Assembly: GCA_000320545.1 (NCBI GenBank)
Contig: ADNK01000562.1
Coordinates: forward strand, 24,590 to 88,589
Reading direction: 5' to 3'
Source: Bigelowiella natans CCMP2755
Lineage: Eukaryota; Protista; Cercozoa
DNA: 64,000 nt
This document shows, in pieces, positions 1-64,000 of this stretch. A program made the position numbers and the translations under genes. The notes beneath the pieces were generated by a model, which had not been told where the DNA came from, made no database searches, and was given only the letters and a program-made list of their open reading frames with translations. Numbering within the stretch: the stretch's first letter is position 1; the number at the start of each line of letters is the position of its first letter.

Positions 1-41
1 ATAATCTGTAAAAAAATGAGGTTGTAGCAGTAGTGGTAGTA

Positions 42-79
<38 letters not shown>

Positions 80-80
<1 letters not shown>

Positions 81-275
81 CAATGGCCGTCCTTTGCGAA
101 GATGGTTTTGAATCCCTTTGCAGCAGCAGCAGCAGTATCTAAAGTCTGATCACTACGGCAATGCTGCAGCTGGTGGTGCTGGTGGTGGAGATGACGACTA
201 CTCTTGCGGTACCCTCGTAGCTTTCCCTTCGCTCGAACGAATAGGTGTTTTCCCCTACAAGTACAGTAGAGCACC

Positions 276-312
<37 letters not shown>

Positions 313-2117
313 CGTGTTAGGAGCACGATAGATAAATAACATTAGGGAAGATGATAAACAACAATGACAAGAAGAAGAAGAAGAAGAAGAAGAAGAAGGA
401 CGAGATAAGATTAGTTGAAGAAGTCGTTAAATGATGCTCGTAGACATGCAAGAAAAAGTGGATGGAAGTGGTAACAAGTGGTTGTCCTCTCATCGGCATG
501 CCGTCCTACTGTCACAAGCGTTAGTGAATGGCGACCGAGACTGGATCCATGTGATGGCACTGCCTTCTCGCTGCTTGCTTTTTGGGAGTACGGTTCTTGC
601 GGAAATCTTGGTAGAGGATGATGATGATGATGAGGATGATGATGATGATGATGATGGTACAAACAAAGCAGAAGAAGTGCTACCTCGGAATGCGGCTCGG
701 CAGACAAAACTGCACGTATACCAACGCTAATTATTGAACCTGCATCGAATGAAGGAGGATGAGAAGGAAAGAAAGAAAGAAAGAATAAACGCAATGGCGA
801 TCTATCGTCACTCTACAGAAGTAAATTGCAGATGTGTGTTAAGGCAGAAGATGAATGGAGATGATGTAAATATATATATCAGGCATTTCTACCGTCTTCC
901 ATCCCGAGAAGAATGCGACTACGGTCTATATCGACACAGCAACTCCGAGGAGGAGGAGGAGGAGGAGAGGATCCTGGAAGCTCAGTAGACTCATCGTCGT
1001 CGTCGTCGTCGTCGTCGTTATCGTCATCACACAGCTTGATGGTAATAGGCCCTCGTATCCTTCCTCGTTTCTTTCGGAGAACAACCCACATTCTCCCGTT
1101 CCTTGAAAATACGATGCCAACGCCGATCCTTTCGAGGCTACTGCTAAATACCGTCTGGAAGCTCGACTCCCTCGAGGTTGTGAGTTGTGCACCCAAGCGA
1201 GATGTAACTTGCAGCGCCGTTGCTGCTTTCGTCGTCGTCGTCGTCGTCGTCAGTTGGCGATGAGATGAATGCTGCTGCCGGGCCCCCTTTTGTACCGAAG
1301 TAGTGGAGGAGGAGGAGGGGGGGGGGGAGGCTGTCTGCGGATGACGTCCCTCGAGCCATACAATTTCATGCGGCCGCACAAGCTGTTGTACCATGGAAAG
1401 AAGCAGAAGAAAGGGGAGGGAGAGAAGGAGACTAAGCAAGAGAATGTCTATACTGTTATGTAATACTGCCACATTTGAGCGAGAGATACCGCTACTTCAA
1501 AGCCCTTCGATGTCACCCACAGAATCATACTGTCGTAACAGACAAAGAAGAAGAAAAAGAAGAGGCAAGAATGATAAAAACTTGATGAGATTCTCTTGAT
1601 CTCCTCCTTCTCCTCCTATTACTTCGCTGCTGAAAGGGTGCTGCTGCTACGTAACACGTACCCGATGAAGGGTCCCGCGTTCACCTCATCAATCCTGGCA
1701 TCGTTGGCGGTAGTAGCGCTTCTGATTCCATTGAGTGCGATTAATGGGTGACGAGGATCCTGAAGATCGTACACGGCCAATGTCCTGCCGTAGACATCTA
1801 AAACAATAATTTGAGAGCACCACCGAGTGGATGAGGACGAGGAGGGGAGGTGGGAGAAGGAAAGGAAGAGGAAGAGGAGTGCTTTTCCTTACCTGCCAAC
1901 GCGAAAAAATCTCCGCAATGGCTGAAGAGAAGATTCTTCTGTATCGATGCACCCTGAAAAGGATGTGAATGCGAAGAAAGATGCTCCATCATCCTAGGAG
2001 TTCTACGTTGACCCTTATTCTTCAAGAAAGTGAAGATATTCAGACGACTCGTCCCAAACGAGAACAGATATTGCCCCTGTATATGTGCAGAATTGTCGCC
2101 ATAGCATAACGGATACA

Positions 2118-2172
<55 letters not shown>

Positions 2173-2810
2173 CAAATGATGCAGCATATTTGAAAAAAAT
2201 GTCTTTACCGAAGCGTCGAACATCATCGCCACGACAGTATTATTTGGCCCTTCTTTTTATTCAGACAGAACCGATTATTATCTCTATACAGGGGATGAGA
2301 AAGGGTAAAGCAAGTAAACCTTTCAGTTTTGACTCATTGGAGCAGCTGAAGACTTGCTGTAGCTGCGAATAATGCCCAATCATGATAAGGAAATCAAATC
2401 AAGAATCAATGAGAATGAGCCGTACGTTTTCATTCCACCACCAGACGACTGCTCGAGGACCCTGTAGGAGATCCAACAAATGCGATTAGAGTTCAAGACA
2501 ACCGATTTTTCCACAGAGTATTTGGCATTGGAGAACTAGACCCTCCTACCTGTCCGATGACCAAGCATGGTGCAGAAGGGTTGACATCTGTACTTTGCAG
2601 CGCTTCTAAGGCTTGCCGCTCTATATTCCGCTTCTTCCGTTGAGGAACATAAGCGTTCGGAACGCCTGCGACGGAGTACATCTGCACGGGGATTTGGTGG
2701 CGCTCATGATTTGACCTGTTTCAGCAAAGAATGAATTCTCCCATCTATTCACATCGAGCATCTGGTGAATGCAGCGCACCTCCTCCTGCTGTGGAGTCTT
2801 CGCCCGCTAG
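80..2810 (-). CDS. Possible multi-exon gene of unknown function, weakly beta-propeller/WD40-like; boundaries approximate
   Basis: Minus-strand segments bounded by GT/AG translate to plausible protein (CTMLGHRT.GPRAVVWW, GQYLFSFGTSRLNIFTF..LLFSHCGDFFALAG, SCCVDIDRSRILLGMEDG) between microsatellite-rich introns. No complete model could be built. Confidence 0.3.
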
Positions 2811-3261
2811 CCCTTTTACTTCCAGAAGCCCTCATGAGCTGCAAATTCCTCTTAAATACCGCCTCCTAGTCGTTCCTGTTCGCGAGGAAGGTCCCATTGG
2901 CAAAGCCCCCTCCCTCTCTTCTTCGTTCGGGTAATAAGCTGATGATCCTTTTGGTTAAGTTTGATAAGAAGTGGAACTCGATAAATCTATGCCTGCGACA
3001 ACTAATTATTATTTGTCGCACTACGTAAATACAAAGTATTTTGTTTGCTTAGGCCGCCAATATTTCCCCAGTAAGCCGAGAGGAACACTTCGGTCTATCT
3101 ACGATGAATTCGGTACAGAATTCGGTCTAAAATGTCCCAGTTTCGTAGATAGGATATCCTCCGCTTGAATCCTGATCCAGGTCATCTCTGCCACTCGTGA
3201 ACCACCGCTGCTACCCCCCCCCCACCGACTCATCAGTGTACATAAAGTAAGAGTGCGAGGG

Positions 3262-4344
3262 ATGACGACCTTTTCGCCGAGGTGGGCGTTAGCATCGCTC
3301 CTGATGGCGCTCCTTTGCACTGTCGCCGATGCTGTCGTTGCATCAAAGGCATTGTCACCGGCTCCTTTCTCCAGAGCGATATCGTCCCGTGTACGCAGAG
3401 ACTCCCTTTCCAGCTGGAACGGCTTGCAACTACCATCGAATAGAGCTCCTAGCCGTGAAGCTAATCTTTACACAATCACCCCAACAAGGAAAACCCATAC
3501 GTATGCAGATCCGAAGAAGGTGCCGAACATTCGCTAGTGTACTAAGACTTGTTATTAATGCTCCGATAATTTTTGTTTCAGGATAGTCCACAAGGGCTCC
3601 AGATTGACCCTGACGCGGTAAATATTACACTGACCTTCCTATGCTCTTCTGATCTATGATTATTGTGAAAGTATAGTGATTATAGCCATGCCCCACAGGT
3701 TGAATTTAAGGATACGCTACAGTACAAGATCGGCAATGGGGCTATCGACGTTGCCTTAGTTGCACGTAAGTAGCGGGATGAATGAAACAACTTTCCTACT
3801 ATCGAATGACACGTGCTAATATTTAGCACACTGATCAACGTCTCATGGCATGGTGTTGATGAATATTATCAGTGTGCGTTTATAAAGCATTGCAGAGTGC
3901 ACGAGCGGTTCCTGAAACGTGGTCAGGGTAATACTTCCTAGAAAGGATCACATTTCCACAAATATTTATTGAATATGTGCCCAAAATTCAAATGGCTCTG
4001 TGTGCACTTTTAAAACTGGCATAGTGGGTATGGTCATAAAGTTGAATGCTGATAGATGAATATTGTGAATCTACCTCGAAATACAATTAGGATGTATGCC
4101 CCAGGGAGATCCCTGTCAAAAGTCTACAAATACAGGGAACAATTTTTGGTATTTCCACATTCTTGCAGTTCAACTTTATTTTAAGCCTTAACATTTACCG
4201 TCGCCACCAACACCAGTCAACACCATTCAATAACAAATAACGACTACAAATAACACGTAGGAGGATCTTGGAGAAGAGACTATGCGACCAAAGGACGACG
4301 AATATCTTCCACTGGCCAGAATATTGCGGGTCAAGAAAGAATAG
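3262..4344 (+). CDS. Small multi-exon protein with signal peptide and transit-peptide-like leader, function unknown
   Basis: MTTFSPRWALASLLMALLCTVADA hydrophobic leader, then an S/R/A/P-rich segment. Short GT-AG introns join exons IVHKGSRLTPDA / VEFKDTLQYKIGNGAIDVALVA / ... / EDLGEETMRPKDDEYLPLARILRVKKE*. Confidence 0.6.
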
Positions 4345-4967
4345 CAGACTAAAAGCAGCTTATCGTGCCTGCATGGCGATAGACTCAGTATAGATGAAAA
4401 TAAAACGGCACATCACGTAATGTATGGCCTGAATAAATATTGCTTCCGACTAAATTTTGCTTTCGGCAACAAAGGATCTCGATCTTCCGTGATCTATGAT
4501 TTTTCCAGCAGCATGTATCATAATAAGCCGCGAAGCAACATACATAGCATCGTCACTAGAATATTTAGCTTGGAAAACAATGCCTTGCTCTTAAGCTCAT
4601 TGTCATATTCCCTTTTCTCTACGTACTCCTCATGATATATTGCTGCACGTTGCCAATGCAGCTGCGCTATTGCACATTATAATCATCATTCCCAAGCAAC
4701 GATCAAATGCATGCAGCCGTTATTATGTCTGTTGCATCATCATTTGTTATTGTACGTTTATATTAATGACAGCATCGTATCACAGCCTTGATCATCGAAT
4801 CAGCTGCATCGCGCGCGTGCACCGCGTATGTTCATAACTCAGGCCGTAGGCATGAAATCTGCTAGATAATGTATTGTGTATTGTAGTGCCACTTTGATGT
4901 CTATAACCGATAATACATGGCATAGAGTCACCAAAGATGTCATCGAGCATAAGAAAGAACTTATGGA

Positions 4968-6389
4968 TTATGAGTGACCTTCGGACTGTCTATCGAGATA
5001 TACAATATGGATGCCGTTCCTGGCTTCCCTAATTCTTTCCCAGCGCCCCATTCTATGCTCCTGCGCCACTCCTAAAACTAAGAAGCGTCCATTTCGTGAA
5101 AAGCAGATTCCGTTAATGTATCCAACGACTGGAATTTGATGAACTGAGGAAAGTTTCGTGTCGTCGGTAATTTGCCACAGCTTCAGGTAGCCATCACTGG
5201 ATCCTGAGGCAATGAGGTCCGTGAAGATACGGCTGGCGACTGATGTCACCCACCTACCAGCATGTGCACGATCTCGTTTTGCAATAGGCTTCTTTTTCTT
5301 TAGGGACCACAAGGCAACGCTCCCATCCTGGCAGGCTGTTACCCATCGTCCGTCATCGACGTAGCGCACGCAATCCAACGCTGCCTTTGCGCCCGTTTTG
5401 AACACGAGCTGAGTCTGCTCGGGTATCTTCCATAGACGACAGGACTTGTCGTACCCGGAGGTTATAGCACGTTCAAGAAGGAGACTGTCCATAGACAATA
5501 TATCGCTTTGATGTCCATACAGACTCTCCACGTAAGCTCCGGTGGCCAAGTCCCAGACGCGCACTGTGCGGTCAGTCGAGCCACTGAAGCAAGTGTACGT
5601 GTTTTCACGGAAGGCCACGCAAGTAATAGCATCTCTGTGCCCTGAAAGGCGGTACTTTAACTCAAATGATTCTGTGTCCCACACCATAAGGTAGGGGTCC
5701 TCCCCCCCCGATGCAAGGAGCTTGCCGTCCGTGCTCACCGCGACACAAAACACTGCGCGTGTATGGCCCATCGCGTTTCCTGTGTTGAATATGGAGCGCC
5801 TTTTCTTCGACTTTTTTTTCTTTGTCTCTATTTGGGGAACAACCCGCTTGATGGTGTAGAGCTTCTTGTGGTTGACAATGTCCCACTTAATAATGGACCC
5901 GTCCTTGGACCCGGTATACGCTACGGTGTCGTCGGCAGAGAGACACACGCATGTGACAGGCTTTCGATGGCCTCTCATGATCTTAATAGAGAAATCTTCT
6001 TGCTTTTTCTCCCGTATGTTCTCGGCAACCTTCCTCTTAAGTTTACCTTTCAATTTTTGGGCTTCCCTGTGCAGACGAAGAGCAATAGGGTCCATATCCT
6101 CCGTTTCCTTTCCCTCATCAACAATGCCGTCGTCGTCATCTTCTCCATCAGCTCCGGTAAATCCTGTCAGTGTGTCTAAATGTTCTTTTGCCAGCCTCAG
6201 TCTCCTTTCGTCTGATGTTTCTTCAAAAAACTCATCATCATTGAGTTGCTGGCCATCTTCTCCGTCAGAAGACTCGCTGCCGAAGGAGAATTCATCATCG
6301 TCCACCTCCTCATCTTTCTTAGTTCGCTTATTGATAGTGCCAGGCAACTTCATCCCGGCATTGCGGGATCGCGATCGGCCTCTTTTCAT
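4968..6389 (-). CDS. RRP9: U3 snoRNP-associated WD40 protein (U3-55K/Rrp9), intronless
   Basis: 473-aa ORF with acidic N-terminus ETSDERRLRLAKEHL, multiple WD40 repeats, AYVESLYGHQ, CRLWKIPEQTQLVF and C-terminal GVAQEHRMGRW typical of Rrp9. Confidence 0.93.
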   Translation of the reverse strand: MKRGRSRSRNAGMKLPGTINKRTKKDEEVDDDEFSFGSESSDGEDGQQLNDDEFFEETSDERRLRLAKEHLDTLTGFTGADGEDDDDGIVDEGKETEDMDPIALRLHREAQKLKGKLKRKVAENIREKKQEDFSIKIMRGHRKPVTCVCLSADDTVAYTGSKDGSIIKWDIVNHKKLYTIKRVVPQIETKKKKSKKRRSIFNTGNAMGHTRAVFCVAVSTDGKLLASGGEDPYLMVWDTESFELKYRLSGHRDAITCVAFRENTYTCFSGSTDRTVRVWDLATGAYVESLYGHQSDILSMDSLLLERAITSGYDKSCRLWKIPEQTQLVFKTGAKAALDCVRYVDDGRWVTACQDGSVALWSLKKKKPIAKRDRAHAGRWVTSVASRIFTDLIASGSSDGYLKLWQITDDTKLSSVHQIPVVGYINGICFSRNGRFLVLGVAQEHRMGRWERIREARNGIHIVYLDRQSEGHS

Positions 6390-6949
6390 CTCGTTAGCTC
6401 CCAGGGCAGCGAGGCGGCGCCATTGTGGTGATGGGGTTGTTGCTGTTCTGGCAGGTGTGCTAGATATCGCAGGTGTTTAATGTCAGGCAGATACTTACCT
6501 GCGACAATAAATTTTTGCAAGTCGCAGACTCGTCTTCGGCGAAATTTGTCTATAATAACCCCGCTGGTTCTGGCTGCAAGCGTGCTCATTTTACCCCCAA
6601 AACTTCGCAGTGGGTCGAACGATGAAATTCCGACCGAAAATATACGATAAATTGTCGTAGTATCGACGTGCTATTGGTAGAACATTTGTTTCAAGCGAAG
6701 AGATCCTTTCCGGGAAGTTGCCGAGTAAGGCTAATTATCATGGGGGAAATATCCACAATCTTATAAGAACCAAAGAGGAGGTGATTTCCTAGTAGGATTT
6801 CCTGATTTCCGTGTTTTTTGGGTTTTTTTTTTTCGGTGATGCCACTGACCTTGAAACCCACATCACACCTCAACGTGTGGTATCTCGCTTTGAAGAGGAG
6901 GGCGTCATATCGCTGTCCCTCCAGTAGTCATTCAGTAGATCATAAAACG

Positions 6950-9900
6950 ATGGCTTTCTCCGAGCCAATGCTAAGTCGAAACATGAGTGCCATGTTGCCG
7001 AAGTGGCCGTCTTCGATGCCCGTGAAAACTAAGCACGAACACTCGGTACCCATGGTCAAGCTTTTTCTCCTTGGAATTTGCCATTCTTTTCTCGGAGGAG
7101 TAACTCTCTGTGTGGCTATATGGAACAACGATGACGATAGCAGTAGTCCGGGAGATGAGGGCAAAGCACTGAATGTCGTCTTAGGGATGAGCGGGGCGAT
7201 GCAGATCGCTAACACGCCGCTGCTTCTTACGCTAATGACTAAGGACCTCAAGGTAGCTTTGGTTTCCTCTCCCTCTTTAATATCAGTTCTGGAAGTCAAT
7301 GAGTCGTTTATATTCTGCTCACTCTTTATCTTCTGACTCGATCCGCGTCATATTCGACTGTAGAACGCACGGGACATTGAGGACTTCCACAGGGCATGGT
7401 TTTTCGGAGGGACTTGGTACCTTTCCTGTGGAAGTTGTATCGAGCTAGCGATCATATTCGTCACAGTTCTGAACGAAAATGACCAGGAGTTCAAGCCACT
7501 TCTTTGTAGTGTCTACAGTAGCGGGCTGGGCTTCATCCTCCTGATGAGTAAATCAGAAAGCAGATAGCCAACTAATACTGCTAATTCGTACTAGAAACCA
7601 TAAGTTTTCTCTTCTTGAATTGTGTCCATCATGACAGGCTTGATCGGTTCGATCACATTCCTCGTTGACTTCACATACCACACGTTTCTAGCCTTCTCAT
7701 CACGGAAGACAGAAGCCATCCGAAGGGAGGTCCTCCGCATATGCTCCAGGATCTGCCATCTGTGCGGCCAATACTACGACTCTGATCTGTGGTCGAGAAG
7801 TAATGAGACAAATGACAAGCGATTTTTCATCGGCTTGATCGCTGGTGTCGTTCTGCTCTCCACGGGCATCGCCAGCCTCGTGTTCCTTCTTGCATTTTAC
7901 TTCAACAAAAGGTTGGATTCTCTTCTCAAGTTTCGGGTGCTTCGGCTTGTAAGCCAGATCATGACGATGGTCGTGTTGCTCGCGATCTTCAACTTTTCTG
8001 CACGTGGCTCGGACGATGAAGAGGATCATGCAGAGGATGAAATGAGAGATATGGAAGGCAGAATAATGCATGTAGGCGGTAGAAAAAAAGCTGAGACTGA
8101 CCAGCATCAACTTCGTCGACAAAGAACTTACATAGTAGGAAGGAGGGGGCTGACACGGCTTCAAGCAACGCTGTTTACCTTTGTCATTACGACAGCAGTG
8201 GGAGGCCTTATGCTTTCAATAGATTTCATGTGATGATGACCATTATTTTGAAGGAAGACGCAAAAAAATGAAAACCGACGAGCTGCTGCTGCACACGAAC
8301 ACCCACATGACACATGTAAATTGATCACGCACACATCCAATCAGGTACGGTTTGCTCCCAGTACGAGCGGAGTCGTGGTTGTTTCTCCTTCCCCCTGTGA
8401 CGGCCATCGTTGTATTATCGATATTGTTGGCAAATTTCTTGAGATATGACGATGATGATGATGATGGAGATCATCGTCATCACCACCACCACCCTCATCT
8501 TCACCATCTTCATCGACAGCATGAGAGTAGTGGTGGACCTATCTATGAAGATGTGGATGGGGAATCAAAAATAGGTTCGTGGAGGCCACAAAGTAAAAAC
8601 AACGATGTGAAACAACATGGTGCTCCTGAGTTCTCGCTACCACCGAAAGCTGGGTATCCAGCAGAGAGTGACACCCGGTTAAGAATTTGACAAAGATAAT
8701 GATGATGATGAAACTTAGGATGAAGTGACTCTAAGAAAGGAAGCAGCTAATTACTTCTTTTGCATAACATCCACATATTCAACACCAACATAGCCACCCA
8801 ACCATTTTTCATATTCTACACAGGCATCATTGGCAAGGGAGGAAAGGAGGGATCGTGATCTTTACCACTAGATTCCAGGTTTTCTTCCAAACTGCTCGTT
8901 TTCGCCATGGCTATCGTCGCGGCTACGGCGAAGAAGAAAATTCGCCAAACCGAATGCTCGAAGGCGGCGAAGACAATGAATCACATTCTATGGAGAACAC
9001 CCCCAAGAGAGCGATCTTTTACACGTGCCTTCTCGGGTGCTCACTGTGCGCACATGGACTTGCAGCTTACAATGTAATTCATCATGGGGGGGGAGCTATT
9101 GAACAGCAACATGGTTATCCGCGCCAGCAGGCTCTCTGGAACAATGTCCTAGAATGCGTTGTCGCAGTACTAATGTAAGTAGTAAGGAGGACCTCAAAAC
9201 CTCATTAGTATCAACTAAACAAAACAAATGGCTATTGAATGGGTAAGTGGGAGAGGGAAGGAGAGAAGTGGAGATCGGAACGAGTAGGAGAATGGCAGAA
9301 TGGGATAGGAGGAGAGGAGGAGGGGGGGGAGGAGAAGGAGGAGGAGGAACGAAAGCAATAGCACCAACAAAGACCTATTTGCAACCAATCTCATAAATCA
9401 TCATTAGCATCACGCACACATACACAAATTTAAACAAACACACACTCACTCACTCACACTCACTCACACTCACTCACACACCATGATAAAAACCGTATTT
9501 TTATAACACGATAAGCCGCTCGAAACCTGTCGCAAAATCTACTATTTCTTTCTGATCCATTGAATTAGGTATATATTGGTGATTGTGAGGCCTTTGGATG
9601 TGGGGAAGAGCTCCAAGCTCATCTTCCAAACAGTCGTAGTTATCAACTACATTGGGGCGGTGTTCGAGGACCTGGAGCACATGCTCCATGCTTTCGGCAG
9701 CTGTGACAGCAGCTACGATGGCAATAGCGATCATCACAGTAGCAGCGACCACCACAAACAAATACCGAATTCGGTGTATCTTGAGTTAATTTTCTTTGCA
9801 TTATACTCCGAGTTCTGCTTGTTTTCGTTTGAGCTGTTTGGAAACGATGAAACTCGCATATCGGCCAAAAAAAGGGTCGCCAGGGTCAATAATAATGCCG

Positions 9901-10046
9901 ACGACGGAATAGTCGATTCATCGTCATTTCCAAGAGGAGATGTGAGCAGAATTGGGCGCCAGCAGTATAATAACAACAATGCCTTTAAGCACCGAGAAAG
10001 CGTTCCAACAGTAAAAGAATTGAGACTTGGTTCCCAAATTGGTTAA
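6950..10046 (+). CDS. Multi-pass membrane protein of unknown family (about 10-12 hydrophobic segments); start uncertain
   Basis: ORFs 6818-7336, 7622-8233, 8352-8690, 8855-9178 and 9576-10046 contain successive TM-like stretches separated by GT-AG introns, with His/Asp-rich loops. Confidence 0.65.
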
Positions 10047-10703
10047 AGATACTACTTCACATCGTTATTTGCATGTCCATGAGTCGATCTTTAGTTTGTT
10101 TAAATAATAAATTGGATGAGCCGAGGTGCAAACCGTGTTGTCATTGGTAAATAATGATGTTTAGCGTCATAGCACAGTACAGCACATTCTAGCATCATTC
10201 TAGCATTGCTAGATTGCGCGGATATCCACGAATGCATTTATTATGTACGTAGGTTTATTTGCTTGCGAGTGCTGATGGATGGCTGTGCAAGAGCTCTGTG
10301 ATATATATTTTTATGAACGTATTAGTTATCCGGTCTGCCATTTTATTGCATTGCAGTAAGACGCTACGATGCGGGATGTATGCTATGTCTTGTCGCAATG
10401 GCCCTAGCGGCTATGTAACAAATGACAATTCAAGAATTGCTTGCGTGCGAGTAAGTGCTCGCTTGCTTGAGAGCATGCAGCACCCGTACACATACTTCGG
10501 AAAGTTTAATTGTTTGACCAATGTACTCATGATATAATTGAATACCCACAGGCATCACATGCATTATGCACACTGTTTAACTTCATTTGTGATAAGTAAG
10601 AGTGGGAAAGCAAAGAGTGGGAAAGCAAAGCGTAGGAATCCCACACCCCTTGATTATTCTAGGTTTTATTTGCGATCACCACTGCAATGGAACGAGATGT
10701 TCC

Positions 10704-13700
10704 TTAAGGAATACTGTGACAGTCGATGCTGCACGACCTCTTATCCCCGTTCAGACCATCGATAGTCTTTATTTCTTCAGGGGTGAGATCAAAATCGAAG
10801 ATGTCGTAGTTTTGCTTAATGCGATTCTCGGAGGAGGCGCGGGGGAGGGGCACAACGCCGCGCTGCACCATCCATTTTAAGATCACCTGCGCGCCGCTCT
10901 TGCCGTACTTCTCCCCGATCTCGCCCATGATAGGGTCATTGATGATGTTAAGACGGCCACGTCCGAAAGGAGAGTAGCCCATCAGCTTGATGCCGTGAGT
11001 TGTACTAAAGTCGAGGAGGCGATCACGGGTGTAGTAAGGATGCATCTCCACCTGGTTGACGGTGGGTGGAATCTCCGCAATGGAGAGAGTCTCCTTCAGG
11101 TGTCGGGTGGTCCAGTTTGCCACGCCGATCGATTTCACTACGCCGCGGCGCACCATCTCCTCAAGAGCACGCCACGTGAGTGTCCTCTTGGCCTTGTTCT
11201 CCCATCCAAACTGCTGTGCTTCAGGCTTTCCGGGAGCTGGCCCAGGCCAGTGAATGAGCACAAGATCCACGTAGTCAAGCTGCAGACGACGGAGGGATTT
11301 CTCTACCGATTCGATGGCGGAGCTATATCCCATGTCGTTCACCCAAACCTTGGTCACCACGTAGAAGTCCTCTCGCTTCATGCCACGCGACATAGCGTCC
11401 TTCAGTGCACGGCCAACGTCGGCCTCCGACTCGTACTTGGTAGCGGTGTCGATCAACCGGTAGCTGGTGATTGATGATGTTTCCAGCAGTGAAGAAGGGG
11501 GAGAGGGAGAACGAGACAAAGAAAAGAAGAGAGAATGAATGAGCATATACACGCAAGTGTTTTTTGTAATCTTTTTTTTTTTAAATGTCCCTCATGAATG
11601 CCGTATTCGCTTCCAAACAAAGAACAACGGAAGGAAAACACAGCATGCTGTGTTGTTGTAGATAGTGCGGTAAAGAAAAAAGCGCCGAATAACATACGAC
11701 AGAGTCATGATCGAAAGCTGCCACGTGATCCATCATGCATCTGACCCACATAGTAATACTGCACTTACCCAGCATTGATGGCTTGTGTGATCTTATCATC
11801 GCATGTGAGCGACCCGTCTTGAGCTGTGTGGATGAGGTCGGTACCGAACCCCACTGTGATGGGCATGTCGTTGAATTCCGACTTTGGAAGGTTTTCAGGA
11901 TCTGGCAGCTTCAAGGCCTCGTGGACCAGGCCTAGTGGAGGAGGAGGAAATTATGATAGTGATGAGGATGATGAGGATGATGGTGACGGTGACGGTGACG
12001 GTGACGGTGACGGTGACGGTGACGGGTTGCAGATTTAGGAGATTGACTCCACCATTATTATTACATCATGGCAATGGCAAATGGGGGGGGGGGGGGGGGG
12101 GAGTGAGGAGAGATCACGTATGCGCAGAGCGTCTATATTCTTTGAATAAGGAATCGGTGGCAGCAGTAGCATAAATTTGCTACCGCTACTACTAGCCGTA
12201 CCTTCTAGCTTGGCGAACTCCTTCATGGAAGTGACTTTAAAGTCAGGTCCTCCGTTGGAATAGTCCTGAGTGAACCTTTGATCGGGGATCGAGCACACGT
12301 ACATGCCGGCAGCTTTCGCACTCCATACAGCCATCGGGGAGTCGTCGAGGACCATCACCTGATAAGAGGGAATAGGAGGAGGAGGAGGAGGAGGAAGAGG
12401 AAGAATATGGATAAGGATGCAGATTCGTAATAATTGGATGATGAGGATAACCGACGGGGGACCTCATGGAATCGAGCAGATGCTAGGAAAGACAATATAG
12501 TTTACACACCCACTCCCTTCCCTCTCCCCCCTCCCATAACAAAGAGAACAATGCTTATTAGTTACCCGTTTGGGGTCTGCGCCCATGCGCTCAGCGGCTA
12601 ATGTGAACATCTCAGTCGATTTTTTGCCGAAATGAACCATTGCATCATCTCCGGTGATGACCACATCGAACATGTCCATGATATGCTTGTGGTTGGACAT
12701 CTTGCGATCCAATGACTCGCGGCTAGATGAGGTAGCCAAAGCGATAGGAAATCTGCAAAATATGAAACATCAGCATACGCGATCTTAGGAGGCGTCGCAT
12801 CTATCGTGTGTATCTATTTATCTATCTATCTAAATATCTATCATCTAAATTATGCTCGTTTTTCCATGTTTCTCCCTAGTGCCAGAGGGTTTGGCCTCGT
12901 CCTCATTCGCACAGCCGTGGTGGTTAAGGCACTGACCCTTTGCTCTTGAGGTTCTTGATGAGATCTTCTGCGCCTTCAATAAGGTTCAACTTGTCGTATT
13001 TCTCCTCCATCTGATAGAAAGTTATCGAGCACAGAAATGGTCAAGATGTTGCGATGATGATGGCGGCGACGCTGATCATGAAAGTCATCTTCCTCGTCAC
13101 CGATGAGACGGGACAAGGAGGTCACTGATGAAGACTTGATTGGTTGTCACATACGCAGAAAGAAAGGCGGTGAAGGAAGGAGAGGAATATGGAGAGAGTG
13201 AGGGGGAGAGAGAGTTTGAGATATTCAGATGCAGCAGTAGGTGCTCTATGCTTATATGTTCGCACTTACGAATTCGTAGTATCTCTTGATGAAGTTATCA
13301 GGATCTACGCGGTCGAGAAGGCGGTTGGAGTCAAGGATGACCTCTGCCATTCTGAAGGGAAGAAAAAGACAAAAGAATAAAAGAAGATTTGTGCTTAGAA
13401 CAGGTGGCAGCAGCAGTACATGCATTTTGCATTTTGAGAATAAACGAGGAAGTTTTCAGAATAAATGAGGACGAGGAACAGCAAGCACACCACGTCTTTC
13501 CTTCTTTCCTCTCATTTATTGAATTAAACAGCGTGCAGAGTGTGTAGTTGAGCGTAACGTTGATCTCTTGTGGATAACAGCGATCACGACAACGATAAGA
13601 TGTTAGTGGTGATGATAAAGAAGTATAGCATGAAGTACTCTTGAGTGCGAAGCCCCATGATCTTAGAGTGGAGGTCCCAGTTAACGCCAACATTTCCTGA

Positions 13701-13879
13701 CTTGTTGTACTTCGCAAGCGCTTGGTTGAGGCACTATTTAAACAAAACAACAGCTTCAGAGTGTGATAATTGTCGTGTGAGCATATGGGAGGAAGTGTCA
13801 GGATGGTTTATATTTATGTTTCAGTTCGGATCCCCCCTTCCCCCGCCTTTCTTTCATATCTCTGAGTATTATAATAATT

Positions 13880-13923
<44 letters not shown>

Positions 13924-15182
13924 CCCCCCTCCTGTCTCTCTCTCTCTCTCTCTCTCTCTCATGTCATATAAATCAAAAAATAATAATGCTCAATAATTAA
14001 TTATTATGTTCAATCTGGAATGGATAGTCCCCACTCTCTCTCTATAATTGATGACTGAATCTCACCTCGTTTGAAGGCCCTTCATAGTCAAGGATGCCAC
14101 CGTCCAAATCCAGGATTACTGCTTGAATTGGAACCTGCAATGATGCGATAACCAGGAAATGGTTAATTTGAGGTCTAACGAATGTTGACCCTCCAGCAGA
14201 AATCGAGGGCATATATCATACGACCACATTGGTACTATAATCTATCCTGTTCGCCGAAGCATACAAATCTCGCCGCCGTAGTCGTCGTCATCATCATCAT
14301 CATCATCATTATCATTTCTCACCCCATTCGCCTGCTTGGCCCTCTCTGTGAGAGCTTCCAGCCCGGACACGACCGATTGCTTGGTCGGCGTATCGACGTC
14401 TGCCGTTGATGCAACAGTAGCGTACATCTTAGCGGACCGGTGGCTGCTGGGTGATGATTTGCTGTCTTGCACCCGACGTTGCATCACATGGGTCTGAGCC
14501 CTAATTAAAACATCATTTTTTTTTTTTTCACAGTTTGGACACTTATTTTCCAACCACCACCATCCTATCTTCCAACTATTTAATGCATGCATCCTTGCCG
14601 CACGCATATTTTATCGTATCCCAAACAGTGGACTTCAATCTTCACCGTCGCACGTCTACGCGAAGTGAATGATGTAACGTCTCTAGTGTTCCACGTTGAT
14701 ATGTAAATCTTTGGCATTTCTCACCTTGCTTGGTTAGCTACAAAGAGAGGCTTTCGGCTTGCAAACTGGGCAGGTATTCCCCCGACACTGCCGCATGATG
14801 CAGTGACAGTTCGCGATGTCGCTAATCCTACCTGCGCCTAATATTCAATTTATTTCATTTCCTGGTGGACCTCATTCCGTCGGGTATACCGACATATAAG
14901 CATATATAATATGCGCATTCTCAGTAGCAGTATAGAGAATTAAAAATTATCTTTCTAAGTCATGCAAGCGTGCCCTTTTCGCACGTCGGACACAGATGTG
15001 GCTATCCTATCGCGCAGCTACGCGGCCTAATTGACTCTCCCTCTGACCCTAATTTTACGAACCTGTGGTTCTCTAGTAGTAATAACGGCAACTAGAAGAA
15101 GTGCAGCCGCCGAAACGAGCGCCGGGTACACGTAGTACTTGGGTGAGGCAGGGGAGGGACGGCCACGGGGACGTAACATCAT
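10704..15182 (-). CDS. Bipartite-leader HAD-superfamily phosphatase (PUDP/HDHD1/GPP-like) fused to an aldo-keto reductase
   Basis: Spliced frame: MMLRPRG..ALVSAAALLLVAVITT (signal) / transit-like exons / VPIQAVILDLDGGILD (HAD motif I) / FPIALATSS..FDVVITGDD / VLDDSPMAVWSAKAAGM / DALRI|RLVHEALKLP..VGFGT..AINAG / YRLIDTATKY..VTKVW..LIHWP..SIGVANW..NQVEMHPY (AKR, D-Y-K-H tetrad present). Confidence 0.85.
11982..12023 (+). repeat. (GGTGAC)7 hexanucleotide microsatellite in the intron joining the HAD and AKR parts
   Basis: Seven perfect tandem copies read directly. Confidence 0.95.
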
Positions 15183-16434
15183 CGTGGCTCACGATTACTA
15201 TGACTTAGCTCGTCGACTGGTGAATACAACGACGACGCGTGTCTTCGTTCACTCTTAGCTTGTAATTACTGTGTGATTTACGTCGTAGAAACAAAAACCC
15301 CTCAATGCTATGATCGCGTTGCTATCGAAGTCTACGTAGAGGTCTTAGTCGTACAGATCGAGCGAAACTTTGAGATTTTAAGAAGGCTGAAGCGCAAAGT
15401 AACTCTCACTGTCAAAACTCGAATTGTGCAATATTTTGTACGTCGCTTATTACATTGATAGGGCAATTTATAAATAATTTAGAATATCCGGTATTGTTGT
15501 AGGTGCAGAAGGCATTTGATAAGTTGAAATCTCTTGGTTTGTAGACGTCGTCGTCTGCCCGAGAAAAGAACAGGAAGGAAAACGCAGGCGGCTCCACTGC
15601 GGAATGCACTGCGACAGGCGTTTCTTCTTTGAAAATATCGTGCATTGCTGCTTATTTCTCTCATTTCTCATCCAGCTACGCATTTCCTCAACAATGACCC
15701 AACGGCTGGTAAGTTCGGTCTGCCCTAAAATGTCGAGAGTTTGTCCACAGATGTATTCCCAAAATCAAGACGTATGCAGTAAAAAGTAGAGTTTGCAACT
15801 ATTTTGAAGGACCGTATGTCTGATTCCTGCAAGGCATGTGGTTAATTGAAAAAATCAGACTCAAAATGTACGTTGTTCGCTGGAGGAATTTCTATCAATG
15901 ATGTAGCATGAAGGCTACGAGAATGTTTAGACGCTTTACAAGCTGTAAACCCGATCTAAAAGGCTCATAGAAACAGCAAAAGCTGATCTGACTAACCTCT
16001 GTTGGAAATAGCCTTTCGGTACCACCGGGCAATGACTACTCCTGACATCAATGATATTTCCCTTAGAAACATACGTGTCGTAGGAGTTTTGTGCAATGCG
16101 ACCTCGCTACTTCGCACTCAGGAATACTATAAATATTTTAATATTTGCGACATTCTCATATGGTTGACGCATAGTAAAAAGCGAAAATGAAACGGAGGAA
16201 ATCCTAGGAAATCCTGGAAATCCTCTCCTTAAACAAAATCGCAAGCGCTTCAAGGCAAAGATCGGAATCCGTGGAACCCAGTCCGTTTGAGTGCACATGA
16301 ATGGGATATTTCCTGTCGCATAGTAAAAATTGGAGTAAAGCTGAGAACGACTCGTTCCTCTTTTGACATACCACGTCGATCCTGCCCATCCTCCTCCACA
16401 GGAATACTCAGGAGAGAGAACAGAAGGAAGAAAA

Positions 16435-16732
16435 ATGATGATGAACTCGTCCACGACTGCTTTGTGTGTTTCTGTTGGGACATCCTTAGTCCTCCTCATG
16501 CTATTAGGAGGGCAAAGAATGCCACCACGCTCTGAGCTGAGCCTTAGTGCTACGGCATCTCGTTCCAGCCGTCTCTCCCGTGTCAGCAGCTCCCCTCACG
16601 TATCCAACTGCAATAATGCTGCACTTTCTGGAATGAAGCGAAATATGCGTTCTGTCAATGTAGCTAGCGCCGCATCTGTTTCTCCGATGACCCTAGAACC
16701 AGCATTCTCTACTGTAAGGGGTAAATTAGAAG

Positions 16733-16773
<41 letters not shown>

Positions 16774-18396
16774 CACATGCACATGCACGCACACACAATG
16801 CACATATGTGTAAATATTCATGGACAATTATGTATGTATGCACGTTGGTTTATGAAATGAAGAAATAGCCGGAATAATAATTTCTTCTATGATACGCGAA
16901 CATCTAAGGCACTGCCCGTGAGCAAAACGAAGATCGCCTTGCTGGTTGTGTTTCTTCCCCTCATACCCCCCTTCCCTTCTCTATATGTTTACATGTATAT
17001 ATATAAATAAATAAATATATATATATATATATATATAATATCTAATGATTCTTCTCTAACATATACCACTAAACGTGTAATAGCTCTTTCTCTACCTTAT
17101 TTAATCGAATATGTTGTTGTATCTTGGAATATTAGTGGTGAAAAATCCTGGGGCAGCAGATGGACAAATTGAGAACTTCTTTGCTGTCTACGATGGTCAT
17201 GGAGGTATAAATCCGAGCAGTTTCCGAAAAAACGATCAACGCATAGAGAGCAAGAATTAATAGGCTAGCGAATGATAGCTAGAAGGCCAACGATTCTAAC
17301 CACCATCCGTTGGAATCCGATAATCTAGCTTTTGTTTTGCTTATTAACATTTTAAGTGGACGCCTCCTAAGTATATTGCACTTAAAACTTCCTCATCAAC
17401 ATATCAGGCGACGGGACTTCGATATGGCTTGTGGACAATTTCTACAACTACATCAAGGTTGATGCTGTTAGTGAATGCGTGTAATCTGTGGTATTCGTGC
17501 GTGCTTGATTGCACCTGCACACCATGAAAACGGCCGCGCTGATTTTGCTAGCTTTGAATATGCTGGTGAGATAGTATTTAAGAAAAGAATTCTGGTATTA
17601 TAGCTGGGGAAGGATGTATTGATAATGATATCATCGCGCTATTTGAGAATTTCTCGAAGATTGTGCAATTAATTTTACGGATGCTACTACTACTGCTATT
17701 ACCGCTATTGCCAGGATATGTGGAGTGCTACGGACCCAAAGTCCAGCATGATTCGGTAGTCGAAGAATTAACAACTAGTCTCAGAAACACACGCGTGCAG
17801 AGCTCACATCCAGCCACATGTGCATGAACGATAATCACGCATGATCCCCGTATCTAACATCATTGTTGTATTACCTTAGAGCCTTCGAAAGTGCTGACGA
17901 AGAAATTCTCAAGGTAGGAGTGAGGAGATCGTGTTCGAGTGATAAGAATGCTTTTTAAAATATGGCGGTTAGAAATCATTGATTGCAGTCGGCATGCTTT
18001 GGTAGCTAGATGTTTTGCCTTTGGTCCCAACTTATGCCCTTGCTTGCCCCTCGCATCAATATGTCCGTCGGTTTTTCCCAGTACAGTTCAGTTTTTCCTG
18101 GAAATAACATAAATCATACTCAATGTTTTCATGGATTTTTGTTTTCTTTCTCGTCCTCTCTCATCACACACTGCCGCTGCACTATACATGCAATTTAACA
18201 GCCACGCGGGGGTGTATTCGGAATTGGTGCTCAACGAGGCGTCGGAGGATCCAAGTGTGGATCTACGGCGGCTACCGTTGTCACGTAAGAATAATAAAAA
18301 GCAACTGCTGCAATTTTGAAGGAAAAGAAGCAAATCCTCCCGACAGTATGTATGCGTACGGCGACTTTCATGTTACGCGTAGTGCCTGTCTATGTG

Positions 18397-18436
<40 letters not shown>

Positions 18437-18512
18437 TGATGACTCCTTCCTCCATCCAGTCAGTCCGCTTTGACGGGTTAGACGCATATTCATTGTTTTA
18501 TGTGTTCCTTCA

Positions 18513-18553
<41 letters not shown>

Positions 18554-18566
18554 TCCCTTTCCCTCT

Positions 18567-18602
<36 letters not shown>

Positions 18603-19520
18603 TCAACAAGGAAGGCAAGAAATACGCCGTAGTTGCAAACATCGGAGATTCTATGGTTATGAAGAAAAGTAATGGGGAGCCTCTTACGTACGTATCGACT
18701 GAACATGTTCCCGACAATGAAGAGGTCAATTTTAATAATAATTTTAATTTAATATCCCAAATATTTTGATGAATTTTAGCTTGGCTTTGAAGCAGTAAGT
18801 TACATTTCCCCTTGTACTCTCAACGTGCCCCCCGCCCTTCATTTGCTGCATCAACCTGATCATTACCACCATCATCTCTCGCTCCATTAATTAGGAACGA
18901 AAGCGTATCGAGATGTACAACCCAAACCCGAAGATGCCTCTGGTAAGTTTAGCACATGAGTTCTAACGAGATAAGAACTTTGGTCGGGCATGATAAATGC
19001 TGAATGACGTTTTCATGTCTCAAATTCTCACTAATCGAGTAGGTTCGTTACGTTGAGAACACATGGCGAGTTGGCGGTAATATTGAATTCTGTCTCTCTT
19101 ACAAGTAGTGAATTATTCGGGAGGTCTGGGCGAAAACCATAGCTCTATCTTGCTTTGCGTGATCGTTGTCGTTATACTCCCTTCGCTTTTTTTTTCAGGT
19201 CTTCTTGCTCTTTCCCGTGCTTTTGGAGACGCTTACTTGAAGCCTAGTGTAGATTTCGAAGGTAAGAAAGATAAAAGGATGAGGAGGAAGAGGAGGAAGA
19301 GAAAGGAGACACCATTAGCGGATGGAAAGCCTACAAAAGAAGAAAGAAATCCTTCTTTTCTCCAGTGTGTGATATGTTACCTATTCTTCTTCATCTTGAT
19401 ATTTTTGTTGATGATGTGGTTGAATAGGTATCGGCTATCAGGACTCCGACTACATGTCCGGCTTCGGTCTTATTGCGCGCCCTGATGTCGAGGTACAACA
19501 GCGCTTCTTCACCCCCTTCT

Positions 19521-19619
<99 letters not shown>

Positions 19620-20035
19620 GGTACTTTTCATGATACTATCCATCGATAACAATTATAATCTCAGACAATGGTGGTGTACTCAGGTTTTGGAGCTTAACAG
19701 TGCAGATGAATACATGATTATCGCATCCGATGGACTTTTCGAGACCGAACTTCGTGGTGGGGGAGGCGGCCTCACCCCTGAACAAATCAGTAAGTCGTAC
19801 ATCGTTGTCAGTCTGTGGGGTGCGTTTCTGCTTTATCTATCCACTACATCATCTGCTATTGCAGATTCTCACCTAACCTAACCCTACTATTAATTTTTCC
19901 TTTACCAATTTAGCGGAGCTCATCAACAGCATGAAGGGATCCACCCCCGAGCAGATTAGTGCAAAGCTCGCTGCTGGTGCGCAGGCTGCAGGGTCTACCG
20001 ATGATGTAACCGTGATATATGTCCCCCTCAATTAA
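16435..20035 (+). CDS. PP2C/PPM-family protein phosphatase with bipartite (plastid-type) leader
   Basis: Leader MMMNSSTTALCVSVGTSLVLLMLLGG followed by an S/R-rich transit-like region. Exons give REQNEDR, FFAVYDGHGG, CGSTAA, VANIGDS, EHVPDNEEERKRIE, LLALSRAFGDAYLK, IIASDGLF and GSTDDVTVIYV*. Confidence 0.92.
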
Positions 20036-21136
20036 GGGGGAAAAGGAGCTTTAATAGTTCTATTCACGACGGCGACGCTACTTTAATGAGAAAGATAATC
20101 GATCTTTGGAGCAGGTTGGCTATTCAAAAGCAGCAAATTCTAGTAGATCAGGAGAGAAGGGGGACATAGATATTCTTTTAGCTCTTTGCGAATTTCTATT
20201 TGCTGTTTTTTATTGCTGAAAACAAATACAAGGGGAAGAGGAGGAAAGCGTGGAATATGAGATGGCATGTTGAGACTCGAGGATTGTTGGAAACGATGAA
20301 GTAAAAGATACCCACTACGTTAAATCTAGCACTGTCGTCTTATTTTATAGTTCTTCGCAGTTGTTCAAAAAGCGTGCATAGCCTGCACGTAAGTAGATGA
20401 CAATTTGCGATTATTCTAGCATTAGTTCTTGACAATGAATGCGCACCATCTGAACAGCTGCATTCAGCAATAGAGCATGTGTGTAATGGTTGATAGACGA
20501 CTAGTAATATGTGACGTTACTAGTCGTTCACATGTGCCTGAATGCACATGCTAGCATGGCATGTGCCAGAGGTGCTGATACAAGATGCAGCACTAGACTA
20601 GCTAGCTAGTAGAGCATGGCTAGATCTAGAGATGGCACGTGCTAGCGAGTTGCGTTCAACATTGCTAGATTGCTAGATTGCCAGATTGGTGCAATTCACA
20701 CAGCTCGCCCCATCTCTAGATCTGTCTAAGCAACAATGGACACAGTGCTAGCAGTGCATGCGCAGCACGTCCAATGTGCACTGGCTAGCTGGTGCATGCA
20801 ATGCCACAATGCTAGAATGTGTCTAATCACAAGCACATGCCGCACAGCTGCTAGCCAACAAGCATGCGGAGCAATGAGGCACCCACTAGTCCACCGTGGC
20901 ACACAACACCAAGCCACATGCAGTTGGCTGCACCGACAGCTGCACAAACATGCTCACATCAGAGACGCAAGCATGTGTTTGCTCTGTGCATTTGCACATG
21001 TGGGATTCTTGTGTCCATTATTTTCACTTTCCTGCATGCGCCGCACGCGAGCGATCCAGTTTTTGCGATTTCAAGAACTTGACGTGTGCACGTGGTGAGA
21101 CTGTCGTATTTGATGATGAAATGATCAAATTCTATC

Positions 21137-21290
21137 TTGCTGCTTCTTGGCTAGTAGGTGGTTAAGTATATCCTAGTCCTTCCACCTCCTGCTTAACGGC
21201 TTCTATGTCAAGATCCTCAGCCACTTGACTCTTCTCATCAAACTGATATGATTATAAAACCCGAGCACACATCACAGAGTTCAATAATAA
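21137..21290 (-). pseudogene. Decayed duplicate of the exon at about 21728-21883
   Basis: About 150 bp aligning to 21728-21883 with scattered substitutions and a 2-nt deletion (tatatcctag vs tatatttcctag) that shifts the frame after DLDIEAVK.EVE.LG. Confidence 0.8.
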
Positions 21291-21535
21291 ATTCCTCATT
21301 ACTTATCTTTGATCAATCTACTCCGGTTTCATCTGATATGTATTTGATTTCAATCCCTTCTCTGTAAATATAAAATATGCATGGTACGTATAAAGTGTAA
21401 TCAATATTTGTCATAATCAGGTATACGGAATTTAGAACTATCGCATCAAAAGAGAAAACCTTCACTGCATCTCAGATTAGATGAGCTATCACTCAGTTTC
21501 CGTTGGCCAACCTTCATGCATAGTCACATTCAATG

Positions 21536-22520
21536 TCAGACTCGTTTGCGGACGATCATAAGATAAGAGATAAGAACCGGGACATCCTCCTCTTCCCTTT
21601 CTCTGTCGTCCTCATGGCCATAGCCATGATTTCTGCTATGAAGAAGCTCAGATGGTGTAGCACTAGAAGCATCGCGAGAATGTGCGACAATTGCTTGTGA
21701 AGAAGATATTGAAGGGGTAGGGGATGGTTGCTGCTTCTTGGCTAGTAAATGGTTAAGTATATTTCCTAGTCTTTCCACCTCCCGCTTGACGGCTTCTATA
21801 TCAAGATCCTCAGCCATTTGACTCTTCTCATCGAACTGATATGATGAAGATAAAAATTGAGCACATACCACAGAGTTTAACAAGAATAAAAAACCTGCCG
21901 AGAAACAAATGTAGTGGCGCTGTTCGCATCTTGTTCATGTTCATCCATTAGACTCCTGTCCTCCTTTAATGCCAAAGAGAATAGTTAGGATTAGAAATCT
22001 TGCCAGTAACAAAGAATACAATCAACAGTCTCTCACATTTGCATTCGTAGCGACCAGATCGCTACAAATGGATACATCTATGTGCACAACGACGTCGCTT
22101 GTTTACCTCGTCAGAGAATTCTTCCTCACTCTCTTCGTCTTCTGTACCATTAAGATGACACTCAAAACTAGAGCGTGCTTAAATAGTTACTCAGGATTTA
22201 AATTGTGATCTTGTTTATTTTACCCATGCTAAATTTATTTTTGCTGCTAGATTTATACAATCTGTGAGTCCGACTCGGTGCTTGTACAAAGTCCACCCTT
22301 TGAGGCCCAGGATCCTCGAAGTAGCCTATCGTTTCCGAGCATGCATTGATGACTCTCTTGGTGACTTTCCAGACCTTGTTCTCGATTTGTAACTCGAACT
22401 CGGCTAGCACCCCGGCAATCGACTCCATCTGTTGTGTGTCTTTGGCTTCGTTGTTCAGGAGATACAGGCGAATATTCCCGCAGAATATCGGACAAAATCA
22501 TGTCGCAGGAGAGAGAATGC
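21536..22520 (-). CDS. Probable multi-exon gene of unknown function (short coiled-coil); 5' end lost in the TpA-depleted island
   Basis: Coding-like exons MESIAGVLAEFELQIENKVWKVTKRVINACSETIGYFEDPGPQR and SYQFDEKSQMAEDLDIEAVKREVERLGNILNHLLAKKQQ. Confidence 0.4.
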
Positions 22521-22749
22521 CCTACAACAGTCCAGAGACAAAACCCAGTTTGTTGGTGCTGGCTTGGCCGATGTTTTAATTTGCATTTGTCATGTTGTGA
22601 GAACACTGCAGATGATGTTTTGTGCGCGACAAAGAAATGTTCGGTTCAACATGATCTCAGCTGCTTGTCTGTCCACACGCACGGGATCTGCACTCAAGCA
22701 CGCTGGTCACTTCATTCCTTCCATGCCTGTGATCCATTTTGTTTGTAAC

Positions 22750-23845
22750 TTCATTCATTCACTGATCTTCTCATGAGTCATTCCAGTTCACATGCTTCGC
22801 TAGATCCATGGGTTCCTGTTGTGGGAGACGTTGCAAGCTAGCAAGGGGGTTCACGCACGTTCAGGTCACATGCACACTGAAATGGCCAGGTGGTCACACC
22901 GTTTGTCGTGTTCTCACTCCTCACCTCAAACCTGAGACCCCTGCTGTCGTCGTTGGATCTCGTTTCCTTTGCGCCTTCATGCTCTGCTGCAGCTTGCCAG
23001 TGCTGAAAGTGGTGGCCAGACAACTCTCACTTGCCAGCTTGGCCAGTTGGGGGTCTCTGGTTGGCTGGGCTGGTGGGTGTGCCTGAACGTCCCGTGTCGT
23101 TTGTGTGTGAGTCACGATTTTGTCAACTCCTGAATTGTGCTTCACTGCGCTGTTGTGAAATTGACAATTCCACTGTTCCACGATGCTGTCTGGCGTGGTT
23201 TCACTCCAGCACTGTTCTCAAAACAATTGATCTGTTTGTTCCTCTGGTCCTCAAAGCAAACTCCAGAACTGGCCAAGCTCCAGAGCTAGCAAGTCTAGAA
23301 GTGTCATCTTCTCTGGTCCAGTGGTGCTGGTGCCCGCTGGCTAGAGCACATGGCAACTCTTGAACTGGCAGAAAGCCGCGGCGCGCTTGCAACGTTCAGG
23401 CACGTCTGGACGTGCCAGCGTGTTGTGACGTCACTTCCGTCACACAACACCTTGTAATTTCAGAACACTGCAACAGCAAGTCATTGCTGTCAATTTTTCA
23501 CACATGCAAAGAGTGAAATCTTGCACTGGCATGGCCAGACAGGCTAGCAGTTCAGCTAGCTGCGTGAACAACATGAAGATTGAAAACCATCTGTGGTTGA
23601 CGACAGTGCACATCTGTGCATCAGGATCTCTTGGATCTGGACAGATGGCGATGTTCACATGGAATCGAATTTGAATGCTAGAATGTCTAGTGTGCACTAG
23701 TGCACAACAGTGGTGTTTTGTTGTGCATGCAACAACCTCAATGGCAAATCAGTTCCCCCCGCATGTTGACATTTCTTGCAAGAAAATGATGCAACCGACG
23801 CGTGTGACGTGAATCAACTTCTTTTCATCGCTTGAATGACAACAT
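22750..23845. other. TpA-depleted island
   Basis: Manual count of 11 TA in about 1.1 kb, 10 of them within CTAG; rich in TG/CA, with CpG retained. Confidence 0.9.
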
Positions 23846-23973
23846 GATAACGTGCTCAGCAGGGCGCTGCCAAAAACATGGTGTACAAACCCACTGTGCG
23901 CCTGGGCCATAATGTGATCCTTGTAAATACTTTCAGTGGTTGAACATCGCAAGGTATTGTGCAAAATTTTGAA

Positions 23974-26900
23974 TCAAAGTTCGCCCCGGATGATTCCTTC
24001 AAGTTCAATTGAGGCAGCAGCAAACTTGCGTATGCCCTCTGCGAGTTTATCGGTCGCCATAGCATCCTCGTTTAACATGAATCGGAATGTTTTTTTGTCC
24101 AGGCACATTTTGTCAAACTCTTCAATTTCAGCGAAATTTTTGCTTAATCTTTTCATGAGAGGTTCTTTGCACTCGCTCATTTGCTGCAAAAACTTCGGTC
24201 CTATCGTCAATTTATCACAACCAGCAAGCTCAATAATCTGTCCTCTATTACGAAATGAGGCTCCCATAACTATTGTCTTATATCCAAATTTCTTGTAGTA
24301 ATTGTAAATCTTCGTCACAGATTCAACACCAGGATCCCCCTTCCCATCCTTCCACTCCTTCCCTTCCTTTGCAGCATACCAGTCCATGATGCGCCCAACA
24401 AACGGAGATATCAAAGTGGCTCCAACTTCAGCGCACGCCACGGCTTGGCACATACTAAACAATAATGTCATATTGCAGTGGATGCCTTCTTTTTCGAGGA
24501 TTTCAGCTGCCTTAATACCTTCCCAGGTGCTTGCGATTTTTATCAAAACTTTCTTTGTAGGGTTGACTCCACGCTCCCTATACATTTTTACCAAAGAGCG
24601 TGCTTTGGCGACTGTAGCCTCGGTATCAAACGAAAGGCGAGCATCGACTTCAGTACTGACAACACCTGGAACAATCTTCGAAATTTCGACTCCAAAATTC
24701 ACAGCAAGCCGATCCATAGCTAGACTGACTATGGCTTCCAAAGATGAACCTTTTCCTTCTGATTTAGCATATTCTACAGCTTCTGATACGAGATGTTTAT
24801 ATGCTGGGAGCTTGCTTGCGCTAAGGATGAGTGAAGGATTTGTCGTAGCATCCACAGGTTTGTACTTCTTAATGGCCTCGATATCTCCAGTATCAGCCAC
24901 GATAATGGTGTACTGCTGAAGTGATTCTAATTGGTTCATCGGAAAATTACGAATTCCCCTTGGTATAGGTTTGTAGTGATGCTTTCGAATAATAGTTTCT
25001 AATTCAATTGAAGCTGCCGCAAATTTTCGAATACCTTCAGCCAGCTTTTCTGTTGCCATAGCATCTTCGTTTAGCATGAATCGGAATGTTTTTTTGTCAA
25101 TCGAAATCTTCTTAAAATCTGATGCAAGAGCAGATGTGGGGGCTAATTTTTGAAGAATGGGATCAGTACTTTCGCTCATTTGCTGCAAAAACTTCGGTCC
25201 TATCGTCAATTTATCACAACCAGCAAGCTCAATAATCTGTCCTCTATTACGAAATGAGGCTCCCATAACTATTGTCTTATATCCAAATTTCTTGTAGTAA
25301 TTGTAAATCTTCGTCACAGATTCAACACCAGGATCCCCCTTCCCATCCTTCCACTCCTTCCCTTCCTTTGCAGCATACCAGTCCATGATGCGCCCAACAA
25401 ACGGAGATATCAAAGTGGCTCCAACTTCAGCGCACGCCACGGCTTGGCACATACTAAACAATAATGTCATATTGCAGTGGATGCCTTCTTTTTCGAGGAT
25501 TTCAGCTGCCTTAATACCTTCCCAGGTGCTTGCGATTTTTATCAAAACTTTCTTTGTAGGGTTGACTCCACGCTCCCTATACATTTTTACCAAAGAGCGT
25601 GCTTTGGCGACTGTAGCCTCGGTATCAAACGAAAGGCGAGCATCGACTTCAGTACTGACAACACCTGGAACAATCTTCGAAATTTCGACTCCAAAATTCA
25701 CAGCAAGCCGATCCATAGCTAGACTCACTTGTTCTGATATATTTGCACATATCGTATGAGATCTTGCATATTCTACAGCTTCTGATACGAGATGTTTATA
25801 TGCTGGGAGCTTGCTTGCGCTAAGGATGAGTGAAGGATTTGTCGTTGCATCCACAGGTTTGTACTTCTTAATGGCCTCGATATCTCCAGTATCAGCCACG
25901 ATTTTGGTGAACTTATTAAGGGCGTCAAATTGGTTTCCCTTCGGTAAATGTGTAATATATTCGATATAGTGAAGATCGCGTTTTGCTGCAGCTTCAAATT
26001 GTGCTGCTACTGTAAATCCATGTTCTTTAATTTTAGCACCAGATTTTTCCAACCACTCTCTAACTGAAACGGCTATCTTTTCCGGCACAAACCCGAAATA
26101 TTCCATACAATCCTGTGAATTTTCACTTGTTATCTTTAAAGCTAGATTAAATCAGCATGATTGATTATTACCGATCCTTTGCCAGATACACCAAACGTCC
26201 TCATAACAATTGTATGATGAGCATACTTGTACCATCTAAGGAAGCATAATCACTTAATTGTAGAATTTCAAGGGGAAATTATTGAGAACCCGCTGGCAGC
26301 TGCAGCTTCAACAGCTATGATAGGTACTTTGAAAGGTAAAACTTGTCGACGATACTCAAGTGATTGCTCGTCAAAGAGCTTGGCACATGGCATCGAAACT
26401 ACTCCAATGTTTCCAAGAAGTTTGGCAGCCTCGAGGCATGTGCTAACTTCGGATCCAGTAGCGATTAGAATTGCATCAGGGTCCTAATGCATTTTTAAGT
26501 CATAGGCATTCTGAACTTTCGTGAACTGAAAGCACTACCTTTTGCTCTCTAAGAGTATAGGCACCTTTCGCTACATTTTCAATGCTGCTGCCATCTAGCT
26601 GGGGAAGTTTCTAATAGTTGAATATTTTAGGTGCAACGATACCGTGAGTATCATAAGATTTTATTTGTATGAATCCACCTGTCTACTTAAAGCAAACACA
26701 GAAGGTGTGTGTTGCTGCTCCATTGCAATTTTGTACGCCCCACTTGTCTCATTTCCTGTTTTGGATGCAAAATTTAAATTTGTTTGGTTTCAGAGGATTC
26801 ATGTTGTCACCATCTGCTGGACGAAACATGAGAACATTCGGAGTCATTCGGACCATATTCACCTAAAATATGCACACGTTGTCCGGTTGTGAGTCAATTT

Positions 26901-29611
26901 CAAATCTTTAGAAATCATTTGAAGCATATTGCTCACTTGCTCGATGGGCTGGTGTGTAGGCCCATCCTCTCCAATACCAAGAGAATCATGAGTCATAATA
27001 TATATGTGTTTATGTCCTGAGATAAGAAAGCTTTCAGCTGTGTGAGATGATTAACATTTTATTATTATACCACTAAGGGCAGCGAGACGCACAGCAGGGA
27101 ACATATATTCGATGAAAGTCAAGAACGTTGCAGTAAATGGGATGATTCCTAATTTGGCATTACAAACTCAGTGGTGATAGTCAAAATAGAAAGTTTTGAT
27201 TCTACCCCCGTAAGCATGAAGGCCATTCCCAATGGCACCCATTCCATGTTCACGAACACCGAATCGAAGGTACCTTCCCAAAGTCATAATTCAACTTCTT
27301 TGTAATAACAATTTGCTGCAGAGGCCGTCGTCTACCTTCCTTCGGGTGTCTTGCGTTGAAAATCCCCAGTACAATTAAGTTTAGTCTGCGTATGTATGGT
27401 TGTAAGCTGTAGAACAATGCAATAAATATTAGTTATGACAGGTAACAATTTTCTACTTTGTTTGAAGGTGTAAGGTCTGCAGAACCACCGACAAGTTCTG
27501 GCAGCACCTCGGCCAAGGCATTCAGTGCGGATCCAGAAAGAGAACGCGTTGCATTTGGTTTATCTTCGGGTGTGTACCTGGGTAATACTTTTTCCCAACC
27601 ATCTGGAAGCTTTCCAGCAAAACGGCGCTCAATTTCTGCTGCTTCCGTTGGATATTTCTCTTTATAACTTGAGAAAAGTGATGCCCATTCGGCAACAAGA
27701 CGGTTTCCTTCTTTCTTCTTCATGCGATATGCGTCTAGAACCTGATTAAGAATAACTTGCGTCCTGCTCTATGGGACGATATTCTAGATTACTTACTTTG
27801 GGAGGAACATGGAAGTTTACATTTGGATCGAATCCGAACCTTTCTTTCACCTAATTGTGAACGTATAATTTTTACTGTGTATAATTCATTTTCTTGAGTC
27901 TGTAGTTTGTTTGACCTTTGCAACATCTTCTGTCCCGAGAGGGGCGCCATGAACTTCATGAGTTCCTTCCTTCGATGATCCAAATCCAATTACTGTCTTG
28001 CATTTGATAATCGTTGGCATATGCTTCTCCTAAATCATGTCAAATATATGTCATACCCCCTTCCAGAATTGCATATTCGTATTAGCTTGCTAACTTGTTG
28101 TGCAATCTTGATTGCGGCCATGATAGCTTTTGTATCACGGTTGGCATCCAGCACCTAAAGTTTGTAGACAACAAAGCATTTAAGTTGTGAGTTGCAACTA
28201 TTTACAGTGATACAAAGTATGTGTAACCACCTCTAGCACTTGCCATCCGTAAGCTTCAAAACGTAACCCAACATCTTCGGTGAAACTCAAGCTTGTGTCC
28301 CCATCGATAGTAATATTGTTGTCGTCATAAAGGACGATTAACTACAGCATATCGAGCACATCAAGTAACATCAATTTATCCAACATGTACACAATACACA
28401 GTACTACCTTTCCCAGACCAAGATGTCCAGCTAGAGAACATGCCTCAGATGCAACTCCCTCTTGCATGCATCCATCTCCACAAAGAACATAGGTGTAGTT
28501 ATCAAAGATTTCAAATCCAGGTTTGTTGTACTTGGCCGCCATGTGCTTTTCAGCAATAGCCATGCCTATGGCATTGCTGATGCCTAGTTATTATCGCATG
28601 ATTCAAAGACTCATTTTCACTAAAGGCCTTAGAATGGACCTTGTCCTAGGGGGCCTGTACTAACCTCAATACCCTTCGTACAATGACGCTCAGGATGGCC
28701 TGGGGTACTTTAAAATCAAATGCAATGTCTAAGTTTGATTCTTATAAATTTAGTAAAAATAATGATAATACCGACTACAGCAAACCCGAAAATTCTGAAG
28801 GTCTTCCATACCAACACTATCGTATCCCGTAAGAAACATCATCAGGTATTGTAGAGCGCAGCTATGGCCGTTGGAGAGAACAAATCGATCTCTTCCGATC
28901 TGTAATAGCAGTCCACAATAACATATCAAACTTAAGGAACTGTGCGGTATATGCTGACAAAAAAGCTACCCAATCCGGATCTTGCGGAGCATATCGCATT
29001 ATTTCTCCCCAAAGCACGTGAGCCATTGCTGCCATCCCCATCGGGGCACCTAGTGAAAAGAAAATGAGGTAGTCTAAGTCGGCCTAATATTCATTCACCT
29101 GGATGTCCACAATTTGCCCTTTGCACAATATCGGCAGCAAGTGTGCGAACTGTTCCAATTTGCCGTTCCTGAACATAAACATGAATTTTATCACGATGCA
29201 AAGGATTTATTTGAATGTAATCGCACCATCAGGACGCAGTTTTTTTTATCTTCAAGCACCTGGAGAAGATCGATAGAGGGCAAATGTGTATGCTACATTT
29301 TCCATTATTAGCATTTGAACTCTGGACGACTACGTACCTCCTTCTTCGAATCAACTTGCAACAATTTTGGTACATCTACCGAAATTATTTCTATGACGTC
29401 ATTGAATTGTGATCTAAAGGGAGTCTTTACCATCGGAGGCTTTTGTCGCTTCTTGAGATTTACTGACAGTAGGTACGTCAGTAGTCTTAGCCCCTTCAAG
29501 TTTGTGCAATTGTTCATTTTTCTCTTTTCGTCGATAACTTTTCTTCCGGGGCGTGGTCTTATTGCCGGACTTTGCCTCCATGTCCTTCCAAAATCTCATT
29601 GCACTAGCCAT
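23974..29611 (-). CDS. TKT-TAL: Transketolase-transaldolase-transaldolase fusion protein
   Basis: About 20 short introns join TKT motifs ([98 protein letters not shown]). The last intron (26113-26171) leads into a 2.14-kb exon that starts with the TKT C-terminus [14 protein letters not shown] and runs without a stop through two full transaldolase domains ([42 protein letters not shown]). Confidence 0.93.
23977..25930 (-). repeat. Tandem 999-bp duplication encoding the two transaldolase domains
   Basis: 24173-24726 is identical to 25172-25725, and 24767-24903 matches 25766-25902 except for one base. The constant 999-bp offset also shows in the duplicated antisense ORFs at 24386/25385 and 24478/25477. 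Confidence 0.95.
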
Positions 29612-29741
29612 CTTGAAAGATCGAGCGGGGTGGGTAAATGGGTCTCAATTGAGAAAGATTTGGGGCTAGGGATTTGCACGACTTTCAATTTGAGCTAGGG
29701 TTTGAACACGTGATGGGAAAAAAAGCATCAGTGGGAAAGTA

Positions 29742-31305
29742 GTGCCTCCTCTCCCATTGTTTGATCCACAAGGAGCCATTTCTTCTCGCTAGATTTTGGA
29801 TGACATGTCGCACATCTCAAATCAAGGAGTTTTGCATCAGAGATCATCCACCAGAAAGAGACTTCAATTGCTTCTCTCTCTCTCTCTCTCTCAAACAGCA
29901 CAATCCTTTTCTGGTGGGTTTCATGAGCTGAATCTTGGGGAGGAGCTCCTGACCAGCAGTCACTGCAGTTTGCAATGGGTTCCCAAAATGGGGAGTGATT
30001 CCCAGTGGAAATCACAGCGACAAACAAGAGTCTCCACCTCTCACTTGCCAAACAGATCTAGCAGTGTGTGCAACGTGATTTCTCTGGCTCTCATCATCCT
30101 CCTCACGCGATTGGACTCATGGGCTCTTCGGCGGACAGGAACAAGTGAACCAAGTGCCTCTCGGACAGCAGAGTTCGCACGCACTTCGTGCTTGTCCAAA
30201 CTCGAACCACGACCGAGTTCGCGGATTGGCTCAGCAACCAGCACTGTGCAGCTGGCCAGCCTGGCAGTGTGAGCACGAATCGACTTTGCCAGTCTGAGCA
30301 GTCTGGCAGTGCTCACGAACCAGCCAGCTGGCCAGTGCCAGAGTGGCACTTCGTGTCTTCCAGCCTTTCGTTTGCGCCAGTCTCAGTCCAGCGGTGCGTC
30401 CTCTCTGGCTCTCCAGCTCCAGAGCTCTGGACCAGTGGAGAAAGATCAAGAGAACCCTGAAAGTGAAAAAATCGAAGGGACCAACTTGCAAGTCCAGAAG
30501 TGCACTTGAATCACAGTGAACCTTCAGTGCAGACGCTTGTCTCCAATGTTGGCACGCCTTGGGTTCTTGCGCGTGTGGTTTTCGGGTTTCCAGAACTGCG
30601 TCAATGCTCACGCCAGCACGCAGTGCTGCCAGTCTGGAGTTCACGTCAATGTTCAGTGTTCAATGCTGGAGTGTTCACCAGTTCAGTGCAGCAAACGTTT
30701 TCGTTTCACCAAAAAGTGAGCACACACGCGCTGCGTGTGCTGGTGCGTGGTGCGAAAGCAAGCCTGGGTGTGGTGGGAGAAAATCACGTTGCCCAGCCCT
30801 CCAGCGCTCGATGTGCATCAGCATGGCCAGATCAGCAGGTTGCACTTGAGAACTTTCAGATTTTGTGCATCGTTTTCCACACTTGCAAGCATCATGCAAC
30901 CTTGTGGCAAACCGCAGAATGGAAACTTTGTTCAACTCAATTTCAACCTCTTTGTTGAGAAACAATCATCTTTTTCTGAATGTGAAGGGGGAATCAGCGG
31001 ACAACTCAGACTGTGCTCCTGTCCTGGCGCCAAAATTGGAGAGAAGCGAATTCCTTGACGTGTCTGGAGGTGATCAGGGCAAGAGATTTGACTGATTGGC
31101 TCATTCACTTTCGCAAAAGAAGCATTTGTCCAAGTTGAAGTCCCTTTCGGGTGCGCTTTGACAAGTTTCGTGAAGATGAAGGAAATTTTCTCATCATCAG
31201 GCGGGGTGCGAGGCATGGCTAGAATCACTTCGGCTCCATGGCTGATCGAAATGTCTCGGTTCTGCAAGGCTGTTTCTCTTGTCTCCAAATTTCCGGGGTC
31301 AGATG
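29742..31305. other. TpA-void island
   Basis: Manual count of no TA from 30061 to 31219, and only three in 29742-31305, all in CTAG; CpG plentiful. Confidence 0.93.
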
Positions 31306-32063
31306 TGATTAACATGGTCCCGTTCTTTGAAATGTCTTTGAGCACAATTTCATCCTTGTCATGGGATTTCAGGATTTGGCAATGGAATCCACTGATCTCT
31401 CGTCTGTTCACTGGCAAGGTGCAACTAGCATGCCTTCCTAGCGTTATTTTTCCCTCGCACAGGTACATCGTGGATTGGAAGCCGTGTGTGGCGACTAATT
31501 TTCCCCATGGCTGAATTCCACCCCTCCGAATTTCCCTCTCCATCATTTGCTCAAGATGGCGCTCCTAAAGCCCCTGAACAAAGGATGATTAGTGAACGAA
31601 GCTTGTTTTGAACTATCGTCACCTTTAGTAATTTCTTCAATTTGATTGAAGATAAATATCTTGCAAGACTTCCCAACAGCATCTCGTCTGCTGAATATTC
31701 GAGAACGATGGAAGCGATCACAGAGCCCAGACCAAGTCGCGGCGGAATTGGGAAAGAAGAATCGGTAGTGGCTCGAGTCATAACTTTGCGTTTGGTCTTC
31801 TTCTTCCTGCATTGAGCCACCCTTCCACGTTTCCTATCTCGCATGCTACTCTTCTACTCAATAATGTTTTCGCATCTGGTGTCGTTCTCTCGTGGGTGGG
31901 TTGTGGAAGGGTTTCCCTCCTCGCAAGTTTTCAAGCAACAAGTCAATGTTTGGGTGTCGCAGTTTTGCATAATGCTGCATTCGTTACCTCTTGAAAAGGC
32001 TGGCTTTCTTCTTGTCGCTTTCGTGTATCTTCCTATGGTTTTTCCTCGCGACACTCCCTTCAT
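30675..32063 (-). CDS. FHA-domain protein (CHFR/Chk2-type FHA), possibly pseudogenised in its 3' half; ends uncertain
   Basis: QPWGKL..ITLGRHASC..ISGFHC..LKDISKNGT carries the FHA GR, S..H and NGT motifs. An upstream exon ..SIKLKKLLK splices in frame to ERHLEQMMERE. Confidence 0.7.
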
Positions 32064-32231
32064 GAAGTCAAATTTCTGCCGCTCAGCACAATCTGAATGA
32101 AACGGGAAAAGCGGGCTCCATTTCTAACAAGATCTCAATAATTTTGTTTGATTTCATTGTCGCAACAACAAAAACGTATATTTCGTCCGCGTCTTCCCTC
32201 CCCGCTTCCTCTCGATTGGGACATTGGGACA

Positions 32232-33851
32232 ATGTCGTCCGATAGAGAGAGCGAATCTAGCTTCGTCAGCAAAATCCGACCTCCCTCGAAAATCTATCAA
32301 AATGCCAATGTAATTTCAAATGATGGTTTTCGAAATGAAATTTGTACCCATGCATCAATAACCAGTCCATTGTCCCCACTAGAAGCATCGAAGTACTACA
32401 CCAGAACCACTATCTGCAACAAGAAGGCGTTCAAAAAGCACTCCGGAGAAGCCGTTAAAAGATGGATCAATGGGAGTACAAGAAACGAAATCATTTAAAC
32501 TTAAGGTTACTAAGCCGCGCAATTCGATCCATCCGTTGGTGAGCCCCAGATCAAAGACAGGAAAATCTACTATTCGCAGTCGATTAGCTGTTAATACCTC
32601 TAGGAAAAAACTTGGGAAGGGTGGCTTTCTCGTTGTGAATTCACCCAGAAGAGGTAAGAATATAATGAAAAACGTGAGGTTGCTACGTTCTCAATCTCTG
32701 GTTCGGCTTTCCAATGGTGGCTCTGGCAGCAAAAGCGAAAGGATTATCAGTACTGGAGATACATAGAGAAATTCATTCGTGATGACTGATTCTAATGTTT
32801 GTCATACATAGGTAAGGTAAGATCATCAACTACACCACGACGAAATATTTCAAAAGTTACGCTCATGCAAAATAGCAGAAGAAAAAAGATTGAGGTTTTA
32901 ACTCGTAACATTATTTGTTCATCAACATAAAAAGAGGATTCCTTGTATGTTCTAGGGTCGCGAGCGCTCAAAACCTAACCGCAAGAGTAAATCACCAACA
33001 CGGAGGTTGAGATCGCCGAAGAGTATTATCTCTCGAATTAGGAGGACAAAGAAAGTATTCAAGAGCAGATCCTCCGCTGTGAGTCCAGTTTCAAATCGAA
33101 TTATCACAGGAAAGGGATTGAATGATACTCTTGCACGTGCGAAGGAAAACAACTCCAAAATCCCAATGTTTTCCCGACATCGTTTGATGAACAGAAAATC
33201 AGAGTGCAATCCTACTGTCCAGTCAAAAGAAAAACAAGGGAACAAAATAGAACAGAAAGAAAGGAACGACGCTCCAAAACAATTGAAAGAAAATAAGTGT
33301 CCGGATAGAAATGACAGTAAATCAGAAGAACAACTACTTGAAAGGTTTTTAAACGATGCTACAAGCCATTTTGCGTCGGAAACAAATGATGATTCTAAAA
33401 TTGAGCAAAAGACTGATAATACACAAGACGTTCGTAAGAAATCAATAGATGATGCAGATTCATATTGGAATTGGAAGATAAGGTATGATGTATGATCTAA
33501 TACTGTATTTTATTGCTTATGTTGAGGCAACGGATGACGGAAGCATGCTTGCTATTTAGTGAAATCCTTGAGAGGAAGAAACTGCTTGAAGCTGAAATAA
33601 AGATTCTTGATCATGAAAATGTGATCCTACGGTATGAAGCCCAACAGTTAAAAGTTGAAAATGCCGCTATGAGAAGTAGCAGCATTGGTCGTGGAAGTTC
33701 TGCTGGAAGAAGCGCAGCAGGCACTGCAATGTCAGAAAGAATTCGTCTGAAGAAGGAAATTTTGGAGGTTAAAAAAATGGTAGAAGCAAAAAAGGATGAA
33801 ATGCTGATGGCAACACGTGGAGGTAGAAGTAGCAGTGTAACCGCTATGTGA
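32232..33851 (+). CDS. Ser/Arg/Lys-rich low-complexity protein with C-terminal coiled coil, function unknown
   Basis: Short introns link MSSDRESESSFVSK.., KHRSTTPEPLS..MGVQETK.., RSPKSIISR.. and EILERKKLLEAEIKILDHENVILRYEAQQLKVEN. Confidence 0.6.
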
Positions 33852-33899
33852 ACTCTGATAATTCATCTATCGAAACGTTTGTGTGCTACGTAGCTCCGA

Positions 33900-34470
33900 T
33901 CTATGAGATAAATGTGTGCATGGATTCAGTCATGCATGCCGTACAACGTGCGTATCATGCACATGTCTGGATGTGTGAGATTTGGAATGGCCAGCTTTAA
34001 AGCTTTGAAAAATGTCTAGATATGCATGACATGCTAGCTAGTCTAGTAGTGCTCAACATCGATCTGCACGGCCTACTAGCCTTAGCTAGCTAGCTAGCTA
34101 GGCGCAAAATCTGTGAAATGAGTTCTAGAGCTAGCAGGCGCAATGCTAGAATCGTGTAGTTCATCATGTTGTTGTGCATGCTACATCACCTCTTCTAGCT
34201 AGCTATGCTAACTGCCATAGACTGCCGGGTGGTCAATGCTAAATGCTAGCATGTGTGATGAGTTGCATGCTAGCATGTCTAGATGTGCACTGTTAGACTG
34301 GTCTAGTGGTGCACGTGACACTAGAACGGACGAATGCACACAAATCAAACGATTTGCAAAGCGCATCTTCAGTTTGATGAACATGATGGCAAACTAGCTA
34401 GCTAGGCTTAGGCAACTAGCAACCTTGCACACCACATTGAGGACTTCACATGTAGCCTTTCTAGCTTTTC
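33900..34470. other. CTAG-rich, partly TpA-depleted intergenic tract between convergent genes
   Basis: Dense CTAG/GCTAGC (for example TAGCTAGCTAGCTAGCTAGG near 34083-34102) plus CATG/TGCA; most TA are in CTAG. Confidence 0.75.
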
Positions 34471-34480
34471 TGCTTCAACA

Positions 34481-36420
34481 TCACGTGACAGCTGCACCCC
34501 AATTTGCCAAAACAGAACCATCAAACCCACTCTCCTGCTGCCCATGGAAAGTATCGTCTTGTAGTCCAGCGAATGTGACTTCATAGGAACCGTTTGGATC
34601 GATTTTCATGTAAAGCGTCGTCCCATTTTCAATCTCAAGTTCCGAAAGCGATTTGTGCTCCTCTGTCAGTTCTTTTCGATTATAAAAAAGTTTTTGCTGA
34701 GCGGGGCTGGCATCTGTATATTCCATGATCTTGAGTCGCAGCACAGACAACTTGTCGCTACTCTCCGCCGTGACCTACACATAATATATCATGTACAATG
34801 ATATCAGTGGTTGTTTTCAAGGTTTTCACACAATCTGAACAATCATGTTTAACCATATGTTTATCCTTAGTTATGAGAGCGGCTGTGAAATCACGCGCAT
34901 GTGTTACATCACCGTATAGGAAACAAGACCCTTCGATTTAGCCCGACGTTTTGGTCTCTTTCGTCGTGTGAAAGTAGACGCTATCGTTCCCCTGCCACCA
35001 CCACCACTAGAAGCAGCGCCACCACCGTCGCTGCTACTGCCAACGATGCTCGCATGACAGCCATCATTTTGTATAGGCACAGGAGTTTCCCGATCCAAAA
35101 CGACGATATGGATCTCCCCATCGGAGTAGAATAATCGTGCTTGCTTTTCCAAATCGGCTCGTTCCTAGACGGAAGGCGTGTTGAGAGGAAGTGGGATACA
35201 TATATTACCATGGATCATGAGGGATGTGAGTATGACTATTCTAATTGCTGATGCACACTTGCCTACACCCCACACGCACGCATCAGCACCTTTGTACATT
35301 GCTGGCAGATCTCCGGAACAGTATCTACAGCTGTGCCCGCCCATCTATTGTCACTGGAGGTGAATGTCACTTGCGGTGGGTGCTCGTTGGGGCCTCCTTC
35401 AAAGCCAAACTTCTCCCTCAATATGTCCATTTCATCCAAGTTTACGATCTGCCAAGGCATTCAACATGCAAATTGAATATACTCATTACTCCTCCTTCCG
35501 ACTTCTTCTTCTTCTTCTGTTATCTATCTATGTAATTACCGCCAGTTTTCCTGAGTCTGCACCGCCTGGATCCAATGACTTTGGCACGGGGTTGTACTTT
35601 AGCATCTTATGCTCACACAGCAGCTCGCTCGTGTTGAGGGGTGGAGGCTTTTCGGAGGAGTTTTGGATGTAGTCAACCCACATAGTTGCCCACGAGTGCG
35701 GAATGATGAAGTAGCTGCCGCTGCGCGGAGGGATGATACCAGGGAAACCCTGTCCTCCATTACGCATCAGCTTCGTCAGGCCTCCAAGCTGAGGGAGAGG
35801 AGGAGGTGTGCGGTATCATAGAGAGAGGGGGCGGGATTAGCTGATGATCGTTCCTCATTCTATCAACGTCAACCATTTATAATCGACGAAAATATCACAT
35901 TTACGGCGGGCGGCAGCTGCTCACGACATACCTCTTTTTGCTCCTTCCGACGCTTCTTCCTCCTCTCCTGCGTGATCTTCTTACTGTGAAGCTTTTCGTC
36001 GAGGCAGAGGGGACACTCGGGCGCTCCTTCCTCATACGGAACACCGCGAAACCTCTCACGAAGCGCCTTCCAAGCGCGGCCTGTGATCAGCCTCCGGTCC
36101 TTCTTTCCCACCATCAACCGTCCGTGTGCGCACTGGAGGTCGGCGGTAAGGTCTTCGGGGACTTCAATGGTGAAGCCGTTCTTATCGACCTTTGTACAAT
36201 TTAGTATTGTTATCATTGTTATTATCGCCAGCAGCAGTAGTAGTAGCAGCAGCAGCAGCAGCAGTTGGGGGGTATACGGACAGCAGTTGGGGGGTATACG
36301 GACGACTAAAGAGGAGGGTGCATGCATGCATGCTGTGTACTGTAGCTTGTGTAAGATGCTATACGAGTGTTGCTGGCTGTCCTGACCAATTGATGGACAA
36401 GGAACTACACACACACACAC

Positions 36421-36467
<47 letters not shown>

Positions 36468-36604
36468 ATTGTTGCTAAATACAATCCGTGTAGAATGTTC
36501 GCATCCACGTATACGCGTGTGAAATCGATTAACCAGTCGTCGTCGTCATCGTTGCCAATCTCCAACAACAGTTACTACTACTACTACTATCAATCTATCA
36601 AAAC

Positions 36605-36642
<38 letters not shown>

Positions 36643-37120
36643 CCACCACTTCTACAACTACTTACTACCGCAGCGCCTTTCCTCCTCTTGGCTGCGACGT
36701 ATTCCTTGAACAGTTTTACCCACACACGCGATATCCACATGCCGCCATTGCGCTGCTGCTCTTTAACTGAGCTGCTGTTGCTACCACCATATCTAGCTGA
36801 TGACCCATTCACTTTGCTGCCTCTAGTACTACTACTACCACCACTGCTACTACTGCTCCTGCTGCTTTCATGGGTGGGCGGGATCGTTTTGAGGAGGGCA
36901 AGTAAGCGTGAGTTATCGCTATTCTCCTTCTCCTTCCGACTGGCGGCGTCACGAAACCTCGTCACCTTTGGGTTGTTATTTTGTGTCATCATCACCAAAT
37001 GGATATAGTGACTCACACTTGGAAGAAGTACTATGCTACTACCTAGCTCAAAACAACAAAATAGTACATAACAACGTGAAATCACGATGTCATGTGTCTG
37101 CAATATTAGGCCTTCTCTCT

Positions 37121-37167
<47 letters not shown>

Positions 37168-37941
37168 CCCAGCTTTCAAAATCATTTATAATAAGCCATG
37201 TTGATGGTCTCACTGTAGATCATGTCTCTGTTTTACCATACTCTTTGAGGATAGCTTTCACCACTATCACCCACCACCACCACCACCACCATCATCACCA
37301 TCACCATCACCATCATCATTATCATCCTCAGCATCAACATCATCATTGTTTGCAAGTCGCTATCTTACGCATGTCGTGCAAAGCTCCGAAAGCGGGATGT
37401 AGTGCGGGTCGCGCAGCCAGGCCTTCGCTTGCAGATCCTTGGAAATGATCGTCCACGCATCGTAGCTTAGGCGCTTCATGGTTGCCTTTTTGTGCGGGCA
37501 GAGCTTCCCGTGGGTGCAAAGCAGAGCCTGACAACTCTCTTGCACGCCGTCTCCCGGTTTCAGATTGATAGCGCTGCTATAACGATCCTCAGAAGAGACG
37601 GCAGTGTGTTGCTTCTTCTCCTTCTCCTCCTCTTCCTGCTGGCTCTTTTTCTTCCTGCTGTTCCCAGAAGAATCTACCGCATTTTTTGATGATGTTAAAG
37701 ACGGTATCGCTGGCGACGACGCCGACGATGATAATGATAATGATGCTGATGATTTCCCGTAGTCTCTTCCTGCAACGACAGAGCTTTCGGGTGTCTCGTC
37801 TTTCCCCGCTCTAGCACCCGTGCCGAGGACGGCCTTGATCCCAGTGAAATAGTCTTTGAGCCAGTGACGATTTAGCACGACGTAGCTATTTGCTGATGAC
37901 GCTGCTGCCGACCCTGAGTATAGCAACAGGGAGGAGGGAGG

Positions 37942-37989
<48 letters not shown>

Positions 37990-38688
37990 AATGAGACGAA
38001 GCCAGAAAGAAAGAAATAACGACGTGTGTGTTGTTCGGTAGGTAGGTAGGGAGAGGTAGGCAAGTTGGTAAGATCGGAAGGAGCAAACACCACCTTCCAT
38101 CAAGGAATTGTAGCAACAGCGATAGTAACTCATCATCATTCATAAATCTACTTCAGGTATTGTCACGAACCCTTCGATTCGGAGTTAAAGGCTTTAGCAT
38201 TCTCAGCGATTACACGGTCTACAATATTCTTCCGCTCCTCAATCGAGTCCTCGAGTATCCTAGCCCTTTCCGTATAATCCCCGCACCTTTCACGGCACAC
38301 CTCATCATTTTTTTTTGTCAGGTGACAGGTCAGTGGGTGGGTGGGTGAGTGAGTGGGTGAATGAGCGCAAGATTGGACTGGAAGACACAGAGGAAAGATG
38401 GGTTCTATATATATGATGATAATGATGATGATCATGATCACTAAGCGTAATTCAATAATTATCATGTGTAAGCAGGGGGGCAAACAAGTAATGGTGGTAA
38501 TAATGATGACGATAAGTATGAAGCGAAGGAAAGGGAGAGAGAGAGGGCTCAGTCAACGAGATTTCATGTACTACTTTTGGTCGAATTCTCTGTTGGCAGC
38601 TTCCACGCATTCTAGCAATGCTTTAGGCAAAGAAGGTGTAGTAGCAAGCCCCCCCTCCTGATCTGCTGATCCCAATGCGTTCTTCTTT

Positions 38689-38720
<32 letters not shown>

Positions 38721-39202
38721 GCGACGAGTGCCTCCCCCCTCTCTGCGTCGTGTGTAGACCATCATGTACGCGTTCTTGGATGTGCGGTGAGTGAGGGGGG
38801 GGGAAGATGGGGATTCTGCAACATCGCCGTTGCCGTCGCCATCCTTCTCTTGTTCCTTCTCCTCCTCCTCCTCCACCTCCTCCTCCTCTGTAGTTGGTTT
38901 CTTCCTCTTCCTGCACCTCTTCTTTGAGCTCTTCTTTCCTACCTCTCTCCTGTTATTACTATGACTCGAGGAGCTCGTTGGTATGTCTACTCCTCCCCCC
39001 GTAGGAACGGAAGCAGCAGCAGCCTTCTTCCTAGACCTCCCACGCTTTCTTGTGCCGCTCCTTGATTGTTCGCTGACATTTATCAAACGCATCATCATCA
39101 ATTTTGACCCCCCCATCGACCCCCCCCCGCCTAATACGTATTAAGAAGAGGGGCTCGCAAATACGACTACCGGAACTATAACCTGATATCGGGGATGTAG
39201 TC

Positions 39203-39234
<32 letters not shown>

Positions 39235-39904
39235 GGCGTCTGTTGCTGCTGCTACTAACACCTTCTCTACCTTTCCCATTTATGCTTCCGTAATCTTCTC
39301 CTCCTCCTCCTCCTCCTCCTGCTGCTTCGGCACTCTGCTTTGCTGACCCTCCTGCTGCTGCACTGCCCCCCCCAGCACTTTTCTTCCTTGTTGCTGGCTT
39401 GCATACATCGCGGCCGATGCTCGTGACCTTTTCGTCATCGAAGTGCCACCATTCTCCTGTTGTCTCGTCCTTGGCGTCGATGACGTAGTGGCCAACCTTA
39501 CCAGTGGTTATACGTGCATTCACAAACAATCAACGTGATGATGATGGCACGACGAAAACGATGGTAATGAACATTATGGCGAGGAGGAAGTGGATGATAA
39601 GGATTCAGTGTGCTCTGTCCTTCGCGCATCTCACAAAGTACTGCTGCTTTTTTATGCATATTGGTTTGATGGGAGTGAGGCTTACGTTTGCGCTTGTGCC
39701 GTGATGTAGCAAGATCGCTGCAAGGTCGTAGAGAATCGGTTGTTGTCGTTGCTGCTGCTGCTGCCGCTGCCTGCTGCTCCGCGTTTTGGTCCCTGTTCGT
39801 TCCTCTTGTTGTTCCCATTTTTCTTCTTCTTCTTCAACATAAGGCGACATATCCAAGGTCCTTGGCACGCCGATATTATCGAGGACCTTTCGCTTGCGGA
39901 ACTC

Positions 39905-39951
<47 letters not shown>

Positions 39952-40547
39952 GGCATTGAATCAACAACTAAATCGGAAATCTAAATTACTCGAAATTTCT
40001 TATAAGTGACCCCCCTTTTGTCGATGGTTATGCTTTGATGATGCAAAGATCAAATTATGTTGCTAATTTAAAGAAGTAGACGACAACGACGGACGACAAC
40101 GACGAGGACTAGGTTGCCATCAACTGACATGACATCACACCGACGACGTAGCACACCTGTCGGTCGTAGCAAAAGCGTATGAGTTGAACGTTGAGGACCT
40201 TGGAGAACGGCATCGTACATGGCACGGTGATAGATATGGGAGTTGGAAGCAAACATAAATATCATTGATCAAATCCTTCTGAAAAATGTACGACGACCAA
40301 TGACAGTTACTGCTCACGTCGACACCCCCCCCCCCCCCCCCCCGCTCAGTACATTTTAGAAACATGCACGCACACGACGCACACATACAGGAGGTAGGCT
40401 GACGAGGACGGCTCTCCGATCTGCATCACGCTTTGTTTGGCAGCGGCTACAAAGGTACTGGTTGCAGCCAGTAAGAGCCTCCTTCGCGATCATCGACTCC
40501 AGTGAGTCTTCGAGGGTCTTCATCCCTATATAATTGCACGGGGGAGC

Positions 40548-40591
<44 letters not shown>

Positions 40592-41816
40592 ACATAGGAA
40601 CTGAAACGCGGCTCATACGGAAAAGGAGGTCTCTAGTAGCAAGAATAAAGGAATCTTACGCTCTCTCCTTTTCTAAATTCAAGATTTTCTGAAGGATTCT
40701 GTGTCATCACTGCAACCAAAAGCAGTAATTACTAAGATGTTATTATTATTACCTTTAACTTGGCAGGACAGTTCGTAGAATGTAGAAAGCCTCTTGGACT
40801 CATTCTTGCAGTGGCGGCACTGGGTGGTGTTGGCGATCTTGCCCTGAAACATCCTGGGTATAAATTGCTTCACGGATGGATTCTTCGATTCACGTGTCGT
40901 CGCCTCCATAATGTTGAGAAGTAGTTTGTTGAATTCCTGCGCGTCCTGCTGCTCATGCGGCTGAAATCATAAAGAATACATAGTAGTTGTGGCAACATGT
41001 GAAGTGCTGTCGGTCTCTTGTCCTCAGTGTCAAAATCAAACAAGACACTGACGTCAACCTTGAGTTCAAGACCCATAATTAATGCGCGAGGATTCCAAGA
41101 GACTCGTTTCGACGCCTGCAGATGCGCAAAGATCTCCTGGATGTGCTTCATGTGCTTCAGTCCTTTCTTCGATAAGTCGCTCTCCTTCAAGTCGTACATG
41201 AATTTCCGAAAGCTGGTGTTCATAAACATGCACTGGAGAAGCGAATTAACGTAGCATGTTGCGCCGAGATTTACCAAGCCGGTCGGAGTCTGAACGTGGA
41301 ATGTATGATTTAGGTGCTAGTTTTTGTTGTGTGTCCTTGTGTGTTTTTTTAGCGTCTCTGAGTGTGATTGTATTTTAGTTGTTGAAAAGGTAGAAAAGAC
41401 ACTTACATTCTCCTTACGCGCGAGAAGGCTCGGGTCCTTGCCCAAAACCTTGTTCTTCAGCGTGTTCGTCTGCTTCCATATGCCCTTCATCGTAAATGGA
41501 TATAAGTGTAAATGTGGTGCGATCCGAGGATGTACACAACGCACAATCAAGAGCACGCAAAATGATCAAGGGTGAGATTCTATGATTTTGGCACAGCATT
41601 TTCGATTTAGGATATACAAGTTCTTTCCCAGGGCGCCGTGTGTGAATGTATGAATGACTCAGAGGAAAACTGAGGTGATAGAAGCCATAAAGCATATTGC
41701 ACCTGTTTTCCGTGGCCGAGGTCATCGAGGGAGTTAGGGTTGTTGTCGTTTGGCTTGGACTTCTTGCTTGCTGCGTAGTGAAAGTTGTAAGCCTGGAGCA
41801 TCTCCGAAGCCCTCAT
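34481..41816 (-). CDS. USP48: Ubiquitin-specific protease, USP48/UBP26 type (start codon tentative)
   Basis: Cys box GLVNLGATCYVNSLLQ, QQDAQEF, zinc-finger CRHC..NQYLCSRC, His box LAAILLHHG..GHY..WWHFDDEKV, SKNAYMMVY, several DUSP-like C.HG motifs (CTHGKL, CAHGRL, CEHKML), and a C-terminal ubiquitin-like domain ending ESGFDGSVL. Confidence 0.9.
36259..36302 (+). repeat. 22-bp tandem duplication in a USP48 intron
   Basis: CAGCAGTTGGGGGGTATACGGA occurs twice in tandem. Confidence 0.85.
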
Positions 41817-42304
41817 CCTCCCCCTTGCTTCTGCCTCTGGGCGACGTTGCAATCAATACTGTGCTCTTGCCTCGTCCGCCAAGGCTCACCCAGGCGCGGG
41901 AAACACGGGAGGATCCGAGAGTTTTTTGGAGATATTCGTATATCTCTTGAAGTCTCCAAGATGGAGCACGGTTACGTCTCCGATCTACTCCGCAAGTAAA
42001 CTTGTCTTGTCGCTAGATCTAGTCGCCAGAGACAACAAGAATCTCCACAGAATCTCCGAAAGAACTATTGCCGGTCATTGACGGGGGGAAAGTACTACTT
42101 CCGCAACCTCAGACGGCTCTACGGTACTATACAAAGTCGGTGTACCCCCCCACACAATTTTTCCGACCAACCAGCGTACTCTCTATTCTAACCATGGCAA
42201 TTCCCCACCTAATGTTTCGAGTGAATCATACGCTTATTGTCCCCCTGTTACAAATGTGTAAATTTCCTCTGCGGCTGTCTGCTTTGTTGCTTTAATTACT
42301 GCAG

Positions 42305-44222
42305 ATGATGAGGAACTCTTTTCCGATTGTGGGGCTCTGTGTGCTTATAGTGCTAGCAGCGGGTCTGTTTAGTGTGCAAAAGAGCAGGTACACGGATTTA
42401 AATGTCTACTAACCCTTACTTCATGTTCGATAATTCTATTTTTGGGGGAAATTCTTGCTGGTAAAGACACTAACAAACTGCTGCTTGTGCTCCACTCAGC
42501 CACCTCAGCCTAGCTCCAGCTCGTGTGATGACACCACGATCTGTTCGGCCGTGCATGATGCCCAATAGCCGTATGACAGCGCCCCGTATGGTTCCTTTTG
42601 TTGGACTACAATCGAAATCGGAATCGATCATGCCACAAAGTCCTTTCATTAAGAACCGCGGTAAGATCTTCCGTTCGCGTTCCGAGCTTGAGGCTGCCTC
42701 CTCAACAGAGGCTCCTGCATCTTTCAAGGTAGTAATTTGATGGAACAATCTGCCAATAGCTGCAGTATTAGCAAAACTCATATATACATGGTATTTGTAT
42801 CAATTTTTGATATTCTCAGATTGGCGACCAAGTCCTCTCATTTTTTTCGGAGGATGAGTTGTGGTACAGTGCCGAAGTAAAGGTGATGTTCTTGAATTAA
42901 AAAAAAACGTACCTTTCTCTGGCAAATACTTGTTCAATCGTTGTTGAAACTAGGCACTAACTCTCCCCCTCGTTATTATCTTTCTTTTCGCCATCAGTCA
43001 TTCCTTTTCGAATCAATCTCTTACGTCATCTTTTATCTTCCCCCTTTTCAGGACGTAATTGAGGAAGGAAAAACCTACTTGATGTATTACCTTGATTATG
43101 GAAACGAGGAAGAGCGTGACATATCTCAGATCAAGGAGGATGATGGCTCTGGGCAGCCCGTCGAATGGATCGAGCCTGAGGTACGAATAGTGGTAGTAGG
43201 AAACTACTTTGTTGCTCATAATTCCTTGTTGCACACCTAATTTAATCACTAGATCAACGAGGTTTACGATGGAGTTGTAGTGGGGGTCGTACCTTTCGGC
43301 GTGTTTGTTAACTTTGGCGCGGAGAGGGACGGCATGGTGCATATCTCGCAGGTATCATGGGTTTTCATAGTAGCCTCTTTCCGACAATTTAATTTAAAGG
43401 GGTGCGATAAGATTGTCATTTTATTAGCATTATCTCCAATGGTGCTCAGAGAATTTGACACTTCCATCAACATTACTATCACCACCATCATCATCACAGA
43501 AGGACCAAGGAAATGTCAAAAGACGAGACATCGTCCTCTCCTTCTCATTTTACATATTGTTTATTATTGCTCTATCTCAAAAGATTGCCCCCTGGAGAAT
43601 CGAGGACCCTGCTGACGTTGTCAGCCCAGGCCAAGCTGTACGCGTGCGGTTGTTGGATATTCGCGATGATGGCAAGCTGCAGCTAACGATGAAGGGGCTC
43701 AATCCCGACATAGCGCCACCAGCTGACGCAGGGTTCTCAGGCAAAATGCCAGATGAAGGCGGTAAGGAGAAATCCACCTTTTGCCAATTTAGTAGCTAAG
43801 CTCCTGCTACTAATAGCACTACTATTGCTCCAACTTTCTCCTCCCCCCTCAATACGAATATATTCAAACACGATAACAAAACTCAACTTCAGGCATCTAC
43901 GAGGGGAAGGTTGTCAGCATACGGAACTTTGGCGCTTTTGTCAACTTTGGGTTTGCCCGTGATGGTCTAGTCCATGTATCGCAAATGGCAGATTACCACG
44001 TCTCCGATCCTGAGGATGTTGTCTCCGTTGGCGACAAGGTACAGCGGTGATGATAATTGATGATGACGATGGTGTTGTCGCCTATGGTGCGGGAGATGTA
44101 TGGACTATAACAATCATACCAATCACCATCAGGTGAAGGTTCTGGTGCAAAGTGTGGAGCCTTCTGGTCGCATAGCTCTCACATTTAAAGGGGACGGGTT
44201 AGGTGTTCTTGAAGAGGTTTAA
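42305..44222 (+). CDS. Bipartite-leader protein with one Tudor domain and two S1 RNA-binding domains
   Basis: Signal [22 protein letters not shown] followed by an R/S/P/M-rich transit-like exon. Tudor: [36 protein letters not shown]1 repeats: [29 protein letters not shown] and [30 protein letters not shown] short upstream exon is possible. Confidence 0.88.
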
Positions 44223-45289
44223 AGTGCGAAGTATCTTCCTCGCTGTCACAGCACAAACGACGATGTCTACAACGACAACCGTTACGATTATGTAGAAGCT
44301 AGTAACATACTAACTATAGCAAGAACAACCATTAACATTGAAACTCCTGGAGTATCTTTTTGAGGAGGAGGAGGGCAGAGGGTGGAAAGGGAATTGTTGA
44401 AATCCAGCCAATGCGTGCCACTCAATGGATATGGCATGAAGGAGATCCATGATAGTTTTCCTGTAATTTTCCTCTATTTTTTCATTTTTCCACTTTATTT
44501 TTCATATTTACGTATCTTCTCTCTCGATTGAGATGTGATCGATGTGACGAACACGGTAGATAGACTGTGATTGTACTCCCTATTCGTCTTGATACGCAGC
44601 TGCTATGCTGCGACGACTATGTGTAAATTCCTACATGCCTTCTCGCATGTGTGTATCTCTCCCGATCGAGGCTATTGATTGTCATAATGAATTATTATGA
44701 TTATGATTATGATGGTGATTGTATTTCAATAATAAACAACGACCAAATCTCCGGTTATGATGACATGCCACAGTGCTCCAGCGCTGCGGAAGCGGTGTGC
44801 GTGCAATAAACGTGCCATTAGCTAGTCGCTCATACTACTAACTTAGTATGTATGCTAGTATGGACTATGCGACGAGCTGCAGGCGATCTGGCGATGCTGA
44901 TGCTACGCCCGCAGATATCTAGATATGGATGTATGATATAGCGATGAAGAATCAACATATTTGTATCATGTTCCATAAGCTAGCTGCTGCCTGCCGCTTG
45001 TGTTGCGCATATCTCCATACTATATCGCCAGATCGGTGTGCGTGTACAGCCTGCTCCTGTTGCATCGGCATGCACGTATACATCTCATGCGCATGCATGT
45101 CTAGATGTTACTATAACTACTACTAGCTCTAGATATGATTATTATGATGTTGGGACCTAGCTAGCTAGCATGCTATGGTTCACATACATACAAAGGCGTT
45201 CTGTTCTAGCGTTGTCGCTACCTAGCTACAGCTACCTAATGTGGTCACAGCAGTCGTTGTTGCTGATGACACACATACATTACAGCTGC

Positions 45290-46160
45290 TTAAGATGTAC
45301 TCCTTGTGACCACTACGGCTACTATGTTCGAGAGAGCAAACGCTGCAAGCTCAACAAGCTGCTTTCTATCCTCAAAGGCGTCGAAATCTAGCTTATCTCC
45401 TAATAAAAATTTTAGACGGAGATATAAGCCCCAACGACCTATGAACTGTAGATACATTGGCAACTTATTTGTTGAGAAAATCGAGGTGCCTAGACTCCAC
45501 CACCAAAATATTTTTATTATGAATCCTTGAACCATATACGGCCAGAAAATATATTGCTTTCCAATCATCTTCCAGTGATCCAAACAGCCAATAGTGTGCA
45601 ATGTCCATGCGTGCGCGAAAAGGAGAGCTTGGCTAGTCGAATTTCCTATGTCTACAAGATGCATCAGGACCAACGGAGCGATGTGATGAAGATAGAAGAA
45701 GCTGAAGAAAATCTGTATAATACATGTACGTACATCTGTGATCAGTGTAACAATTATTTGATCCTATGCACATCACGACTTTAAATCGATCAGCTTCGCT
45801 CATCTATGAATATATTTCTAGGGCTTATACTTTGTCGTTAGGGAGGCTCCATGGCTCGACGGCGAAATTGAACAAGAAAGGTACCAATGAAATCGCTGAC
45901 ATGAGTGATTCATGCCCAAAATAAATTAAAGTGAGGAGGATAAGTGGGTGACAGACGAACTGGGCCTTCCACAGCGGGTTCGTCGTGATTCGCTTCCTAA
46001 CCTGCATTTTCCATTTGTTTCTTTCGTTATTTGAGTAATTAAGTATTTCTAATCAAATCAGTCACACCTGAGGATGACTTCGGAGGAGTCGTGCGACAAG
46101 GATGAAGGCGAAGGCTAGAGCAGACGGAAGCAGCCATGCAAGTCTTTTCAGCTCGGCCAT
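45290..46160 (-). CDS. Small multi-pass membrane protein with an LHH motif (possibly TLC-domain-like)
   Basis: MAELKRLAWLLPSALAFAFILVARLLRSHPQ|VRKR..FAVEPWSLPNDK|IFFSFFYLHHIAPLVLMHLV..AHAWTLH..FWPYMVQG..GRWGLYLRL..* joined through GT-AG introns. Confidence 0.6.
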
Positions 46161-46408
46161 TGTGAAGAACTCGTGCAGCGTTTTCAGTGAAAGACAGGCT
46201 CGAATGCCTAGTCGCACGTGTAAAACGTATTACATCTCTCTTTTAGTGGTTTTACGGGTTCCATAAAATCGCGAGGCTATTTGGGGTTAACTGGTGTCGT
46301 TTGATACTCTACGACAACATAATTAAGGTAAATACAAAGATAATCCCACCGCGTTTTCCCTATCTACAGACTCCGACCTCTGACCGAAAAGCACGATCCC
46401 GGACGAGG

Positions 46409-48381
46409 ATGCAAAACCTATGGACGGCGGCGCTGTTCTTGATTGTGTGGATGATGGCAGGGGCCTGGATGGGGATTCATATTGAACGAAATTCTGCAGA
46501 AAGGCGACATTCCTTTTCGCTAGCTTCTGTCTTGCCTAGCACAGCTCGGGCCAAACATCAACATCAAACGATAAGTGGAAGAAATCCTGCGATGATGCTG
46601 CTGCTTAAGGCTTGGAGAGAATCTACAGCACGGTCAAAGAGTCTCCATACGCAAAATATTAATTGTGGACATTCACGTCACCTGGCCGTGCGAAGAAACC
46701 TTAGGTGCTCCCCTCAACTGAACAACCTTCTGCGTCTCGCAAAATATAGATAGATAGAACCTGCATCGAGGCAGAAGAAGAGATAATAAAGTAATAAGAT
46801 GACTTCAACTGTGTGCTGGCTGTAAATTCTCCTAGGTCTTTCGCCATGGATTTTGATGAAGAGCCTTCTGCGCCCATGGTAAGGCGGCTCGAGTTGCGTG
46901 GAGGATGTGTTCGTTCACTCATGACGCCCAAAAACACATAATACCATCACGCACGCATTTTCGTTTCCTAATGTGCGACCCTTCATTAGATGCAGATGTA
47001 GAAGCCGTTAGGCTCAAATCATGCCTGCTACAACATATTTCTCTTACTTTATCAATGAAGGAAGTGGACTGGAGCTCGGAGCTTGCAAATTCTGTAAACC
47101 TGATCGGGAACCTAGGGGCCGACCCACAGGTAGTTGGCATCGCTAGTGGTGGTGATGGTAGTAGCAGTTATTTCTAACTTTGGTGGTAGTAGTGTCATGT
47201 AGTATTATATCACAGAAGAGCGTTGATTACAGTGCGTCTTGATCTGTCATCGCTTACTGCACTGTTCACAATGATTTGTTGATTCAAAGATATCGTATCT
47301 TCCTTCGGGTCGAGTGGTGGCGAAAATGTCTGTCGCAGTGGCCGCCTACGGCAACAAGGTAGCTCGTCAACGTATCTGTTGCTGCACATCTATCGCGACG
47401 ACGTTGCTGTGGCTAGTTTCCTACTACTAAACTACTAATACGAATGGACGTCTGGACACAAACAACCGAAGATTAACATGAGAATGATGGTTTCTGCCCT
47501 GCAGTACGGTCATTCGGTAACTGCCGTGTCAATAACCGGGTTTCTGGACAAAACCCATTCCTATGTTTAGTGCTGTCGTGAAATCATCCCATCTTTCCAC
47601 ACAAAGCTTGCTGTGCCCCTTCCTGTTATTGTTCAATCAGACGAATTGGTTCGAATGTGAGATGTGGAATAATGTGGCCAAATCGGCACAGATCTACCTC
47701 AATAGAGGCTCGAAGGTGATGCGCCTACATAACGTCAGCTAGTGTGTGATATGTTCTGGTCGTAAATTCTGCTTGTTCTTCCCTTTCCTTTTCTTCTTCT
47801 TTTCTTCCCCTTCATCTTCGCTGCAGGTGCATGTAACGGGTCGGTTAGAGAAGGATGTGTGGACTGACAAACTCACAGGAACCTCGCGCTCAAAGATCAA
47901 GGTCAGAGCTTTAGTATTATCATTATCATTATAGTCGACAGCAGTAGTAAGTAGCAGCAGCGCAACATGAGTTTGAGAAACCCATATCATCATCATGATC
48001 TATGTGATCCGCCACCACTACCACCATCACTACTACCACCAACTACCACCATCTATTCATATCTCCTGATTCTCCCTGTTGCTGTGGTATAATGATAATA
48101 ATAATAATAATAATGATAATGATTACATAATAGGTGCTAGTTACGTCGTTCAATACCGTGCGGCCTTATGCTCCAATGGCCCCAGGTATATATCTTCATC
48201 AATCAATTTGATACTTTCAAAGCTGCTTGGAGAGGATGGGGGGGAGAGAGGAGAGAAGACTCAAAATAAGGGAGAGGCTTTTCCTCCTAATACTCTGCAG
48301 CAGCGATATCCATTGACTGCATTGGATGCTATATCATTCTTCTCTGCTGATGTTGTTTCTATCCGCCTCTCCCCCCCCCTT

Positions 48382-48425
<44 letters not shown>

Positions 48426-48492
48426 GTGCGTAGGTGGTGACTACGGAGGAGGAGGGATGATGGGAGGCGAAAGATATGGTATCTAGCATGAG

Positions 48493-48544
<52 letters not shown>

Positions 48545-48562
48545 AATGTGTGTGTATGTGTG

Positions 48563-48601
<39 letters not shown>

Positions 48602-48815
48602 GAACGTCGTCAACGAGAATGACAACGAGAAGGAGGAGGATAAGTGATGGATTCTCATAATTGGCCCATTATTCATTATTCGTTTCTCATCACCTTTACT
48701 ACTCGCTCTTCCTCCTTCTTCTTCTTGTTATTGTTAAAGGCGACTCGCCATTGTCATCAAAAGGCGAACAGGTGGTACTTGTGCTACACGGAGTACGACT
48801 GACACGGCTCTATGC

Positions 48816-48855
<40 letters not shown>

Positions 48856-50144
48856 TCCTCTCCCTCTGCAAAAATATGATCCCCACCTCATCTTGCACAT
48901 CGCAATGAATAGAGGCCAGCAGAAGAGAAGTGGAGCGACTTCTTCAACGAACCGGACCAGTAAGAAGAAGAAAGAAGAGAAAGAGAGGAAGATACTCGCT
49001 ACCACCACTATTCCTACTACGCTCCCGTACCTCTACTATAGCTGCCAATAACGACTGCGCACACTAATCGTCTTTGTTATTGTAGATATTGGGATAATCG
49101 TGCTCTCAAGGCAAGCGGCGAACGAAGTCCAAGGTGGTGTCATTGTCCGCCTTATTAGTAATAACGAGTGCTGCGTTGTGCTCTTTCCGTCATCTAATGC
49201 ACTCATATCCATCAACATCGCCATCATCATCATCGTAGTCGTTGCAGTGGTAGTAGTAGTAGTAGTAGTAGTCGTCGTCGTCGTCATCGTCGTAGTCCCT
49301 CATGGTATCCTTTCGCATTTGCGCTCAGATATCCCGACTTCAAGCACAAAACCACGCAGGAGGCGCTATGGGTCGATAGGTAGATAAGACCGGGAAGCTT
49401 ACCGGGGAGAGGAGAGTAGAGAGCGTACATCAAGGCGCCTAATTTCAACATGCTACCTTTGTGAGATAGAGTCGTGAGGAGTGATCTAGGTGAAGCTCAC
49501 GTGCTGTTTCTTGTTAGTACTCCCTCCACCTCCTCCTTCTCCTCCTTTTCCTCATCCCCCCCCCCCCCCCCTCCTTGCAGTTGGGACTCACCAAAGTGGA
49601 TCCAAGAAACGCTTACTCTCATGGACAAGGCAGCAAAGGAACATCAAAATGGTGGTGCTCTACTTGTCATAGTAGAAGTAGTAGTTTACTCGTTATTGCG
49701 CATTTTCACATCTAGATAAATACACGAAAGATGATCCATGAATAAACGAATACTGCCCCTCCCCCCTCTATCTTCTCTCTATCTCTCTCTCTCCCTGCCT
49801 TTCAATCAATTCGCAGGAGGATACGATGATGAAAGCGTTCATGCTGGAGAAGAGGTGGGGGTGGTTGTGGGATGATAGTGAAGACAATGATTATGCTGAT
49901 GATGATGATGATGATGCTGATGGTGATGATAATGGTCCTGTCGTTTTGATTTATGTTTTCATGAGAGAGTTGATGTTGCCATTTTTATCGGAGTAGATAG
50001 TACTTTCCACGACATTGATATGTGAATGAAGCGTATCAAATCAAATATGTTGACATGTGCACATACATCATACAATCCACAGTAATTTGACTACAATATT
50101 GTTGTATCTAGGTACCTGGTGAGTCTCTTCCTCCGCAGTGGTAG
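46409..50144 (+). CDS. OSB: Organellar single-stranded DNA-binding protein (OSB/pTAC9-like: SSB OB-fold plus one PDF motif), bipartite leader; last exon tentative (alternative stop at 49875)
   Basis: Signal MQNLWTAALFLIVWMMAGAW. OB fold: LANSVNLIGNLGADP..TNWFECEMWNNVA..YLNRGSKVHVTGRL..W.DK. PDF motif: KWSDFFNEPDQYWDNR..PRYPDFKHKTTQEALWV..SPKW. Confidence 0.88.
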
Positions 50145-50182
50145 CTGCCTCCTCCGGCTTTAAAGCCTTTCGTTGCTCGCTG

Positions 50183-50234
<52 letters not shown>

Positions 50235-50552
50235 ATAATGTGTGTGTGTGTATATATATAAACCCTTCTCCCAGCTCCATGTATTGTTTTTCGCGAATAG
50301 CTCCGAAGGTGCATAATAATATTATTATCTGCAACATATACGATTGCATGTATTCGACAATCGAATGATTTCTTCATGGGATTTGTAGTAGATATATACG
50401 CTTTGGTACAATCTGCGACAGTCTCCCCCGCATGTGCTAACACACTGCTGCTCTAGTGCTGGCTGGCGCTGCTGCTGCGCCATGTGATTCATACGTACGC
50501 GGCTTATATCTCAGCTACATCTAACTAGAGTATCCGCGGCGCATCGTGTCAC

Positions 50553-50597
<45 letters not shown>

Positions 50598-50807
50598 TAG
50601 CATGCGAGCTGCTATATTTATAATAATCTTGAATGCGCGTTTACGCGCACATACAATAGCAGCACTGCTGATACTATAATACAGATGCTGATGCTGTACG
50701 TTACACATACTGATAGTAGTCAACAACCAGCTATGTGTATAGTATGTGTGCAAGTTAGCTGGCAGTTTATCTTTGTCATATTTGATAAGCATAACCTTTG
50801 CTAAGCA

Positions 50808-52278
50808 TCACCACCACTTCTCATACAAGATGCGTTCTTTTGAAATCTCAAAAGTCTCTTGCAGCAAAGTATTGACTTCTTCAGTCATAGATGGAGGACC
50901 GCACAGATAGAAAACCATTTCATTTGTATCCCTGAGCACATGCATGCGCGTTATTCACGAAGAGTTGAGCACATGAACTGCATTCGTTTATTGTATAAAT
51001 CTTCCCTCTGGCCTCTCCCCCCCTTTATGTGTATGTATGTGCGCACATGGTGTGTTTTATGGGACGACGGATCACAAAGAGCTTACTTCTTGGAGCGGCG
51101 CAACAACGGTGTCAACGTATCTCCGTCAATGCGCCCCCTTTCGCCTTCCCAGCCGTCGTCTAAGTGCGTTGCAAGCAAAACACGCGCGACACTTATATTC
51201 AGTAATTAGTAGCAGTATGTCGTGAACAGTCTACAACTACCCTTTTGCGTTGATGTAACTGTAAAAACTGAATCCTTGTCACAAAGGCTTTTCAACTCAT
51301 CCTGAGAGTGGTGGTGGTAGACAATAAAGTAGGGGAGAACGAGAGAGAAATCGAGAGAGAGTGAGGGAAACAAAGAGGAGATGATGAGAAATTTGATGAC
51401 GCAAGCTTGTACGACACATATGGTGATGACGATGTCGATGATGATGGGAATGATGATGAGAATGATGATGATGATGATGACATACGAATATTACTACCAA
51501 GTATATAAGCTCAGAAGCAGTCGTTGCGCTATAAAATAACGAGCATCCCTCTGCAACCAAGCAAGGTGTCCTCTCATAAGCAACAATTACTGGTAGTAGT
51601 AGTAGTGGTATTATCTCAAGATAATTAAGATTATCAGCTATGCCAAGGCTTCAGCACTTACTACCTTGGTTTTTGTTCTCTTCTTGTCCTTCTTTTCCTC
51701 CTCCTCCTCCCCCTCCTCCTTCGCGCATACTTCTTATCATCGACACGAAGGGCGTGACTCCTAGGACATCCAGACAACAAACCAACCAAAATATACACTA
51801 GCATCAAACTAACGACGCAATGATTTTGGGTGCCACGTGTAGGCTGTCGGGGTTTTGAATGGGGTCACGAACCGATGCCACCGGCTATGAAGACGTGGTG
51901 ATTAGGAGCTTTGCTGCTGGCGCTGTCCACCCCGTCCTATGCGTAAAGCATGCTGTGTGTCTCGTTCACACAAATATACGACAATGTGCACACACGTGCG
52001 CGCACACAAAAGTGTGATGTTGGCACAATTTAATATTATGTGTTATTGTCTTTTTAATTTGTTGTATTCGTAGTAGGTCTCGCTGCTGCGCTGCTGCCGC
52101 ACATTTTATACGGCAGATATGAAAAAGCACTCGCATACTGTTTGTCCTCCTTTCAATTTGAAATTTCCTCCTGACTTAATCAAGACCTGCAGTAATAATG
52201 TTCATATCGCACACATGTGCTACTGGTAGCTATCACAGTCCTAGTGGTAGTCGTCGAGATAAACAAACAATTCAACGA

Positions 52279-52310
<32 letters not shown>

Positions 52311-52777
52311 ATAAGCCAAATTACCTCGTCTCCTTGCTTACACTTCTCATGAATCCAGCTTGCGGCAGGATGTTTAGACACCTTCACTGCCAACTCCAAT
52401 GTTCCTTTGCTCTGAATGCGTGGTGTGCATTGAAAGAATGATGATTTGCCACAAGATCAAAGACTCATATACCGCCCATCGTGGGAAGACTCATAAGCAT
52501 ACTTGTACTTTTACGTGCGCGCACGCGTGTGTGTGCGTGTGTGTACACATAATGCATAACAAATCCAACTTGTAGTATTTTGGGCGTAGATGTGAATGAG
52601 TAGCCTCCAATGACGTCCAAGTGCGGGATGAGAAAATCAACCCATTGACCTGGTAAAAGACAACACACGTTTGTTCGTACTCATTGGAGTCACTGACGAG
52701 ATATCTGATCCCCCCCTTCCCATCTACACTTTCCCTCATCACACAAATTTATAATAATATATGATCCGCAAAACAGC

Positions 52778-52838
<61 letters not shown>

Positions 52839-53298
52839 TACAACAATCATATGTCAGCACGAGTAGCAGACACAAAACCAAAGGGTATGATGTGGATTAC
52901 CAGGGTGAAAAATGAATGTGTTCGGAGCTTTGAGAGTCAACGACCTTGACAGAACGGCGAAGTGTAGTTGGGGAAAAGAGGAGAACGAGAGAGGGGGGGG
53001 GGAGGGGAGAAAAGCAGTAATGGGAACCATAAAGAACACAACACGAACTCTCATAACTTTAGCTCTCATCATTTACTTGACTGTTGGAGAAAGTCGTCTG
53101 CTGGTAGTAACAACGGCCTTTGTCCACATCTTCGTGTCCTCCTCCTCACCACCTACTTCATTGATTCAATTCAAACGTCCATAAGAAGGGGTGTCCAGCA
53201 GACAATCTACGCAAAAGAACATCAACACCCTTCGCTTGCGATGCAGTCGAGTGGGTTCCTGTGGTCTTCTTCAGCTGATCCGGATTCGACGTGGCCAT
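50808..53298 (-). CDS. OXNAD1: FAD/NAD-binding FNR-family oxidoreductase, OXNAD1-like
   Basis: Spliced exons give FIFHPGQWVDFLIPHLDVIGGYSFTSTP, LELAVKVSKHPAASWIH, VFIAGGIGVTPFVSM, LFYSA, GRID, FYLCGPPSM and terminal ILYEKWW*. Confidence 0.88.
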
Positions 53299-53505
53299 TC
53301 AACAAGGGGAGGAGGAGGAGGAGGAGGGTCTGCACATGTGTGTGTGTGTGTGTCTGTGTCTCAGAGCGACGACTTCGTTCGACAATGAAGGCTGTGCCGA
53401 TGCCGAAAAATTCAAAAAGAATTCAAAAAATTGTCCTGTAAATGTCTAAAACAGATGTCGTTTTCATGCTGCGACTCTCAAAAAAGGACACTAGATCTAG
53501 AAAAT

Positions 53506-54101
53506 ATGAGACCAAATCGTCAGCTGTTCTCCCGACTCCAACGACGCCAACAATTCGCCCATCCGCAAGCTCGAGCGAGCGAGCTACTAACCAAGCGCAC
53601 ATCGTCTGCACCTGCTGCTGCTGCTGCTGCCTGTGGGAGTGTATTGAGCGCATCAGCTGAGGAAAAAATACCAACCCCAGCTCTTTCGGCTGACATGCGA
53701 ACGGCGCAAACCCAAAGAGGTGTTCTTCGTTCAATGGGGAGGCTTTTGCAAATGAATGATTGACTTGTGGAACGTAGGCATTTGCCTTCAGTTCGATATC
53801 GACCCGTCCTTCCGTCGTCTTCACCCCCCTTCCCCTCCCCACTCTTCCTCACGCTCATAAGCAGTACTTTGTGTTGCTGCTACGTCCAGCAGGTCAGAAG
53901 CGAGCGGTCGTCATCACTGGTGCCTCTGGGAACCTCGGCCAGAAGTTGATTTCCCATTTCTCATCGAGAGGGTGGCAGGTAGCGTAGCTGCAGCCCTTAT
54001 ACTAGCACTGTTACCTATAGTAGAGTGTTGATGAGCTCTTGTGGTGACGGGACAAATGTGTTCGATCACAATTATTATTAGCGTGTGAGACGTGTCCGTA
54101 T

Positions 54102-54137
<36 letters not shown>

Positions 54138-54280
54138 ACATCAAAGTTTGCCTTCAATCTTTCTACCACCTTGCTAGCGACCCGTTACCTCGAAACGACA
54201 CACGACGGCATAAAAGAAATCATGATCAAAGAGGGGAGAAGCCTCATAATAATCAATGATTAAACATGTAGAAAACACAG

Positions 54281-54316
<36 letters not shown>

Positions 54317-54650
54317 TCTTATAAGGTCATTGGACTTGACAAAAGAGCGCCAAGAGGGATCACAGGGGCGGCAGTCGACCTAAGGGTTCGAAGCAACAAA
54401 TGGACAAACTTACTTAACGGTTGGCCGCAGCAAGGATAAATTTTATATTCGTTGTTGTTCTGCTTTTCCATTCCTGTAGAGTGGTAGTGACGCTCATACA
54501 TGTATGCTAATATAGGGGTTGATACCGTCATACACCTCGCTGCACAAAACCCGTTCCCTCATGCGACCTGGAAAGACTCTGTCTCTAGCTTCGACATCAC
54601 CGCCAATGTCTTCTTGGCTGCGGTTGAGAAAAAGGTTGTTTACTCCGCCA

Positions 54651-54693
<43 letters not shown>

Positions 54694-54789
54694 TCTTTCT
54701 CTCTCTCTCTCTCACACACACATACACAAATAACGAGGTGGAGTCTTCTTCCATTAATCCCCTCTCCCCCCCCTCCTCCTTCTTCTGTC

Positions 54790-54831
<42 letters not shown>

Positions 54832-55483
54832 CCTGTTTCCTCGTCACCACCCCTCGAAGGTTCGGAGGGTGATATTTGCCTCTAGCAACCACGTAATGGG
54901 TGGGCTGAAAGAAGCAGGGATCACAATTGATGAGGCGCCATCAATCACTGCAGGAGGGACAGATCCCTGCCCTGGTACCAAGATAACATATCCAGCTCCT
55001 TCAGGTGGTGATGATGTTAGAGGGAGGGGGGGTGAGGGTGGCGCCTATCCTGTTGACGATTGCACTAGAAGCTGGCGATGTATGATGAAGAAGGAGAGTA
55101 TTACGAATCGCCTATCTGTCTGCCGCGCAGTTATATATAACGATGTTTTCCCTCCATTTGAGAAGAGATGTCTTTTATCATTATTATTATGATTATAACT
55201 ACTACTATGATAGCTGGCTGTGCGTCCTACTTTGCTGTATCCCAACCGCCATGACACGGCAAAAAAACAAACGTGCTACTACTGCAGATTCTACCCCGTA
55301 TGCAACTGCGAAGTTGTTCGGTGAGCGTTTGGCGAGAGGGATTAGCGAGCTCCCAACATGCCAAACTAGCTTCATCTGCCTCCGAATCGGATGGTTAGTA
55401 GTAACAGCAGCAGCAGCAGCAGCGGCAGCCATTGCAGAGGGATGATTGATCGTGAATCAAAGAACAGTAAAATCGTTACTCCC

Positions 55484-55515
<32 letters not shown>

Positions 55516-56535
55516 CCATCTTTGCGCATGGAGAATGAGCAGATTTGTGTTGCTGCTGCTACTGCTGTTTTCGTCGCTGGCTATCATCAATGCAGGTGCC
55601 AGCCGGGGGAGAACCTGCCTTCAACGATGTCTGCAACCGGAGAACCCCCACGCGAGGGAGAGGACGACGGGAAAGATGCGAGGCAGATTCGGTAATGATT
55701 CATCGCATCATCGCTACAAGGAGGGGGGGAGGCTACGCTTTGGCAAGTGATTATTCGTGAGAAAATAATAACAGGGACACACACGCATGGTGATTGCTAT
55801 CTGCATTCCCAACAACGAACGGCAATTATTATCACTGCCCATTGCTACTGCAACTAACTATATCAAGACCAACACTACTCTCACTCGCCATTAACAACAC
55901 AACAGCGGATGCAGCACTTTAAATGACCCTCACAAGGTGTCGGAATGGTTTCAATTGATGTGGTTATCAAACAGAGACTTCTTGCAGGTAATGAATAGTC
56001 GGCGAGTGCGTTGTAGATGAATAGGCGACCAATATGATGGTGGCGCACAAGAAGGAGGATCAGGAGTTCTTTGATCTCATCCGATACGCACAAACATCGT
56101 CTCCTCCTCCTTTCCTCCCTCCTCCTCCTTTCCTTCCAACCCTCTCCCCCCCACTAGATATGCGAGAAGGCGGCGGAAGCAAAGATACCTGGTGGCGGGA
56201 GTTTCTGTGTGGTGAATGCCATGAGTAGCAATAGGTGATGAGATCATATTCAGCGTGTTCTTTGTTATCGTCGATGGTGATGATAGTGATAGTGATGATG
56301 ATGGTTATGATGGTTATGATGGATTCGAATTATTATTGCTACGGGCTCTCATGTCTATTATAGTGGTATGCGCTGGGACACGTCAGAGACTTCCCGCATC
56401 TTGGGCTTCGTTTCGAAGGACGATTCTACCACACATCCCCGTCCGGATGGAGATATGAACATAGGAATTCGTCCATCAAAGTCGAGACTACCTAGGAAGA
56501 AGACGGCAGGCGACGGAATCAGGTCTGCCTTATAA
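53506..56535 (+). CDS. NAD-dependent epimerase/dehydratase (extended SDR), uronate-dehydrogenase-like, with Arg/Ser/Ala-rich N-terminal extension
   Basis: VVITGASGNLG (Rossmann), GVDTVIHLAA, RRVIFASSNHVMG, STPYATAKLFGE (YxxxK), ICLRIGW, MWLSNRD, RWDTSETSRILGF. Confidence 0.85.
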
Positions 56536-56971
56536 CAAGCAGCAATGAGTAGAGGGGGAACAGGTCAATAGGGAGGAGACTAAAAGACGTTTGTCATTCC
56601 GGGAAATTATCGTGGACATGAGCTCTATAGGCTATTGTAGTGCGCATCGTCACATATACCCCGTACGTGTCAAATAGCAACGACAATATAGCAACAGCTG
56701 TAGCACACGCAAAGGCAAATTGTGTGGCTAGACGCGACACAAAAAGGTTTGTGCGAATGAGGCTAATCTTATGCATACAGCGGGACAAGTGGTGTTTATC
56801 ATCGGATGTGATGCATTCATGCTAATTGTTATAGTGTTGGCGCTGTCATCATCGCGACCATTGCTACATGGCTGAACCATCTTAGAAGTAGTACTTAACG
56901 CGAATACATGTTTGCATGAAAAGTCAAGCAGCGCTGACGCTACGCTCTTGTTTTACGCTGCTGGGTTATGA

Positions 56972-57068
56972 CCATAGCCTACATTTCATTTCCCTACCAT
57001 GTATCCGCAGTAGCAAAAATTGCATAAGTGCTACTGCGGATAGTAAGCAAATGAAATGTGAGGTATGG
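56972..57068. repeat. Imperfect inverted repeat (hairpin) between convergent genes
   Basis: TATCCGCAGTAGCA (57002-57015) pairs perfectly with TGCTACTGCGGATA (57029-57042). The outer ACATTTCATTT pairs with AAATGAAATGT, and CCATA with TATGG. Confidence 0.85.
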
Positions 57069-57227
57069 CCCATGAGCGGCGGCTGGATGCAATGACGGTC
57101 ACGACGTACAAATGCCCATCGAAGTATCGTGATGTATTGTCATCGGCGTCACCATAATATCATATGCTCAATAATGTAAACTCTATTATAACTGGCGTCA
57201 GGAGAATTACATAAATACTTTACTGTT

Positions 57228-57723
57228 CTAATTCGCTACTGACAACGCTTCTGAGATCAGAGGCTCTAAAACATCCCAAGCTACTGCATCTTTGCTAATG
57301 CTCTTGATTGCATCATTTCTCAATCTTACTGCCTTCTCTGCTGCACTTTCGGATTTTGCCACGATGCTCATATCTGTGCGGAAAGCCTTTCCAACGTCGT
57401 TCCCTCCTTTCAGGAGTTTCTTCGAGGCATTATCGGAGAGATGAAACCCAGGATTAAAATGGCCTGCCGTCGAAACATATTAGAAATCATCCACAGGCCA
57501 GGAAGCATTCCAAGACAGTATCAACGCAAGTTTTTCATAACAGCTCCTCATCTGACTATTCGGAATACTCATCTCCTGCTGTAAGAGAACTCCATGAATC
57601 AAGAAACCAGCTTGGGGAGAAACAACCTGACACTAAATCGCCGAGCCGGTCGCCAGAAGTGAACAGTACGCCTAAACCTTTGGTGTCGCTCTCGTCCACC
57701 TACGACGAATTATCGAGTTGAAT

Positions 57724-57766
<43 letters not shown>

Positions 57767-58308
57767 GCACACGCACGCACAGGCACGCACATGCGCGCTC
57801 TATTTACACATATTTGAATAACGAGACCAAAAGCAGCTCACCTGTCCCACATATATGTACGGGTTCTGCAGCATTGACAAACCGCCAGGAATCCTAATTT
57901 CGCCTGCCACACGTAGATACACACCCACATTAACATGAAATATATGTATTTATATTATATATATTTATATATTAGACCATATAATTTTCCTACAATATTT
58001 TGCATAGATGTATGTACATACGGCTGTTTGTTGAATGGCCGGTTACGTGTTTTATGGTTAACATTGTTGTGCATGTTACCCCTTCCATTTGGTCTCCCTC
58101 CTTGATGGTCGCCTGTGTACCTTTTATTATGTGTCGCGAACACACATCAAGCAAGAACAATACATATATATATATATATATATATATAATATAATATAAT
58201 TTGGCATACCTACATAATGCTGAAAAGCATATCGCATACCACACTAATAGATGATAATACACTTTTAGATTTTTTAAAACATTCTAGAGTGCCCCTCCCC
58301 ACTCCCAT

Positions 58309-58352
<44 letters not shown>

Positions 58353-59520
58353 TCTCTCATTCTCTTTTTCTCTCATTATTTCTTCCTGGTCCATACTGTA
58401 TTCCACACGGGGATAACGTTCTGCCAGATCCTACATCAAAAGGTTATAGTGAATGTGCACACCAATCAGTATTAACGTATCAAAATAAATAAATAAATAA
58501 TAGATGTATTAAGAGGTATAAACTGTATGTGATCATCACAACATGACAAACCGTGCGGCTGGTTGGCTTGGAACTCTCCCATGTAGACGCGGCCGTCTGG
58601 CTGGGTGTAAACTCCTACGTCAAACGCACCGTCCTACCCAAGAGAAGCAGACAGGCCACCGATGAAAGAAAGAAGAACGATGGGAAGATAGAAAGAAACG
58701 GAAGAAAAACACGAATAAATGTTTTGAGGAAATCAAAATCGCACATCAAGTCGAAGCATCTTTCTAGACGACGGAAACAGAAAGATGAGCCCATTAATGG
58801 CGGACAACCCCTCTCCATACCATAACTTTGGCACTACTTCTCTTGTCGTAGTTGATTATATGGCATAGTTGTTGCTTGTGTATCTACCTTAAAGCTTCCA
58901 AGGAACTGCTCTCCAAACACACTTCGCCTAAGAGAGTGGGCAAGCGAGAGCCGCCGTAGAAGATGAAGATGATGAAATTAATGCAAACTTTACAGCATCG
59001 TCGTTGTCGTCGTCATTGTTACTATCGATAATGAAGAAATTGTATGATTATTGGCATGATTCGTAGGGATTTGCATGCAAATCGAAATAAGATGAAACGC
59101 CATCAATAAAAATATGGCAGAAGAGCGGCAGGCATGTTCGTCCACGGGGATTGTCCGTCCTTGGAGCTAGCATAGCACATAGGACACGCACCACTCGCCA
59201 ACGCCCTGAGCCTTTCCGTCTTTGTCAGTCTCATTAGTCTTCAAATACACCATTTCTCCTTTGAACAGACAGCAAGCCTTACGCTTATAACTTGTGCATT
59301 ATTGTGTCGCGCATACCTTTCTGAAGCAGAGACGTAATATCAGCGAAGTAGAGCATCCACTGCTGATGTATCGGCGTGCTTCGACCAAAGATCTGTGACG
59401 GAAAGCAGAACGACATATGAAGAACGGCAAAGAGGCGTATTCACATGTACTTGAGATATCCGGTGAGTTAAACGAGTGTTCTAACGAGCAGGTGCAATTA
59501 TCTCGAAACAGGGGGAAGGG

Positions 59521-59570
<50 letters not shown>

Positions 59571-59825
59571 GAAGAAATGAAAGTCGCCTCATTTTTAATG
59601 TTCGTGCCTGTGCAATGGTCTTGAAGACGAATCGGATTTGACACACGTGCCCAGCGATCCGCAGCCAGACGATTACATCCCTATGTTTGTCGTTCAGTAC
59701 TCGCATGATAAGTAAATCACCGCATGACGATGACGATGTTGACAATGATTACACACGACGATGATGGTATGAGATAGAATAAATTATTCGGGCTCATGGG
59801 TCAGTTTGACTATGTCTCGCTTTCC

Positions 59826-59865
<40 letters not shown>

Positions 59866-60499
59866 TCTACATCTGGAGGCCTGCGTATGTTTGTGTCCAC
59901 ATGCGTGTAGTCTAGATCAGTAGGTTGCTACCGCCACTCCTACCTATGTGCAAAGATCTCTTTGGACGACTTGGAAGTACCTGATAGATGGGTGTGATAA
60001 TGAGCTGCTGTCTGGGATACAGACGGTGTGTTGTGGAAGAGCTACAAATTACAACTCACGATTTTTTATTCGCATGACGTCAGCGTTCTTCGCGAGGAAT
60101 GCTACGGCCAAAGACACCTCCTTACACGTATCTAGGACAATTGTGCATCGAGCAACATCGTTGGGAAATGCAACTCTCCCAGGAGGGCCATTGCACACCT
60201 GGAAGAAGCCGCCACGCAGAACAGATGACAATGAGGAGGAGAATGAACGATGACAATGATGATGGTGATGATGATGATGATGACGATGATGATGATGAGG
60301 TGCAGAGAAAAACTATCTTGTCGAAACAAGGAAGGGGTATGAATCTCTGGCAGAATCGACTTATATGTGTCTTTGAATTATGGCTCGTTGATCAATTTGT
60401 ATCGTAGAGATCAACTGTTTTCTAGTAATTGCTTTTGCGATTTTTAGGATTACATAAACACCCGAGTGGAAATCTTCAGTATCAAGACAACTGGTTGCA

Positions 60500-60552
<53 letters not shown>

Positions 60553-63500
60553 ACCAACACCACCTCGGCTAGGTAGGCTCTGGGGCCTTTCAGCTCCCAG
60601 ATTACGGTTGCCCCAGCCTTGTGCCCTTATATCATTGCAAATCATCGACGAAAATCCACAAAAAGTCATAGAGGAGTGTAGCCACGGAAGAAATTCATGG
60701 ACGATTGAAACACATACATGAAGCCTGTAGAAAATGAAATCGTGCGGCCATGCGCAATTCTCCTCTCCCAGGGGTCAGTCAGACTACCTTTGGCTGCAAT
60801 AGCAGCACGCATAGCGAGGGGGAAGAGACGTCCGACCGCCAACTTTGAATTAGGTTGCAAACATATTATCTATATATAGATATATCTATCTATCTATATG
60901 TTGAAGCGTGTACGGCATGCTTTCGCCACCGACCTCGAATTTGTATTAGTGGTGACATCATTACCAGGGCTTGGGTAGTAAATTTGCAGCATCTGAGCAG
61001 CGATCTGCTCGGCTCCTGAATTTCTCAACGAGGAGGCAATGTCCCCCCCGTTCTTGTCTTTATCACCCTCGCGGAATGTAATCTAATCCATCGGCAATCG
61101 ATCTTAGCACTGGGTCAAAGAAGTACACGCTTCCACATTAACGAACACAGAAAGCTATTCCTATATAAATCACCCATCCTGCTGCGTGCGTGTGCGGAGT
61201 CTTGCTTCGATCGTTTCCGATGTCTTTTTTCCCTCGGCGACTCTTCGATACGGCTTTAGCTATAGTCTCAGCGCCTGACATTGATAATGATGATGATGAT
61301 GATGATTACTAGACTGTAATAAGCTAATAAATCAACAACAGAGTGAAGGGTGAACATGATGATATATCCGTTACATATTTTACAAACGAATAAGTGGTAG
61401 CTTCTACTGTTGCGAGACGGCCAGAAAGTTGAAAATGAAATAATGGGTCGCCAACATATTAAGAGATACAAACCTCCTAAATGGTCCTTGACTGATTCCC
61501 AAGCGCTTTGGAATCTGGAAGAAGAATCAGCAGATCTTAACTTGCAGATGGATATCAATGCAAATCTGAAAATCTACGGCAAGCAACTCGGCACTATAAA
61601 TGTTAATAAGGTTGCTATGAACTCTCCCAATCGATAAGTATAAAATATGACGTATTCCCCTATGAACTCTCCCAATCGATAAGTATAAAATATGACGTAT
61701 TCCCCATTGCAGGCATAGGCATGCATAGAGATAATTCACACCCAAGCATTTAGAAGGTGGTTACAAATACATTGCAATCTTCAACCTATCGACGCCCGGA
61801 CTTACCTCTTCTCCGATTCTTCGATTTGCTCAGTTATCCTGTTCTTAAGTTCCTCTAAGGGAAATGTAACGACCTGAGGAGAGAGAGAGGGGATAGGGGA
61901 AAGTAGCAGGAGGCAAGGTGTAGCATGGAACTTCATTCAAAAAAATAAGAGCCGAAGACCTCCATCTCTTTGTCTGTTCATTATTGTACGTGCTACGATA
62001 CGATGGTTCTTTCGAACAACCGTGCACTTCCATACCTTTCCTTGTTGGTCTTTGAGGGAGTACAGAGATCCTTCATCTACGACTACTTGACGCGGCGACA
62101 GCATCCTGTTTCCAAATAGAACATGCATGCATTGGTTTTCACGTGCAGTAGCAGACACTATGTGTATATCTATACAGATACGAATACATGTTTGTTAATA
62201 ATTTGGCAGCCACATCGCTCACCCTATGTCAATGTCTCCCCATTTCCCTGACTTCGGAGCCCTCTTCTCCCTAGAGATGTCCAGCATAACATAACGGGTA
62301 TTGTAAGTTGAAACTGTAGAAGATGAAGTTGATAACTTTGTCTTACCTATTCTCTCTCCATTTATTATGAGCCTCAAGACTTGAAAACCCGCGGGTTTCT
62401 GCGACAGGATTTTATATATTAGTTCCATTTTTTATCTTCATCTCATATCATCATTTGTATTTTCGCTGTCATTATCATCTTCTTCTTCATTCATCTTTCA
62501 CTATGTCGTAACTGCCAAGCGCGTTCCGATGGAACATATCCACTCTCTTGCAGCTGAAATACTCACAAGGAATTACGCGCCCCGAGCCCAGCAGCGACGG
62601 CAAGACTATGTGAGAAAGGAAAAAGGACATAAGCGAGTGTTTGTTTGCCTGTCTGTCTGTCTGTCCGTGCGTGCGTGGTGTTTTCCAAGGAGTAATTTGT
62701 CTCTGAGCTCGGAAGAGCTTGCCAACCCCACCCCTACCTTGGCGTAGTTCTAGCCAAGACTTGTACTCCTTGTACGTGGTGCCATCGAGCTCTATCCTGT
62801 GTGTCGATGATCAGTGATAAAGAATCTTCGTTATTCGCATCAGCCCACTGCAATGACAGTCACTCACCAGGGGTGGATGTCTAGGGGGTTTACAAAGAAC
62901 GCTAGCTGCGGCGACGATGTGTCCGGTGCTGCCTTATTCTCCTCCAAAGGGGAGATTTGAAGTGGTGGTGGCTCGAAAAACTTCCGTTTGATGGCCGATA
63001 TCAACCTCCTGTGCACAACAGGATAAGGGAATACAAACTATAAGCATTGATGATGTCGAGATAGGAAGAGAAAATATATGCTTCGATATTGTTTGTAGGA
63101 AGTTACTTTGCGGCCTCCTCCCCGTAGAAGGCAGCAATGCTTTCTGAGTAGGCGGATAAAGAGCGTTCCCCTGATTCTATCTCTGCAAGATCTTCGTCCA
63201 CTCCTGTCGAATATAAAGATACAAAATTTAATACTCATTCCGTATATATTCTGCAAATATTGACGCTCAGACAAGCCTCCTTTATTTGTTTTTTCAGGAA
63301 TTTGTTTCCTTTGGTTGATTTCCCCTCTTCAATGACTTCCCTTGATGAATGGAAGGGGGGAGAATGAGCTTCTCTGTCTTTGCCTTCACTAAAACTGATG
63401 CGATTTATATATGATACTTCGAATTAATACCGCGAACTTTCTTTGGATCGAAATCTCTATATAACTCTTTCATACAGTATTTAATCGCTGCCTGTGCGGA

Positions 63501-63715
63501 GAAAGATGGAGGAAGGGGAGGGAGGGGAGGGAGAACGTGAGAAATGGACCCTCTTTTAAACATGATACATAATTACCAAAGTTATTTCCTCCTTGAAATC
63601 ATACCCGAGTACCAATGTATTAGGAACGATAAATGTGTGCACGGGCGTGTGTATGGCATAAGTGTAAGGCTGCTAGATGCGTGAACGTACACAGTTATTT
63701 GACCAAAATTGTGTG

Positions 63716-63754
<39 letters not shown>

Positions 63755-64000
63755 TGTGCGTTTGTGTTAAGAAGTCGAGAAATAAAATGTCTTTCACATA
63801 CCACATCGAATTTAGGAATCTCCATCGAAATTTGATGTTTCTTGTAAACATCGTGCACAAGTTTACCTACAGCGTCATCTTGCGTGTAGATAGCGAGAGA
63901 TTAGTTACGGCGTGTATATTCTGATTGTCCCACTGCAATGACATATCACTGCACCACGTTGGATGTCTAATGCAGTTTACAGAATGACGCTAGCTGCGGG
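57228..64000 (-). CDS. Large multi-exon gene of unknown function with MORN-like repeats; 5' end probably beyond the window
   Basis: Exons VGVYTQPDGRVYMGEFQANQPHG and KRYTGDHQGGRPNGRG resemble the MORN consensus. Many other GT/AG-bounded coding-like segments are present, and the terminal exon reads ..WDVLEPLISEALSVAN*. Full model not resolved. Confidence 0.5.
61616..61705 (+). repeat. Perfect 45-bp tandem duplication
   Basis: TATGAACTCTCCCAATCGATAAGTATAAAATATGACGTATTCCCC at 61616-61660 and 61661-61705. Confidence 0.95.

Follow-up and report, generated by a model that had tools for sequence, protein, structure and literature searches.

In the 64,000-nt window analysed here, the whole stretch of Bigelowiella natans DNA to which all positions refer, one gene on the minus strand (23974-29611) joins a transketolase (TKT) to two transaldolases (TAL1 and TAL2). 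The coding sequence, spliced from 23 exons, is 4,272 nt long and reads without an internal stop into 1,423 aa, where the initial annotation had claimed about 1450 aa. From N- to C-terminus, all on the minus strand, it encodes an 84-aa basic, K/R-rich extension (29227-29611, made up of exons 1-3 at 29611-29431, 29375-29338 and 29259-29227), a TKT with N, pyrimidine-binding and C domains (25954-29168, exons 4-22 and 53 codons at the start of exon 23), a 6-aa linker (25936-25953), an intronless TAL1 of the TalB type (24976-25935), a 12-aa linker predicted to be disordered (24940-24975), and TAL2, which starts with Met and is followed by the stop codon (23974-24939). The 5' UTR spans 29612-29719 on the same strand; a contig of RNA run X15 begins at 29719, and an in-frame stop lies 17 codons upstream of the ATG.

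The 22 introns, each of 49-78 nt and with GT-AG ends in 22 of 22, lie upstream of the last exon (26112-23974, minus strand). This exon is a single stop-free frame of 712 codons, which holds the final 53 TKT residues, the 6-aa linker and two complete TAL_FSA domains, found as two stretches matching PF00923 (E 8.8e-188). Because the TKT C-terminus and both TAL domains sit inside one stop-free exon, the fusion does not depend on a splice guess, as first argued; as to a stop or frameshift in the linker, the frame is open at the TKT end and no stop is found. Compared exon by exon with Pfam and PDB, the spliced model has, in this order, Transketolase_N, Transket_pyr and C domains. It has the GDG...N thiamine-diphosphate/metal motif, catalytic Glu418, His30/69/103/263/469/481, Arg359/528, Ser386 and Asp477, in yeast transketolase numbering. 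Each TAL copy forms a complete TAL_FSA barrel and has the Schiff-base Lys132 together with Glu96 and Phe178, the signature of a transaldolase and not of FSA; equivalents of D17, N35, E96, K132, N154, T156, S176, F178, R181, S226 and R228 are present, and the fold matches TalB/TALDO1-type structures (TM 0.98 of target, rmsd 1.0). Every TKT and TAL motif checked was found, so that the early view of intact catalytic motifs in all three domains holds; both activities are likely to be live.

The TKT-TAL-TAL fusion gene is real and transcribed. RNA contigs from three studies are spliced from the 5' UTR across TKT into TAL1, and in each of the three RNA runs a single unbranched contig crosses the TKT-TAL1 junction, to 25873; the unique TAL1-TAL2 linker is covered by a separate contig in RNA and DNA, so that both junctions are transcribed. 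At least 15 splice joints are common to all three RNA runs, and 0 of those listed occur in the DNA run. Positions 304, 897, 1521 and 2257/2258 of the run X15 contigs match to the base by exon arithmetic, and seven upstream introns are placed by exact length match and GT-AG ends. The RNA evidence consists of short-read contigs in which the TAL repeat collapses, with no single molecule covering the whole coding sequence; the run type "RNA" is an automated guess, and the contigs from these runs are without introns. In our estimate a full-length fusion protein is very likely made. Might the chain be cut once translated, or TAL2 be made in part by re-initiation at its Met, with the enzymes acting apart? 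The Met itself and the predicted disorder of the linkers would fit, as would the greater RNA-run depth of the linker contigs over the TKT contig, although this trend is consistent with 3' bias and contig depth is unfit to rank parts of a gene. No cleavage module is recognisable, and we consider such a polyprotein quite improbable.

A 554-nt block at 24173-24726 is identical to 25172-25725, at an offset of 999 nt. Such a perfect repeat, in a gene that no single contig covers, might suggest that the tandem was mis-assembled or that two adjacent genes have been read as one. In the DNA run X7, however, the repeat contig has a depth of 126, against 64 and 80 on its flanks; the unique linker contig is present in 4 of 4 runs; over their C-terminal 66 codons, the TAL copies are near silent-site saturation (pS 0.75); TKT ends without a stop; and contig C2539 carries a 77-nt copy that accounts for the one loose end in the DNA contigs. 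We reject an assembly artefact on the doubled DNA depth, the linker contig and the silent-site divergence, and an artefact of either kind seems extremely unlikely. The identical block is likely a gene-conversion tract between the TAL copies, by which the two halves have most likely been partly homogenised.

How did such a gene arise? The B. natans genome has two unfused TKT paralogues, L020 and L021, which are 80-81% identical in aa sequence to the fused TKT and end exactly at the fusion junction: the 6-aa linker begins at the codon that is a stop in both. All 16 intron positions tested are common to the fused TKT and these paralogues. The parent unfused TAL gene has eight introns, of which 7/8 are common to the older paralogue(s), and the fused copies keep 0/8. 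The inserted TAL part has thus lost every ancestral intron while the host TKT part retains its own, as is expected of a chimeric retrogene. Since the fused TALs are intronless, this part is most likely a retrocopy, the alternative being fusion at the DNA level followed by 3'-biased intron loss. No poly(A) run was found in the 3' flank, a remnant being unexpected at saturated dS. We rejected a bacterial source of the intronless part, whether by contamination or by transfer, because the part lies inside a spliced gene and clusters with chlorarachniophyte TALs; in a quick tree the window TALs pair together (support 99) within a clade of chlorarachniophyte TALs (support 98).

Fused gene and parent genes differ by pS 0.76-0.86 (dS saturated) and dN 0.13-0.14, and because of these values the fusion, judged by its substitutions, is old and under purifying selection. 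The fusion itself stands as first described; what was overlooked is that the TAL part looks like a retrocopy and that unfused TKT and TAL paralogues are kept in the same genome, a coexistence that we count against our own preferred explanation. Among other chlorarachniophytes no such fusion turned up: their TALs are 323-325 aa long and one Amorphochlora TKT is 686 aa, so that the fusion may be dispensable.

Our best explanation, which we favour with moderate confidence, is that of a real, old chimeric gene with a retrocopied TAL at the TKT stop, encoding a tethered two-activity module whose intermediates pass by diffusion. For the gene's origin we infer that a reverse-transcribed TAL mRNA was added to a duplicate of an intron-rich, cytosolic-type TKT gene, at the stop codon of the latter. 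Tandem duplication of the TAL unit would have come before or after fusion, with gene conversion keeping the copies alike, and three new 5' exons would have been added to the fused gene.

Is the architecture new? The TKT part agrees with the yeast/plant/E. coli-type transketolases (PF00456, PF02779, PF22613; PDB 1ITZ, 1GPU) in the order of its domains, in its thiamine-diphosphate motif and in its catalytic residues, but has no C-terminal stop, runs on into two TALs and carries the 84-aa extension. The TAL parts have the fold and catalytic-residue equivalents of TalB/TALDO1-type transaldolase (PF00923; PDB 1ONR, 1F05, 2CWN), but come two to a chain and joined to TKT. Nannochloropsis, brown algae, Quaeritorhiza and other eukaryotes also have TAL-TAL proteins (about 640-750 aa) with two full TAL domains in tandem, whose halves are 61-91% alike, with identical runs of >100 aa in some. 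These are without TKT, however, and in a quick tree they make up about nine separate groups, with halves in clades apart from the window halves, which fall with the chlorarachniophyte single TALs; their origins would therefore be separate from that of the window tandem. Descent from the ochrophyte TAL-TAL was rejected (55-60% identity, separate clades).

The ESM Atlas holds a 988-aa bacterial cluster representative in which, as in the fusion, TKT and TAL are named in one predicted chain, but its length leaves room for one TAL only. It is probably a read-through or stop-loss in an enterobacterial talA-tkt operon, although 0 of 120 such operons examined were fused. Further searches found no TKT-TAL fusion in 301 genomes of one bacterial phylum, in whose TAL-bearing genomes, 90 in number, no TAL frame exceeds 611 aa. 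Nor was one found among proteins of 392-1,246 aa and of 207-660 aa in the main protein database, among the best 150 of the 50% representatives (all ≤469 aa), in 82 metagenome loci or by Atlas feature searches; a narrow TKT-then-TAL DNA pattern had 0 matches in bacterial genomes, and over all these searches the 988-aa Atlas structure row is the only hit. The papers searched describe no natural TKT-TAL fusion, and to that extent the claim of a novel architecture survives; with TAL-TAL common in ochrophytes and other eukaryotes, and with the Atlas model, the novelty is narrower than first claimed. Other pentose-phosphate fusions are known, including G6PD-6PGL (PMC4470864, citing Stover 2011, PMC3148214, in whose text TKT and TAL are absent) and an Rpe-Tkt N-terminus fusion in Thaumarchaeota (PMC11237513); these too place enzymes of one pathway in one chain, but the enzyme pairs differ.

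How would the chain work? AlphaFold (AF2) docks the TAL-TAL halves rigidly across a disordered linker with a 148-row alignment (pTM 0.88), and gives no rigid docking with a 28-row alignment (pTM 0.52). The proposed intramolecular TAL-TAL dimer thus appears with the deeper alignment and is lost with the shallow one; the predicted arrangement depends on alignment depth and may echo the known homodimer. In the explanation we favour, the chain would act as a two-activity non-oxidative pentose-phosphate module. The TKT parts would dimerise in the usual way and the two TAL barrels of each chain would pair with each other, and such internal pairing would let the assembly close as a defined dimer of 2 TKT and 4 TAL sites, with no need to polymerise through two separate dimer interfaces. 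TAL-TAL tandems have repeatedly arisen in proteins that lack TKT, so that the duplication need not be a response to the fusion with TKT. Sedoheptulose-7-P and glyceraldehyde-3-P would diffuse between the tethered sites, without a tunnel, and the benefit would be fixed co-expression and co-location, perhaps with glyceraldehyde-3-P shielded from GAPDH and TPI.

One might think instead of true channelling, in which TKT docks TAL1 and both intermediates move between sites without bulk mixing. The two reactions are consecutive, the 6-aa linker is short, and the fusion is kept under purifying selection although free paralogues exist. The TKT tail of about 30 aa before that linker, however, is modelled at pLDDT <50, and the same tail is present in unfused TKTs. 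Active sites, moreover, are open in both the TKT and TAL families. In modelling, proximity of TK and TAL brings a gain with a competing enzyme present, but proximity alone pays only in limited regimes (PMC6345930), and docked channelling seems to us very doubtful. A measurable kinetic coupling in the fusion has a modest chance. A lesser one attaches to the fullest version, a first natural TKT-TAL enzyme with its complex closed by an internal TAL pseudo-dimer and both intermediates kept from glycolysis to a measurable degree, perhaps within a separate compartment determined by the N-terminus.

Taken singly, the enzymes are ordinary, and protists commonly fuse enzymes that are neighbours in a pathway, so that the interest of the case is limited. 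TKT-TAL tethering, modelled as above, has also been tried synthetically for xylose-fermenting yeast: a coiled-coil TKL-TAL complex, the same pair with the same rationale but synthetic and non-covalent, sped growth on xylose, according to unpublished results cited in PMC3489712. The B. natans fusion would be an old, selected natural test of whether tethering aids intermediate transfer, and the unfused TKT and TAL paralogues of about 80% identity in the same genome provide its controls. It also shows clearly how a multi-enzyme was apparently assembled, through retroposition, duplication in tandem and gene conversion. Nor do the papers searched describe the repeated, independent rise of TAL-TAL across eukaryotes.

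The N-terminal extension raises a further question. It is missing from the unfused TKT paralogues, contains 20 K/R and 13 acidic residues and no hydrophobic signal peptide, and its reading frame is stop-free in 0.2% of base shuffles; no homologue of exon 1 was found in the B. natans genome or Pfam. Could the basic N-terminus direct the module to another compartment, the nucleus or, less likely, the mitochondrion, with TAL riding on one signal? The extension is spliced in RNA, its open frame is improbable by chance, and human TALDO1 isoforms are reported to vary in nuclear localisation with their N-terminus (PMC5050407). The basic cluster, however, is NLS-like only loosely (by eye), there is no signal peptide, and the acidic residues speak against a mitochondrial presequence. 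Such co-targeting is, in our estimate, rather improbable, and Met84 is a possible translation start.

The fusion of transketolase (TKT) to two transaldolases (TAL1 and TAL2) on the minus strand at 29611-23974 is real, transcribed and selected, and is assembled from ordinary parts. The initial annotation rightly placed the TKT end and two complete TAL domains in one exon: the last exon (26112-23974) is a single open frame, and RNA contigs cross the junction. RNA-contig splice joints and GT-AG ends define 23 exons, separated by 22 introns of 49-78 nt; cumulative exon lengths agree exactly with positions inside the contig of RNA run X15. The spliced coding sequence is stop-free and keeps the fusion frame, at a length of 1,423 aa rather than the roughly 1450 aa first proposed. 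Each of three RNA runs, drawn from three studies, has one intron-free contig that runs from the 5' UTR across every TKT exon and on to 25873 inside TAL1, with no stop or branch listed at the TKT end. As short-read contigs merge the two TAL copies, none of them covers the gene from end to end.

Is the tandem itself mis-assembled? With an offset of 999 nt and a 554-nt block identical between them, the copies could suggest so, but depth in DNA run X7 is 126 over the collapsed repeat versus 64 and 80 in its flanks, the TAL1-TAL2 linker is unique and present as a contig in all four runs, and over their last 66 codons the copies have diverged at 75% of silent sites, so that an artefact is very improbable. 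With the central 183 codons identical, the codon pattern is consistent with an old duplication and recent gene conversion. The sole loose DNA end was traced to a 77-nt, 95%-identical copy of part of TAL1 (25146-25222), inserted elsewhere in the genome (L019:4638-4714; G000:C2539:25137-25213).

What were the parents? The B. natans assembly (91,405,885 bases, 3,736 contigs) holds three further TKT loci, on contigs C2227, C3592 and C2019. Those on C3592 and C2019 have 80-81% identity to the TKT part of the fused gene, agree with it in all 16 intron positions tested, and have their stop codon at the exact codon where the fused gene enters a 6-aa linker to TAL1. These two loci (L020, L021), the fused gene (tail at 26040-25954) and the chlorarachniophyte protein P0381 have in common a C-terminal TKT tail of about 30 aa with no Pfam match, which would serve in the fusion as a ready-made spacer. 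The third locus (L022:2820-5319, on C2227) is a plastid-type TKT, a distant relative of the three intron-rich TKTs with an intronless enzyme part, and looks from its sequence to carry signal and transit peptides. The TAL closest to the fused copies, on C2301, is 80% identical, matches protein Bigna1/48813 residue for residue, and is interrupted by 8 introns, of which a more distant paralogue on C616 shares 7; both fused copies are intronless. On the simplest reading the TAL part would be a retrocopy inserted at the TKT stop codon, though a DNA-level fusion followed by 3'-biased intron loss is a possible source of the same absence. Against all parents, the fused gene is saturated at silent sites with dN of 0.13-0.14, and is therefore old and under purifying selection. 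At G000:C1788:10361-11023 a frame of 283 codons, free of introns, matches TAL_FSA weakly (56.6 bits).

The catalytic motifs of all three domains are intact, as had been suggested: every TKT motif sought was found, the TKT domains were confirmed by domain search one exon at a time, and both TALs carry equivalents of the Schiff-base lysine, Glu96 and Phe178. The predicted TAL fold matches mouse and human TAL with an rmsd of about 1 Å. AlphaFold gave a pTM of 0.52 for the last exon with a 28-row alignment, and 0.88 for TAL1-TAL2, with a disordered linker, from a 148-row alignment; the latter model is compatible with the two TALs pairing inside one chain as a pseudo-dimer, but could be an echo of the known homodimer. 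TKT forms homodimers, and TAL of the TalB type is usually a dimer. A chain with one TAL would present one dimer interface on TKT and another on TAL, and might polymerise; a second TAL would let the TAL interface be satisfied internally, so that the complex would close as a dimer holding 2 TKT and 4 TAL sites. Intermediates would most likely move between the tethered sites by diffusion; true channelling between TKT and TAL is doubtful, and a polyprotein cleaved after translation equally so.

Three extra 5' exons, absent from the paralogues, encode 84 basic, hydrophilic residues, a stretch stop-free in just 0.2% of base shuffles. The extension has no signal peptide, which makes a plastid or periplastid location unlikely; that it directs the TKT-TAL module elsewhere, as co-targeting by a new N-terminus, is a rather slim prospect.

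GAPDH is described as draining glyceraldehyde-3-P between TKL and TAL, and an unpublished result has tethered TKL and TAL giving faster xylose growth (both PMC3489712); modelling finds a gain from TK-TAL proximity with the competing enzyme TPI present (PMC6345930). The fusion makes such coupling testable, with natural controls at hand.

The suggestion that the architecture is uncharacterised holds in part: a literature search turned up no description of a natural TKT-TAL fusion, but TAL-TAL tandems and a bacterial model exist. The latter, a 988-aa representative from an Atlas structure search, is named for both TKT and TAL in one chain, as in B. natans; its cluster of 500 members is 97% bacterial, and the Pfam families listed are TKT domains. 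By name and length it is a counter-example to complete novelty. Its length is that expected from stop-loss in an enterobacterial talA-tkt operon. Among 120 such operons 29 are in frame save for the TAL stop and none is fused, and no TAL frame exceeds 611 aa in 90 TAL-bearing genomes of the enterobacterial phylum. Judged from name and length, we take the model for sporadic read-through. The B. natans protein is apparently an undescribed case of a known fusion type, which joins pathway-neighbour enzymes.

TAL-TAL tandems of about 640-750 aa occur in Nannochloropsis, brown algae, the chytrid Quaeritorhiza and many further eukaryotes, their halves often homogenised, several with long identical runs. 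They form separate groups in a quick tree, about nine among proteins P0001-P0027, and the window pair falls within the clade that holds the chlorarachniophyte single TALs. Such tandems appear, from this tree, to have arisen about nine times in eukaryotes, a repeated origin of which the literature search found no description. TALs stand alone (323-325 aa) in Norrisiella, Chlorarachnion and Lotharella, and Amorphochlora has a 686-aa TKT; the fusion was therefore seen only in B. natans, relatives in the main protein database being compared at lengths up to 1,246 aa. An intronless single TAL of the same clade (72% identity) lies on a marine metagenome contig (L023:4336-5619).

Upstream of the fused gene, a neighbour at 30932-32100 (minus) resembles by eye an FHA-domain kinase gene, and a contig of RNA run X19 continues about 800 nt past 29750 towards it. 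Two ordinary genes were recognised by eye on the minus strand: a WD40 protein like Rrp9/U3-55K at 4968-6389, and at 10704-11552 an aldo-keto reductase.
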